Below, piece by piece: positions 1-64,000 of a stretch of 64,000 nucleotides of DNA. The stretch covers positions 20,708,001 to 20,772,000 of the forward strand of contig OX597835.1 of the NCBI GenBank assembly GCA_951406725.2, read 5' to 3'. The position numbers and the translations under genes are program-made. The notes below the pieces were generated by a model. That model was not told the origin of the DNA, ran no database searches, and worked only from the letters and a program-made list of their open reading frames with translations. Position 1 is the stretch's first letter. Each line of letters opens with the position of its first letter. The stretch is from Octopus vulgaris. Its lineage: Eukaryota.

Positions 1-404
1 ATATGTGTGTATGCATTTCTTGTGAATATTTTAATATGTTTCTGTGTGAGTTGTTCTCGCTTTATACATTTTAATGGCCGCCCACGTAGAACAATCTCTT
101 TGTTACACTCATTTCTTCCGTTTTCTCTTTCTCCTAACCCAAAGAAAGGCTAAAGCTGTAAACGTGGAGTGAGAAGACGCGGAAAAATATAATTTTTATC
201 ACTACGAATACTCCAGTTATCTCTTTTTGTATAAATATTCTTCAATGACGCATACCAAACTGGTTCTTCTGACACATATTTCGCGACATTTATTTGCAAT
301 TTCTGTTCTGACGAACTGCCGAATGTATGCATAGCTGACAACTGTGAAACTAAGAAACTTTGAATACATATTACTTTCTTGTAATACTCTAAATACAGAA
401 ACAC

Positions 405-670
405 GTACATATATATATATATATACATACATATACATACATACATACATATATACATATATATACATATATATATATATACATACATATATATACACAC
501 ATATATATACATACATATATACATATATACAGATACATACATATATACATATATACGGATACATACATATATACATATATACAGATACATACATATTAAC
601 ATATATACAGATACATACATATATACGTATATACATATACATATACATATATATATATATACATATATAC

Positions 671-745
<75 letters not shown>

Positions 746-758
746 CATACATATATAT

Positions 759-807
<49 letters not shown>

Positions 808-898
808 TATATACATATATACATATACATACATATATATATATACATATATACATATACATACATATATATATACATATATATATACATATATACAT

Positions 899-950
<52 letters not shown>

Positions 951-1100
951 GTACATATATATATATATATATATATACATACATACATATATACACATAG
1001 ATATATATACATACATAGATATATACATACACAGATAATTATATACACAAATATATATGCATACACATATATACATATATATATATATATACACACACAT
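405..1100. repeat. (TA)n/(TACA)n compound microsatellite
   Basis: Direct reading; it is the source of the spurious YI-rich ORFs. Similar tracts lie at about 6245-6710, 8010-8200, 20550-20870, 24300-24660, 33056-33480 and 59390-59810. Confidence 0.97.
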
Positions 1101-1736
1101 ACCTATTAGTTAGATAGATATAGATAGATAGATAAATGCATGCGTGTCTGAACATATATACACCTACCTACATACATAAATACTTTCATACACACATATA
1201 AACACATGCATATATTCACGTACTGTTTCTCCGTGAGGGCGATATTTTTTCACACCGGTAAATTTATGTTCGCCTTTCATTTGTGCTTCTTTTATATTCT
1301 TGTGAAGAACGGCTAAACCGTGCCCAAGATCACGGAGAAATCAATACAAAAGAAAACACAGACAACATACAGATATTATAGAATACTTAATTATAAATGC
1401 CATTTCATGCTTCATATGTAACATGATTTATCACCCACTCAATAAGAGTGAAAAGGCGAAGTAAATTTGCAACCGGAAGGAGGAAAGAAAGAGGCGAAGA
1501 AATGATAAAACAATACAGTTGCTGACAGGAAATAAACCTCAATCTGAATCAGAGGAGATAATCGTACTGAGATGTTTCTTTCCAACTTTAAATCTTTAAC
1601 ACTGTTAACAAGAATTTAGACGTCCCTTACCTTGCATGAGAATAAACCTATAGAGCGTTAGATAATCCGGTAATCTCAAAGAATAAGACAGGCTGCACTA
1701 TGCTATACGATCCCTTCGTTCTATACACAATGCTTG

Positions 1737-2205
1737 TTTCTTTTATTGCCCGCAAGGGGCTAAACATAGAGGGGACAAACAAGGACAGACATAGGTATTA
1801 AGTCGATTACATCGACCCCAGTGCGTAACTGGTACTTATTTAATCGACCCCCGAAAGGATGAAAGGCAAAGTCGACCTCGGCGGAACTTGAGCTCAGAAC
1901 GTAACGGCAGACGAAATACGGCTGAGCGTTTCGCCCGGCGCGCTAACGTTTCTGCCAGCTCACCGCCTTATACCTATTTCTTTATTACCCACAAGGGGCT
2001 AAACACAGAGGGGACAAACAAGGACAGATATAGGTATTAAGTCGATTACATCGACCCCAGTGCCTAACTGGTACTTAATTTGGCGACCCCGAAAGGATGA
2101 AAGGCAAAGTCGACCTCGGCGGAATTTGAGCTCAGAACGTAACGGCAGACGAAATACGGCTAAGCGTTTCGCCCGGCGTCCTAACGTTTCTGCCAACTAA
2201 CCGCC
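1737..2205 (-). mobile_element. Tandem dimer of SINE family A (tRNA-like head GGCGGCGAGCTGGCAGAAACGTTAGC..., core GCCTTTCATCCTTTCGGGGTCGAT)
   Basis: Two ~233-bp copies (1737-1967, 1971-2205) with a B-box-like GAGTTCAAATTCC (variant here). TCTATACACAAT at 1720-1731 and 2214-2225 is a probable TSD around the pair. Confidence 0.88.
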
Positions 2206-2299
2206 TTATACCGTCTATACACAATACTGGCTCGACTGTCCCCCATGAATGCTTGAAATATATCTGTTTTATATGCATGCATATAAAGTGTTCCACTTT

Positions 2300-2694
2300 G
2301 GGAAGCACTGTAGGAAGCACTCTGTCGGTTACGACGATGAGGGTTCCAGTTGATCCGAATCAACGGAACAGCCTGCTCGTGAAATTAACGTGTAAGTGGC
2401 TGAGCATTCCACAGACACGTGTACCCTTAACGTAGTTCTCGGGGATATTCAGCGTGACACAGAGAGTGACAAGGCCTGCCCTTTGAAATACAGGTACAAC
2501 AGAAACAGGAAGTAAGAATGAGAGAAAGTTGTGGTGAAAGAGTACAGCAGGGATCACCATCATCCCCTGCCGGAGCCTCGTTGAGCTTTAGGTGTTTTCG
2601 CTCAATAAACACTCACAACGCCCGGTCTGGGAATCGAAACCGCGATCCTATGACCGCGAGTCCGCTGCCCTAACCACTGGGCCATTGCGCCTCC
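2300..2694 (-). mobile_element. SINE family C (head GGAGGCGCAATGGCCCAGTGGTTAGGGCAGCGGACTC..., ~380 bp)
   Basis: tRNA-like A box and B box (GGTTTCGATTCC). TSD AAGTGTTCCACTTT at 2286-2299 and 2696-2709. Near-identical copies at 3376, 39918 and 63689. Confidence 0.9.
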
Positions 2695-3375
2695 GAAGTG
2701 TTCCACTTTATCTGATCAATAATACAGCTTGCTCATAGATTAAACTTGCAAGTGGCTGAGCACTCCACCGACACGGGTACCATTAACGTAATTCTCTGGG
2801 AGATTCGCCGTAACAGAGAGTGTGACAACGATGGCCCTATTGAGATACAGGCACTATTAAGTTTTGCCAGATAAGTGAAATGGAGCAAATCGAAATAAAG
2901 TATCTTGCTTAAAGTCACAACGCCCCCACTGGGAATGGAACTCGCGCTCTTTCGATCGCGAAACGAATACCCTAACCACTATGACACTCGCTTTCATATA
3001 AACACACACATGCACGCACACACAGACACATAGACACAAACACATGCACATAAACGATTAGAGGTTATGATAGTCACAATAATAATGATGGTGTCATCCA
3101 AGGGAATACTGGTTGAATACTCAATATTTTGGGAGAGTTAATTTCCTTAAAATAATGGTGCATTTATAAAAACCTATAGTTTATAATCATATAAAAGGCG
3201 AGAAAGAAAATGGAAATTAAGAAGTTAATAATTGTTTGTTATTAACAACAAATCAATCGTCATCCCTTATATTTGTTTCAATTATCACTCAGTGAATTAA
3301 TTAAATATTAAGTTCGTATGCCCTGAGCATAACAATCTTCAGAGTGAAAAATATTCCTTTGGATGTTTTATATGG

Positions 3376-3757
3376 GGAAGCACTCCGTCGGTTACGACGA
3401 CGAGGGTTCCGGTTGAACCGAATCAACGGAACAGCCTGCTCATGAAATTAACGTGTAAGTGGCTGAGCACTCCACAGACACGTGTAGCCTTAACGTAGTT
3501 CTCGGGGATATTCAGCGTGACACAGAGAGTGACAAGGCCGGCCCTTTGAAATACAGGTACAACAGAAACAGGAAGTAAGAGTGAGAGAAAGTTGTGGTGA
3601 AAGAGTACAGCAGGGATCACCACCATCCCCTGCCGGAGCCTCGTGGAGCTATAGGTGTTTTCGCTCAATAAACACTCACAACGCCCGGTCTGGGAGTCGA
3701 AACCGCGATCTTATGACCGCGAGCCCACTGCCCTAACCACTGGGCCATTGCGCTTCC
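3376..3757 (-). mobile_element. SINE family C
   Basis: Full-length homolog of 2300-2694. TSD GGATGTTTTATAT at 3361-3373 and 3763-3775. Confidence 0.9.
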
Positions 3758-3840
3758 ACACAGGATGTTTTATATATGTGCTTATGGATTCATTATAGCA
3801 GACTCATATGTGTGTGCGTGTGTGTATTCATATAGCAGAC

Positions 3841-3896
<56 letters not shown>

Positions 3897-4070
3897 AAGT
3901 TCGAAAACTCCACTAGAATGGGCGAAAGCGCTAATATATATGATATATGATATATGATATAAAAAAAAACATGTAATATACAAATAAATATCTGTAAATA
4001 TAAAACCATCCGAATTTCTGAGTACATCATTTCTTCTAATATAAAATACCGGTACATCATCTCCAAACCT

Positions 4071-4128
<58 letters not shown>

Positions 4129-4293
4129 AAAGATAAATGCGATACAATAACATTAATTATAATCGCCGGTGTACCAGTAGACGCCATATATTGTTCATAT
4201 ATCATTACATTCAAGGCGAAGAGTGCACTAGATACACAATAGCTGGATAAATTTAGTGAGATGAAAATTAAAAACTTTTACAAACTTAGCTTT

Positions 4294-4366
4294 TCTTATA
4301 CTGCAGTTTCGCCAAATTCAGTAATAAAAATAATATTTATTTACTCAGGCTGGCTCTTCAGTAAGA
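4294..4366 (-). ncRNA. Type I hammerhead ribozyme (copy 1)
   Basis: Minus strand: UCUUA-CUGAAGA-GCCA...UGGC-GAAA-CUGCAG-UA-UAAGA. Canonical core, 5-bp stem I, G10.1-C11.1 stem II, palindromic stem III, GUA cleavage triplet. Confidence 0.85.
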
Positions 4367-4697
4367 TTCCTGTTAATGATGGGAAGACCATATTAATAGA
4401 CCCATGTGCGTCTATTGAAATGCTCTTTCTAAACTATTCAAAACACTGCGCAGACTCAGAACAAACCCGACAAAATAGGGGATTGTGGTATATCGTCTAA
4501 CGGTCAGAAATTTATCGAGGGAATATGTAAACAGAGATTAATGCGATACAATAAAATTAATTATAATCGCTGGTGTACCAGTACACGCCATATATTGTTC
4601 ATATATCATTACATTCAAGGCGAAGAGTGCACTAGATACACAATAACTGGATAAATTTAGTGAGATGAAAATTAAAAACTTTTACAAACTTAGCTTT

Positions 4698-4770
4698 TCT
4701 TATACTGCAGTTTCGCCAAATTCAGTAATAAAAATAATATTTATTTACTCAGGCTGGCTCTTCAGTAAGA
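4698..4770 (-). ncRNA. Type I hammerhead ribozyme (copy 2)
   Basis: Same motif as 4294-4366, 404 bp away. Confidence 0.85.
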
Positions 4771-4791
4771 TTCCTGTTAATGATGGGAAGA

Positions 4792-4836
<45 letters not shown>

Positions 4837-4935
4837 GGTCCCGGGTTCAGTCGGGGTTAACCACAGTAAATAAGGTACTCAATACATAGCATTTGAATGA
4901 AACAGTTCTAGTCCTGTAGAAGCTCCTTCTATAAA

Positions 4936-4983
<48 letters not shown>

Positions 4984-5037
4984 GAAATATTAAAATAACT
5001 AAGTCTCTCTAAAAGAGAACAGCGGCAGCGTTCCCGG

Positions 5038-5283
5038 AAAATAATAGTTATCGCCATACTAATATGGCATTCTTATAAAAATAAGAAAAAAAGCTGTCCG
5101 CTTATTAGCTCCATGAGGCCATCGCCTTAAGTTAGCTATTTGATACACAAACTGTTCGAAGGTTATATGGATACAGTTTGTGTATCAAATAGCTAACTTA
5201 AGGCGATGGCCTCATGGAGCTAATAAGCGGGCAGCTTTTTTCTTATTTTTATAAGAATGCCATATTAGTATGGCGATAACTAT

Positions 5284-5289
<6 letters not shown>
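5038..5289. repeat. Foldback inverted repeat (~118-bp arms, 17-nt loop) ending at (TA)n
   Basis: 5038-5155 is the near-perfect reverse complement of 5173-5289. Confidence 0.92.
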
Positions 5290-5353
<64 letters not shown>

Positions 5354-5669
5354 AAGTTCGAATTCAGTTCCACTCCATGGTACATTCGGTTGACCAAGCG
5401 TGACGAAATCCATCATATATGTATATAATTACATGTGTGTGAAATTGTACTTAGGTGTATTGCCTGCAACCACATGAAAACCGGTCTTGGTGTGTTTACA
5501 TCCCTGCACTTTAGCGGTTCGATACAAAGAGATAAGTACAGGCTCAAAAGATTAAGTAATGGAGGTCAATTCATTAGACTGAAATCCTCAGGGCGGTGTC
5601 CCACCATGACCACCGTGTATTGACTGGAGTAAGTAAAATATAATGCACAGATATATGTGTGTGTATTTT

Positions 5670-6041
5670 ACTAGCTTCAGTCATTCGACTGTTGCCATGC
5701 TGGAGCACAATCTTGAAGAGCTTAGTCAAACATATCGGCCCAAGAACTTATGGCTTTCAAGTCTAGTTCATATTCTGTCGATTTCTTTTGCCGAAACACA
5801 CTAAGTTACGGGACATAAACACACCAGCACAGGTTGTCAAGAGGTGATGGGGGACACACATATATATATATATACATATATGTACGACATTCTTCTTTCA
5901 GTTTTCGTCTTCCAAATCCCCTCACAAGGCCTTGGTCAGTACGAGGCTACACAGAAAGACATTTGCCCAAGCTGCAATGCTCTGGGACTGAACGCAAAAC
6001 CACATCATTGAGGAGCGATTTTCTTACCACATTGCTACGCC
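5670..6041 (-). mobile_element. Diverged SINE family B copy (an inverted 3' fragment lies at ~5410-5635)
   Basis: Homologous to 26487-26925 (CAGTCATT...GCCATGCTGGAGCAC, CAAATCC.CTCACAAGGC). Confidence 0.7.
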
Positions 6042-6241
6042 TAATCGACACAAATTGGTGAAGATCAGAAAGCCATTGTCTTAGATATTTGAATGCCTGA
6101 ACACGAAAGAAGCAAGAAAAAAGTGAGGTCATTCCTTTGTTAACTAAAGAACATTAACAAAGAATATTAGGTAGGAATATACTATGAAGTATTGCTCATT
6201 ATTCTATTTATGTACGCATACACATGCAATATGTATGTGCA

Positions 6242-6337
<96 letters not shown>

Positions 6338-6372
6338 ATATATATATATATATATGCATATATATATATATA

Positions 6373-6419
<47 letters not shown>

Positions 6420-6432
6420 GTATGTATATATG

Positions 6433-6463
<31 letters not shown>

Positions 6464-6546
6464 GTATGTATATGTGTATGTATATATATATGTATATCTA
6501 TATATATGTATTCATGTATGTATATATATATATGTATATATATGTA

Positions 6547-6586
<40 letters not shown>

Positions 6587-6956
6587 AATATTCATATAAA
6601 TATATATAAATATATATATATATAAATATTCATATACATATATGTATGTATATATATATATATATATATATATAAATATATATATATTCATATACATATA
6701 TGTATATATATTTTTTTCATATACATATGGGAATATGCTCATAAATTTCTTAAAGATTGCGTAACTTTCTTTTTCTGGAGATCAGTCTATTTCTAGTGAA
6801 ATTAGAAAAATTGCTGAGTTGATAGATAGCAGGTCATTGTTGCCTTTAGATTTGGGAATTGAAACAATTTGGTTTTATTTATGTGAGAAGGCTTGCGGCC
6901 GTATACTAATGTAGAAAGTTAGGTAGGCTGACTGATAAACAGGCAGGCAGGCAGGC

Positions 6957-7511
<555 letters not shown>

Positions 7512-7814
7512 GAAATCGTATGCGAACATGTGAACTTACTATCAATCAGTCTTGTGTTTTAGATTTATGTATTAATGTAATCATTTCCCTCAAAACTCAA
7601 TATCGTTTGCAATGACATCTACTGTCAAGAAACTGCACAGGCGTGCGATCTACATTCCTACGTATGCACAAACACAGACAAATATGTATGTATATTTGCG
7701 CGTGTGCGTCTGTATGTGTGTGCGTGTGAGTGTGTGTGTGTATGTATGCACGTATGTAGGTACATACATATGTATGTATGCACGCTCACACATACGTACA
7801 TCGACACAGACGAG

Positions 7815-7846
<32 letters not shown>

Positions 7847-7997
7847 AGATCAACGCTTGCAGTAGAAATGTAAATTCGTTTATTACATGAATTTTTCTGT
7901 GGGTATAATATACACACTCATAATAGCATATTTATATGTATGTAATCATGCATGTATGCATGTAGATACATACATTTATATATGTCTGTGTACTTAT

Positions 7998-8199
<202 letters not shown>

Positions 8200-9590
8200 C
8201 ATATATAGACAGATATATGCACTTATATATATATGCCCGCGGAGAAATCATGTAATAAGCAAATTTAAATTTCTTCTCTACGAATTTCTCCTATGTTTTC
8301 CCCTATACTTACAGAGTTACCTAATTTGCGTAATCACGCACTGAAGCAACTGTATATAGAGAGGCAGTAATCGTCAGAATATTATTTTGTATTGATTTGT
8401 TTCTCATTTAGAAGAAATATACTGAACAATATTTGTGTTAGAAACGATTTTATATTTTTTTTAAAACTGACTTTTTTGTTCTTTTAAAATTTTGTCTGTA
8501 TTTAAAGGATTTGCGATTACACACTGGCAATTTTTTTTTTTTTTTATATACTTTCAGCAAAAGTTCAATAACTATTTAGACTGAAAAGAGAATGGAAGGA
8601 GAGAGTTTTTGAAGACGTCATGCTCTATGTTTATGCGCATCGTAAGTAGTGTTTCCTAAGGTTCTTCGGGCGTTTCGTGTCTTCCAATCAAAAAATCCCT
8701 CACCTGGCAATCTTGTGAATGTTGAACAAATCCCTGCTCGATTCCAATTCGCAGTGCACCATGTGGCATTATCTATTCCCGAGTTCACACCAAGTATTTC
8801 ATACCCGCCAACTTTGGACGACCTCAGCTGCTTCTATAACCAATATAAAAATCAACGGCAGACTTCATCCGTCGCTCGGTTTAACACCACAAGTTGGTCC
8901 GGGTTTGACTTTTGCGGTGATCACGTATTCATAAAATAGAAGTAAGGTTGTCAGCTGGGGCCTATATGGCTCTTGGGGTAGAGATACATATAGGATTTTG
9001 TTGTTAAAATTGATCAGTAATACGGCGTGAGCCGAGAGAATCTTTCACACACCGAGCGAGAGGCTAAGCAATATTTTGCCCGTCTTTATTTTCTGAGTTC
9101 AAATTCCATCGAAGTCAACTTCGCATTTTATATTTCCGGATCGATAACAAAAGTACCAGTTGAGGTACTGTGTCCGATGTGATCGACTTTTCTTCTATCC
9201 TGAACTTGCTGGTCTTGTGCCAAAATGTAGAATCAATATTTGTGATAAATTGGTTAATACTTTTACAATGCACAAAATATTCTAACAATATTTTTATACT
9301 TTTCTAATAACATTTGAGTATAAAAATATAAGAAGACTTTTAGACATGGAATAGCTATGGGGATCCAATTGAGTAAAATTATAAATGGTATAGAAATACT
9401 ACGGTGTGAAAATACGCGTTTCCTCTCCTCCATGTACTTACGGAGAGTTTAAACAACCAGAGTCATGGATGCTGCATATGCATACCTCACCGAAGTTTCA
9501 TTGTCAAAAATAATAACGACATTAATTATAAGAAAATAACTGGAAAATGTATTAATATCACAAGTTTTATAGTGGTGGTTTATTTCTAAA

Positions 9591-10077
9591 CTAGCAGTAT
9601 TGCCCGGCTTTGCAAAATGGTCACATTTAATTCAAAGCGTTAAAAATGTTATGAAAACAATTGGTATGTGTTCACAAAGTCCAAACGATTAATACGAAAA
9701 AACCCTCCAGGCTACATCCCGAAAACTCATTTCTTAGTCGAATTTCTACAATGTTTACGGCGATTCGTTTTTATATCTTCATTTTTTTATTTTTCATGCA
9801 ATTTATGCATGCTTACACGCGTTGTGAACACAGTTCACGTCAAACAGCTGAGTGAGTAAAATTCACTATTCAATGCATGGGATAAGGCCTAAACAAACAC
9901 ATTATCGATTTTTGCACTTGCGAGATGAATTTCGGAACTGAAATAGCGCAGTTCAATTTTCATTCGCCTAAACTTTAAGTGACCCATTTATGGTGGTTCT
10001 ACGATTTTTTTGGCTAGAAGGAGATGTGCCGGGAAGTTAAACACACAGACACACAAGTTGAGTTTTATATATATAGA
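9591..10077 (-). mobile_element. Non-autonomous Helitron-like element
   Basis: On the minus strand it begins A|TC(TATATATATAAAA) and ends in a GC-rich subterminal segment plus CTAG|T. There is no TSD. Termini are shared with 56555-57689 (CTAGCAGTAT.GCCCGGC.TTGC ... ACAGACACACAA.TT.A.TTTTATATATA.AGAT). Confidence 0.65.
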
Positions 10078-10749
10078 TGTTTAGTATTTCGGAATAGGTG
10101 ATGTATGAAACTTCTAGAAGTAGAAAACAGTGTTCAATGATGCATGACCAACAGATTTACCTTAAGTAATGCCCTGAAAATCAGTCTATCCTTCAGAAAA
10201 ATACAAAGTGGACAGATTTTATATTTGTGCCAAGTGGTGTCTCAAGAAATGGAATGCCGTTTATAAACTGTTAAAAACTCTGTTTTAGGGTCATTTAATA
10301 TACGTTAAATTCCATTGGTATACGTTATGACAAATTTAATCGTCAAGACTAGATTGAGCAATTGCCCATAACAGAGATAATGTTTAGCTGTTTATATCCA
10401 TCACAACGTATTGTTAATTTACTGTATTGCAGCCGGAGAGATGAAAGGGAGACGCTTTTTCTTCTTCTTTACTTTTTACTCGGGACATAACAAGATATAA
10501 CTAATTGCCTTGAAGTAATTTTTTCTCTCGTCCTATTCATACAATCAATTTACCGTTCTTATCACAGTGTTAGTGTAATATATTTCTGGCTTTGCGGTAG
10601 ATTTCTTGAAGACTGGGAAAATTGCGTCGTCACGGAGCTGTTGATATCAGTTCTAATATTAACCAATTTATTACAGATAAATATTGGTTACAAATTTTGG
10701 CACAATGCCGGCAATTTCGGAGAAGGGTGTAAATCGATTACAGCTCGCA

Positions 10750-11125
10750 AGGCGGCGAGCTGGCAGAATCGTTAGCACGCCAGCCGGAATGCCTAGCGGT
10801 ATTTCGGCTGCTGTTACGTTCTGAGTTCAAATTCTGCCGAGGTCGACTTTGCCATTCATCCTTTCAGGGTCGATAAGTTAAGTACCAGTTACACACTGGG
10901 GTCGATATAATCGACTTAATCCGTTTGTCTGTCCTTGTTTGTCCCCTCTGTGTTTAGCCCCTTGTGGGTAGTAAAGAAACAGATTACAGCGACCCCAGTG
11001 CACAACTGGTACCTATTTTACCGACCCCGGAATGATGAAAAGAAATGTTGACCCGGGTGGAATTTGAACTCAGAATGTAATGACGGACAAAATGCCGCTA
11101 AGCATTTCGTCCAGCTCGCCGCCTT
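10750..11125 (+). mobile_element. SINE family A (10750-10979, +) abutting an older inverted copy (10982-11125, -)
   Basis: Homology to other family A copies. Confidence 0.85.
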
Positions 11126-11276
11126 AGTATCAGTACCAATACTGGTTTCAAACTTTAATATAAGGTCGGCAATTTCTGAGAAGGAGTAAAGTCGATTGCA
11201 TTGATCCCAGTGATCGATTGGTTCTTAATTTATCGACTCCGAAAAGATTTAAAAGCATACACAAAATTTCCTTACA

Positions 11277-11498
11277 TAAAGTATACTGTTCAAAGTGTGC
11301 TTTCAGAATCTTGATACTAGAAGCTATGCAGTAGGATCGACCCTGCAAACTTCTGTTTTGCGAAACTTGTACCTTCTTATTAATAGACAGAATGGTAAAG
11401 ATTTGTGGAATAGAGTTTTACGACAAATGAATGATTTGAGTGTGATTTTGCTGCGATTACTAAGTCGATTTACTATGTTGAACTCCTTCTATAGACTC
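11277..11498 (+). repeat. Left arm of a ~220-bp inverted repeat pair (partner 13280-13501)
   Basis: Reverse-complement match with scattered substitutions. The ORF track shows near-identical peptides on opposite strands (MCFQNLDTRSYAVG...). Confidence 0.9.
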
Positions 11499-11833
11499 AA
11501 AGGAACGTCACCGAAAACACAAAAAATAAAAATTGATACAAATAAGGTAGTTATATATGCTATAGAGTAAGTTCTAAAACTGCCATCAACAGAAATGTCG
11601 AAGCAATTAATATACAACGTTCTGTTTGGTGGTTGTTAAAATCTAAAGACAACTAAGAAGGGAGGTAAATCTAATAACATCAGTTAACCAAAACATTTGA
11701 TAACATCCACAATGCAGCTTGTAGATTTCATGAAGTTTACAGCTAAGAGGACGCTTAATAAAACCGAAACAGCTTGGTTTTTTTTTTCTATCACAAGTCG
11801 TTTCTACATTCTACTGCATATATATATATATAT

Positions 11834-11893
11834 ATGCTGACGAAGGCTACAGATAACCTTGCGGATAATAATAGCCGAAACTGATCAGTACAT
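11834..11893 (+). ncRNA. Type I hammerhead ribozyme at the 5' end of a (TA)n-embedded element (~11834-12140)
   Basis: AUG-CUGACGA-A-GGCUA...UAGCC-GAAA-CUGAUCAG-UA-CAU. Palindromic stem III (ACUGAUCAGU), GUA site. Confidence 0.8.
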
Positions 11894-12132
11894 GGATAAG
11901 TATTGTATTTCGTATATTTTCCCTTGTTTATTGCTTGGGTTTGTGATGAGTTTGATTTGAGAACATAATCTTTTGTGGAGAATGGCGATTTGACGTCTAT
12001 ATCTAGCATATTGACTGTCCACTTTTCGTGTTCAGTCCTTAATTGGTATATATAAATATTTAATCTTCGGATTCTTTTTTTATATATGCTAGACCACTGG
12101 TTTTAATTGATAAATATTGATTTCTACCCTTA

Positions 12133-12176
<44 letters not shown>

Positions 12177-12259
12177 AATATATGTTCATTTAAAGATAGT
12201 AGGCCCCTTAATCTCACTATATAAAACAGAATTTTTATTTTAAATACCTACTGCTTTAT

Positions 12260-12363
12260 AGGTACATTTCATTTCGTGTTTCATGAGGTACATTTCCCGG
12301 TTCCTAAACCACTCCGTGTTTTGCTGGAACTCTTCTTAAAATGTAACCCCAATCATCAGGCCC
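12260..12363 (-). ncRNA. Hammerhead-like motif with a long stem II (weak stem I)
   Basis: CUGAUGA-U-UGGGG-U-UACAUUU..GUUCC..GGAAC..AAAUGUA-CCUCA-U-GAAACA..UGUA. It lies in an insert between (TA)n tracts (12175-12557). Confidence 0.55.
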
Positions 12364-12554
12364 TTATATCACTTTATCATCGTTCAATACTATAAACTAT
12401 ATTTTAATTTTTTTAAACCCATGAGTATGTGTAAAATAGGTACGTGTAAATTAGGTTCGCTGGATCCTACAGTACAAGCCATAATTCAGATAAAAATTCA
12501 AATAAAAAATTACAAATATAAGATAAGAAGTAAAAATGCGAAAAATGGTATATA

Positions 12555-12590
<36 letters not shown>

Positions 12591-13279
12591 TATTTATATT
12601 AAAAGCTCATTGCAGTTATCTCCCTTGTCGCTTTAGAAATTTAAAGACTCTTTGAGCAAGTGTTTGTCACTAGTAGCTTAAACTTAGTTGATCAAACTTT
12701 TTCAATCACTATATTTACATATGTGAGACACTAACGTGTGTACATTTCGTATGCAGAACGCTTCCCTGAGGCAATTCTCCCTCAGCTATATTCTTCGCAA
12801 CTATATACCTCAAGGCACTTTTTTTGTGTTTTTTTTTTTTTGCATTTTGTTTTTGATTTTTTCTATCAGCCTGTCAATGGAAATAACACATCACTAAACA
12901 ACTAATGCATATCACAACCTTTACATCAGATTCCTTGTTTATATGACCAATGATGTTTGCAAAACATATTCCTGTCTGAAAAGAGACTTTTGTCAAGCCG
13001 TCTACAGATCTCTGCCATCTCCAAGAAGTAAAGTAAAAAAAAAATCAATTAACTTCCATCTCTATAGCAAACGAAATTTGATCTGAAAGTTATTTCTTTT
13101 TTCCATTACACAGGAAAAAAAAAAACTAATATATTTTTAAAACTCATAAGAATACAAATTCTCAAATTATGCAATCGAAAGTGCAAACATATATACATGT
13201 ACCGAGAGACTTACATGCGCGCAACCATATTCAAACACAGGTTGTTATATAAACAGTACTGACAACTAACATATATTGA

Positions 13280-13501
13280 CGAGTCTATGGAAGGAGTTCA
13301 ACATGGTAAATCGACTTAGTAATCGCAGCGAAATCACACTCAAATCACTCATTTGTCGTAAAACTCTATTCCACAAGTCTTTACCATTCTGTCTATTCAT
13401 AAGAAGGTACAAGTTTCGCAAAGCAGATATTTGCAGGGTCGATCCTACTGCATAGCTTCTAGTATCAAGATTCTGAAAGCACACTTCGAACCGTATACTT
13501 T
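13280..13501 (-). repeat. Right arm of the inverted repeat pair (partner 11277-11498)
   Basis: Reverse-complement match. It directly abuts the ND1 NUMT. Confidence 0.9.
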
Positions 13502-14010
13502 AGTTAATTATTTTCCTTTTTTGGTTCCTCCATTTTTAAGTTTGTTTTTTGCTTTATTTTTGTGGATATTATATAATGGTTATTTTTTTTGTTGGGATAG
13601 GTGGGATAAGAATGATGATGTTTTTGTGTATTTCTAGAATTGGTGTTTATTGTGTTATGGGGGCTGGTTGATTTTCTAATTCTAAGTATTCTTTGTTAGG
13701 GTCTGTTCGTGCAGTTGCTCAAAGAATTTCTTATGAGGTTAGGATATCTTTGATTTTAATGAGTTGTTTATTGTTGGTGGGAAGAATTAGTTTAGTAATT
13801 TTTAGTATTATACTAAATTTTGTTAATTTTTTTATATTTATAATGTGGGTTGTATCGATGATTGCGGAGACTCATCGAGCCCCTTTTGATTTTGCTGAAG
13901 GGGAATCAGAATTGGTTTCTGGTTTTAATGTTGAGTATGGAGGAGTAGGTTTAGCTTTATTATTTATGGCTGAGTATAGGAATATTTTATTTATGAGATT
14001 TTTATGTGGA
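13499..14010 (+). pseudogene. ND1: NUMT: internal fragment of mitochondrial NADH dehydrogenase subunit 1
   Basis: ND1 motifs GW(TGA)FSNSKYSLLGSVRAVAQSISYE and AETHRAPFDFAEGESELVSGFNVEY. It reads through only in the invertebrate mitochondrial code (TGA=W, AGA/AGG=S). It is truncated at both ends, with a frameshift in the T-run near 13583-13590. Confidence 0.93.
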
Positions 14011-14264
14011 GTGTCGAAGGAAATTATGGAGTAGGCACAAGAAGGATTGTGCCGGTGCTTGAATCATACAACCTGGTAACATAGGGTGTTACTCTGATTC
14101 TGTCACAAAAATGCATTAAGAGTTCGCATGTCTGAGGAATGACCTGCAACATACACGTCAATAAACGTAGCAGGTAATTTAGTTGAATAGGCACGTGAAT
14201 TCGCATCGTCGAAAGACAGAGATATGGAAAAAGAAAATGCCCACACGCACGCACACACACACAC

Positions 14265-16018
14265 ACATGCATAACCACATTCATGCATATGTACACACAC
14301 AAACACAAATGCATATGTACACACACAAACACACATGCATATGTACACACACAAACACACATGCATATGTACACACACAAACACACATGCATATGTACAC
14401 ACATAACCACATTCATACATATGTACACACACAAACACACATGCATATGTACACACACAAACACACATGCATATGTACACACACAAACACACATGCATAT
14501 GTACACACACAAACACACATGCATATGTACACACATAACCACATTCATGCATATGTACACACACAAACACACATGCATATGTACACACACAAACACACAT
14601 GCATATGTACACACACCAACACACATGCATATGTACACACACAAACACACATGCATATGTACACACACAAACACACATGCATATGTACACACACAAACAC
14701 TCATGCATATGTACACACACAAACACACGTGCATATGTACACACACAAACACACATGCATATGTACACACACAAACACACATGCATATGTACACACACAA
14801 ACACACATGCATATGTACACACACAAACACACATGCATATGTACACACACAAACACACATGCATATGTACACACATAACCACATTCATGCATATGTACAC
14901 ACACAAACACACATGCATATGTACACACACAAACACACATGCATATGTACACACACAAACACACATGCATATGTACACACACATGCATATGTACACACAC
15001 ATGCATATGTACACACACAAACACACATGCATATGTACACACACAAACACACATGCATATGTACACACACAAACACACATGCATATGTACACACACCAAC
15101 ACACATGCATATGTACACACACCAACACACGTGCATATGTACACACACAAACGCACATGCATATGTACACACACAAACACACATGCATATGTACACACAC
15201 CAACACACATGCATATGTACACACACCAACACACGTGCATATGTACACACACAAACACACATGCATATGTACACACACAAACACACATGCATATGTACAC
15301 ACACAAACGCACATGCATATGTACACACACAAACACACATGCATATGTACACACACAAACGCACATGCATATGTACACACACAAACACACATGCATATGT
15401 ACACACACAAACACACATGCATATGTACACACACCAACACACGTGCATATGTACACACACAAACACACATGCATATGTACACACACCAACTCACATGCAT
15501 ATGTACACACACCAATACACGTGCATATGTACACACACAAACACGCGTGCATATGTACACACACAAACACACATGCATATGTACACACACAAACACACAT
15601 GCATATGTACACACACAAACACACATGCATATGTACACACACCAATACACATGCATATGTACACACACAAACACACATGCATATGTACACACACAAACAC
15701 ACATGCATATGTACACACACAAACACACATGCATATGTACACACACAAACACACATGCATATGTACACACACAAACACACATGCAGATGTACACACACAA
15801 ACACACATGCATATGTACACACACAAACACACATGCATATGTACACACACAAACACACATGCAGATGTACACACACAAACACACATGCATATGTACACAC
15901 ACAAACACACATGCATATGTACACACACAAACACACATGCATATGTACACACACAAACACACATGCATATGTACACACACAAACACACATGCATATGTAC
16001 ACATACAAACACACATGT
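14265..16018. repeat. Minisatellite, 26-bp unit GCATATGTACACACACAAACACACAT (~65 copies)
   Basis: Direct reading; period 26 (e.g. 14941 to 14967), with a few variant units. Confidence 0.97.
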
Positions 16019-16307
16019 AGTATTAATAATGAAAACGGAGATTTTTCTCATCCATAAGTGTATTCAGTTATTTACAACATTTTTCGGGACCTACACGTGT
16101 TTCAACTGCAGCGACTGCACACTGTTGCCTATGTAGCCTACCATCAGGGCCAGTGCAGTTTCAACAGGACCGTTGTAGTTACCCGGCATCTGAAACCGAC
16201 CTGAGAGGAAACACGATTACTGCTAGGATAATATATACCCTCAAACTCATTTAGCCACTACACACACCTTTTTTCTCCCCTTGTTTCTCTCGTTTTTTCT
16301 GTGTCCC

Positions 16308-16341
16308 TTTCTGTAGAAGAGCGTAGGATCGAAACATAAAA
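16308..16341 (+). ncRNA. Degenerate minimal hammerhead (same family as 29555-29588)
   Basis: UUU-CUGUAGA-AGAGCGUAGGAUC-GAAAC-AUA-AAA. Several core substitutions. Confidence 0.4.
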
Positions 16342-16434
16342 TACTTTTTCTCTTCCTGACCGTTATACTAATACATCTGTTTGTTTTGTACACCTCCTCT
16401 CTTCGTATTTTTTTTCGTAAACGCTCCCCATTTG

Positions 16435-16470
<36 letters not shown>

Positions 16471-16884
16471 TGTATGTATGTATGTATGTATGCACATAAA
16501 CACGCACGTGTCCCCCTCTTCTTTCCTCCTTCTTTGCTTATAAAACAAAATTCCTTTACACGTGGTTCTTACTATTGAAAAGACTGCCTCCACGCGCTGC
16601 TACTATACTTTTCGTCTTTGCCAGCAAAAGGCTTTTTCGTTCGACCCCCCCCCCCCCCCATGTGGTTGATTTCCTGTATCGTATTCTTTTTATTTTCTCG
16701 TTTTGTAACTAATTGTATTTTTTGTACATGTAATTTTATTTTTGCAGTTTTATTGTTTGTCTATGCCAGAAAAAAGGCTTTTTAGTTCGTCCTCTTGTGT
16801 GTTTGTTTTTGTACATGTATTTTAATTTTGCAGTTTTATTGTTACGTCTTGTTTGTGTTCGTACTCATTTGCCCCGCTGCTTGG

Positions 16885-17110
16885 AATTTTATTTTAATTC
16901 TCTCGCAGGAAGGCCTATTGGATTAGTGTTCTGTCTATGCCTTCGAAACATGCCTGACTCCGCTAGCGACAGCTGATGACGGGGGTTTGTCCTTGTGTAG
17001 CTCGTCATGTATTTGTTTTTCGTTTTCTTGTTTTTCGTTTTTCGTTTTCTTTTTTGTTTTTTGTTTTTTTCGGTTTCTACGTCTTATTGTGATGTCCTGT
17101 ACTCCCGTAT
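16885..17110 (+). mobile_element. Short dispersed repeat ending in a T-rich tail next to (TA)n (copies at 29093-29322 - and ~38865-39098 -)
   Basis: Shared blocks TTTAATT..TT.GC.GGAAGG, CCTTCGAAAC, GACAGCTGATGA.GGGG and GTCCTGTACTC.CGTA. Confidence 0.6.
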
Positions 17111-17877
17111 AATTATTTATATATGCATGTATATATACATGTAGATGTAGGTACGTACATATATGTTTGTATGTATGCATATGTTTTTATTTATCACCTA
17201 TATATATATATATATATATCTTCTGAAGAGGGTTAAAGCAGAGAGATACATAAATAATATCGTGGGAATATTAGCTTTAAAAACATTGGTATAGATAAGT
17301 CGAAGGCTATACGTGATCTATCTATCTATCTATACACACAGAGAGGTTGGGAGAGAGACGTCGGTAGCTAATTATTTATTCATTCGTTCTGCAGAGCACA
17401 TGTCTCTTCCAACAGGAATGATCTCTCAGCGCCATCTCTCTGCAGGCTGGCCTTTGTGTCTACGATTCAGATTAGTCGTCACGCCTCGCCTACAAGTCGG
17501 TGAATGGGTTAGTAAAAACCTAAGCTAAGTATGACTCAGAAGGCGGACAGGGAATACAAAAACACCACATGGTATTGTTTCTGATAATCTGTCTGTCATC
17601 AGTCATAAGTATTAATTAAAATTCACCTGCAGGTCAGCAGATAGTTACGTTTGCTTAATCATCATATATAGTTGCTTAGAATAATTACAGAAGGGAAAAG
17701 ATCGGAAATTTTAATTATTATAAACTAATTAAAATGTGAATGCTGACAATTCGTTAGGGAGCGAATATGGTCTTCGCAATACAACTAATACCTCATTGTT
17801 GATAAAACCGTTTTACTTTCGAGCCTGAAGCAACGACAGTAACAACAACGATGACGTTGACAGCAACACCAACAGTA

Positions 17878-18392
17878 GGAGGCGCAATGGCCTAATGGTT
17901 ATGGCAGCGGACTCATGGTCGGAGGATGGCGGTTTCGATTCCCAGACCGGGCGTTGTGTGTGTTTATTATTGAGCGAAAACCACTAAAGCTCCACGAGGC
18001 TCCGGCAGGGGTCGGTGGCGACCCCTGTTGTACTCTTTCGCTGCAACTTTATCTCACCCTTTCTTCCTGTTTCTTGTCCCCGACTTCCTACGCAAGCGCT
18101 GAGCCTGGATGCGCATTCATCCATCCGTTGATGCTCTCAGTGTCGGGGGTTGACCTGCTTTCTCTTCTGCGGGTCTTACGAATAGCAAAGGGCCACGTTT
18201 CGGACTTCTCCTATCTTGCGAGCTCTGGGACGAAGACCGTTCGCTCAACATCAACAGTAGTGGAGGCGCGATGGCCCAGTGTTTAGGGCAGCGAACTCGC
18301 AGTCGTTGAACGCGGTTTCGATTCCCAGACCGGGCGTTGTGAATATTTATTGAGCGAAAACACCTAAAAGCTCCACGAGGCTCCGGCAGAGG
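17878..18392 (+). mobile_element. SINE family C variant with an alternative 3' domain, followed by a second family C head
   Basis: Head 17878-18072 matches family C, 18073-18245 is unrelated to the usual tail, and the second head is 18262-18392. CAACA(C/T)CAACAGTAG precedes both heads. Confidence 0.75.
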
Positions 18393-19174
18393 TCCCGGGA
18401 TCACGTGATATAATTATATATGATGAGAGAGAGAGAGATGACGGCCTTCTTTCAGTTTCCGTCAACCAAATCCACTTAGGCGAAGACAAACTGAACCTAG
18501 AACCTATGTGGTCGATATGCAAACCTCTTACCACACAGCTACGCTTGCACCAACATTTTGGTTTTAATTAATGTTAATTAAAATTTCGGATCTTTTTCTC
18601 TTGTAATTAATCCCCACAATTATAATTGATTACTAAGCAAAGTTAACTTTCTAGTCAGCTCGGCGAGCGGGCTGGTGAATTTTAATTAGTATTTATCACT
18701 GACAACCGCGTGGTGGAATTAGTCTTATCTTTCCTCTAGTTAGTGAAGGTTAGTCACGGCTCAACTATGACACGCTTCGTTGAATCGTGGTTAGTCACGA
18801 TAAAGTTACAACATGCGTGTCAGCAACAACACGCAGCAGTTTACGGGACACGCAGAGAATTTTAATAAGAAATGTACCCGCAACACTGCAAAATCAACTT
18901 AGACGGGTGTTTTATATACGTAACAATTCCTTCTCCCTCTATCTCTCTCTCGCTCTCTCTCAGCCTGACTCTCTCTCTCTCTGCCTGAATCTCTCTCTGC
19001 CTGACTCTCTCACTCTCTTTCTCTCTCTCTCACTCTGAATTGCTCTCTTTCCCTCACTCTTTTTCTCTATCATTGCGTCTGTATGTCTCTCCCTTTCTCG
19101 TTCTCCATCTCTATATCTCCGTGTCTTTCTCTCTCCCTCTCTCTCTCTTCCTCATTTTAATCTTTTATTCTTTT

Positions 19175-19946
19175 ATTTATTTCAGTCATATGACTGCGGC
19201 CATGCTGGAGCACCGCCTTGAAGAGCTTCGGTCGAAGAAATCGACCCCAGGATTTATTGTTTTTTATCCGTAGGAATGGTTGTGTGGTAAGTAGCTTGCT
19301 TACGAGCCACATGGTTCCGGGTTCAGTCCCGCTGCGTGGCACCTTGGGCGACTATCTTCTACTATAGCCTCGGGCCGACCAAAGTCTTGTGAGTGGATTT
19401 GGTAGACGGAAACTGAAAGAATCCCGTCATATACATATATATATATATATGTACTGTGTGTGTGTGTGTGTTAGTGTGTCTGTGTTTGTCCCCCCAACAT
19501 TGCTTGACAACCGATGCTGGTGTGTTTATGTCCCCGTAACTTAACGGTTCGGCATGAGAGACCGATAGAATAAGTACTAGGCTTACAAAGAATAAGTCCT
19601 GGGGATCGATTTGCTCGACTAAAGAGGCGATGCTCCAGCATGGCCGCAGTCAAATGACTGAAACGAGTAAAAGAGTAGTGCTTATCGGGTCTTTTTGCCG
19701 AACCACTAACTTACGGAGACATAGCTACACCAACACCGGCTGTAGAGCGGGGGGGGGGCGAACAAACACACACACACACACATAAATGCGATGTATTTCT
19801 TTCAGTTTCCGTCTACCAAATCCACTCACAAGGCCTTGGTCGGCCGGACGCTATAGCAAAAGGCGCTTGCCCAAGGTGTCACGCAGTGGGACTGAACCCT
19901 GAACCCTCTGGTTTGTAAGCAAGTTTCTTAGCACTCAGCCACGCCT
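19175..19946. mobile_element. Nested SINE family B: a + copy (~19268-19678) inside a - copy (19175-19260 and 19680-19946)
   Basis: Homology to 26487-26925 in both orientations. Confidence 0.8.
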
Positions 19947-20534
19947 ATCTTTCTCTCTCTTTCCCCCCTTTCTTTCTATCTACCCGCATTCTTTTTCCCT
20001 AGTTCTCTCTCTTTCACTCTTTCCTCTCTGTCTCTCTCATCCTCCCTCTCACTTTGCCTGTTTCCCCCCTCTCTCTCTCTAATATGACACATCCTGCTTT
20101 ACTCCACCCGTATCAATTTTTCTCTCCTCCTACACCTCCATCCAAATCTCCCACCATTTCTGTCTGCATCAATAGGGTTTCTTTCGTCTCTACATAATGT
20201 AGCCTTCGTATTTCCAGCGTAGTAAAGGAAACATGAGGAACACTAGCTGTTATTTCTAGCATATTACACTACAGTCTAAACGTTCTTACAAGTACCGATC
20301 AATATACACTTATCACAACCACATTATCTAATCATTAGAAGTCTATCGCCACTCAATCTTTGCTGATATAAGGTATACATGCTTATACACATACAAATTC
20401 ATATATACATACATGTGTGTGTGTGTGTGTATGTGTGTGTGTGTGTGTGTGTGATGCATACATACACTCACAAATATATATCCAGTTATATATATATATA
20501 TGTATATATTATATATGTGTGTCTGTGGGTTTCA

Positions 20535-20635
<101 letters not shown>

Positions 20636-20659
20636 CATATATATATGTATATATATATG

Positions 20660-20703
<44 letters not shown>

Positions 20704-21615
20704 TATACATATATATATGTATATATATATACATATATATATACATATATATATACATATATATATATGTATGTATATATATACATATATATATATGTAT
20801 ATATATATACATGTGTGTGTGTGTATGTATATATATACATATATACATATATATGTATATATATATATATAGTATTCTATGTAAAGTAGTAAGCAACGAT
20901 GAACAGCAGTCAGTATTCATTTATTCTTCTCTTAGTCTTCGATTCGATCAGTTCTTTTAATAACTCCATCGGAACCAATCAATTCCTCAACACTGATAGC
21001 AAGAGAAATATGCTGTCGGAGACCCCCACCCCCACCCCCCAACCCCCAACCCCCCGCCCAACCGCAAAAACAGTGGTCAGAGCAACTCTAACTTTTGGCA
21101 ATCATAATCTCATTATTCAACAGACTAATTCCACCAGCAGAAATGTAAATTTACCATTTCAACGTAGACATACTCTATGGCATATGTTCTTCATGTTCTT
21201 CAATGCAAATATTTTTATCCTGTCTGATCTCCCCATTTGAACGCCGTCCAACAACACGGATTGTGGTGGAATCAATGCTAAGGAAAGCGAAAGCAAACAC
21301 ACACACACAAAGGACCATACACATATATATACATATAAATACATATATGTGTGTAAGTAAATATGCACACACATATACACATATATGAACACACATATAT
21401 GAACACACATATAAACATGTGTGCGTGTACAAATTTGTAAAGGTGGTAATTTTGGGTCAACATGTCCAAACACATTCAGCGCAAATCTTTTTTTTCTGTT
21501 CCAGTCATGGTTTTTACATATCCATATCTGATTGTATGTGATTGTGTGAGTGAATATATAATTTGGAAATATTTTATGCCGCGTTCAATATGTATATGAA
21601 ATATATACAGTTATA

Positions 21616-21648
<33 letters not shown>

Positions 21649-21690
21649 CAAATGAAATAAATGAAAAACAGGACACAAAGGATGGATGTT

Positions 21691-21783
21691 GCGGTACATA
21701 TGTTTCGGGCTTTATAGAACAACTTATTCTTACATCAATGCATAATCGACATAACAGATAGTTCAAAAGCCTTCTTCAGCCGC
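21691..21783 (-). ncRNA. Type I hammerhead ribozyme
   Basis: GCGG-CUGAAGA-A-GGCUUU-UGAAC...GUUC-UAU-AAAGCC-C-GAAAC-AUAU-GUA-CCGC. Palindromic stem III (ACAUAUGU). It lies between (TATG)n and (TA)n. Confidence 0.8.
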
Positions 21784-21824
21784 GTGCAATTGCTACACCA
21801 AAGACTTGTATCACATTATAAAAT

Positions 21825-21850
<26 letters not shown>

Positions 21851-21855
<5 letters not shown>

Positions 21856-22264
21856 GTATTCCAGCCATCTTTATATGGCTAACCACTAGGGGTGTTACTG
21901 TAGCTTTTTAGCCCCAGGAGATCATCGTCTCCCGCTGGCTTTAGACACAATCCTGTGCCCTTTACTGATATTCGCAAAGGGAGGTCATCCCCTCTCGAAA
22001 ACCTAAGTGATACGCATGGACTGCAGTTTCGAGATTACTGTCTCTTGTCAACACACGCTAATCACGGGTTTTCGATAACTGCAGTCCATGCGTATCACCT
22101 AGGCTTTCGAGAGGGGATGACCTCCCTTTGCGAATATCATTAAAGGGTACAGGATTGTGTCTAAAGCCAGCTGGAGACGATGATCTCCTGGGGCTAAAAA
22201 GCTACAGTAACACCCCCCCCCACTCCTAGTGGTTAGCCATATTAAGATGGCTAGTATACTTTAC
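21851..22264. repeat. Foldback inverted repeat (~180-bp arms) with a hammerhead at the inner junction
   Basis: 21851-22028 is the reverse complement of ~22077-22264. Homologous single copies lie at 22482-22610 (+) and 52547-52670 (-). Confidence 0.92.
22012..22058 (-). ncRNA. Type I hammerhead with a U3-A8 core variant
   Basis: GCGUGUG-UUGACAA-GAGA-CAGUAA-UCUC-GAAA-CUGCAG-UC-CAUGCGU; GUC site. Confidence 0.75.
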
Positions 22265-22316
22265 GTTGTCGAGCGCTTACTGTTTACATCTCGTTCAGAG
22301 ATTTATTATTGCTATA

Positions 22317-22384
<68 letters not shown>

Positions 22385-22395
22385 TATATTTGGGC

Positions 22396-22438
<43 letters not shown>

Positions 22439-22496
22439 CATACTTTTGCGCATAAATAATATATATATCTATATATATCGTAATCCGGTGATTACC

Positions 22497-22539
22497 GCCC
22501 GTTGACAAGAGGCAACAACCTCGAAACTACAGTCCGTGC
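22497..22539 (+). ncRNA. Type I hammerhead with a U3-A8 core variant (paralog of 22012-22058)
   Basis: GCCCG-UUGACAA-GAGG-CAACAA-CCUC-GAAA-CUACAG-UC-CGUGC. Stem II covaries (GAGA/UCUC versus GAGG/CCUC). Confidence 0.7.
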
Positions 22540-22661
22540 GTATCACTTAGGCTTACGAGAAAGGGATGGCCTCTCTTTGCAGATACCATAAGGGCACAGA
22601 TAGTGTGCCTCTATTCAACGGCGGTGCATCAGCATGGCCGCAGCTCTGAGCTGAAACTAGA

Positions 22662-22705
<44 letters not shown>

Positions 22706-22750
22706 CAAAATGAAACAAGAACACAAGACATCCGGACAACATTTGTTCTT

Positions 22751-22795
<45 letters not shown>

Positions 22796-23039
22796 CTATG
22801 TGTGTGTGCCTGTGTGTGTGTGTATGTGTATGTATTAAAAATTTAGATTCGGACGAATACGGTACTTAAGTTGAGGAAATAAGGTGATTATATTAAAAAT
22901 TAGTAAAAAATATGTAGCGGGTGACCACTGTGGTCGATGTAATCTAATTATTCACTCCTCTGAAATTGCTGGCCTTGTGACAAAATTCGAAATTAGTTTA
23001 CGTTCATCATATCCAATTCAATATTATCCAAACATCAAA

Positions 23040-23492
23040 GCGGCGAGCTGGCAGAAACGTTAGCACACCGAGCGAAATGCTTAGTGGTATTCCGTCTGTC
23101 GTTACGTTATGAGTTCAAATTCCGCCGAGGTCGACTTTTCCTTTCATCATTTGAGGGTCGCTAAATTAAGTACCAGTAAAACACTTGGGACTCTGTAATT
23201 GATTATGTCCTTCCACGAAATTTCAGTCATTGTGCCTATAGTAGAAAGGATTTAAAGGCGGCGAGCTGGCAGAAACGTGAGCACGTCGGGCGAAATGCTT
23301 AGGGTATTTTTTGTTCCGTTACGTTGTGAGTTCAAATTCTGTCGAGGTCGACTTTACCTTTCATCCTTTCGGGGTCGATAAATTAAGTACCAGTTACGCA
23401 CTGGGGTCGATATAATCGACTTAATCAGTTTGTCTGTCTTTATTTTTCCTCTCTGTGTTTAGCCCCTTGTGGGTAATAAAGAAATAGGTATT
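23040..23492 (+). mobile_element. SINE family A, two copies (older 23040-23230; full-length 23256-23492)
   Basis: Homology to family A. Confidence 0.85.
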
Positions 23493-23733
23493 TCTTCCTT
23501 TCTTTCTTAAATAGGCCACCGTAATATTTTCCATTCCGTAGGATTTCCACGGGTCCCACTCGTCAATTGTATTTGTGTTACCTTTTTTATTTAAAAAAAG
23601 GGAATGTTACAATGAAGTGACTTACATTTACATCCAACATCACATTTAAATAAAAGTGTGCAACTGCATACCCCACAATTTTGTAAAGCGTTGTAATGAA
23701 TTCTTGGGCCCTTCAGGCAAATGCAATGAAAGA

Positions 23734-23818
<85 letters not shown>

Positions 23819-23829
23819 TTACTACTACT
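23734..23829. repeat. (CTA)n microsatellite
   Basis: Direct reading. Confidence 0.97.
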
Positions 23830-24308
23830 GCGTTAATTGTTTCTAAAACGCACGGCATTAAAATAAAATACACACAAATTTACTGCTTTTGAAACTATCA
23901 TAGTTAAATTATTATATTCTCCATTTCATGTAACTTTCGGCATCTCTTACGTCGAATTACCGACCACTGCGCCGCTGTCCACGTGTAGATGTAGTAGTGG
24001 TGGTCATGGTGGTAATAGTTGTTTGGTGGTTGTGGCGTCAGCAGTGTTAGTGCTAGCACTGGCCTAGTGGTGATGCAATTTGGAGAATAAAACTAAGAAT
24101 ATAGCAAAAAAAAATTTATGGAAAATAAGAATTCGATACTTGATGTGTGGTCTTTTTAGTTTGGTGACAACATCAAGTAATAAATTGCTTTCCATTTTAC
24201 AATCATGGACCACACACATTCATTCAGTCAGACTCTCAATCGCACTCAAACAGACATACCCGTATCAATACCAATATCGATACATATATACAGACATACA
24301 TATATGCA

Positions 24309-24370
<62 letters not shown>

Positions 24371-25456
24371 TACACACATGCTATGTATGTATATATATAT
24401 ATATATATATACATACACACATGTTTATGTATGTATGTAATATATATATATATATATATATATATACATGTTTATGCATATGTGTATATATATATATATA
24501 TATACACACATGTTTATGTATATATATATATATATACACCCATGTTTATGTATATATATATATATATATACACATGTTTATGTATATGTGTATATATATA
24601 CATATATATATATATATACGTATATGCTTATATACATACATGCATACATATATATATATGTACTATCTTCAAGCAAGTCACCAGAATCACTTAATGACTG
24701 CCTGTACAAATACACACACAGACACACAGATATATACATAAATATTTGTGTTTATATATATACATACATATATAATTGTTTATGTACTTATGTACACACA
24801 CACATTCGTATGTTAAATGTACAAGTTACTGTTTTTACACTTTGTATTGGAAGATATCAAAAACGTAACCTTTTATTTATATAAATGTCATTGTACGTGG
24901 AGCACATAAATACACGCATGCATACAAACATGCATATATATGTATACATTTCTTTACAAAGATACACACACAGATACTCGCACATGAACACACACATGTA
25001 TGTATTTGAATACTTATTCTCACAACGATACACATTTCTTTATACCTGCATATGTACAAAAACATATATTTCTGAGTCTGTCTAAATATAAAATGTTTTC
25101 GTATTTCTAATATTTGCGTGTATATCTGACTGTATGTATGCATATATACGTACATGTATACGTTTATTTTTGTAACCACACAAACATACATTTACACATA
25201 TAAAAGAGTAGTCTCATATACCGCAGAAATAAAATATATACATTAAGTTGTCCGTTTTATTTATTATTTATATAACAGTATTTGTATATTTTTTGTTTTG
25301 CTTTACTTCGCGAAATTCTCAGTTGTCTAACGGAAGATCAGTTATTTGACAACTATTCATATTAAAGCAGATAAACACAGTTATTTATACGCTAGCCAAA
25401 TACACATCAAATCTTATATTCCTTTCTATGATGCTTCAGCTTCTTTTCCCTCAATT

Positions 25457-25498
<42 letters not shown>

Positions 25499-25703
25499 TT
25501 TTTTTACTTTGCTGCTCTTGCTGGTATGATAGGGGTTGCTTTTCTTTTTAATGGTGTGTCTATCCTGACTTCTACAGAGCTTTTACAGACGTAGACAAAA
25601 TATTTTTGTTTTACTCAGGTTTCCTTCCAGGCATATTCCTTTCTACATATGATAGGTAAATAACACGTTATTTTATCATTCGTACCATTTTCATGCTTAT
25701 GCT

Positions 25704-25734
<31 letters not shown>

Positions 25735-26486
25735 ATTATATAAAAGAATACGATAAAAAGAATCTTCACGTCTACGAATGGATAATTCTTGTTGTAAAAG
25801 ATGTCCTCCGAAATCGCCGTTTGCACACAAACTCACAGAAATGAAGAAATATACACAAAATGGAATTAGGAAAAGGAAGATTATTGTCGATTTCCAACCA
25901 AGGAAAGGAGAAGTAAAGAAGATGTCTTAATACATCATATTTCTATTAATGAAAGTGAAAGTAGCCATCAGATGTAAGCATTCTGTTGATTTAGCATTGA
26001 ATGCACGTTCAAGTTTTCTCCCGCTGCGGATGTATCCTGTCACCGTGCAATGTGGACGATATTTCTGTAATAATAACAATTCCTCATATTGGGTAGAAGG
26101 TTATTGGCGTATTTTAGAGAGGAATTCGACTGATTCTGCTGAGTGCCGGACCAGTTTTCGTACGTTTGTTATTGATCGTAAAGAGATGGATTAATATAGG
26201 AATTTGAATGTATGGAACTGAACTCATCAATACGAAACCGACGCAAGTAAAACCCATTCGTATAGAAAGAAAAAAAAGACATAAATTCATATTACAATTG
26301 TTGGATTTGCTGCAGGTAGTAGGCAAATATCATACAATTCAGAAAGGTAGGTAATTCAAAATATTTATTTTCCATAAGGAATATCTTCGCAGATAATGCC
26401 TAATAAATGCCTCTACAGTTATTGCTGGAACCGTTTTGATGATTCCCTGAAAAAAACAGCAACAATAGGTGCAGGCTACTTCTTAT

Positions 26487-26658
26487 AGGCGCAGGAATGG
26501 CTGTGTGGTAAGTAGCTTGCTTACCAACCACATGGTTCCGGGTTCAGTCCCACTACGTAGCATCTTGAGAAAGTGTCTTCTGTTATAGCCTCGGGCCGAC
26601 CAATGTCTTGTGAGTGGATTTGGTAGACAGAAACTGAAAGAAGCCTGTCGTATATATG

Positions 26659-26693
<35 letters not shown>

Positions 26694-26925
26694 GTGTGTG
26701 TGTATGTTTGTGTGTCTGTGTTTGTCCCCCTAGCATTGCTTGGCAACCGATGCTGGTGTGTTTACGTCCCCGTCACTTAGCGGTTCGGCAAAAGAGACCG
26801 ATAGAATAAGTACTGGGCTTACAAAGAATAAGTCCAGGGGTCGATTTGCTCAACTCAAGGCGGTGCTCCAGCATGGCCGCAGTCAAATGACTGAAGCAAT
26901 TAAAAGAGTAAAAGAGTAAAAGAGT
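26487..26925 (+). mobile_element. SINE family B (tRNA-like head GGCGCAGGAGTGGCTGTGTGGTAAG, CORE-like CCTTGGGCAAGT in most copies, internal TA/TG microsatellite, (AAAGAGT)n tail)
   Basis: Full-length copy with more than 10 homologs in the window. It resembles the published octopus tRNA-derived SINEs (OR1/OR2/OK); the exact family assignment is not verified. Confidence 0.88.
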
Positions 26926-27542
26926 GGTAAGTCCTTGAATTTAGAGGAATATTTTAGCTAATTTTACTTAACCTAATACCTGACTGGTACTTTATTTTAC
27001 CCACAGTGTCAGGGTGAAAGGCAATATTGATATCAGTAGGAATTGAACTCAGGAGGTAATGAGTCGAACCAATTACCGCAACACATTTTCTCTGAGGCGC
27101 TAACGATTCAGCCATCTCACCAGTGGGACAACAACGGTACTCTAAATATTTCCTGGTTTAGACACAAGGCCAGCAATTTTGAGGGAAAGACTATTGAAGG
27201 TAAACGATCACAGAGTACCACTGGTACTGCAATTTGTCGACCACGAAGCTACATAAATGCAATTAGAACTAGTCTTTAAATATGAGGAAGGGGGCAGTAT
27301 TAGTAGATAAAATCGTATTCTGAACACACAAAAGTAAGTTGAATATAAAGAACTGGAACTAAATTCGGAAACAATTTTGAACGACGCTGTCCAAATGACC
27401 AGTGTAGGTGTCGATATAAACTCTGATCCATCTCTGTAATGTATGTTTATTTATATATATATATTTCAAAATGTAACCGCGTGTGTACCGTTGGCGATTT
27501 TTTCCTCCGTCTTCCCTTCTCTGGATCTTTCCTTTTCCTATG

Positions 27543-27575
27543 TTTTTGACGAAGAGCTCCGCTCGAAACGTTAAA
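27543..27575 (+). ncRNA. Minimal hammerhead motif (C3>U)
   Basis: UUU-UUGACGA-A-GAGC-UCC-GCUC-GAAAC-GUU-AAA. The element (~27472-27680) ends at (TA)n. Confidence 0.55.
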
Positions 27576-27674
27576 TCGTCTTCCTTTCCTTCCTTTCCTG
27601 AGCGTCCAATAATACTATACTTGTTCCACGTACTCGCGTTGTTTTGTTTTCTCTTTGTGTTTCCATGCTTGGAT

Positions 27675-27704
<30 letters not shown>

Positions 27705-27709
<5 letters not shown>

Positions 27710-27935
27710 CATTTGTTGCCAGTGTGTAAAGAATAAAGATTATGTGTTTATTATTGTATCCAAAATGGCGATCAACAAGTGCATTATAAGCATTGGCCAC
27801 AAAATGTATCTGTTTGTAACGAGTGTTGAAGCAAGAGAAGCAAAAATATAGTCACATATATGGATAAGGGGGAAATGCTGAAGATGTACCTAAGACGCCT
27901 GGTAATAAACTGGTCGGATGTCATAAAAATATTTG
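27705..27935 (+). pseudogene. Possible 3' end of a Penelope-like GIY-YIG ORF followed by a decayed hammerhead
   Basis: Frameshifted peptide LLYPK/MAINKCIISIGHKMYL resembles the PLE C-terminal pattern ILY.P..ATLNKR.E.ISKCRH...YL (from memory). It is followed by CTGAAGA..TACC..GGTA..AAACTGGTC. Confidence 0.35.
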
Positions 27936-27995
27936 GATAATATTGTTTTTTTTCTACTTTACTTACAAAGCCCGAAATTTTGGGGGAGGGGTCTA

Positions 27996-28530
27996 GTCGA
28001 TATGGTCGACCCCAGTACGCAACTGCTACTTAATTTATCGACCCTGAAAACATGAAAGGCATAGTCGACCTCGGCAGAATTTGAACTCAGAACGTAGCGG
28101 CAGACGAAATACCTATTTCTTTACTACCCACATGGGGCTAAACACACTGGAGACAAACAAGGACAGACAAACGGATTAAGTCGATTATATTGACCCCAGT
28201 GCGTAACTGGTACTTATTTAATCGACTTCGAAAGGATGAAATTGCAAAGTCGACCTTGGCGGAATTTGAACTCAGAACGTAGCGCCAGACGAAATACCTA
28301 TCTCTTTACTACCCACAAGGGGCTAAACACACTGGAGACAAACAAGGACAGACAAACGGATTAAGTCGATTATATCGGCCCCAGTGCGTAACTGGTACTT
28401 TTTTAATCGACTTCGAAAGGATGAAAGGCAAAGTCGACCTCGGCGGAATTTGAACTCAGAACGTAGCGACGAGCGAAATAACGCTAAGCACTCCGTCCGT
28501 CGTGCTAACGATTCCGCCAGCTCGCCGCCG
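27996..28530 (-). mobile_element. SINE family A with one head and tandem headless bodies
   Basis: ~183-bp repeated body units joined at GAAATAGGTATTTCGTCTG-type junctions. Confidence 0.85.
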
Positions 28531-29092
28531 TGCTTCTGCATTAATATTAAATAACCTCACCAATATCTTGTCATATACTAATTACATACGAATATCTAAT
28601 TCCTATTTTCCCATCTTTCTGAAGATATATGCTATTATTTGTCTCAGCGCTTCATTTTTGTTTTCCCTTCCCTCCTCCTCTTCCTCCTCCTGTTCATCCT
28701 CCATCCTCTTCAGTGCCTTCCTTCCATTTACATTTCTCTTACTCATTCTTTCTTTCTTGTCAGTCTCAATCCTTCCGATGTACTGTCTTTTGAATGATGT
28801 ACATCTTTAATTATTTAATTGGAATTCCTCCATCTCTTCCCCGTTATGTACCGTTGTTTTACCCATTCACCTCACATACCCATCCGTTCACTCTATTCCC
28901 CCCACCCACCATCTTCATTCTTACAAACTGTCTCCGTTTCCCTCTCTCTGCTCTAAGTAGGATTATCTATGGCCATCCCGACGATGATATATATATATAT
29001 AATTTAATAAATAAAATACATGCATACATACATACATATATGTACGTACCTACATCTACATGTATATATATATGTATATATAAATATATATA

Positions 29093-29322
29093 CGTGAGTA
29101 CAGGACACCACAAATAGACGTAGAACTCAACGAGAAACGAACACGTAAAAGCAAGCATGGAAACGGAACTTTTTTTAACAACGAAAAAACAGAGTACAAG
29201 ACAAACAACACAAGAAAAATTCCCCTTCATCAGCTGTCCCTAGTTCGGCTCCATGCGTGTTTCGAAGGTAAGGACAGAACACGACTCGTCGAACCAGCCC
29301 TTCTTGCGAAAGAATTAAAATT
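29093..29322 (-). mobile_element. Copy of the 16885-17110 dispersed repeat
   Basis: Reverse-complement homology. Confidence 0.6.
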
Positions 29323-29554
29323 ATATATAGTGCTAAGTGTTTCTATATTTTCAATTACTCAGCCAAAGGAAATAGTATTACGTAAGGATTATCTTACCTT
29401 AAGGATTAACTTAAATAACCCACAGAAAAATGTGTGTTTTAAAAGAATTAAATGTATCATTAGTTGGTTAGCATCCACACGGTTTCTCTCAACCAAAGAC
29501 AGGTATATAAACAAGCAGGTGTATTGGTTTGACACCCGGGTAAGTGAGAAAGTA

Positions 29555-29588
29555 TTTTACGTTTCGAGCCTACGCTCATCACCAGAAA
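29555..29588 (-). ncRNA. Minimal hammerhead motif (A6>G)
   Basis: UUU-CUGGUGA-U-GAGC-GUAG-GCUC-GAAAC-GUA-AAA. Loopless ACGU stem III, typical of PLE minimal HHRs. Confidence 0.55.
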
Positions 29589-29934
29589 GGTATACGATGA
29601 AATAGAGAGAGTAAAAAACCTTGAGGAGTTAGCGGTCAATCATGGCAAATATATACAAAAGCACACTCACGTGTGTCTATGTATATACATTGGTTATTTG
29701 GGACCTAATATAATGGAGGTATTTCACTAATAAGGACACAAAGCACCAAAGTAGTGTCTAAGACAACATACCCCTATATCAACAATATGTAGTGTCACTC
29801 ACGTACTTGCGAGAGTATATACGGATTTGTCCTTCTAGTTGCACATACATCCATCATGTATATACCAAATACTCTCAACGTGTACCTCAAATCATACAAA
29901 GGCCTAAAATTTTGGAGTGGACAGTCGAATCTTA

Positions 29935-30342
29935 GGATCTTTTCGGTTTGACAGGCAGTTTTTAAAAATAATTTCCACGTAACTAAACACTTTTAAACTT
30001 CGTATACTGGTAGAATGTGTTTATAAAACATCTTTTTTCTTGGCTTTATTGAGAAAATTCTATAGTTTGTAAGATATTTGTTGTTTTTTTCTTCAATTTC
30101 TCCAATTTCAACCAATCAAGGAGGTGAAAACATTCTGTGCCGTATGAATATGTCCCTCGTTTAAGATACAGATTGGGTTTATTTGCATTTCTGGAAAAAA
30201 ATACCCTTCCCCCAAAAACCTAACTCTAACCCTAACCCTAAAACAGATTGAAATGCAATAGATCGCTACTAGGTTCATAATTATGGGTGACAATTTCATA
30301 TGACACCGCTAGAAAAAACTGCCGTTCAAACCGAAAAGATCC
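29935..30342. mobile_element. MITE (non-autonomous DNA transposon), 408 bp, 8-bp TSD; possibly Merlin- or hAT-type
   Basis: TIRs GGATCTTTTCGGTTTGACAGGCAGTTTTT / AAAAACTGCCGTTCAAACCGAAAAGATCC. TSD GAATCTTA at 29927-29934 and 30343-30350. Internal CCTAAC-like repeats. Confidence 0.88.
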
Positions 30343-30484
30343 GAATCTTAGTCTTCCAATCAAAATCAGACATATTCAAGTTGTTGTTTTAAGCAATTAC
30401 TCAAAAGTCATTTCGATGCATATTGCATTTGAAAGCAAGTTCTTGATGAGAGCGTAGCATTCTCATGGGTATACATTCTTTTTA

Positions 30485-30892
30485 ACTCTTTTACTCTTTT
30501 ACTTGTTTCAGTCATTTGACTGCGGCCATGCTGGAGCACCCCTTTAATCGAGCAACTCGACCCCGGGACTTATTCTTTTTGTAAGCCCAATACTTATTCT
30601 ATCGGTCTCTTTTGCCGAACCGCTAAGTAACGGGGACATAAACACACCAGCATCGGTTGTCAGGCAATGCTAGGGGGACAAACACAGACACACAAATACA
30701 CACACGCATATATATATATATATACATATATACGACGGGCTTTTTTCAGTTTCCATCTTCCAAATCCACTCACAATGCTTTGGTCGGCCCGAGGCTATAG
30801 TAGAAGACACTTGCCCAAGGTGCCACGCAGTGGGACTGAGCCCGGAACCATGTGGTCGGTAAACAAGCTACTTACCACACAGCCACTCCTGC
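30485..30892 (-). mobile_element. SINE family B
   Basis: Full-length homolog. Confidence 0.88.
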
Positions 30893-31759
30893 TTTAAATT
30901 TTAAAATAATTTGTTCTTGAAAATTCTTAAGATTGCTTGGTCCAGTCAAATGAAATCTTCAATTCTATTTCAATTCGTATGTACACAGATACAGACCCGT
31001 TGCTCTAGACACAATCATACACAGGTCTATTATCTCCGGCCACGCAGTTCATAGCAAAATGTATAAGAGATACGAGAGTTAAAAAGGAAAGAATTAAATA
31101 GAACTCAATTAGTTTATTTATATCTAAAAAGCAAAACGAAGAAAAATACATTACCAAAAATATAACTGCCTTCTTTTTTAGACACCATGTCTCCACTTAT
31201 TTTGAGAAACTACTAAGTAAATACATATTGAAAAAATATTTAGTTATACTTTCTCCCACACGTAAATTGATTAATATACAGGCGTCAATATCTAATTTAT
31301 ATTATGTAAGCTAATTTTCAAAAATATTAGTTGAACACCTTGTTTCTAATTTAGACACAAGCCACATTTATGAGAACAGAGGGTCAGACAATACTGTTGA
31401 TCCATGAACATTACTTGTACGCTATGTACTTTATTTTATTGGTTGAAATACAAATTTCGTCTCGGTAGGCTTTAAATCAATGGTAGAAGAATCTGCACTA
31501 ATATTTATAAATTTGCTTAGCTATTCTGGTAATCAACCACACTAAGCAGCAGCAGCCATCTAAAATTTTGGAACTGGTGATCTCCATTTCCAGCGTTTTC
31601 GAGGGCCACCTCCCAGTGGTATCGGGCGTCAACGAAGAGACCTCGACTACAACAAGATGACCAAAGTCTTTCTTCCAAGGTCTGGGATCTCCCACCCCTA
31701 AGCAGTAGACCATCACCTAATCACCCTTACCCGTCTTGTTGCTTAACAACAGCAGCAAC

Positions 31760-31814
<55 letters not shown>

Positions 31815-31849
31815 CTATTCAGAAGATACGGAGGGGTAGGAAAGTGGAA

Positions 31850-32070
31850 TATCACAATTATTGAACGCCCTGATGGAACAGCTATGAAGAAATTGAACTG
31901 CAGTGGACATAAATATTTTAGGAATACAACAACCAAATTGCAATGCAAAAATCTAGAAGACAATAAGAGAAGAGTATGTTAGGCGCGCGAAGAACCGTTG
32001 TGGATTTAATCTGAATGGTGATAACTTGGTTGAAGGAATTGATATCAGGAGTCTATTAGGGCTATGATTG
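31850..32070 (+). pseudogene. Decayed non-LTR retrotransposon RT fragment (R4/Dong-like) next to (AGT)n at 31759-31813
   Basis: Frameshifted peptides IERPDGTAMKKLNCSGHKY(L)GI and IREEYVRRAKNRCGFNLNGDNLVEGID resemble the YKYLGI and EY.RR..ILKS.LNGGN.I..IN regions of R4/Dong RTs. Confidence 0.5.
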
Positions 32071-32176
32071 CCCTCGTGTTTTTAGAGTTCATACTCATAT
32101 TTCTTTTATTCGTGTATACGTACGCACAAATATACATTGTCTTTGTCTTTTCTCTAATTTTAAACAAATATATATA

Positions 32177-32220
<44 letters not shown>

Positions 32221-32223
<3 letters not shown>

Positions 32224-32391
32224 TTTATTTAAAGCAGCAGAAAATTCAACAAAACCTGTTACTCGGCAACGTGAAACTCAGAGTAACAGGTTTTGTTGAA
32301 TTTTCTGCTGCTTTAAATAAAGCATATTACTCTACCACTAGTATTTGAGTTCTCTTTCTTCCACCTTGTTTCACATTTATGTGTTTACTCC

Positions 32392-32393
<2 letters not shown>
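32221..32393 (+). mobile_element. HHR-family element truncated inside the hammerhead, with a 44-bp inverted 5' arm
   Basis: 32221-32264 is the reverse complement of ~32281-32324. Homologous to 47640-47785 (-) and 51875-51960 (+). Flanked by (TA)n. Confidence 0.8.
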
Positions 32394-32433
<40 letters not shown>

Positions 32434-32822
32434 TGAAAATGTTGGATATAACAAGGAAAGGTACTGCTGGACATTTATTTGCAATCAAATATTTGATTGC
32501 AAAGAAATGTCCAACCGAGCTCCTTGTTGACTCCAATTTATTCGATTATATATTCACACACTACAGAGGCCCAAACGCAAGTCTGGAGGTACGTATAAAA
32601 GTACTACTTGATACCACAGGGTAATATCTGAAGGTCGACATTTATACAGCACTCTACTACATTCTTAACTGAATGTAACATAACAGTATATATTCAGCAA
32701 AATTAAGATTCAAATGAATATGGTACTAAAGTTAGATGCACCAGAATTTTGTACGGTGTTATCCATATAAATCCATGGGGTGATTATAATCAAAAGAAGC
32801 AACAAGAATATCTTCGGTAATT

Positions 32823-32906
32823 TGGTACGATCGTTTCACGCTACAGCATTTTATTAAACATTGTAAGTATTACAACGGTTTTAAAATGTTGAGAAATCAT
32901 CAGCCA
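32823..32906 (-). ncRNA. Type I hammerhead with a long stem II
   Basis: UGG-CUGAUGA-[..CAUUUUA..UUGUAA-UAC-UUACAA..UAAAAUG..]-GAAA-CGAUCG-UA-CCA; palindromic stem III. Confidence 0.7.
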
Positions 32907-32937
32907 TTTATATGTATTGATGAAAAACCTCTATAGA

Positions 32938-33021
32938 TGGCTGATGATTGCGCAACATTTTAAAACTGTTGTAATACTTACAATGTTTAATAAAATGATG
33001 TAGCGTGAACGGATCGTACCA
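32938..33021 (+). ncRNA. Inverted partner hammerhead (GAAAC mutated to GAACG)
   Basis: UGG-CUGAUGA-UUGCGC...GCGU-GAACGGAUCGUA-CCA. Confidence 0.5.
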
Positions 33022-33053
33022 AATTACCGAAGATATTCTTGTTGCTTATTTTG

Positions 33054-33157
<104 letters not shown>

Positions 33158-33311
33158 TATATGTATACATATATATGTATATATATGTATATATATATGT
33201 ATGTATATATATATATATTATATAAATGTATATATGTATATGTATATTATATATATATGTATATATGTATATTATATATATATGTATATATGTATATATA
33301 TATATGTATAT

Positions 33312-33350
<39 letters not shown>

Positions 33351-33795
33351 GTGTATATATATTATATATATATGTATATATATATATGTATATATCTATA
33401 TATCTATATATTATATATATATGTAGATATATATATGTATATATATATATATATATGTATTTATATATGTATATATGTATGTGTGTGTGTGTGCATACAT
33501 GGTTGTGCAGATGTGTACACTGTATTTGTACGCAAAAGAACACAGTTATTGTGCTTAAGCGCTAGTTCCTGTATGTATTTGTGTATTTCTGTCTATGCAC
33601 TTTTCTGTGTATGCATATGGATGTATCTAAATACTTGTATGCGTAAATGTTTGAAGACCTTAGCTGTGAAAATATATTATAAGATCGTAAACACATTGTG
33701 AAATATATTAGACGTGAGTGAGGAGACGACGGGAAGACTCTCTATGGCTTCATTCCCCAGATAATTTTTCACAAATCTGAGCTAACATTGTAAAT

Positions 33796-34065
33796 ATAGA
33801 ATGGTTGTATACTGTCAATCTAACACGAACGTGACACTAGTGGGGTACACCACCGCTGTATAGCCCTAGGAAGCATCGACGCCTCCTGATGGCTTTGACA
33901 CATTTTTCCCTGTGTCCTTATATACATTTACGAAGGGGAGACAAACACCCTTCGTAAATCTATATCAGGACACAGGGAAAAATGTGTCAAAGCCATCAGG
34001 AGGCGTCGATGCTTCCTAGGGCTATACAGCGGTGGTGTTAAATTGACAGTATACAACCATTCTAT
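33796..34065. repeat. Foldback inverted repeat (~115-bp paired arms, ~10-nt loop, ~25-nt indel in the left arm)
   Basis: ATAGAATGGTTGTATACTGTCAAT...TTTACGAAGGG / CCCTTCGTAAA...ATTGACAGTATACAACCATTCTAT. Confidence 0.92.
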
Positions 34066-34964
34066 CGCCCCACCACCGTACATGTCTCTACGAGAGATTT
34101 AGAAATTTAGTATTTCTTATTGTAAATATGTTTTTCCGAAACTAATCTATGCCATCTTCAGCAGCCTCTTCTCAGAGATGAAGTTAATACGACACTTGAT
34201 AGCGGAATTAGAAAATGTGCGGCCTTCGTTAACCAAATAATATATATTTTATGTAAAAACCTATGCAGAACACAAGCTTTCAGTTAATATTTGAAAAGCT
34301 TAACCGAGAGAATTATTAGAATTAAAAAGCGTTCGAGCATTATATTGAATGTGATGGTAAAAGGAAAAAAAAGTGTGAAGTCTCATGAGATTACCGATTA
34401 AAATTAAGCTATCCACTGCAGGTCTACAATATATATTTGAGTTTTATCTAATTTTTTCGCTAGGGAAAACGTACTTTAGAATTCTTTCTACGACTGATCA
34501 CAAACAGTAATACGTTTTCATCTAGTATAGCGGTTACTCTTTCTCCGTACATCCAGGTAATAGCTAACTAGTTAAACAGATAGATAAATATATATATAGG
34601 ATATCTGGCTCACTAGAAATAGCAGTTAAACTCCAAGCAACTAATTGTAGTTTAACTGCTCTTTCTAGTGAGTCAGATATCTTATTTTTTTGGTTACATC
34701 TTATATGTTTGAATGTACATTGTATTCTTCTGTGAATAATGTATAGTCTATTCACTAAATTTTGTCCTTCTCACTAGGACAGATCGATAGACAGAAGAGA
34801 GAGACTGGTAACAAAGCATTTTTTCGATAAATGTTCTTGATACTCAAAGATTATTTTATTAATGATAGATATATATATAGAGAGAGAGGTATATCGACAG
34901 AGAGAGAGAGTCAGGCATACTGAATAACTGGCAGGCAGAAATATTGATATACCGACAGAATAGA

Positions 34965-36620
<1,656 letters not shown>

Positions 36621-37020
36621 TATAGAAGCCAAATTCATAGCTTAGATTGAATGCGAATATTAACAAGGTGATAAATATATGGTAGCTCTGATGCGCTTTT
36701 TGACAACTATCTCCTCGCTCGTAAAATATTTTACTGCGGCCACTCTTATTACATCTCAAAATACAATTATTATTTTCATTACTATGTTTGTATACTTTTG
36801 TTGGTGTTGTTACTCTGCTAGTTGTTATTTTCATTCTAGCAAAATCTTTATAGTATACGTCTTTTGAAACGGAACTATAACCAGATATAAGTGAAAATAA
36901 CCAGTAGAGAATCGTAAAAATCTGTCTCTATGAATATATGTATAAGTGCATTTATATGTATAAATATATGTGTATGCATATATATGTGTGTGCGTGTGTC
37001 TGTGTGCGCGTATGTGTATT

Positions 37021-37068
<48 letters not shown>

Positions 37069-37360
37069 CATAGATACACACACTTACATATCCATGTAGT
37101 ATGTAAAACATCAATATACGTACATATATAAATATATATACAAGCATATATACCTACAAGCATACACACCTATATATACATACATATATATCTATACATG
37201 CATACACACCTATATGTATATATATATTTATATAATCATACACACCTATATGTACATACATACATATATATTTATAGAAGCATACAGACTTATATGTACA
37301 CACACATATATATATATATACATACAAGCATACACACCTATATATACATTCCTATATATT

Positions 37361-37418
<58 letters not shown>

Positions 37419-37489
37419 GAAACAGACTGTATGTGTGTGTGTATGTATATATATATAAATATAAATATATATACACCTACATGTTTATA

Positions 37490-37537
<48 letters not shown>

Positions 37538-38395
37538 CATATACAAGCATATACCAATACATGTACGTATGTATACGTATATAGCTATGTGCGTGTGTGA
37601 ATGTATACAGTTTATGATACTTCAAAAACATATATAGAAATAGCAGACTAAACTGTATGAAGGAGAAAATATTTTACTGTTGATAATTTTCACTTTATAT
37701 CTTATTTCTTTCTGCTTTCATTTTTATTCTATTATATTTATTCATGGCATATATTTTGACATAAAATTCCATTTATAAATGTCTTCTTTTTTTTTTCTTT
37801 TTGTTTGACTAATGATATAAGTCTATGGACATGAAGAGATAATCTAAATTGTGGTGAAAACATTTAAATTTAAGCGAGTTCTCTGAACGTTCTTTGCTAG
37901 CTAAGCACACTAAATTGTATTCTGATTATTTTAGAATATAGCTTCTTCTTTCAAGAAATGATTTCTTCAAAAGATAACTAACTGTATTATCACAAGGGAT
38001 TAATGAAAAGCTGGAGCGTGTATTTAAAAGAAATATATAGTTTTATCCCCACAAATTTCGGTGACGTATGACCATACGCTCTGCGTAAATGTAGCGACAG
38101 ACGTACTCACAGACATATATGTTTCAGTGCGTGTATACATTTAAGAACATAGAATTCACATAATATCTATATACACATACATACACATGCACACATATGT
38201 TTATGTTTGTGTGTGTATATATGCGTGTGTGAGAGAGAGACACAGTGAGAGATGTAATATTTAACTATGTGCATTTTTAATAAAACATAGAGACGTAGCT
38301 CTTGAAATATGTATTTTGACCTAAGTGCATTCACCGAAAGAGGTTCTCGCGGAGTGTTCTTTATCTGTATCTTTTTTCATTCCTTGTTTATCTAG

Positions 38396-38458
<63 letters not shown>

Positions 38459-38675
38459 CGAATATGAACAAAAAGGGTAATAATATAGATTACTACCAGT
38501 GGCTCAGCACAAAAGACGAATTATTCATTAGACAAAATATTATTCATATAGAAAAATATTATTCATGTAGAAATATAATTAAGGGCTCCTAAATAAGGAT
38601 GCCGAGTGCTGGGAACACAAAAAGGAGATAAATTTATCGGAGTGAAAATCAAAAACATTTACCGATAACTTTATA

Positions 38676-38753
38676 TCTCGGACTGATATCAGTTTCTACC
38701 TCTTTCTAGCAAAACACAGAATATGTTTGCTAAGGCTGGTTTCATCAGCAAGA
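38676..38753 (-). ncRNA. Type I hammerhead ribozyme
   Basis: UCUUG-CUGAUGA-AACC..UAGCAAA..UUUGCUA..GGUA-GAAA-CUGAUAUCAG-UC-CGAGA. Palindromic stem III, GUC site. It lies in an insert between (TA)n tracts (38456-38762). Confidence 0.8.
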
Positions 38754-39364
38754 CGCCTAAATTATATATATATATATATGAAATAACATAAATAACATAT
38801 ATAAACATATGCATATATACATATATGTACATACCTACAGCTATATGTATATATACATGGATATGTGGTTACTGGTGACCAAAAAACGTTGAACACAATG
38901 AGAAACGAAAACATATAAACAAAAACATGGAACCGAACTTTTTTTTAAACAACGAAAAAACAGAAAAAAAACAAGACATAAACAGAAGGAATATTCCCCT
39001 TCTTCAGTTGTCCCTGATTCGTCTACTCCGCGTTCAAAGGTAAGCACAAGACGCGACTTCGTTGAAACAGTCCTTCCCGCAAAGCAAATTAAATAAAATA
39101 CCTTAATTAACGCACTCAGTGGTTCTATTTCCACTCGTTTAATTATTTTTGTTCTAAAAATTTCATTGTTTCTTGTAACCCCCCTCTCTCTCCCTTTCTC
39201 CTCTCTCTGCATACACATATGCGCCATATACACAGTCATGGACACACAGACACTTGTTTGAGTGTACGTATGTGCATATATAAACGTGGACATATTTTAG
39301 AGTGAGAGTGTGTACGCATGTGTTTGTGTTTTCAGTTGTGTATGTATATATATATATATATATA

Positions 39365-39760
39365 TACTCTTTTACTTGTTTCAGTCATTTGACAGCGGCC
39401 ATGCTGGAGCATTGCATTTAATCGACCCCAGGATTTATTTTTGTCAGCCCAGTACTTATTCTATCGTGTCTTTTGCCGAACGGCTCTAAGTTACGGGGAC
39501 GTAAACACACCAGCATCGGTTGTCAAGCGATGTTGTGGGGGGGGGGGGGACACACACACAAACACACACAAGTATATATATATATATATATATATATACT
39601 ACATGCTTCTTTCACTTTCCGTCTACCAAATCCACTCACAAGGCTTTGGTCAGCCCGAGTATATAGTAGGAGACACATGTCCATGTTGCCACGCAGTGGG
39701 ACTGAACCTGGAACCATGTGGTTCGTACGCAAACTACTTACTACACACCCATTCCTACGC
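39365..39760 (-). mobile_element. SINE family B
   Basis: Homology. Confidence 0.85.
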
Positions 39761-39917
39761 ATATATGTATATATAGAAGGAGAGGGAGAGAAGGAGGGAG
39801 ATGTTTCAGCGGGAGGGAGGGAGTGAAGGAGGAAGAGAAAGCCACACTGACAAACAGAGACAATCAGAGATATAATCACACAGCCTACACGACATAAATA
39901 TATGTTTGCGTGCATAT

Positions 39918-40296
39918 GGAGGCGCAATGGCCCAGTGGTTAGGGCAGCGGACTCGCGGTCGTAGGATCGCGGTTTCGATTCCCAGATCGGGCGTTGTGAG
40001 TGTTTATTGAGCGAAAACACCTAAAGCTCCACGAGGCTCCGGCAGGGATGCTGGTGATCCCTGCTGTACTCTTTCACCACAACTTTTTCTCACTCTTACT
40101 TCCTGTTTCTGTTGTACCTGTATTTCAAAGGGCCGGCCTTGTCACTCTGTGTGTCACGCTGAATATCCCCGAGAACTACGTTAAGGGTACATGTGTCTGT
40201 GGAGTGCTCCGCCACTTACACGTTAATTTCACGAGCAGGCTGTTCCGTTGATCGGATCAACCGGAACCCTCGTCGTCGTAACCGACGGAGTGCTTC
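39918..40296 (+). mobile_element. SINE family C
   Basis: Full-length homolog. Confidence 0.9.
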
Positions 40297-41029
40297 CTTA
40301 AAGGTATGTGCGTATATACAGTTATTCTATTGGTGCATATTCATAGGCGAGCGTGATTGGTGTGCATTGAACATTTCGAATCAGGCGGTGCAAAAACAAG
40401 AGTTCTCAGACATTACGAAACTTTATTTCTTAAGAAATCTAAATTTTCCCTTTTAACGGCAATCAAACTTTTATTTCGCCTGATATGTTTCAAAGATTAT
40501 TTTGCCACTCTGCCGAGTTTAAGTACATAGTTATCTTCTCCTGTACGGCAGCAAGACAAACTGTGTTAGTAATTCACTGTTTTCGCTGTTATTCAATTGA
40601 TTGCTCAGCTTCGAGAAAATGTTACACTTGATTACACAAGGAGCATTTGAAAAATCAAAAATCGCCAAACCACACGTACCACTATAAAGGTGTGTGTGTG
40701 AGTGCGTGTACGTGTGTGTGAGTGCGTGTACGTGTGTGTGTGTGTATGTGAGTGCGCGTACGTGTATATTAATGTGTTCTAGTCTCTCTCTCTGTGTCTG
40801 TAACTTACGTGTGTTTGTGCATATATGTGTATATACGAAAGAACGCAGTGAGTAGGCGGAATCGTCAGACGCATTTCGTCCTTATGTCGAGTTCAAATTT
40901 TGCCGAGGTTAACTTGCCACTCATCCCTTCGTGGTGGATGAAATAAGCGCTAGTTGAGTATCGGGGTTCGATTTAATCAACTTGTACCCTTCTCCAAAAT
41001 ATGAGGTGCTTTACCTATAGCATAAAGTA

Positions 41030-41077
<48 letters not shown>

Positions 41078-41104
41078 AGAGAGAGAGAGAGAGAAAGAGA
41101 GAAG

Positions 41105-41180
<76 letters not shown>

Positions 41181-41198
41181 GATAGTTAGATAGATATT

Positions 41199-41365
41199 CG
41201 CAAGAGTGGATGTGTGGTAAGAGGCTTGCTTACCAACCACATGGTTCCGGGTTCAGTTCCATTGCGTGGCACCTTCGGCAAGTATCTTCTACTATAGCCT
41301 CGGGTGGACCAAAGCCTTGTGGAAGGATTTGGTAGAGGGAAATTGAAAGAAGCCCGTCGTATACA
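41199..41365 (+). mobile_element. SINE family B 5' half
   Basis: Homology up to the internal microsatellite. Confidence 0.8.
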
Positions 41366-42143
41366 TATATATAAGATTATTAGAGTTAGAGGTTGCAATA
41401 TCGGTCTAAGGTATAAAGATACCCGTTATACTACCGGTATAATTACGCATATTAAACCTGGACATACATATGCGAGCATATTATGCTTATAGATTACAGG
41501 TAATGGCAAAGGTATACATGAGATTATCAGGAGTCAAATTTAAAGTACACACAAAATGGAGAAATATTGATCCACAACAACTGACTCATCAAATATTTCT
41601 TTTTTTACTTCTGAAAATAATATTTTCAGAATTTTCAATGGCAATACCGTATGATATTCGAAGCAGAAATATATATCCGTTTATTGATTTGAGTTGCATG
41701 ACTTCTGAATGTGTAACCGCGTGTTGAAATATATTTCGGGATACTCTTTTACTCTTCTACTCTTTTACTTGTTTCAGTCATTTGACTGCGGCCATGCTGG
41801 AGCACCGCCTTTAGTCGAGTAAATCGACCCCGGGACTTATTCTTTGTAAGCCCAGAAACTTATTCTATCGGTCTCTTTTGCCGAACCGCAAAGTGACGGG
41901 GACGTAAACACACCAGCATCGGTTGTCAAGCAATGTTAAGGGGACAAATACAGACACACAAATATATACACACACACTTATAAATATATATACATATATA
42001 TACGACAGGCTTCTTTCAGTTTCCGTCTACCAAATCCACTCACAAGGCATTGGTCAGCCCGGGGCTATAGCAGAAGACACTTGCCCAAGATGCCACGCAG
42101 TGGGACTGAACCCGGAACCATGTGGTTGGTTAGCAAGCTACTT

Positions 42144-44318
42144 TATTTCAAAACATTTGCCATAAAGGCAGTACACAAATTAAGTTAGCTTTGCGGGCTG
42201 GACGAGGACATTAATGAAGTGAATGATAATGAAAGAAAGATAATAAGGATGGGAGAAGACAAAAAGCGCCCGCCGACTTTCGCTTCTCTAAAACATTGTT
42301 CTTTTTAAAGATAAACACAAAACGAGGTATTAAACCTCGTACAATTTTTCCAATTTTTGGACTTAGCAGTCCATTATTAATAAAAATAAACACAAAACGA
42401 GGTATTAATCCTCTTACAATTTTTCAATTTTTGGACTTAGCAGTCCATTACTAATAATAACAGTTCGATAATTACATATCGTCCTCGAAATAGCTTGTGC
42501 CCGCGCCCTCTACCATCAACCACGCCTCCCTCAGAACGTAATTAAGTTCCGAGTTGGCGTCGCCCGGGACCAAGTTATAATCTTCATTGAGCTCCTTTAG
42601 CCCAAGCGTCACGTCGAACGCCACGGCCTCCACAGCTACCTGCGGAGGCCATTCGGGGTCCTGTGTGAAGGCTAAAGTAGCTCCCTTGTAGTGCTCTTCC
42701 ATCACTTTTTCAATTTCTGCTCCTCTATAGAAGAGGACCAATACGTTCAGTTCTTTCGTTGGCGGCACAGTTCCCGCCAACGGTATTCCTTCTCTTGTCG
42801 GTTGCACAACCCCAACCGACGTAGTTCCGGGACATTCCGGTGCTACACTGACAGCCGGTAATGTCCCGTTTTTCTCCCTCTTTTTCTTTTTTCCCCTTTT
42901 CAACTGAGGGAGGGTGCGTCTCCTCCGTGGCTGCAAGATTCGCCTTCCTCTCCTCATTCCTATTATCTTTTGGTGAGCACCCATTGTTGCTCACCTTCCT
43001 CTTTCGGCCTCTGTTTGAGGAGTCCTCTGCTTTCTCGGCCGTTATCATTCCCTCTTCTAGAGGGGTTTTACTTAACTGTTCCGGGATCCTATTTTGTTCC
43101 CGGGGACAGTTCTTCTTTATGTGGCCGGACTCCAAGCACCGATGACACTTAGGGGGGCGACCCTCAAGCATCACCGGGTACCTGCACCCGGCCATTTTCA
43201 AAAAATCTGGAAGAACCAGGTTGGCTGATTGGGTCCACAGGGTCAAAATTGCTTTTGACCCAACCCAAGCAGCCGCAGGAAGAACTTTTACATTAAGGAG
43301 CTTAGTTTCGCTGCCACCCAGACCCCGGCGGATAGTCTCCTCTATCCACTCGGGTTCTATGTCGGGTGGCAGTCCGCAAATCCAAGCTTTCATCAATTTC
43401 TTTTTTTGTACGTGGGCAGGAATAAGATTTCCTTACCCTCCAGGGGTTTGCTAGCAAATTTGCAAGCCTCTTCAGGGGTGTCAAATAGCAACCACACCGT
43501 TGCATATTTGACACCCCTGGAAATGAATTTAATTGTTGGCAAATACTCTTCCAACTCCTTTTCAATTGCCGTCTTTTCGAATAGGGCGATGGTGTCGAGT
43601 GCCTTGGAGTAGGTTCTCAACACCACTGTCCTATCTTCACGGTCTTTTAACCACTTTTTAGGCGGTATGATCTCCCATTCCAAAAGTTTGTTTTTTTTCG
43701 TTGCCATGTTTTTTTTTTTGTTTTTTTTTCGTTTTTTTTTTTTAATGTATTCAGAATAAAACTAAAAAACGAGAAGAAAAGGAAATCCGAAGAAAGTCAC
43801 AGTGAAAAAAGGAGAGAGTCAAATAAAGTTAAAAAGAAAGTCAATAACACAGCAAAACCTTCTGGCCATTTGGTACTCCCGGTCTAAATTGAACCAGGAA
43901 CGCACAACTTCCACAAAAATTGGTGTAAAATTGGTAAAAATTGTTCAAACTTCGGAGGCAAAATACTCCCCTATATAGTAGTTTTCACAATTCATAAAAG
44001 TTCTTCACAGCACAATACAATTCTCACAATTACGTGAGAAAAATATTTACTCAATTTATCGAAGACGGATACGCCCCCAAAATTTTCTCAGCGAGAAAAA
44101 TATATTTGCCACATGTCGGCAGAATCAGAATTCTGAATCCAGTAGGACTTCCTGCCTGTAAAAAACAATTCTCAACAAAAACTCCCACTGGACCCAGAAA
44201 ACAGAATCTTACCTTACATGGGGCTTCCAAAGTTTTCAATTCAAGACGGCTTCAATAGCACGTCTTCACCGCTTCAGTGCCAAACACAACACTGACTCGC
44301 ACATGCGCAGAATCAACC
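42144..44318 (-). mobile_element. ORF1-only non-LTR retroelement (L1/Tx1-like ORF1; HAL1-like), 2175 bp, 15-bp TSD
   Basis: TSD GTTAGCAAGCTACTT at 42129-42143 and 44319-44333. ~610-nt 5' UTR, ORF1 and ~330-nt 3' UTR ending near AATAAA. No ORF2. Confidence 0.85.
42472..43707 (-). pseudogene. Retrotransposon ORF1 (gag-like, RRM-type region plus CCHC zinc knuckle), with two apparent frameshifts in A-rich runs
   Basis: Three overlapping ORFs (43393-43707, 42725-43396, 42472-42984) join into ~410 aa. They contain WICGLPPDI, YPVMLEGRPPKCHRCLESGHIKKNCP (CX2CX4HX4C) and a basic RKRK tract. Confidence 0.8.
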
Positions 44319-44452
44319 GTTAGCAAGCTACTTACCATACAGCCACTCCTGCGCCTGGTCACTTTCTTTTTAACTTGTCAAATAAACATACGCACTATAT
44401 ATATTCGTTCTTCACTCGGTTATTACTGTTCCTATTTTATCTTATATCCATT

Positions 44453-44495
44453 GTCCGGAAACCTTTCGTCACACATCTGTGACCTCTTCAGCGAC
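44453..44495 (-). ncRNA. Hammerhead-like motif
   Basis: GUCG-CUGAAGA-G-GUCACA-GAUG-UGUGAC-GAAA-GGUU-UC-CGGAC. Strong stem II; stems I and III imperfect. Confidence 0.55.
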
Positions 44496-44812
44496 CCATT
44501 CCGTCCATGTGTGTCCACCTGCTCCACTTTGTCCATTCTGTCCTATGACCTGTATCCTTATTTGTGCATGCTATATCATCTTTTCGATTTAAAAACTAAT
44601 CTACCCTTGAGGTCCAATTCGTTTGTGTTGATAAAAAGTTTTCTCCATTTTCTCATTATTTAAATTTGATTGCTGATAAATTTTTGTTTATTCTGTTGTT
44701 ACGTGTACCCTATGAGCAAGGTGTGCCCAGGGATAGCACAGATAATTGACAGTGATTGTAAATACGGATAATTTATCCCTTGGTCGGTTACTGCAACCAC
44801 TAACTCTGCTTA

Positions 44813-44861
<49 letters not shown>

Positions 44862-45091
44862 TAATTAGGGTTCAGCGAAGATTTGCTTTACCACATACCG
44901 AAGTTTAGAACTAACAGCCAAAGAACCTTAACTATTTCTTCTACTTTAAAAAGGGACTCCCGGAAAAAGGGACTCTACTTGGTGAAATTATTGATTACTA
45001 CTTAATTAATTAATTTTACCCTTTGATATTATATATATATATATATGTATGTATGATATTATATATATATATATGTATGTATGAATGTATG

Positions 45092-45125
<34 letters not shown>

Positions 45126-46494
45126 TGTATGTATGTATGTATGTATGTATGTATGTATGTATGTATGTATGTATGTATATGCCTTGTCAATAAGGCATGC
45201 TGACGTTTCGGGCTAAGAACTTCTTCCGAGACTAAAATTTAGATGAACTCATTGTATGTCAAAATATTTCTTAAAATTTTCTCATTTACATATTTTTTCA
45301 TATGCCAACAGTCTAAAATGTCTACTCACGGAAAATAGTTTAATATAGCAAAATTTTTGTATAGCTTATTCATTGGTAGGACAAAGAACGAACTAAAGAG
45401 GTAAAATACTAGTTTATTGAAGTACATTTTTAGTGAGACAAGTATTCGAATTTTCACCTTCCTACGTAACAGCTTCAAGCAGAAATGATGCTTTTCAGTC
45501 ACTATAGGTTAACAGAATACAATTATGTATGAACGGAGTTGGATTTTTTTATCTAAAAATCAATTTGATTGTGAGCATATTGTTACTTGAGAGGTCTTAG
45601 AAATGTAAAGTGTTTTATGGTGGAACGGTGTTTCCTGTCGTCGTATGTATTAAAACATTGTGAATAGTTGACATCATGGTTAAAGCCCTACTTTTTTACT
45701 TGTTCATGTTTGTTTATATTTATTCATTTTCCCCCCCTTTATTAATGTATATTTATACATCTGCAAATGATACCGGTGTCATTCAATAAATGCTCTGTCA
45801 ACATCAACATTCTTCAGGTATATTCTTTCCTTTCTCTTTTTTCTTTCAAGGACAAAAGGCACCTCTTCGAATGTAAGAAATGGTAGAATAAAGATATGGC
45901 AATATCCTACGGAAACTCTTACACTGGAAAATATCGGCATAGGAAAAAAACAGCCTTTCAGATAATTTCAATATGTATTGAATTGCTTTCCTTTGGAATT
46001 TGGTCTTACTTGACGAGCATAACAGAAGGGTTAAGTTAAGTGTTAAAAAAATAAATACAATCCTGCCGGTTTATATTACATGAATTCAAATAGCAAGAAT
46101 TTTAGTTCCAGGAAAACACGCAGATAATAAAAGATATATAAGCGGTTTTGTGCAACGAATAGCATGGCATGATCGAAAACGCGAAGAATTTCTAAGAATA
46201 TACTTCAAATAAGAAATTCTATTTCGCAAAGCTTTACAAAGAACACATACCAACAGGCTTGAAAGACATTTCATTTGGCAGACTATAAATCGTGGTTTCT
46301 TGGAGGGAACTACTAGTTCACGGAACTGTACTTGGAACATTTCTAAAATTTATGCTACTGTGCAATGAGAATAGTCTAACATGTCGGGATGTTGCCCGTC
46401 GTCTGACACTAAGGCAAAAGGAAAAAAAAATTGATAGGAAGGTATCGAGAAAGTTTTCTTATTAGATACATAGACATATATTGAGGTACAAAAA

Positions 46495-46537
<43 letters not shown>

Positions 46538-46591
46538 AAAAAAGAAGTTTGAAAATGCCACTATATTAGATAAATTTTAATTTTCTTATGA

Positions 46592-46636
46592 ATTTTACAT
46601 GTTTCGGTTCTTGAAAAAACGAACCTTATCAAAAAT
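46592..46636 (-). ncRNA. Minimal hammerhead with a U3-A8 core variant
   Basis: AUUU-UUGAUAA-GGUUC-(10 nt)-GAACC-GAAAC-AU-GUA-AAAU. It lies in an insert between (TA)n tracts (46533-46850). Confidence 0.65.
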
Positions 46637-46847
46637 ATTATAAAAAGTGCAATAGAAAAGTTCATAATCGTTTCTTATTGTTCTCAATAGAATCCATGTG
46701 GTGGTGTTTTGTCGGTAGTTGATATAATCGCTATATTACAGTTGAGTGTAGTGAAGAAGTTCATTATTGTTTGTTGCTGGTATCAAAAGGAACCGCTTTT
46801 TTGTTTCCTTGTATTCCAATGGTAGCAACAGTAGTGATTGTTGGTAG

Positions 46848-46907
<60 letters not shown>

Positions 46908-46976
46908 AATTAATTTTACTCTGCTATGTATTGAGTACCTTATTTACTGTGGTTAACCCCGAATCAACCCGGGACC

Positions 46977-47034
<58 letters not shown>

Positions 47035-47590
47035 TGTATATGTGTGTACATGTGTGTGTACGTATGTATATATACATATATATATACACACTTCTTATGG
47101 GGAGAAAATAAAGCCTAGCCCCCTTCACGTGCATTTGTCCCAAAATGCAAGGATGATTTTCGAGGGTTTAACGAAATTTAATCTAAATCAGATTTTGCGT
47201 TCAAACGAGGTATGAACGATAAAGAACATTTTCAAAGAGTGTTTTACAAACTTCTGGGATTTTTTTCTCTCTGTTGTGTCGCAGAAATGTACAATGCCAG
47301 ACAAAATGGATGAACTTGAGTAGAAGATATACTTAGAATACAACTTCTTTGCTCCAGCCAATCGATCAACATGCGATAACTCTTAAATAACTTCTAACAA
47401 TTGAGAGAGAGAGAGACGGCACTTATAGATGAAGTTCTGCATATATTTCTCCGATAAATGTTCCTATACCGAGTTGTACAAAAATGATGCATCATCAACA
47501 AACAAATTTGGATTAGGTGTTCAGCCCTCAAGCTGATGTTGGTGATAGTAAGATAGTAAAATATTTTGCTTAATCTTCCCAGCAGTTCTG

Positions 47591-47641
<51 letters not shown>

Positions 47642-47744
47642 GGAGTAAACACATAAATGTGAAACAAGGTGGAAAAAAAGAGTACTCAAATACCAGTGGT
47701 AGAGTAATATGCTTTATTTAAAGCAGCAGAAAATTCAACAAAAC

Positions 47745-47782
47745 CTGTTACTCTGAGTTTCACGTTTCCGTTCGTCGGACAG
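47745..47782 (-). ncRNA. Minimal hammerhead (U4>C) in element 47640-47785
   Basis: CUGU-CCGACGA-ACG-GAAA-CGU-GAAA-CUC-A-GAG-UA-ACAG; GNRA-capped stem II. Confidence 0.65.
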
Positions 47783-47784
47783 TT

Positions 47785-47841
<57 letters not shown>

Positions 47842-48053
47842 TGCTTGTTTCAGTCATTTGACTGCGGGCATTTTGGAGCACCGCCTTTAGTCGAAGAAAT
47901 CGATGCCAGGACTTATTCTTTGTAAGCCTAGTACTTATTCTATCCGTCGCTTTTACCGAACCGCTAAGTTACGGGGACGTAAGCACACCATCATCGGTTG
48001 TCAAGCGATGTTGGGGGGGGCAAACAGAGACACACAAACATATACACATATAC

Positions 48054-48137
<84 letters not shown>

Positions 48138-48272
48138 CATATACATACGACGGGCTTCTTTCAGTTTCCGTCTACCAAATACATTCAAGGATTTGGTCAG
48201 CCCGAGGCTATAGCAAAATGCACTTGAACCCGGAACCATGTGGTTGGTAAGCAAGCTACTTACCACTCAGCT
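47842..48272 (-). mobile_element. SINE family B (internally deleted)
   Basis: Homology. Confidence 0.8.
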
Positions 48273-48475
48273 ATCGAATAACACCGTTTACAAGACTATG
48301 CTTGGAATGACCAACTATAAATACCATTAGAACTCATACACATGGTAGAGGAAACATATATACACCATTCTGCTTAAATAATAGAACTGCAGCTACAATA
48401 TTTTACGTATCTCACACCTGTTTTCATTTCGCCTGTTCACTCTGTATTACATAACTTTTCTATAGTAACTATTCT

Positions 48476-48791
48476 AAACCTAACTCTAACCCTAACCCTA
48501 AAACAGATTGAAATGCAATAGATCGCAACTAGGTTTATAATTATGGGTGACAATTTCATATGACACCGCTAGAAAAAACTGCCGTTCAAACCGAAAAGAT
48601 CCGAATCTTAGTCTTCCAATCAAAATCTAGACGACAGTGTGCAGTCGCTGCAGTTGAAACACGTGTAGGTCCCGAAAACTGTTGTAAATAACTGAATACA
48701 CTTATGGATGTGAAAAATCTGTTTTCATTATTAATACTATGTGTGTGTGCAGGTGTGTGTACATATGCATGTACGTGTGTACATATGCATG
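48476..48791. repeat. Chimeric local duplication: a copy of 30216-30371 (+) fused to an inverted copy of ~15985-16131
   Basis: Includes the MITE right end with its TSD and unique flank GTCTTCCAATCAAAATC, then the reverse complement of the sequence flanking the minisatellite. Confidence 0.85.
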
Positions 48792-48797
48792 AACAAG

Positions 48798-49189
48798 TGT
48801 CTAAACATAGAGGGGGAAAACGAGGACAGACAAAGGGACTAAGTTGATTACATCGAACCCCGTGCGTCACTAGTACTTATTTAATCTACCCCAAAAGGAT
48901 GAAAGGCAAAGTCGACCTCGGCGGAATTTGAACTCAGAATGTAACGGCAGACAAATACCAATTTCATTACTGCCCACAAGGGGCTAAACACAATGAGGAC
49001 AAAAAAGGACAGACAAAGGGATTAAGTCGATTATATCGATCCCAGTGCGTAACTGGTACTTATTTAATCGACCCCGAAAGGATGAAAGGCAAAGTCGACG
49101 TCGGCAGAATTTGAACTCAGAACGTAGCGGCAGACGAAACAACGCTAAGCGTTTCGCCCGGCGCGCTAACGTTTCTGCCAGCTCGCCGC
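48798..49189 (-). mobile_element. SINE family A, head plus two tandem bodies
   Basis: Homology; internal junction at ~48950-48965. Confidence 0.85.
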
Positions 49190-49221
49190 TGTCAGAAATG
49201 TGTGTGTGTGTGTGTGTGTGT

Positions 49222-49280
<59 letters not shown>

Positions 49281-49902
49281 TGTTCTCAAAACATCGCATT
49301 GACAACCAATGCTGTAACTTAGCGGTTTGGCAAGAGAGACGGAGAGAGTAAGTACTAGGCTTACAAAGGATAAGTCCTAGCGTCTCATTTGCTCGACTAA
49401 AAGGCGGTGCTCCAGCATGGCCGCAGTCAAATTGACTGAAACAAAATAAAAGAGTATAGTTAGGACAAAAACAGAGCACACGCATGAAGAACAAAAGTGG
49501 AGAGTCACGTAATTAATTATCGCAATACAATTGACATAGTATATATTTAAGAGGAAGCGAAGACCTAAAAAGCTTCCCCAAGAGCAGATTGCCTAATTCG
49601 GACACTCGCCAACGGAACGTGCGTGTAGTGTCGAGAGGAAATCATTCTCTAGATTTGTTTTCACACACTCACGTACACACGTGCACAAACAGAGGCAGAT
49701 ATAAATATATGCAACAAATACATGCACATGTATATACATATATATATATAAATATACATGTATGTATATATGCGTGATATAATGTATAATTTTTATGTGG
49801 TTGTATGTAAACACAGATACATGTATACACATTTATACATATAGATATATACACATATTTGTTTGCACGTAGATGACAACACATACATTTATACATATAT
49901 AT

Positions 49903-49946
<44 letters not shown>

Positions 49947-49964
49947 CCATATACGCATCTGTGT

Positions 49965-50731
49965 GTGCGTGCTTGCGTGTGAGTGGATGTGTGTGTGTGT
50001 GAATGTGTATGTGTGTGCGTGTGTGAATGTGTGCGTGTGTGAATGTGTGCGTGTGTGAATGTGTGCGTGTGTGAATGCGTGCGCGTGTGAATGTGTGCGT
50101 GTGTGAATGTGTGCGTGTGTGGCTGTGTGCGTGTGTGAATGTGTGCGTGTGTGAATGTGTGCGTGTGTGGATGCGTGCGTGTGTGAATGTGTATGTGTGT
50201 GCGTGTGTGAATGTGTGCGTGTGTGGATGCGTGCGTGTGTGAATGTGTGCGTGTGTGAATGCGTGCGCGTGTGAATGTGTGCGTGTGTGAATGTGTGCGT
50301 GTGTGAATGTGTGCGTGTGTGAATGTGTGCGTGTGTGAATGCGTGCGTGTGTGGATGCGTGCGTGTGTGAATGTGTGCGTGTGTGAATGTGTGCGTGTGT
50401 GGATGGGTGCGTGTGTGAATGTGTGCGTGTGTGGCTGTGTGCGTGTGTGAATGTGCGCGTGTGTGAATGTGTGCGTGTGTGAATGTGTGCGTGTGTGAAT
50501 GTGTGCGTGTGTGAATGTGTGCGTGTGTGAATGTGTGCGTGTGTGAGTGTGTGCGTGTGTGAATGTGTGCGTGTGTGAATGTGCGCGTGTGTGAATGTGT
50601 GCGTGTGTGAATGTGTGCGTGTGTGAATGTGTGCGTGTGTGAATGTGTGCGTGTGTGGATGTGTGCGTGTGTGAATTTGTGTGTGTGTGAATGTGTGTGT
50701 GTGTGTGCGTGTGTGAATGTGTGCGTGTGTG
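49965..50731. repeat. Minisatellite, 14-bp unit GTGTGAATGTGTGC
   Basis: Direct reading. Confidence 0.96.
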
Positions 50732-51092
50732 TTCCGATGTGGATATGGAAGGTGACAGCTACTTTAAGATTCACAAGTGGTGAAATCGAATCGTGCCTTC
50801 ACACAGTTTCCATTTATGACATTGTTCTTATTTTCAAACGATCAATTACCAGATATATCTACATATATACACAAATCCTTGTATACACACCTATATACAT
50901 ATACAAGCAAATAAATTCATACACACACATACACACATACACACATATATATATACACAGGCACACACTCATATATATATACACATGCACACACACATAT
51001 ATATATACACATACACACACACATATATATACACATACACAGACATATATACACTTACACACACACACACACACACTTACACTTACACACAA

Positions 51093-51131
<39 letters not shown>

Positions 51132-51176
51132 CGATCTTATACACGCGCGCACACACATACAGACACATGAATGCAG

Positions 51177-51207
<31 letters not shown>

Positions 51208-51733
51208 AGATCGTATATACACGTATATATATATATATAAGATCGTATATACAGTGTCAACTACTTACCCTTGCTCCCGAGGCAAAGCGACATTCACTCC
51301 ATCTATCACTGCTGCCCCCTTCCTGCTATTTGCAATCCATAACCGTTCGCATCCAATAAAATTCTGCTCTTTGAAAGTGTGTATCCAGAGCGTTAACAAT
51401 GCACAAGTAATCTATACCGTACATAGCATTTAGTGCACTTGACGTGGAGTGGAAGAGATGGAAACAAAAAAGACTAGGAAAATGGTAAGCAATAAAAGGA
51501 TAATAGCTGGAAGGATTAAAAAGGGCTTATAAAATTCTAGTGAAAAATTCTCTTCCGTAATACTTTACGGCAAAATAGCAAAACCCGATAACAGACGGCA
51601 TCGGAGAATTGTTTATTTCTTTAATAATGTCTTTGCTGTCATGGGAATATTGCAGATTCTAGGCTGTGCAAACGTGTAAACGAGCTCACGTATAGAGAGA
51701 TATACGTAGGCACACACGAGTGTGTGTGTGATT

Positions 51734-51780
<47 letters not shown>

Positions 51781-51874
51781 AGAGAAAAAAGAATATACAC
51801 TGCGTGTGTATTTATATATATATAAAATACATTTGTATACATATGTATATATATATATACATATGTATATATAT

Positions 51875-51933
51875 AACAAAAACTGTCTGATGAACGGCAA
51901 CGAGAAACTCAGGTCAGAGTAACAGATTTTGTT
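51875..51933 (+). ncRNA. Type I hammerhead ribozyme with an extended stem I
   Basis: AACAAAA-A-CUGU-CUGAUGA-ACG-GCAA-CGA-GAAA-CUC-AGGUCA-GAG-UA-ACAG-A-UUUUGUU. The whole ~85-bp insert sits within (TA)n. Confidence 0.75.
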
Positions 51934-51958
51934 GAATTTTCTGCTGCTTTAAATAAAG

Positions 51959-52057
<99 letters not shown>

Positions 52058-53474
52058 CACACACACACAGATATATACAGAGAAAGAGATAAAGATAGAT
52101 AGATATACGCCGTTATATGTGTAGCCAAATCTGTACATGTCTATATGTGTACACGTATTCATCTCTGTATGAAGATATACAGAAAGCTCAATCGTTATAT
52201 AGTGGCTGACATGTTACATCCACTATACATATAGTAATGTATGTAAAGATATGTGTGTGTGTATACACACATACGTGTATGTGGCAGAGATGTGGGCTAT
52301 AAATTAGTGACCTTCCCTGTCAGGGATGGCCACTGATTATATTTGGGTAAGAACTGCAGAACAGCAGCTTGCTGCTGCTGCAATCACGCGCATGTGGAGC
52401 TCCGGCTGGCGTAGCTGAAGTCTTGTCTGATGTCCGTGGTACTCTGAAAACAATACTGGCGATATAACCAAAAGCATCTACGATAGGCATTATTAAATCT
52501 CAGAATGAGATTGAAACAGTAATCGCTCGATAATGTAAAGTATAGAAGCCATCTTAACATGGCTAACCACATAGGGGAGGGGGTGTTACTGTAGCTTTAT
52601 AGCCCCAGGAGATCGTCGTCTCCAGCTGGCTTTAGACACCATTTTAGTGCACTTGAAGTATTTGTAAAGGGATCGCTTCTATAATTTTCATCATCTACGA
52701 TATATATCTTAAAACTAAACGGTATATGTATGAATATATGCGTGTCTGTATTATGCAGGTATGCATGTATGTATGTATGTAGATAGATAAATAGATTTCT
52801 TTTTTTTTTCTTGGCCACGCAGGGCTGAACACAAAAGGGACAAAACACAAAGTAGAGCTTTTCTTTTTGGGAAGAAGGAAGAAAAATAAGATTGGTCGGA
52901 TTCCGGTCAAAAGGGAACGTGGAAAAAAAGTGACGATCAATAGGGATCAGATAGATATAGATAGATGTATATATATATGTGTGTGTGTGTTTGTGTGTGT
53001 GTTTAGTTGTGCGTGTGTGTGTGTCTAGTTGTGCGTGTTTTTGTGCGTATGTAGTTAAACATGATGCCATGGGATGAAAGAACGAATATCAACGACATTG
53101 CAAAATTTCCCAAACAGTAATTGCTATCATTGCTCTTGCGCTAAGAGAAATGCTAGACTTAATTTCTATCACTCTTCGGATACGTTCCTCCTGTGGATTG
53201 TATAAGTGGCGAGGGATCACGAGGAGAAATTTCAAGTAGAAATAAGAAGAAAGGAAAACGTTAAAATTGCAATCTTGCTGTGAAAATGCTGACAATAATT
53301 ACTTGTTATTAATTTTTTATGCAGTGTATGTGCGTGCATACGCATGCACCGTAATGACTCACTCAATATCAACTGAACCGTCATCAATGCGAACCTGTCT
53401 TACTAACACGGTGCCTGCACTTTGTCAGCTCTGTCTTCGCGAAAGATTGCATGTTTTCATCTATACAATAACAG

Positions 53475-54073
53475 ATAGGTAGGTATGCAAAAACAGATAG
53501 GTAGGTAGGTAGGTATTATGTATGTAGACAGCTAGGTAGGTAGACAGATACGTAGGTAGGTAGACAGATAGGTAGGTAGGTAGGGTAGGTACGTAGACAG
53601 ATAGGTAGGTAGGTAGGTAGGTAGGTAGGTAGGTAGGTAGGTAGGTAGGTAGGTAGGTAGGTAGGTAGGTAGGTAGGTAGGTAGGTAGACAGATAGGTAG
53701 GTAGGTAGATAGGTAGGTAGGTGGACAGGTAGGTAGGTAGGTAGGTAGGTAGGTAGGTAGGTAGGTAGGTAGGTAGGTAGGTAGGTAGGTAGGTAGGTAG
53801 GTAGACAGATAGGTAGGTAGGTAGATAGGTAAGTAGGTAGACAGGTAGGTAGGTAGGTAGATAGGTAAGTAGGTAGACAGGTAGGTATGTAGGTAGGTAG
53901 GTAGACAGGTAGGTAGGTAGGTATGTAGGTAGGTAGGTAGGTAGGTAGGTAGGTAGGTAGGTAGGTAGGTAGGTAGGTAGGTTGGTAGGTAGACAGATAT
54001 AGGTAGGTAGGTAGAGGTAGACAGGTAGGTAGGTAGGTAGACAGGTAGGTAGGTAGGTAGGTAGGTAGGTAGG
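53475..54073. repeat. (GGTA)n microsatellite
   Basis: Direct reading. Confidence 0.97.
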
Positions 54074-54608
54074 TTCACTGGATGGGTGGACGGACGGATG
54101 GATATGTACATACCTATATACATACTTGCAGGTAGGTTTTTGCCAATGTATTGTTTGCTCAACAGATTATTTCTCTTCGCATGAATAGCGGTTCGTTTGT
54201 GAATATCACAACCGAGCACGCTTAATGCAAACCGCAGAAAACCGTTGAACAAATTCATTACATCTTGTGAATCCATATCGCTATGTGTTAAAATTTCTCT
54301 TTGTACAAAACAAACGATACTCAATCTCTGGTGACAATCAGCGGAACCTTGAAACATTTCAGGTTGATACATGCTTCCTGAGATAAGGCAAAACCCCCTA
54401 AAAAAACTAAGCAAAAACGTTTGTTTACAACTGTCACAATACCGATATGGCGCTTATGTGTGTTGCGTAAAAAATGGTTTTCTCTTACATAACGCTACTA
54501 ATACCGCGAAGAATGAATACACCCCAATGCAAACGTAATTGTATATATTACGTATGAATAATTGTATTTAAATGTGAATTTGAGTTGCTTACTGGTATTT
54601 GCATTCGG

Positions 54609-55223
54609 AAAAAAGGCGGCGAGCTGGCAAAAAGGCGGCGAGCTGGCAAAAAGGCGGCGAGCTGGCAAAAAGGCGGCGAGCTGGCAGAAACGTTAGCACG
54701 CCGGGCGAAATGCTTAGAGGTATTTCGTCTGCGTGACGTTGTGAGTTCAAATTCCGCCGAGGTCGACTTTGCCTTTCATCCTTTCGGGGTCGATAAATTA
54801 AGTACCAGTTACGCACTGGGGTCGATGTAATCGACTTAATACCTATGCCTGTCCTTGTTTGTCCCCTTTGTGTTTAGCCCCTTGTGGGTAATAAAGAAAT
54901 AGGTATTTCGTCTGCTTCCGAGGTCGACTTTGCCTTTCATCCTTTCGGGGTCGATAAATTAAGTACCAGTTATGCACTGGGGTCGATGTAATCGACTTAA
55001 TACCTATGTCTGTCCTTGTTTGTCCCCTTTGTGTTTAGCCCCTTGTGGGTAATAAAGAAATAGGTATTTCGTCTGCTTCCGAGGTCGACTTTGCCTTTCA
55101 TACTTTCGGGGTCGATAAATTAAGTACCAGTTACGCACTGGGGTCGATGTAATCGACTTAATACCCATGTCTGTCCTTGTTTGTCCCCTTTGTGTTTAGT
55201 CCCTTGTGGGTAATAAAGAAATA
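54609..55223 (+). mobile_element. SINE family A multimer: four 19-bp head repeats plus three 161-bp body repeats inside one TSD
   Basis: TSD GGTATTTGCATTCGG at 54594-54608 and 55224-55238. Confidence 0.9.
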
Positions 55224-55504
55224 GGTATTTGCATTCGGCTTACGATCGTAAGAACATGATTTCGATACCTGATAGCGATGCGGTGTGTCCTTGAATGTGA
55301 TGCTTTATTTTAATCTCCTCCATTCCCCTCAGCTGACGAAAATGAATAGAGTAATCGCTCGCCATATCGCTATTCCCCTATCGCGCCCTCTCTACATTGT
55401 TGATTTTTCTGGCTGATATGTAAATTTATATCGCGGACTTCTAAGTATATCGCAGGTTTCTGCGGTCGAAAGGTATTTATAATTTTTAGGTTTTATTTAT
55501 TTCT

Positions 55505-55865
55505 TATTTCTTTATTGCCCACAATTGATCAAACATAGAGGGGAAAAACAAGGACAGAAAAGAGTTTAAGTCGATTACATCGACGCCGAAAGGATGTAAG
55601 GCAAAACTCGACCCCGGCAGAATTTGAACTCTGAACGTAGCGGCAGACGAAATATCTATTTCTTTACTACCCACAAGGGGCTAAACACAGAGAGGACAAA
55701 CAAGGACAGACAAACGGATTAAATCGATTATATCGACACCAGTGCGTAACTGGTACTTATTTAACCGACCCGAAAGAATGAAAGGCAAAGTCGGCCTCGG
55801 CGGAATTTGAACTCGGAACTTAACAGCAGACGAAATACGGCTAAGTATTTCTGCCAGCTCGCCTC
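55505..55865 (-). mobile_element. SINE family A, head plus two bodies (diverged)
   Basis: Homology. Confidence 0.8.
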
Positions 55866-56250
55866 ATACATATATATAATTATATATACACACACACGTA
55901 TGTCTGTATCTGTTGATTCACTCGAAGCGATAAATTACACAACATAAATGATCGGAAACAAATTACTGCGAACTAGAAAGAGTTATAAAGTGTGTGTGAG
56001 TGTGTGAATGGTTGATTTCATTTTCTGTCTACCAAATCTACTCACAAGGCATACGTCTGCCCGAAGATACAGTAGCAGAGACTAGCCAAAGGTACCCTGC
56101 GTTGTAAATGAACTGCGCAACCATGTAGCTGGGAAGAGAATTCCTCACTACACACCAATTTTTATGGTACATCCAAGATTTGAACACGCAAACGCAGACA
56201 TGCGTCCATGTAAGTACATAGATGTGTACACGCATGTATTTATATGTGCG

Positions 56251-56285
<35 letters not shown>

Positions 56286-56554
56286 GGGTAGAGAGGACGG
56301 ACGTTTTTCAAAGATTCACAAAAAAAAAGCCTTTTGATCACAATCGACCTCGATTAGGGCGAAAACTGTTGTTAAGCAACAACAATAACATCATGATCAC
56401 CGCATGTTTGATTTCCATCGTCAAAAGCAGCAACCTAATAACTTCTTAAATTGACTTAGTTTATAGGACAAATCAGTCCATGATTTCGTACAGAAGGATG
56501 ATTTTGATGATTTTTTTATAGACTCTGTCTTATATATTACGATATATATATATA

Positions 56555-57689
56555 CTAGCAGTATCGCCCGGCGTTGCTCAGCTTTGTAAGGGAAATAACT
56601 ACATAAGCATTTTTAGAGAGTTATACCCAAATAATAGCAAAAAATGCATTAAAAACGGAACATAAATGATGGTAATTTTTTTTTAAATCGTTGACTCATC
56701 GTAGACATTTTTAGAGAGTTGACAATTACGATCAGAAGATAATCCATCAGTGACAAAACACTCGCTTGGTATTTTTTGTATATTTGTTTTGTTGTTTTAG
56801 AGTTGATTTACGAAGCCCCTGGCCAGTCTCCAATATACGTCATTAAACTTTACTTTTTTTTTACTTTTTTACTTTTTTACTTGTTTCAGTCATTTGACTG
56901 CGGCCATGTTGGAGCACCCCTTTAATCGAGCAACTCGACCCCGGGACTTATTCTTTTGTAAGCCCAGTACTTATTCTATCGGTCTCTTTCGCCGAACCGC
57001 TGAGTAACGGGGACATAAACACACCAGCATCGGTTGTAAAGCAATGCTAGGGGACAAACACACTCACACAAACACACATGCACATATATATACAGATATA
57101 CGACGGGCTTCTTTCAGTTTCTGTCTACCAAATCCACTCACAAGGCTTTGGTCGGCCCGAGGCTATAGTAGAAGACACTTGGCCAAGGTGCCACGCAGTG
57201 GGACTGAACCTGGAACCATCTAGTTCATAAACAAGCTACTTACCACACAGCCACTCCTGCGCCTACTGTGTTTTTTTATATGCCAAATCCTCAGAATGAT
57301 GTATCTTTCTCTGCAAACTATCAAAAAATATATTTTATATACAAAGTCAACAAGTCTCTCTCTACCCCAGCATATTCTCTCCACTAACCACAGTTATATG
57401 GGTTCTCGATCCTTATAAGTGGGTACCAAAGAATTTTGAAAATCCTTCATTACAACATCTGCATGAATATAATAGCGAAAAAAAATGCATTAAAATGGAA
57501 AAAAATGATGGTAATTTTTTTTTTAAATCGTAGACTCATGGTAGACGCGCGCTAATACAGAGAAGGGCTCGATATGAATCACGACTATAAGATACCCGGT
57601 TTTGGTTAAACTGCACCGCAAAATGTGGGAGTATTTAGGAATCTAAATCGTAGGAGACAGACACACAACTTCACTTTTATATATAAAGA
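56555..57689 (-). mobile_element. Helitron-like element carrying a ~750-bp inverted copy of neighbouring DNA
   Basis: Termini A|TC...CTAG|T as in 9591-10077. Internal 56714-57464 is the reverse complement of 58218-59040, including a family B SINE. Confidence 0.7.
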
Positions 57690-57694
57690 TATAT

Positions 57695-58060
57695 CATACT
57701 CTGGTTGGATACCTGTTTTTAGATATATGGACTAATTCAATTTACTAAAGACTGACCATTTAACTTGTATTCATCAATTTCTTTGCTTTGATTTTTACCA
57801 TTTAGGTAGATTATTTGTCCAAAATAGGTGAAACGGTTTACATGTTCAACAATTTAATTATCTATTACTACATTTCCAGTTGTGACCAGATTCTAAATCA
57901 AAATTTTTTTTTCATTCTGCTTTTAGTTCACTGAGCATTTCTGTTGATTCTTTAATGCTCCTGGAACTGAGTACAATATTATCAGCGAATTTGAGATTAT
58001 CAACACATATTTGTTTATAATTATTCCATTGAGAAATATAAGATTTTAAAGACCTTTTCT
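57695..58060 (-). pseudogene. Decayed RTE-like reverse transcriptase fragment
   Basis: Peptides NLKFADNIVLSSRSIKESTEMLSEL (cf. LRFADDIVL), VEHVNRFTYFGQII (cf. YxYLG) and KWSVFSKL, with stops and frameshifts. Confidence 0.6.
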
Positions 58061-58431
58061 TATACAGATATGGATAAATAAGAGCAGCACAAGGAACCCG
58101 GAGAAAGGGAATACTGAAGATTGATCTGGAATGGTCTTTCTCGGGCATGTGTTTAGAAGAAAAGGGCAATAGATTTAATGCTAAATTGATAGACAGGACT
58201 GGAAGGAATGGAAGGCCATGCAGATGTTGTAATGAAAGATTTTCCAAAATTTTTCAAAATTCTTTGGTACCCACCTTATAAGGATCGAGAACCCATATAA
58301 CTGTGGTTAGTGGAGAGAATATGCTGGGGTAGAGAGAGACTTGTTGACTTTGTATATAAAATATATTTTAATGATAGCTTGCAGAGAAAGATACATCATT
58401 CTGAGGATTTGGCATATAAAAAAACACAGTA

Positions 58432-58602
58432 GGCGCAGGAGTGGCTGTGTGGTAAGTAGCTTGTTTACCAGCCACATGGTTCCGGGTTCAGTCCCACTGC
58501 GTGGCACCTTGGGCAAGTGTCTTCTACTATAGCCTCGGGCCGACCAAAGCCTTGTGAGTGGATTTGGTAGAGGGAAACTGAAAGAAGCCCGTCGTATATC
58601 TG

Positions 58603-58672
<70 letters not shown>

Positions 58673-58890
58673 TGTGTGTTTGTGTGAGTGTGTTTGTTCC
58701 CCTAGCATTGCTTGACAACCGATGCTGGTGTGTTTATGTCCCCGCCACTTAGCGGTTCGGCGAAAGAGACCGATAGAATAAGTACTGGGCTTACAAAAGA
58801 ATAAGTCCCGGGGTCGAGTTGCTCGATTAAAAGGCGGTGCTCCAACATGGCCGCAGTCAAATGACTGAAACAAGTTAAAAAAGTAAAAAA
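58432..58890 (+). mobile_element. SINE family B (donor copy for the inverted duplicate at 56865-57263)
   Basis: Full-length, with the same flanks as the inverted copy. Confidence 0.9.
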
Positions 58891-59380
58891 GTAAGAAAAA
58901 AGTAAAGTTTAATGACGTATATTCGAGACTGTCCACGGGCATCGTAAATCAACTCTAAAACAACAAAACAAATATACAAAAATACCAAGCGAGTGTTTTG
59001 TCACTGATGGATTATCTTCTGATCGTAATTGTCAACTCTCACAAAAAAAAATAGAAGAAAAGAAAAGAAATAATTTGAGCTAAAGAAAAAGTGCAACAAC
59101 AAGAACTACAAGAACATCAGTGTGTTGCTAACCATTAGTGACAGCACCGTTCGCACGCCCTAGATTTTTTTTTTTTTTTTTCGTTGGTCATATATTTACA
59201 TATATCTGTAAAGTGTGCTGGAACCGATATATAATACGGCAACAGTAAAAAAAGTGTTAAAAATAGGGAGAAATCTGCAAGTCGAGATGTAGTTCCAGAG
59301 TCTGGTTGTTGGAATCAAAGAGAATTTCTGGCAATAATATATATGAATATTCATGAACACATACTAAAGAGAACGTTTAT

Positions 59381-59539
<159 letters not shown>

Positions 59540-59609
59540 ATGCACACACATATACATATATATATATATATATATATTTATATATTTATATATATATATA
59601 CATATATAC

Positions 59610-59647
<38 letters not shown>

Positions 59648-59648
59648 G

Positions 59649-59806
<158 letters not shown>

Positions 59807-60106
59807 GTATATATGCGTGTATATGCGCATATTTATGTAGGTAGATAGATATATAAATAAATTGATACATACATACATACATATTCATTTTTTGCCCGTG
59901 TTTTATTATAGTTTTTTTATCGATATTCTCGTAGTATTCTATATAATATCTGGGATATCGATCTAATATTATCGAGAATATTCTGTGAAATATACCTTAC
60001 CATTTTTCGCAATCTGGTAATAATTCCCCCCACATTCTTATTTCTGTTAGTTGTTCTTCTAGTTCCTTCTCTTCATTTTTCTCCTTCCATTGCGTTTCGT
60101 CGTCGC

Positions 60107-60459
60107 CTTCTTCTTCTTCTTCTTCTTCTTCTTCTTCTTCTTCTTCTTCTTCTTCTTCTTCTTCTTCTTCTTCTTCTTCTTCTTCTTCTTCTTCTTCTTC
60201 TTCTTCTTCTTCTTCTTCTTCTTCTTCTTCTTCTTCTTCTTCTTCTTCTTCTTCTTCTTCTTCTTCTTCTTCTTCTTCTTCTTCTTCTTCTTCTTTCTTC
60301 TTTTTCTTCTTCTTCTTCTTCTTCGTTTTCTTTTTCTTCTTCTTCTTCTTCTTCTTCTTCTTCTTCTTCTTCTTCTTCTTCTTCTCCTTCTTCTACTTCT
60401 CCTTCTTCTTCTTCTTCTTCTTCTTCATCTTCTTCTTCTTCATCTTCTTCTTCTTCTTC

Positions 60460-60490
<31 letters not shown>

Positions 60491-60530
60491 GCTTCCTCTT
60501 CTTCTTCTTCTACTCCTCCTCCTCCATACT
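60107..60530. repeat. (CTT)n microsatellite
   Basis: Direct reading; about 63 uninterrupted units, then degenerate. Confidence 0.97.
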
Positions 60531-60768
60531 TTTTGTTTCCTACACCTACTTATTCAAATTCTTTTCGTCTTTTTCATCTTCATACTCTACTTCTAAATTC
60601 TTCGTCTTTCTTGTTCAGTTTCTCTCTTCTTTCTACATCTTCCTCTTCTTCTTCCACTTCTTCTGTATCTCCTCCTTCTTCTTTCTCTTTTTCTAATTTC
60701 TCTTCACCTATCCCCCTTCGTTCCATTTAATCTTCTTTTTCTTACACAACTTCATCTTATTCATCTGC

Positions 60769-61261
60769 TACCACCACCACCACCACCGCCGCCGCCACCA
60801 CCACCACCGCAACCACCAGCACCGCCACCACTACTACCGCCACCCCTACCGCCACCGCCACCACCAGCACCGCCGCCACCACCAGCACCGCCACCACTAC
60901 TACCGCCACCACTACCACCAGCGTCACCACCACCACCGCCGCCACCACCAGCACCGCCACCACTGCTACCGCCACCCCTACCACCACCAGCACCGCCACC
61001 ACTACTACCGCCACCCCTACCATCACCACCACCACCACCACCACCACTGCCACCACCACCAGCACCGCCACCACCAGCACCGCCACCACCACCAGCACCG
61101 CCACCACCACCACAACCGCCGCCACCACCACCACCGCCGCCGCCACCACCACCACTGCCAACACTACTACCGCCACCACCACCACCACCACCGCCGCCAA
61201 CCACCAGCACCGAAACCACTACTACCACCACCACCGCCACCACCACCACAACTACTAGCAT

Positions 61262-61295
<34 letters not shown>
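60769..61295. repeat. (CCA/CCG/CTA)n compound trinucleotide repeat
   Basis: Direct reading. Confidence 0.95.
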
Positions 61296-61297
<2 letters not shown>

Positions 61298-61929
61298 CAT
61301 TTCTGTTCTTATCTTTTCCTCCAACTTTCTTTTCTTATCTGCAATGTTTCTTCATCTTCAATTTCGTTTTCCCTTCTATTTTCTTTGGTTCTTCTCATCC
61401 TCTTTCACCTCTTCAACATGGCTACTACTGTTATTCTTCATCTCTAACTTCATTTATTACTTTCTCTATATTCCTTTTTTCCTGGTTTTCCTCTACTGTT
61501 TTTTTTTCATATTCTTATCCCCCACCCCTTTATTTACTCTTAACTTATTTTACTATCTTCATAATTTTTCATTTACTTATATTCTCTTCTTATTCAGCCG
61601 ATAATACTTATTCTCCTACACGTCTTGATCTTGTTTTTGACTTCTTGTCCTACTCCTGTCCATCCTCTTCTAAGGAATTTTCTCTCTCATCTATTGCCTT
61701 TCCTATATGTTCTCGTTCGTTTATTGACCCATATTTTCAGGTTTTGCTGTTGGATTTATTTTTGTCCATCTTTTCATCACTGTTGTCTTTTTGTCTTCTT
61801 GAAGTTGTTCGCTGGTTGTTTGAAGATGTTCGTTTACCATGAATAATACACAGGGTACAAGAGGCACATAAAAACTGCCACAGCAAAATATATATTGCGT
61901 ATCGGGGAAGTACGAAGTTATGAGCTTGG

Positions 61930-61977
<48 letters not shown>

Positions 61978-62138
61978 ATGTATACACACATACATACATA
62001 CATATATACAAGTGAGGATATACATATACGAATAGGTTAGGTACATTATGTACATGACAGATATAAAACGCTGATATATATGCATGTTTTCTGTGTATAA
62101 ATATATGGTGCATATATATGAGAAGTATATATATATAC

Positions 62139-62169
<31 letters not shown>

Positions 62170-62173
62170 CACT

Positions 62174-62229
<56 letters not shown>

Positions 62230-63688
62230 CTTAAAGATATAAATAGATATGAGTACATATATCTGTATATAAAATTATATATGCATAAATATGTATATGT
62301 ATATATAACCTATAAATGTGGCAACGGAATTTTCAGTGGAACTGAGCAACTGAATATATATTCAAGGTTTAATTAGTTTTAGAACTGTTTCCACAATGCA
62401 AACTATCACAAAATCCCAGGAGAATATCTACGCTTATTTATCGCGCACATGTTGTCACATCGCTCACTCTTATCCTTTTCTGATAAGAAACCTCGATAAA
62501 TATTTATTTTCTATATTGTGTAAAGAAACCAAAATCTAGGTTAATCTCTAAATGAAACTACTTCAGGGGATAGAGAGGAAAGAACGAAAACCAAAATTTA
62601 TAGTGTATTCATATAGCCTATACTATGTCAGTTGCTGAAAATGGATGCAAGGTAAGAAAGAAAAATAAGGCAGTAAAATTAAGTTTTATGATCCTATTCA
62701 TACTACGTATCAATACAATCAGAAAATATATAATGGAGCGGCATCATATCTTGAAGATTATCGATATACATATTTACTCATTGTAGATCATCGATTGACA
62801 GAAGTATTTCAATAAATATAGTCAACATTTTTGCTTTCTTGTTCTTGATTGGATGGAAATCATAAAAGTTTCCTTGCAAATTTAGCTATAAAAATTGCAA
62901 ACGGAAACGTTATCTCTGGGAGGTTAAAAACGTAATTTCTGTGTCTGGACACTTTGTATGACATGCGAAAATAGTTTGAATGATAAAGCAAATTTAACGC
63001 TGGAATTCAACATAGATGCTCTTTAAAGTTATTTTCGTCTAAGATGAAGAACTTTAATAAGTCAATTACTCCCAGAATATGTTTTCAATTTGATTGTGAA
63101 AACTATTATGAGTTTTACACTTCAATAATCACAAAAGTAATCTGAAATTTTTATTTAAACTTTGGAACGGTGTTTGATTTTTGCAGTATTCTTATCGAAC
63201 AGAATCACCATCAGCAAAATTCTAACGTTTGGAAGGTCATCGTAGGAGATTTTTACCGTGTGACCTCTGAAAAGGCTACAAGAAGTTTGTTTCTCGTACT
63301 TTACTCGCTATCCCGACACAAAAGTTTCGTTCTAATTTTTACGAAAAGACTGATTTGATTTTACAGAAACAGATATACGCGTAGGCGTAGGGGTGGCTGT
63401 CTGGTAAGTAGCTTGCCTACCAACCATATGGTCCCGGGTTCAGTCCCGTGATGAATTTGGATAGAAACGAATATAACCCGGCAGCATGCGAAATCTATAG
63501 TTAGCGGATCCATTAATTTTGCGCAATCCAGACTCTGTCAGAAATTAACAGACAAAACACACCCAGAGGAAAAGAAAATGGGCATTTTATACACCTGACA
63601 GTTACCTACCTATTTAACTATTCACATTACCTCATGCTTTGTCTCTTATAATCACCGCATCCTAGTAGCTACTTATACCCCGCTTGGT

Positions 63689-64000
63689 GGAGGCGCAATG
63701 GCCCAGTGGTTAGGGCAGCTGACTCGCGGTCATAGGATTGCCGTTTCGATTCCCAGACCGGGCGTTGTGAGTGTTTATTGAGCGAAAACACCTAAAGCTC
63801 CACGAGGCTCCGGCAGGGGATGGTTGTGATCCCTGCTGTACTCTTTCACCGCAACTTTCTCTCACTCTTACTCCCTGTTTCTGTTGTACCTGTATTTCAA
63901 AGGGCCGGCCTTGTCACTCTCTGTGTCACGCTGAATATCCCCGAGAACTACGTTAAGGGTACACGTGTCTGTGGAGTGCTCAGCCACTTACACGTTAATT
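63689..64000 (+). mobile_element. SINE family C (runs off the window end)
   Basis: Homology to 39918-40296. Confidence 0.9.

Follow-up and report, generated by a model that had tools for sequence, protein, structure and literature searches.

Metazoan non-LTR retrozymes have been described in coral, mussel and axolotl, where a circular RNA was demonstrated (PMC7229834; here, as throughout, statements about published work refer to the excerpted sections of each source), whereas the octopus family analysed below is known from genomic copies and its circle is predicted. A life cycle joining such circles to the enzyme of a Penelope element (PLE) has already been proposed (PMC4209133 and PMC7229834), with both the mover of the retrozymes and the use of the circle as a template still presented as hypotheses (PMC7229834). 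For these elements, the excerpted sections of the latter paper mention neither a fixed 3' end nor a TA target, name no driver, and portray a highly self-paired monomer, which the octopus unit is not. Among vertebrate retrozymes (bioRxiv 10.64898/2026.07.22.740005), most families of which have at most seven units, 24 of the 57 Xenopus families match Repbase transposable elements, nearly all of them PLEs, and the mechanisms are said to 'remain to be elucidated'. The octopus family shares with them a non-autonomous relation to PLEs, but the vertebrate link runs through pLTR homology and the octopus link only through a 20-nt junction motif; the excerpted sections of that study name no mollusc among the groups listed and hold no analysis of insertion ends. 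Among the literature matches listed (Repbase, Dfam and some supplements lying outside the search), no cephalopod retrozyme was found, and neither those matches nor the sections of PMC10886601 seen (some supplements again lying outside the search) contain an end-mapping of retrozyme insertions.

The PLEs themselves provide the second term of comparison. Their insertions display a fixed 3' end, 5' truncation, partial tandems, inversions and a microsatellite target (PMC8557442), and Hydra and Naiad PLEs with a preference for TA are listed for Octopus in the supplement to that study. The octopus retrozyme resembles Hydra-clade PLEs (PMC8557442) in its (TA)n target, fixed 3' end, 5' truncation, partial tandems and occasional 5' inversion (seen at L079), as well as in having a hammerhead upstream of the 3' end and in sharing a junction motif with two such families of the octopus genome; it differs from them in having no ORF, an unrelated hammerhead sequence, and a distance from cut to 3' end of 175 nt as against their ~30-35 nt. 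Chlamys elements such as MRC1 are likewise non-coding PLE passengers found as multicopy head-to-tail insertions, but non-autonomous Chlamys elements, unlike the retrozyme, share 3' sequence with autonomous partners, and most Chlamys elements are without canonical hammerheads (PMC8557442). In the anole Poseidon element PAc, reverse transcription starts inside the RNA, and fixed genomic 3' ends map to and thereby mark these internal start sites; that element is autonomous, however, and its start site is without homology to the target, whereas ACAUAU in the retrozyme can pair with (TA)n (PMC11167929).

The window (G000:C22:20708001-20772000, the whole stretch of 64,000 nucleotides of DNA that was analysed) carries one copy of the octopus element (Table 1). 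The preferred reading, to which a probability of roughly two in three is assigned, is that this copy is a 1.67-unit retrozyme insertion for which a Hydra-clade Penelope protein would have nicked (TA)n, primed internally on the predicted 404-nt circle and copied past the ligated cut.

Table 1. Features of the window copy and its target. Unit positions m1-m404 are numbered from the base after the predicted cut (m1 = 4702).
Feature	Position	Strand	Remarks
Whole insertion	4124..4797	-	674 nt = 1.67 units; edges uncertain by ~5 nt (AT microhomology with target)
Cut-to-cut monomer, 404 nt, predicted circular RNA	4299..4702	-	m1 = 4702, m404 = 4299; putative circle
Upstream type I hammerhead	4698..4770	-	predicted cut between 4703 and 4702; helix III palindrome 4704-4711; stem covariation across copies
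Downstream type I hammerhead, identical to upstream one	4294..4366	-	predicted cut between 4299 and 4298; helix III palindrome 4300-4307
Internal junction motif ACATATT-N5-GATAAATT (m175-194)	4509..4528	-	putative RT start site; common to two Hydra-clade Penelope families
Terminal partial unit m1-175	4124..4298	-	end at 4124 = fixed 3' end of retrozyme family
5'-truncated partial unit m310-404	4703..4797	-	5' end varies between copies
(TA)n target at insertion 3' end	4076..4125
(TA)n target at insertion 5' end	4794..4833

The window copy is composed of m310-404, m1-404 and m1-175. Its direct repeats are two 280-nt copies, AT edges included, with 97% identity and a spacing of 404, and their core is 270 nt long (4124-4393 and 4528-4797); the 95 nt preceding each cut are 100% identical between the two hammerheads, while the two 175-nt overlaps differ at six positions and both carry the private allele m106C. 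A preliminary description had reported two identical minus-strand hammerheads 404 nt apart within direct repeats of ~270 bp, no coding capacity, and (TA)n on both flanks; all of this is confirmed, the longest stop-to-stop frame wholly within the element being 85 aa and the TA runs lying at the positions given in Table 1. No tRNA was found in 3000-6000 of the window. The surrounding region, 3841-5339, is a nest of at least five short insertions with (TA)n runs between them, among which the pieces at 3962-4075 and 4834-4935, the latter with palindromic arms, are repeats that stand beside TA runs elsewhere too.

On the minus strand the window hammerhead reads UCUUA-CUGAAGA-GCCA...UGGC-GAAA-CUGCAG-UA, followed after the predicted cut by UAAGA, and comprises stem I (UCUUA/UAAGA), the core CUGAAGA, stem II (GCCA/UGGC), GAAA, and helix III ACUGCAGU, with the cut predicted after GUA. 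It thus has the CUGANGA and GAAA core, the NUH cut triplet, stems I-III and the open end in stem I that mark the type I hammerhead. The earlier wording 'fully canonical' holds for the core, but helix III consists of only 2 bp capped by a palindromic loop, and helix II is long, its stem-loop region spanning 44 nt. A 2-bp helix III with a palindromic loop characterises the dimer-dependent type of hammerhead (PMC4209133), and the palindromic helices of two copies are here predicted to be able to pair as an 8-bp dimeric helix of -13.1 kcal/mol, in agreement with the dimeric fold that had been suggested for the two motifs. A simple hammerhead descriptor run over the 64 kb returned these two motifs and one unrelated motif only. 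Rfam gave no hammerhead model match to the window element at either the gathering score or E<=10, which may be explained by the long stem II; low-score Rfam miRNA matches were rejected as (TA)n artefacts.

Conservation of the fold was assessed across 131 hammerhead copies, in which the counts for core and helix III are partly fixed by the search pattern. Stem I pairs are kept in 128-130 copies, with U-A replaced by C-G in three. In stem II, 129-131 copies keep pairs 2-4, among which C-G, U-A and A-U replace one another, and 16 copies have A-C or A-A as a mismatched first pair. N17 is A in 77, C in 53, U in one and G in none. Over nine distinct rows, 98.3% of cells are paired and two pairs are changed on both sides, a covariation score that one of 500 shuffles reached, although the rows are related and the figure is hence no true probability. 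The maintenance of the fold by compensatory changes indicates that the hammerhead is under selection. Against this stand the mismatches in the first pair of stem II, the dependence of the core counts on the search pattern, and the predicted folding, in which the ground state of the circle does not contain the active hammerhead (stem I pair probabilities 0.03-0.44, helix III ~0). The monomer is no more structured than its shuffles (z -0.93; 17 of 100 fold equally well), so that it lacks the high self-pairing which PMC7229834, in the sections cited, gives as a descriptive trait outside its definition of retrozymes. In the subfamilies of L225, L227, L229 and L239, the core is CCGAUGA and stem II begins with A-C or A-A; a weakened hammerhead may suffice, because these subfamilies nonetheless formed arrays of up to 4-5 units.

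Searches of the 2.8-Gb assembly demonstrated that the element belongs to a dispersed family. A DNA search with the unit yielded at least 53 matches from 40 of 631 candidates, and exact patterns matched 64 times for the window-subfamily hammerhead (reversed control 0), 226 times for the 3'-end stretch, internal repeats included (control 0), and 232 times for the internal junction (control 8). Clustering of 61 full units at 94% gave nine clusters, one of which is a damaged copy, leaving eight subfamilies with medoids of 397-425 nt and 69-96% identity; unit lengths in that range break any reading frame across units. Two or more complete hammerheads are present in 20 of 62 loci. Its tandem unit of 404 nt (within the range of 150-450 bp), the type I hammerhead that every unit carries, and its dispersal without either coding capacity or LTR organisation make the element, on genomic criteria, a non-LTR retrozyme, and its sequences define a new retrozyme lineage of at least eight subfamilies, with clear insertion signatures and a candidate driver. 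ORF and tblastn scans of 35, 51 and 30 loci (sets that overlap in part) found no retrozyme copy joined to a Penelope ORF (RT + GIY-YIG) in the same unit; where a PLE ORF does lie near a retrozyme copy, it belongs to a different insertion of the same TA nest, with a TA run in between or in the opposite orientation. The preliminary description had set its candidate retrozyme against a single-copy locus formed by simple tandem duplication, and against homologs that always form the terminus of a coding Penelope. Hundreds of dispersed matches argue against the first, and no examined copy ends a coding Penelope or is joined to a Penelope ORF, so that the retrozyme reading is supported.

The ends of the insertions were mapped at 62 loci, which include two near-duplicate pairs. 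The 3' end falls at m174-180 (174-180 nt past the cut) in 60 of the 62, with a TA run directly after it, likewise in 60; TA stands at the 5' side in 50, the 5' ends are spread over the whole unit, and insertion lengths range from 0.64 to 5.04 units. The circularly permuted homologs that had been anticipated are accordingly dispersed and variable at the 5' end, but because the 3' end is fixed they are permuted at one end only. A second sample comprised 69 insertions on C1-C8, taken from the first 100 3'-end matches listed and chosen by 3'-end pattern alone (L126, with a damaged 3' end, was left out, and the duplicate L180 was counted once); many of these are stubs of 25-60 nt, and two complete hammerheads are found in only 10. 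A fixed 3' end, 5' truncation, partial tandems and a microsatellite target together make up the geometry of a non-autonomous PLE passenger, while target-site duplications are illegible inside (TA)n. One insertion (L080, G000:C6 near 73874000) contains an internal jump from m335 to m96.

The candidate driver was recognised in a tandem PLE beside a retrozyme stub (L069, 4828-9001). The protein encoded there and at L107 has RWK, DKT and a CxCX5C linker, is without CCHH, and ends in a GIY-YIG-like region (weak match, E 0.011); together with a canonical hammerhead, a (TA)n target and a length of <3 kb, these traits agree with those by which the Hydra clade is defined (PMC8557442), and homology to Hydra-1_Obim is visible by eye. 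At least 144 matches to this family (L069, L093-L122) were found, all scored ones at 99-100% amino acid identity and many with intact 717-aa frames, and the 30 top copies, a biased sample, differ by 0.08% on average; judged from this near-identity, the family is a very young burst. Its hammerhead has a U4C core (CCGAAGA), and its copies end in (TA)n ~30-35 nt past that hammerhead, at ACATATTGTATA(GATA), where the sequence continues internally as GATAAATTTCC.

The retrozyme junction, ACATATTCTCTCGATAAATTTC, is identical to this Hydra junction at 19 of 22 positions, a likeness equalled by 3 of 2000 shuffles in a post hoc comparison. A second, older Hydra family (L225; C-terminus 77% identical in amino acids), turned to only later, has ACATATT-N8-GATAAATT at its own 3'-end site, and the motif ACATATT..GATAAATT occurs in 22 of 22 internal junctions of the 717-aa family and in five of eight of the second. 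In the window unit it stands at exactly m175, and 1 of 20000 shuffles of the unit contains it; recognition of the motif was post hoc, and the spacer range allowed for was chosen with all three families already in view. Across the retrozyme family it is present in 56 of 61 units, a count that is partly circular (the units were cut with a similar pattern), and exactly in ~53 of 63 junctions defined by BLAST. Beyond these 20-22 nt, the similarity of the retrozyme unit to the non-coding region of the Hydra element is not significant: 77 of 500 shuffles reach its score.

It is unlikely, though it must be taken seriously, that the retrozyme is moved by some other PLE with a TA target, whether a further Hydra family, Neptune or Naiad, and that the motif match to the two Hydra families is AT-rich convergence, in which case the retrozyme is possibly a deletion derivative of an unfound pLTR; this alternative concerns the driver only, and it overlaps the alternatives for the template discussed below. 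Thousands of PLE candidates (17833; 15251) lie outside the scored set, TA targeting is common to Hydra and Naiad (PMC8557442), and Hydra copies mostly end at or just before GATAAA, ~8-11 nt downstream of the retrozyme end, an offset of ~10 nt. The motif was, moreover, not found in a second TA-targeted retrozyme family that lies next door in the window; it follows both that the motif is no mere by-product of TA targeting and that TA targeting alone names no driver. In favour of the Hydra protein, each of the three families has the motif at its 3'-end site, the pattern matches listed are all retrozyme arrays, and 40 Hydra-like loci yielded nothing credibly homologous to the unit, only low-complexity or hairpin matches of 21-73 nt. 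No autonomous parent of the retrozyme was found in the loci scanned (35, 51, 30 and the 40 Hydra-like). The motif probably does not extend to the whole clade, since GATAAATT(T)CC was not found in Hydra-1_Obim as printed in the supplement to PMC8557442 (where a line break might conceal it). A further Hydra-like family (L254, 1987-4404) combines an open frame of 806 aa with a 3' UTR that is long and AT-rich; it is similar at a T-rich site, and was set aside because its TA run is internal to the 3' UTR and its true end was not found. Also discarded was a helix, AAUUUAUC/GAUAAAUU, that the alignment fold places beside the priming site, with a probability of only 0.00-0.54 across nine units.

The nature of the template can be examined through the arrays. 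In subfamily A (42 loci), divergence is 0.37% (64/17440) within arrays and 2.0% between them; in subfamily B (16 loci), the values are 1.9% and 3.2%. Private alleles in A are present in all covering units in nine cases, in a subset in one and as singletons in 31, which fit later mutation, and the corresponding numbers for B are 10, one and 52; at L017, for example, m149C and m325T are found in five of five units. A systematic difference between terminal and internal units was rejected, there being neither a fixed nor a majority difference in A or B. Of the 69 insertions, 34 extend as far as the cut (L090, L198 and L165 are not among these, though BLAST shows that they pass it); a single one ends there, to within 3 nt, against 55 passages across it. 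Of 143 cut junctions, 140 keep the exact register, with no indel seen; the remaining three comprise two substitutions and a TA insertion. Mixing of subfamilies occurs at none of 31 multi-cut loci. This set includes a 1749-nt duplication, which is no array, and two C arrays in which the sequence upstream of each cut scores as B, the hammerhead being common to B and C. The homogeneity of the arrays and the read-through of the cut would most simply result from repeated copying of one covalently closed monomer, and they support the earlier suggestion that the ~1.7-unit structure arose by more than one round on a circular template. At L006 (units 1 and 2) and L021 (units 1 and 3), one allele is present in two of four units; in the 3.8-unit array at L021 (G000:C3:159898940-159900471), m29A alternates as a dimeric template would give, and other private changes do not.

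An improbable alternative to the circle keeps the element and the kind of enzyme but has a linear template, namely an uncleaved read-through transcript of a tandem array, with unequal crossing-over or gene conversion growing and homogenising the arrays. Already homogeneous arrays could indeed also yield homogeneous arrays, and published observations lend this scheme some substance: anole Poseidon inserts in vitro without hammerhead cleavage, unprocessed RNA being the main substrate (PMC11167929), and Li et al. 2026 favour local amplification by unequal crossover and found that only one of nine dimers tested cleaved. Looped contigs, described below, fit tandem read-through equally well. Copying with 5' truncation, however, only shortens arrays; two complete hammerheads are so rare among insertions (10 of 69) that the lineage needs a way to regain units, and yet arrays of 4-5 units exist. 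Stepwise crossing-over also predicts alleles confined to a subset of units, whereas A and B together give 19 private alleles in all units and two in a subset; L070, at only 1.29 units, has two private alleles in both of its overlapping parts; and the hammerhead fold has been kept with compensatory changes.

Less probable again is a linear cleaved monomer as the template, with the reverse transcriptase, once at its 5' end, jumping to a 3' end, be it that of this monomer or of a different one. End-to-end jumping is a property of R2-type reverse transcriptases, and a few 5' ends at or just after the cut (L166, L199, L201) are what some linear templates predict, but the single stop at the cut against 55 crossings, and the lack of any indel or added base at the 143 junctions, speak against it, as does the failure of any array to switch subfamily, though the subfamilies need not be co-expressed. 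A local tandem duplication or satellite with a chance hammerhead-like motif, to which only the lack of an Rfam hammerhead match would lend support, is refuted by the dispersal (226 and 232 matches, controls 0 and 8) and end geometry of the family, with its fixed 3' end, and by the covariation of its stems.

The preferred reading, of a predicted circle copied by a Hydra protein, would entail the following cycle. Copies with two hammerheads would be transcribed by read-through, and the RNA would cleave itself, probably via the dimeric helix III; a host ligase would close the monomer to a circle, as reported for other retrozymes. The Hydra protein would then bind at or 3' of ACAUAUU..GAUAAAUU, the nicked (TA)n end would prime on ACAUAU at m175-180, and copying would run for 25 to ~2000 nt until truncation. 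Only insertions of at least ~650 nt carry two complete hammerheads and could restart the cycle, and the window copy is among them.

Contigs of runs that may be RNA fit this cycle and tandem transcription alike. No run recorded as RNA contains the queried stretch; 14 runs guessed to be RNA contain 0.27-0.42 of its words, and contigs were examined for three of these and for one large run of unrecorded kind. These contigs join the end of the unit to its start, in a manner in which circle and tandem read-through look alike: run X9 gives a single self-overlapping 433-nt contig with no branch, run X10 has a small TA branch at the 3'-end site, across which it is otherwise nearly flat, run X1 is fragmented, and run X16 also has the end-to-start joint. 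The private allele of the window copy at 4597 is absent from all four runs, and there is thus no sign that this copy itself is transcribed.

A more specific history can be offered, tentatively and with the odds rather against it: an RNA circle independent of any pLTR may have acquired a ~20-nt mimic of the Hydra Penelope RT start, and rolling target-primed copying may have continued through at least eight successive subfamilies. If so, the arrays would directly record in the genome how a retrotransposon enzyme circled a single RNA as many as five times, and a short, transferable motif would be all that any circle needs to become a substrate for integration at TA targets. What the family contributes is a putative priming site that has been mapped, signatures in the arrays by which circular and linear templates can be told apart, and, within one and the same genome, a candidate enzyme that is young and intact. 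With an enzyme thus named, the life cycle of animal retrozymes, so far unproven, could be tested in the in vitro PLE assay already available (PMC11167929).

Two further sequences in the window were also noticed. The unrelated third motif returned by the descriptor lies on the minus strand at ~47650-47790 and reads CCGACGA...GAAACTCAGAGTA, followed by ~100 nt; the same end is found at L264, and the motif is likely a PLE terminal fragment. Positions 4981-5289 hold a piece, inverted at its 5' side, of the second, unrelated non-coding tandem family, which has a unit of ~362 nt and a fixed end of its own in (TA)n; the piece is without a ribozyme. Full units of that family (L300-L308) carry a type I hammerhead with the U3-A8 core UUGA[A/C]AA (18 matches), a natural compensatory variant of the hammerhead core, with stems GCUACA/UGUAGC and GGGG/CCCC, helix III ACGCGU and a cut predicted after GUC.
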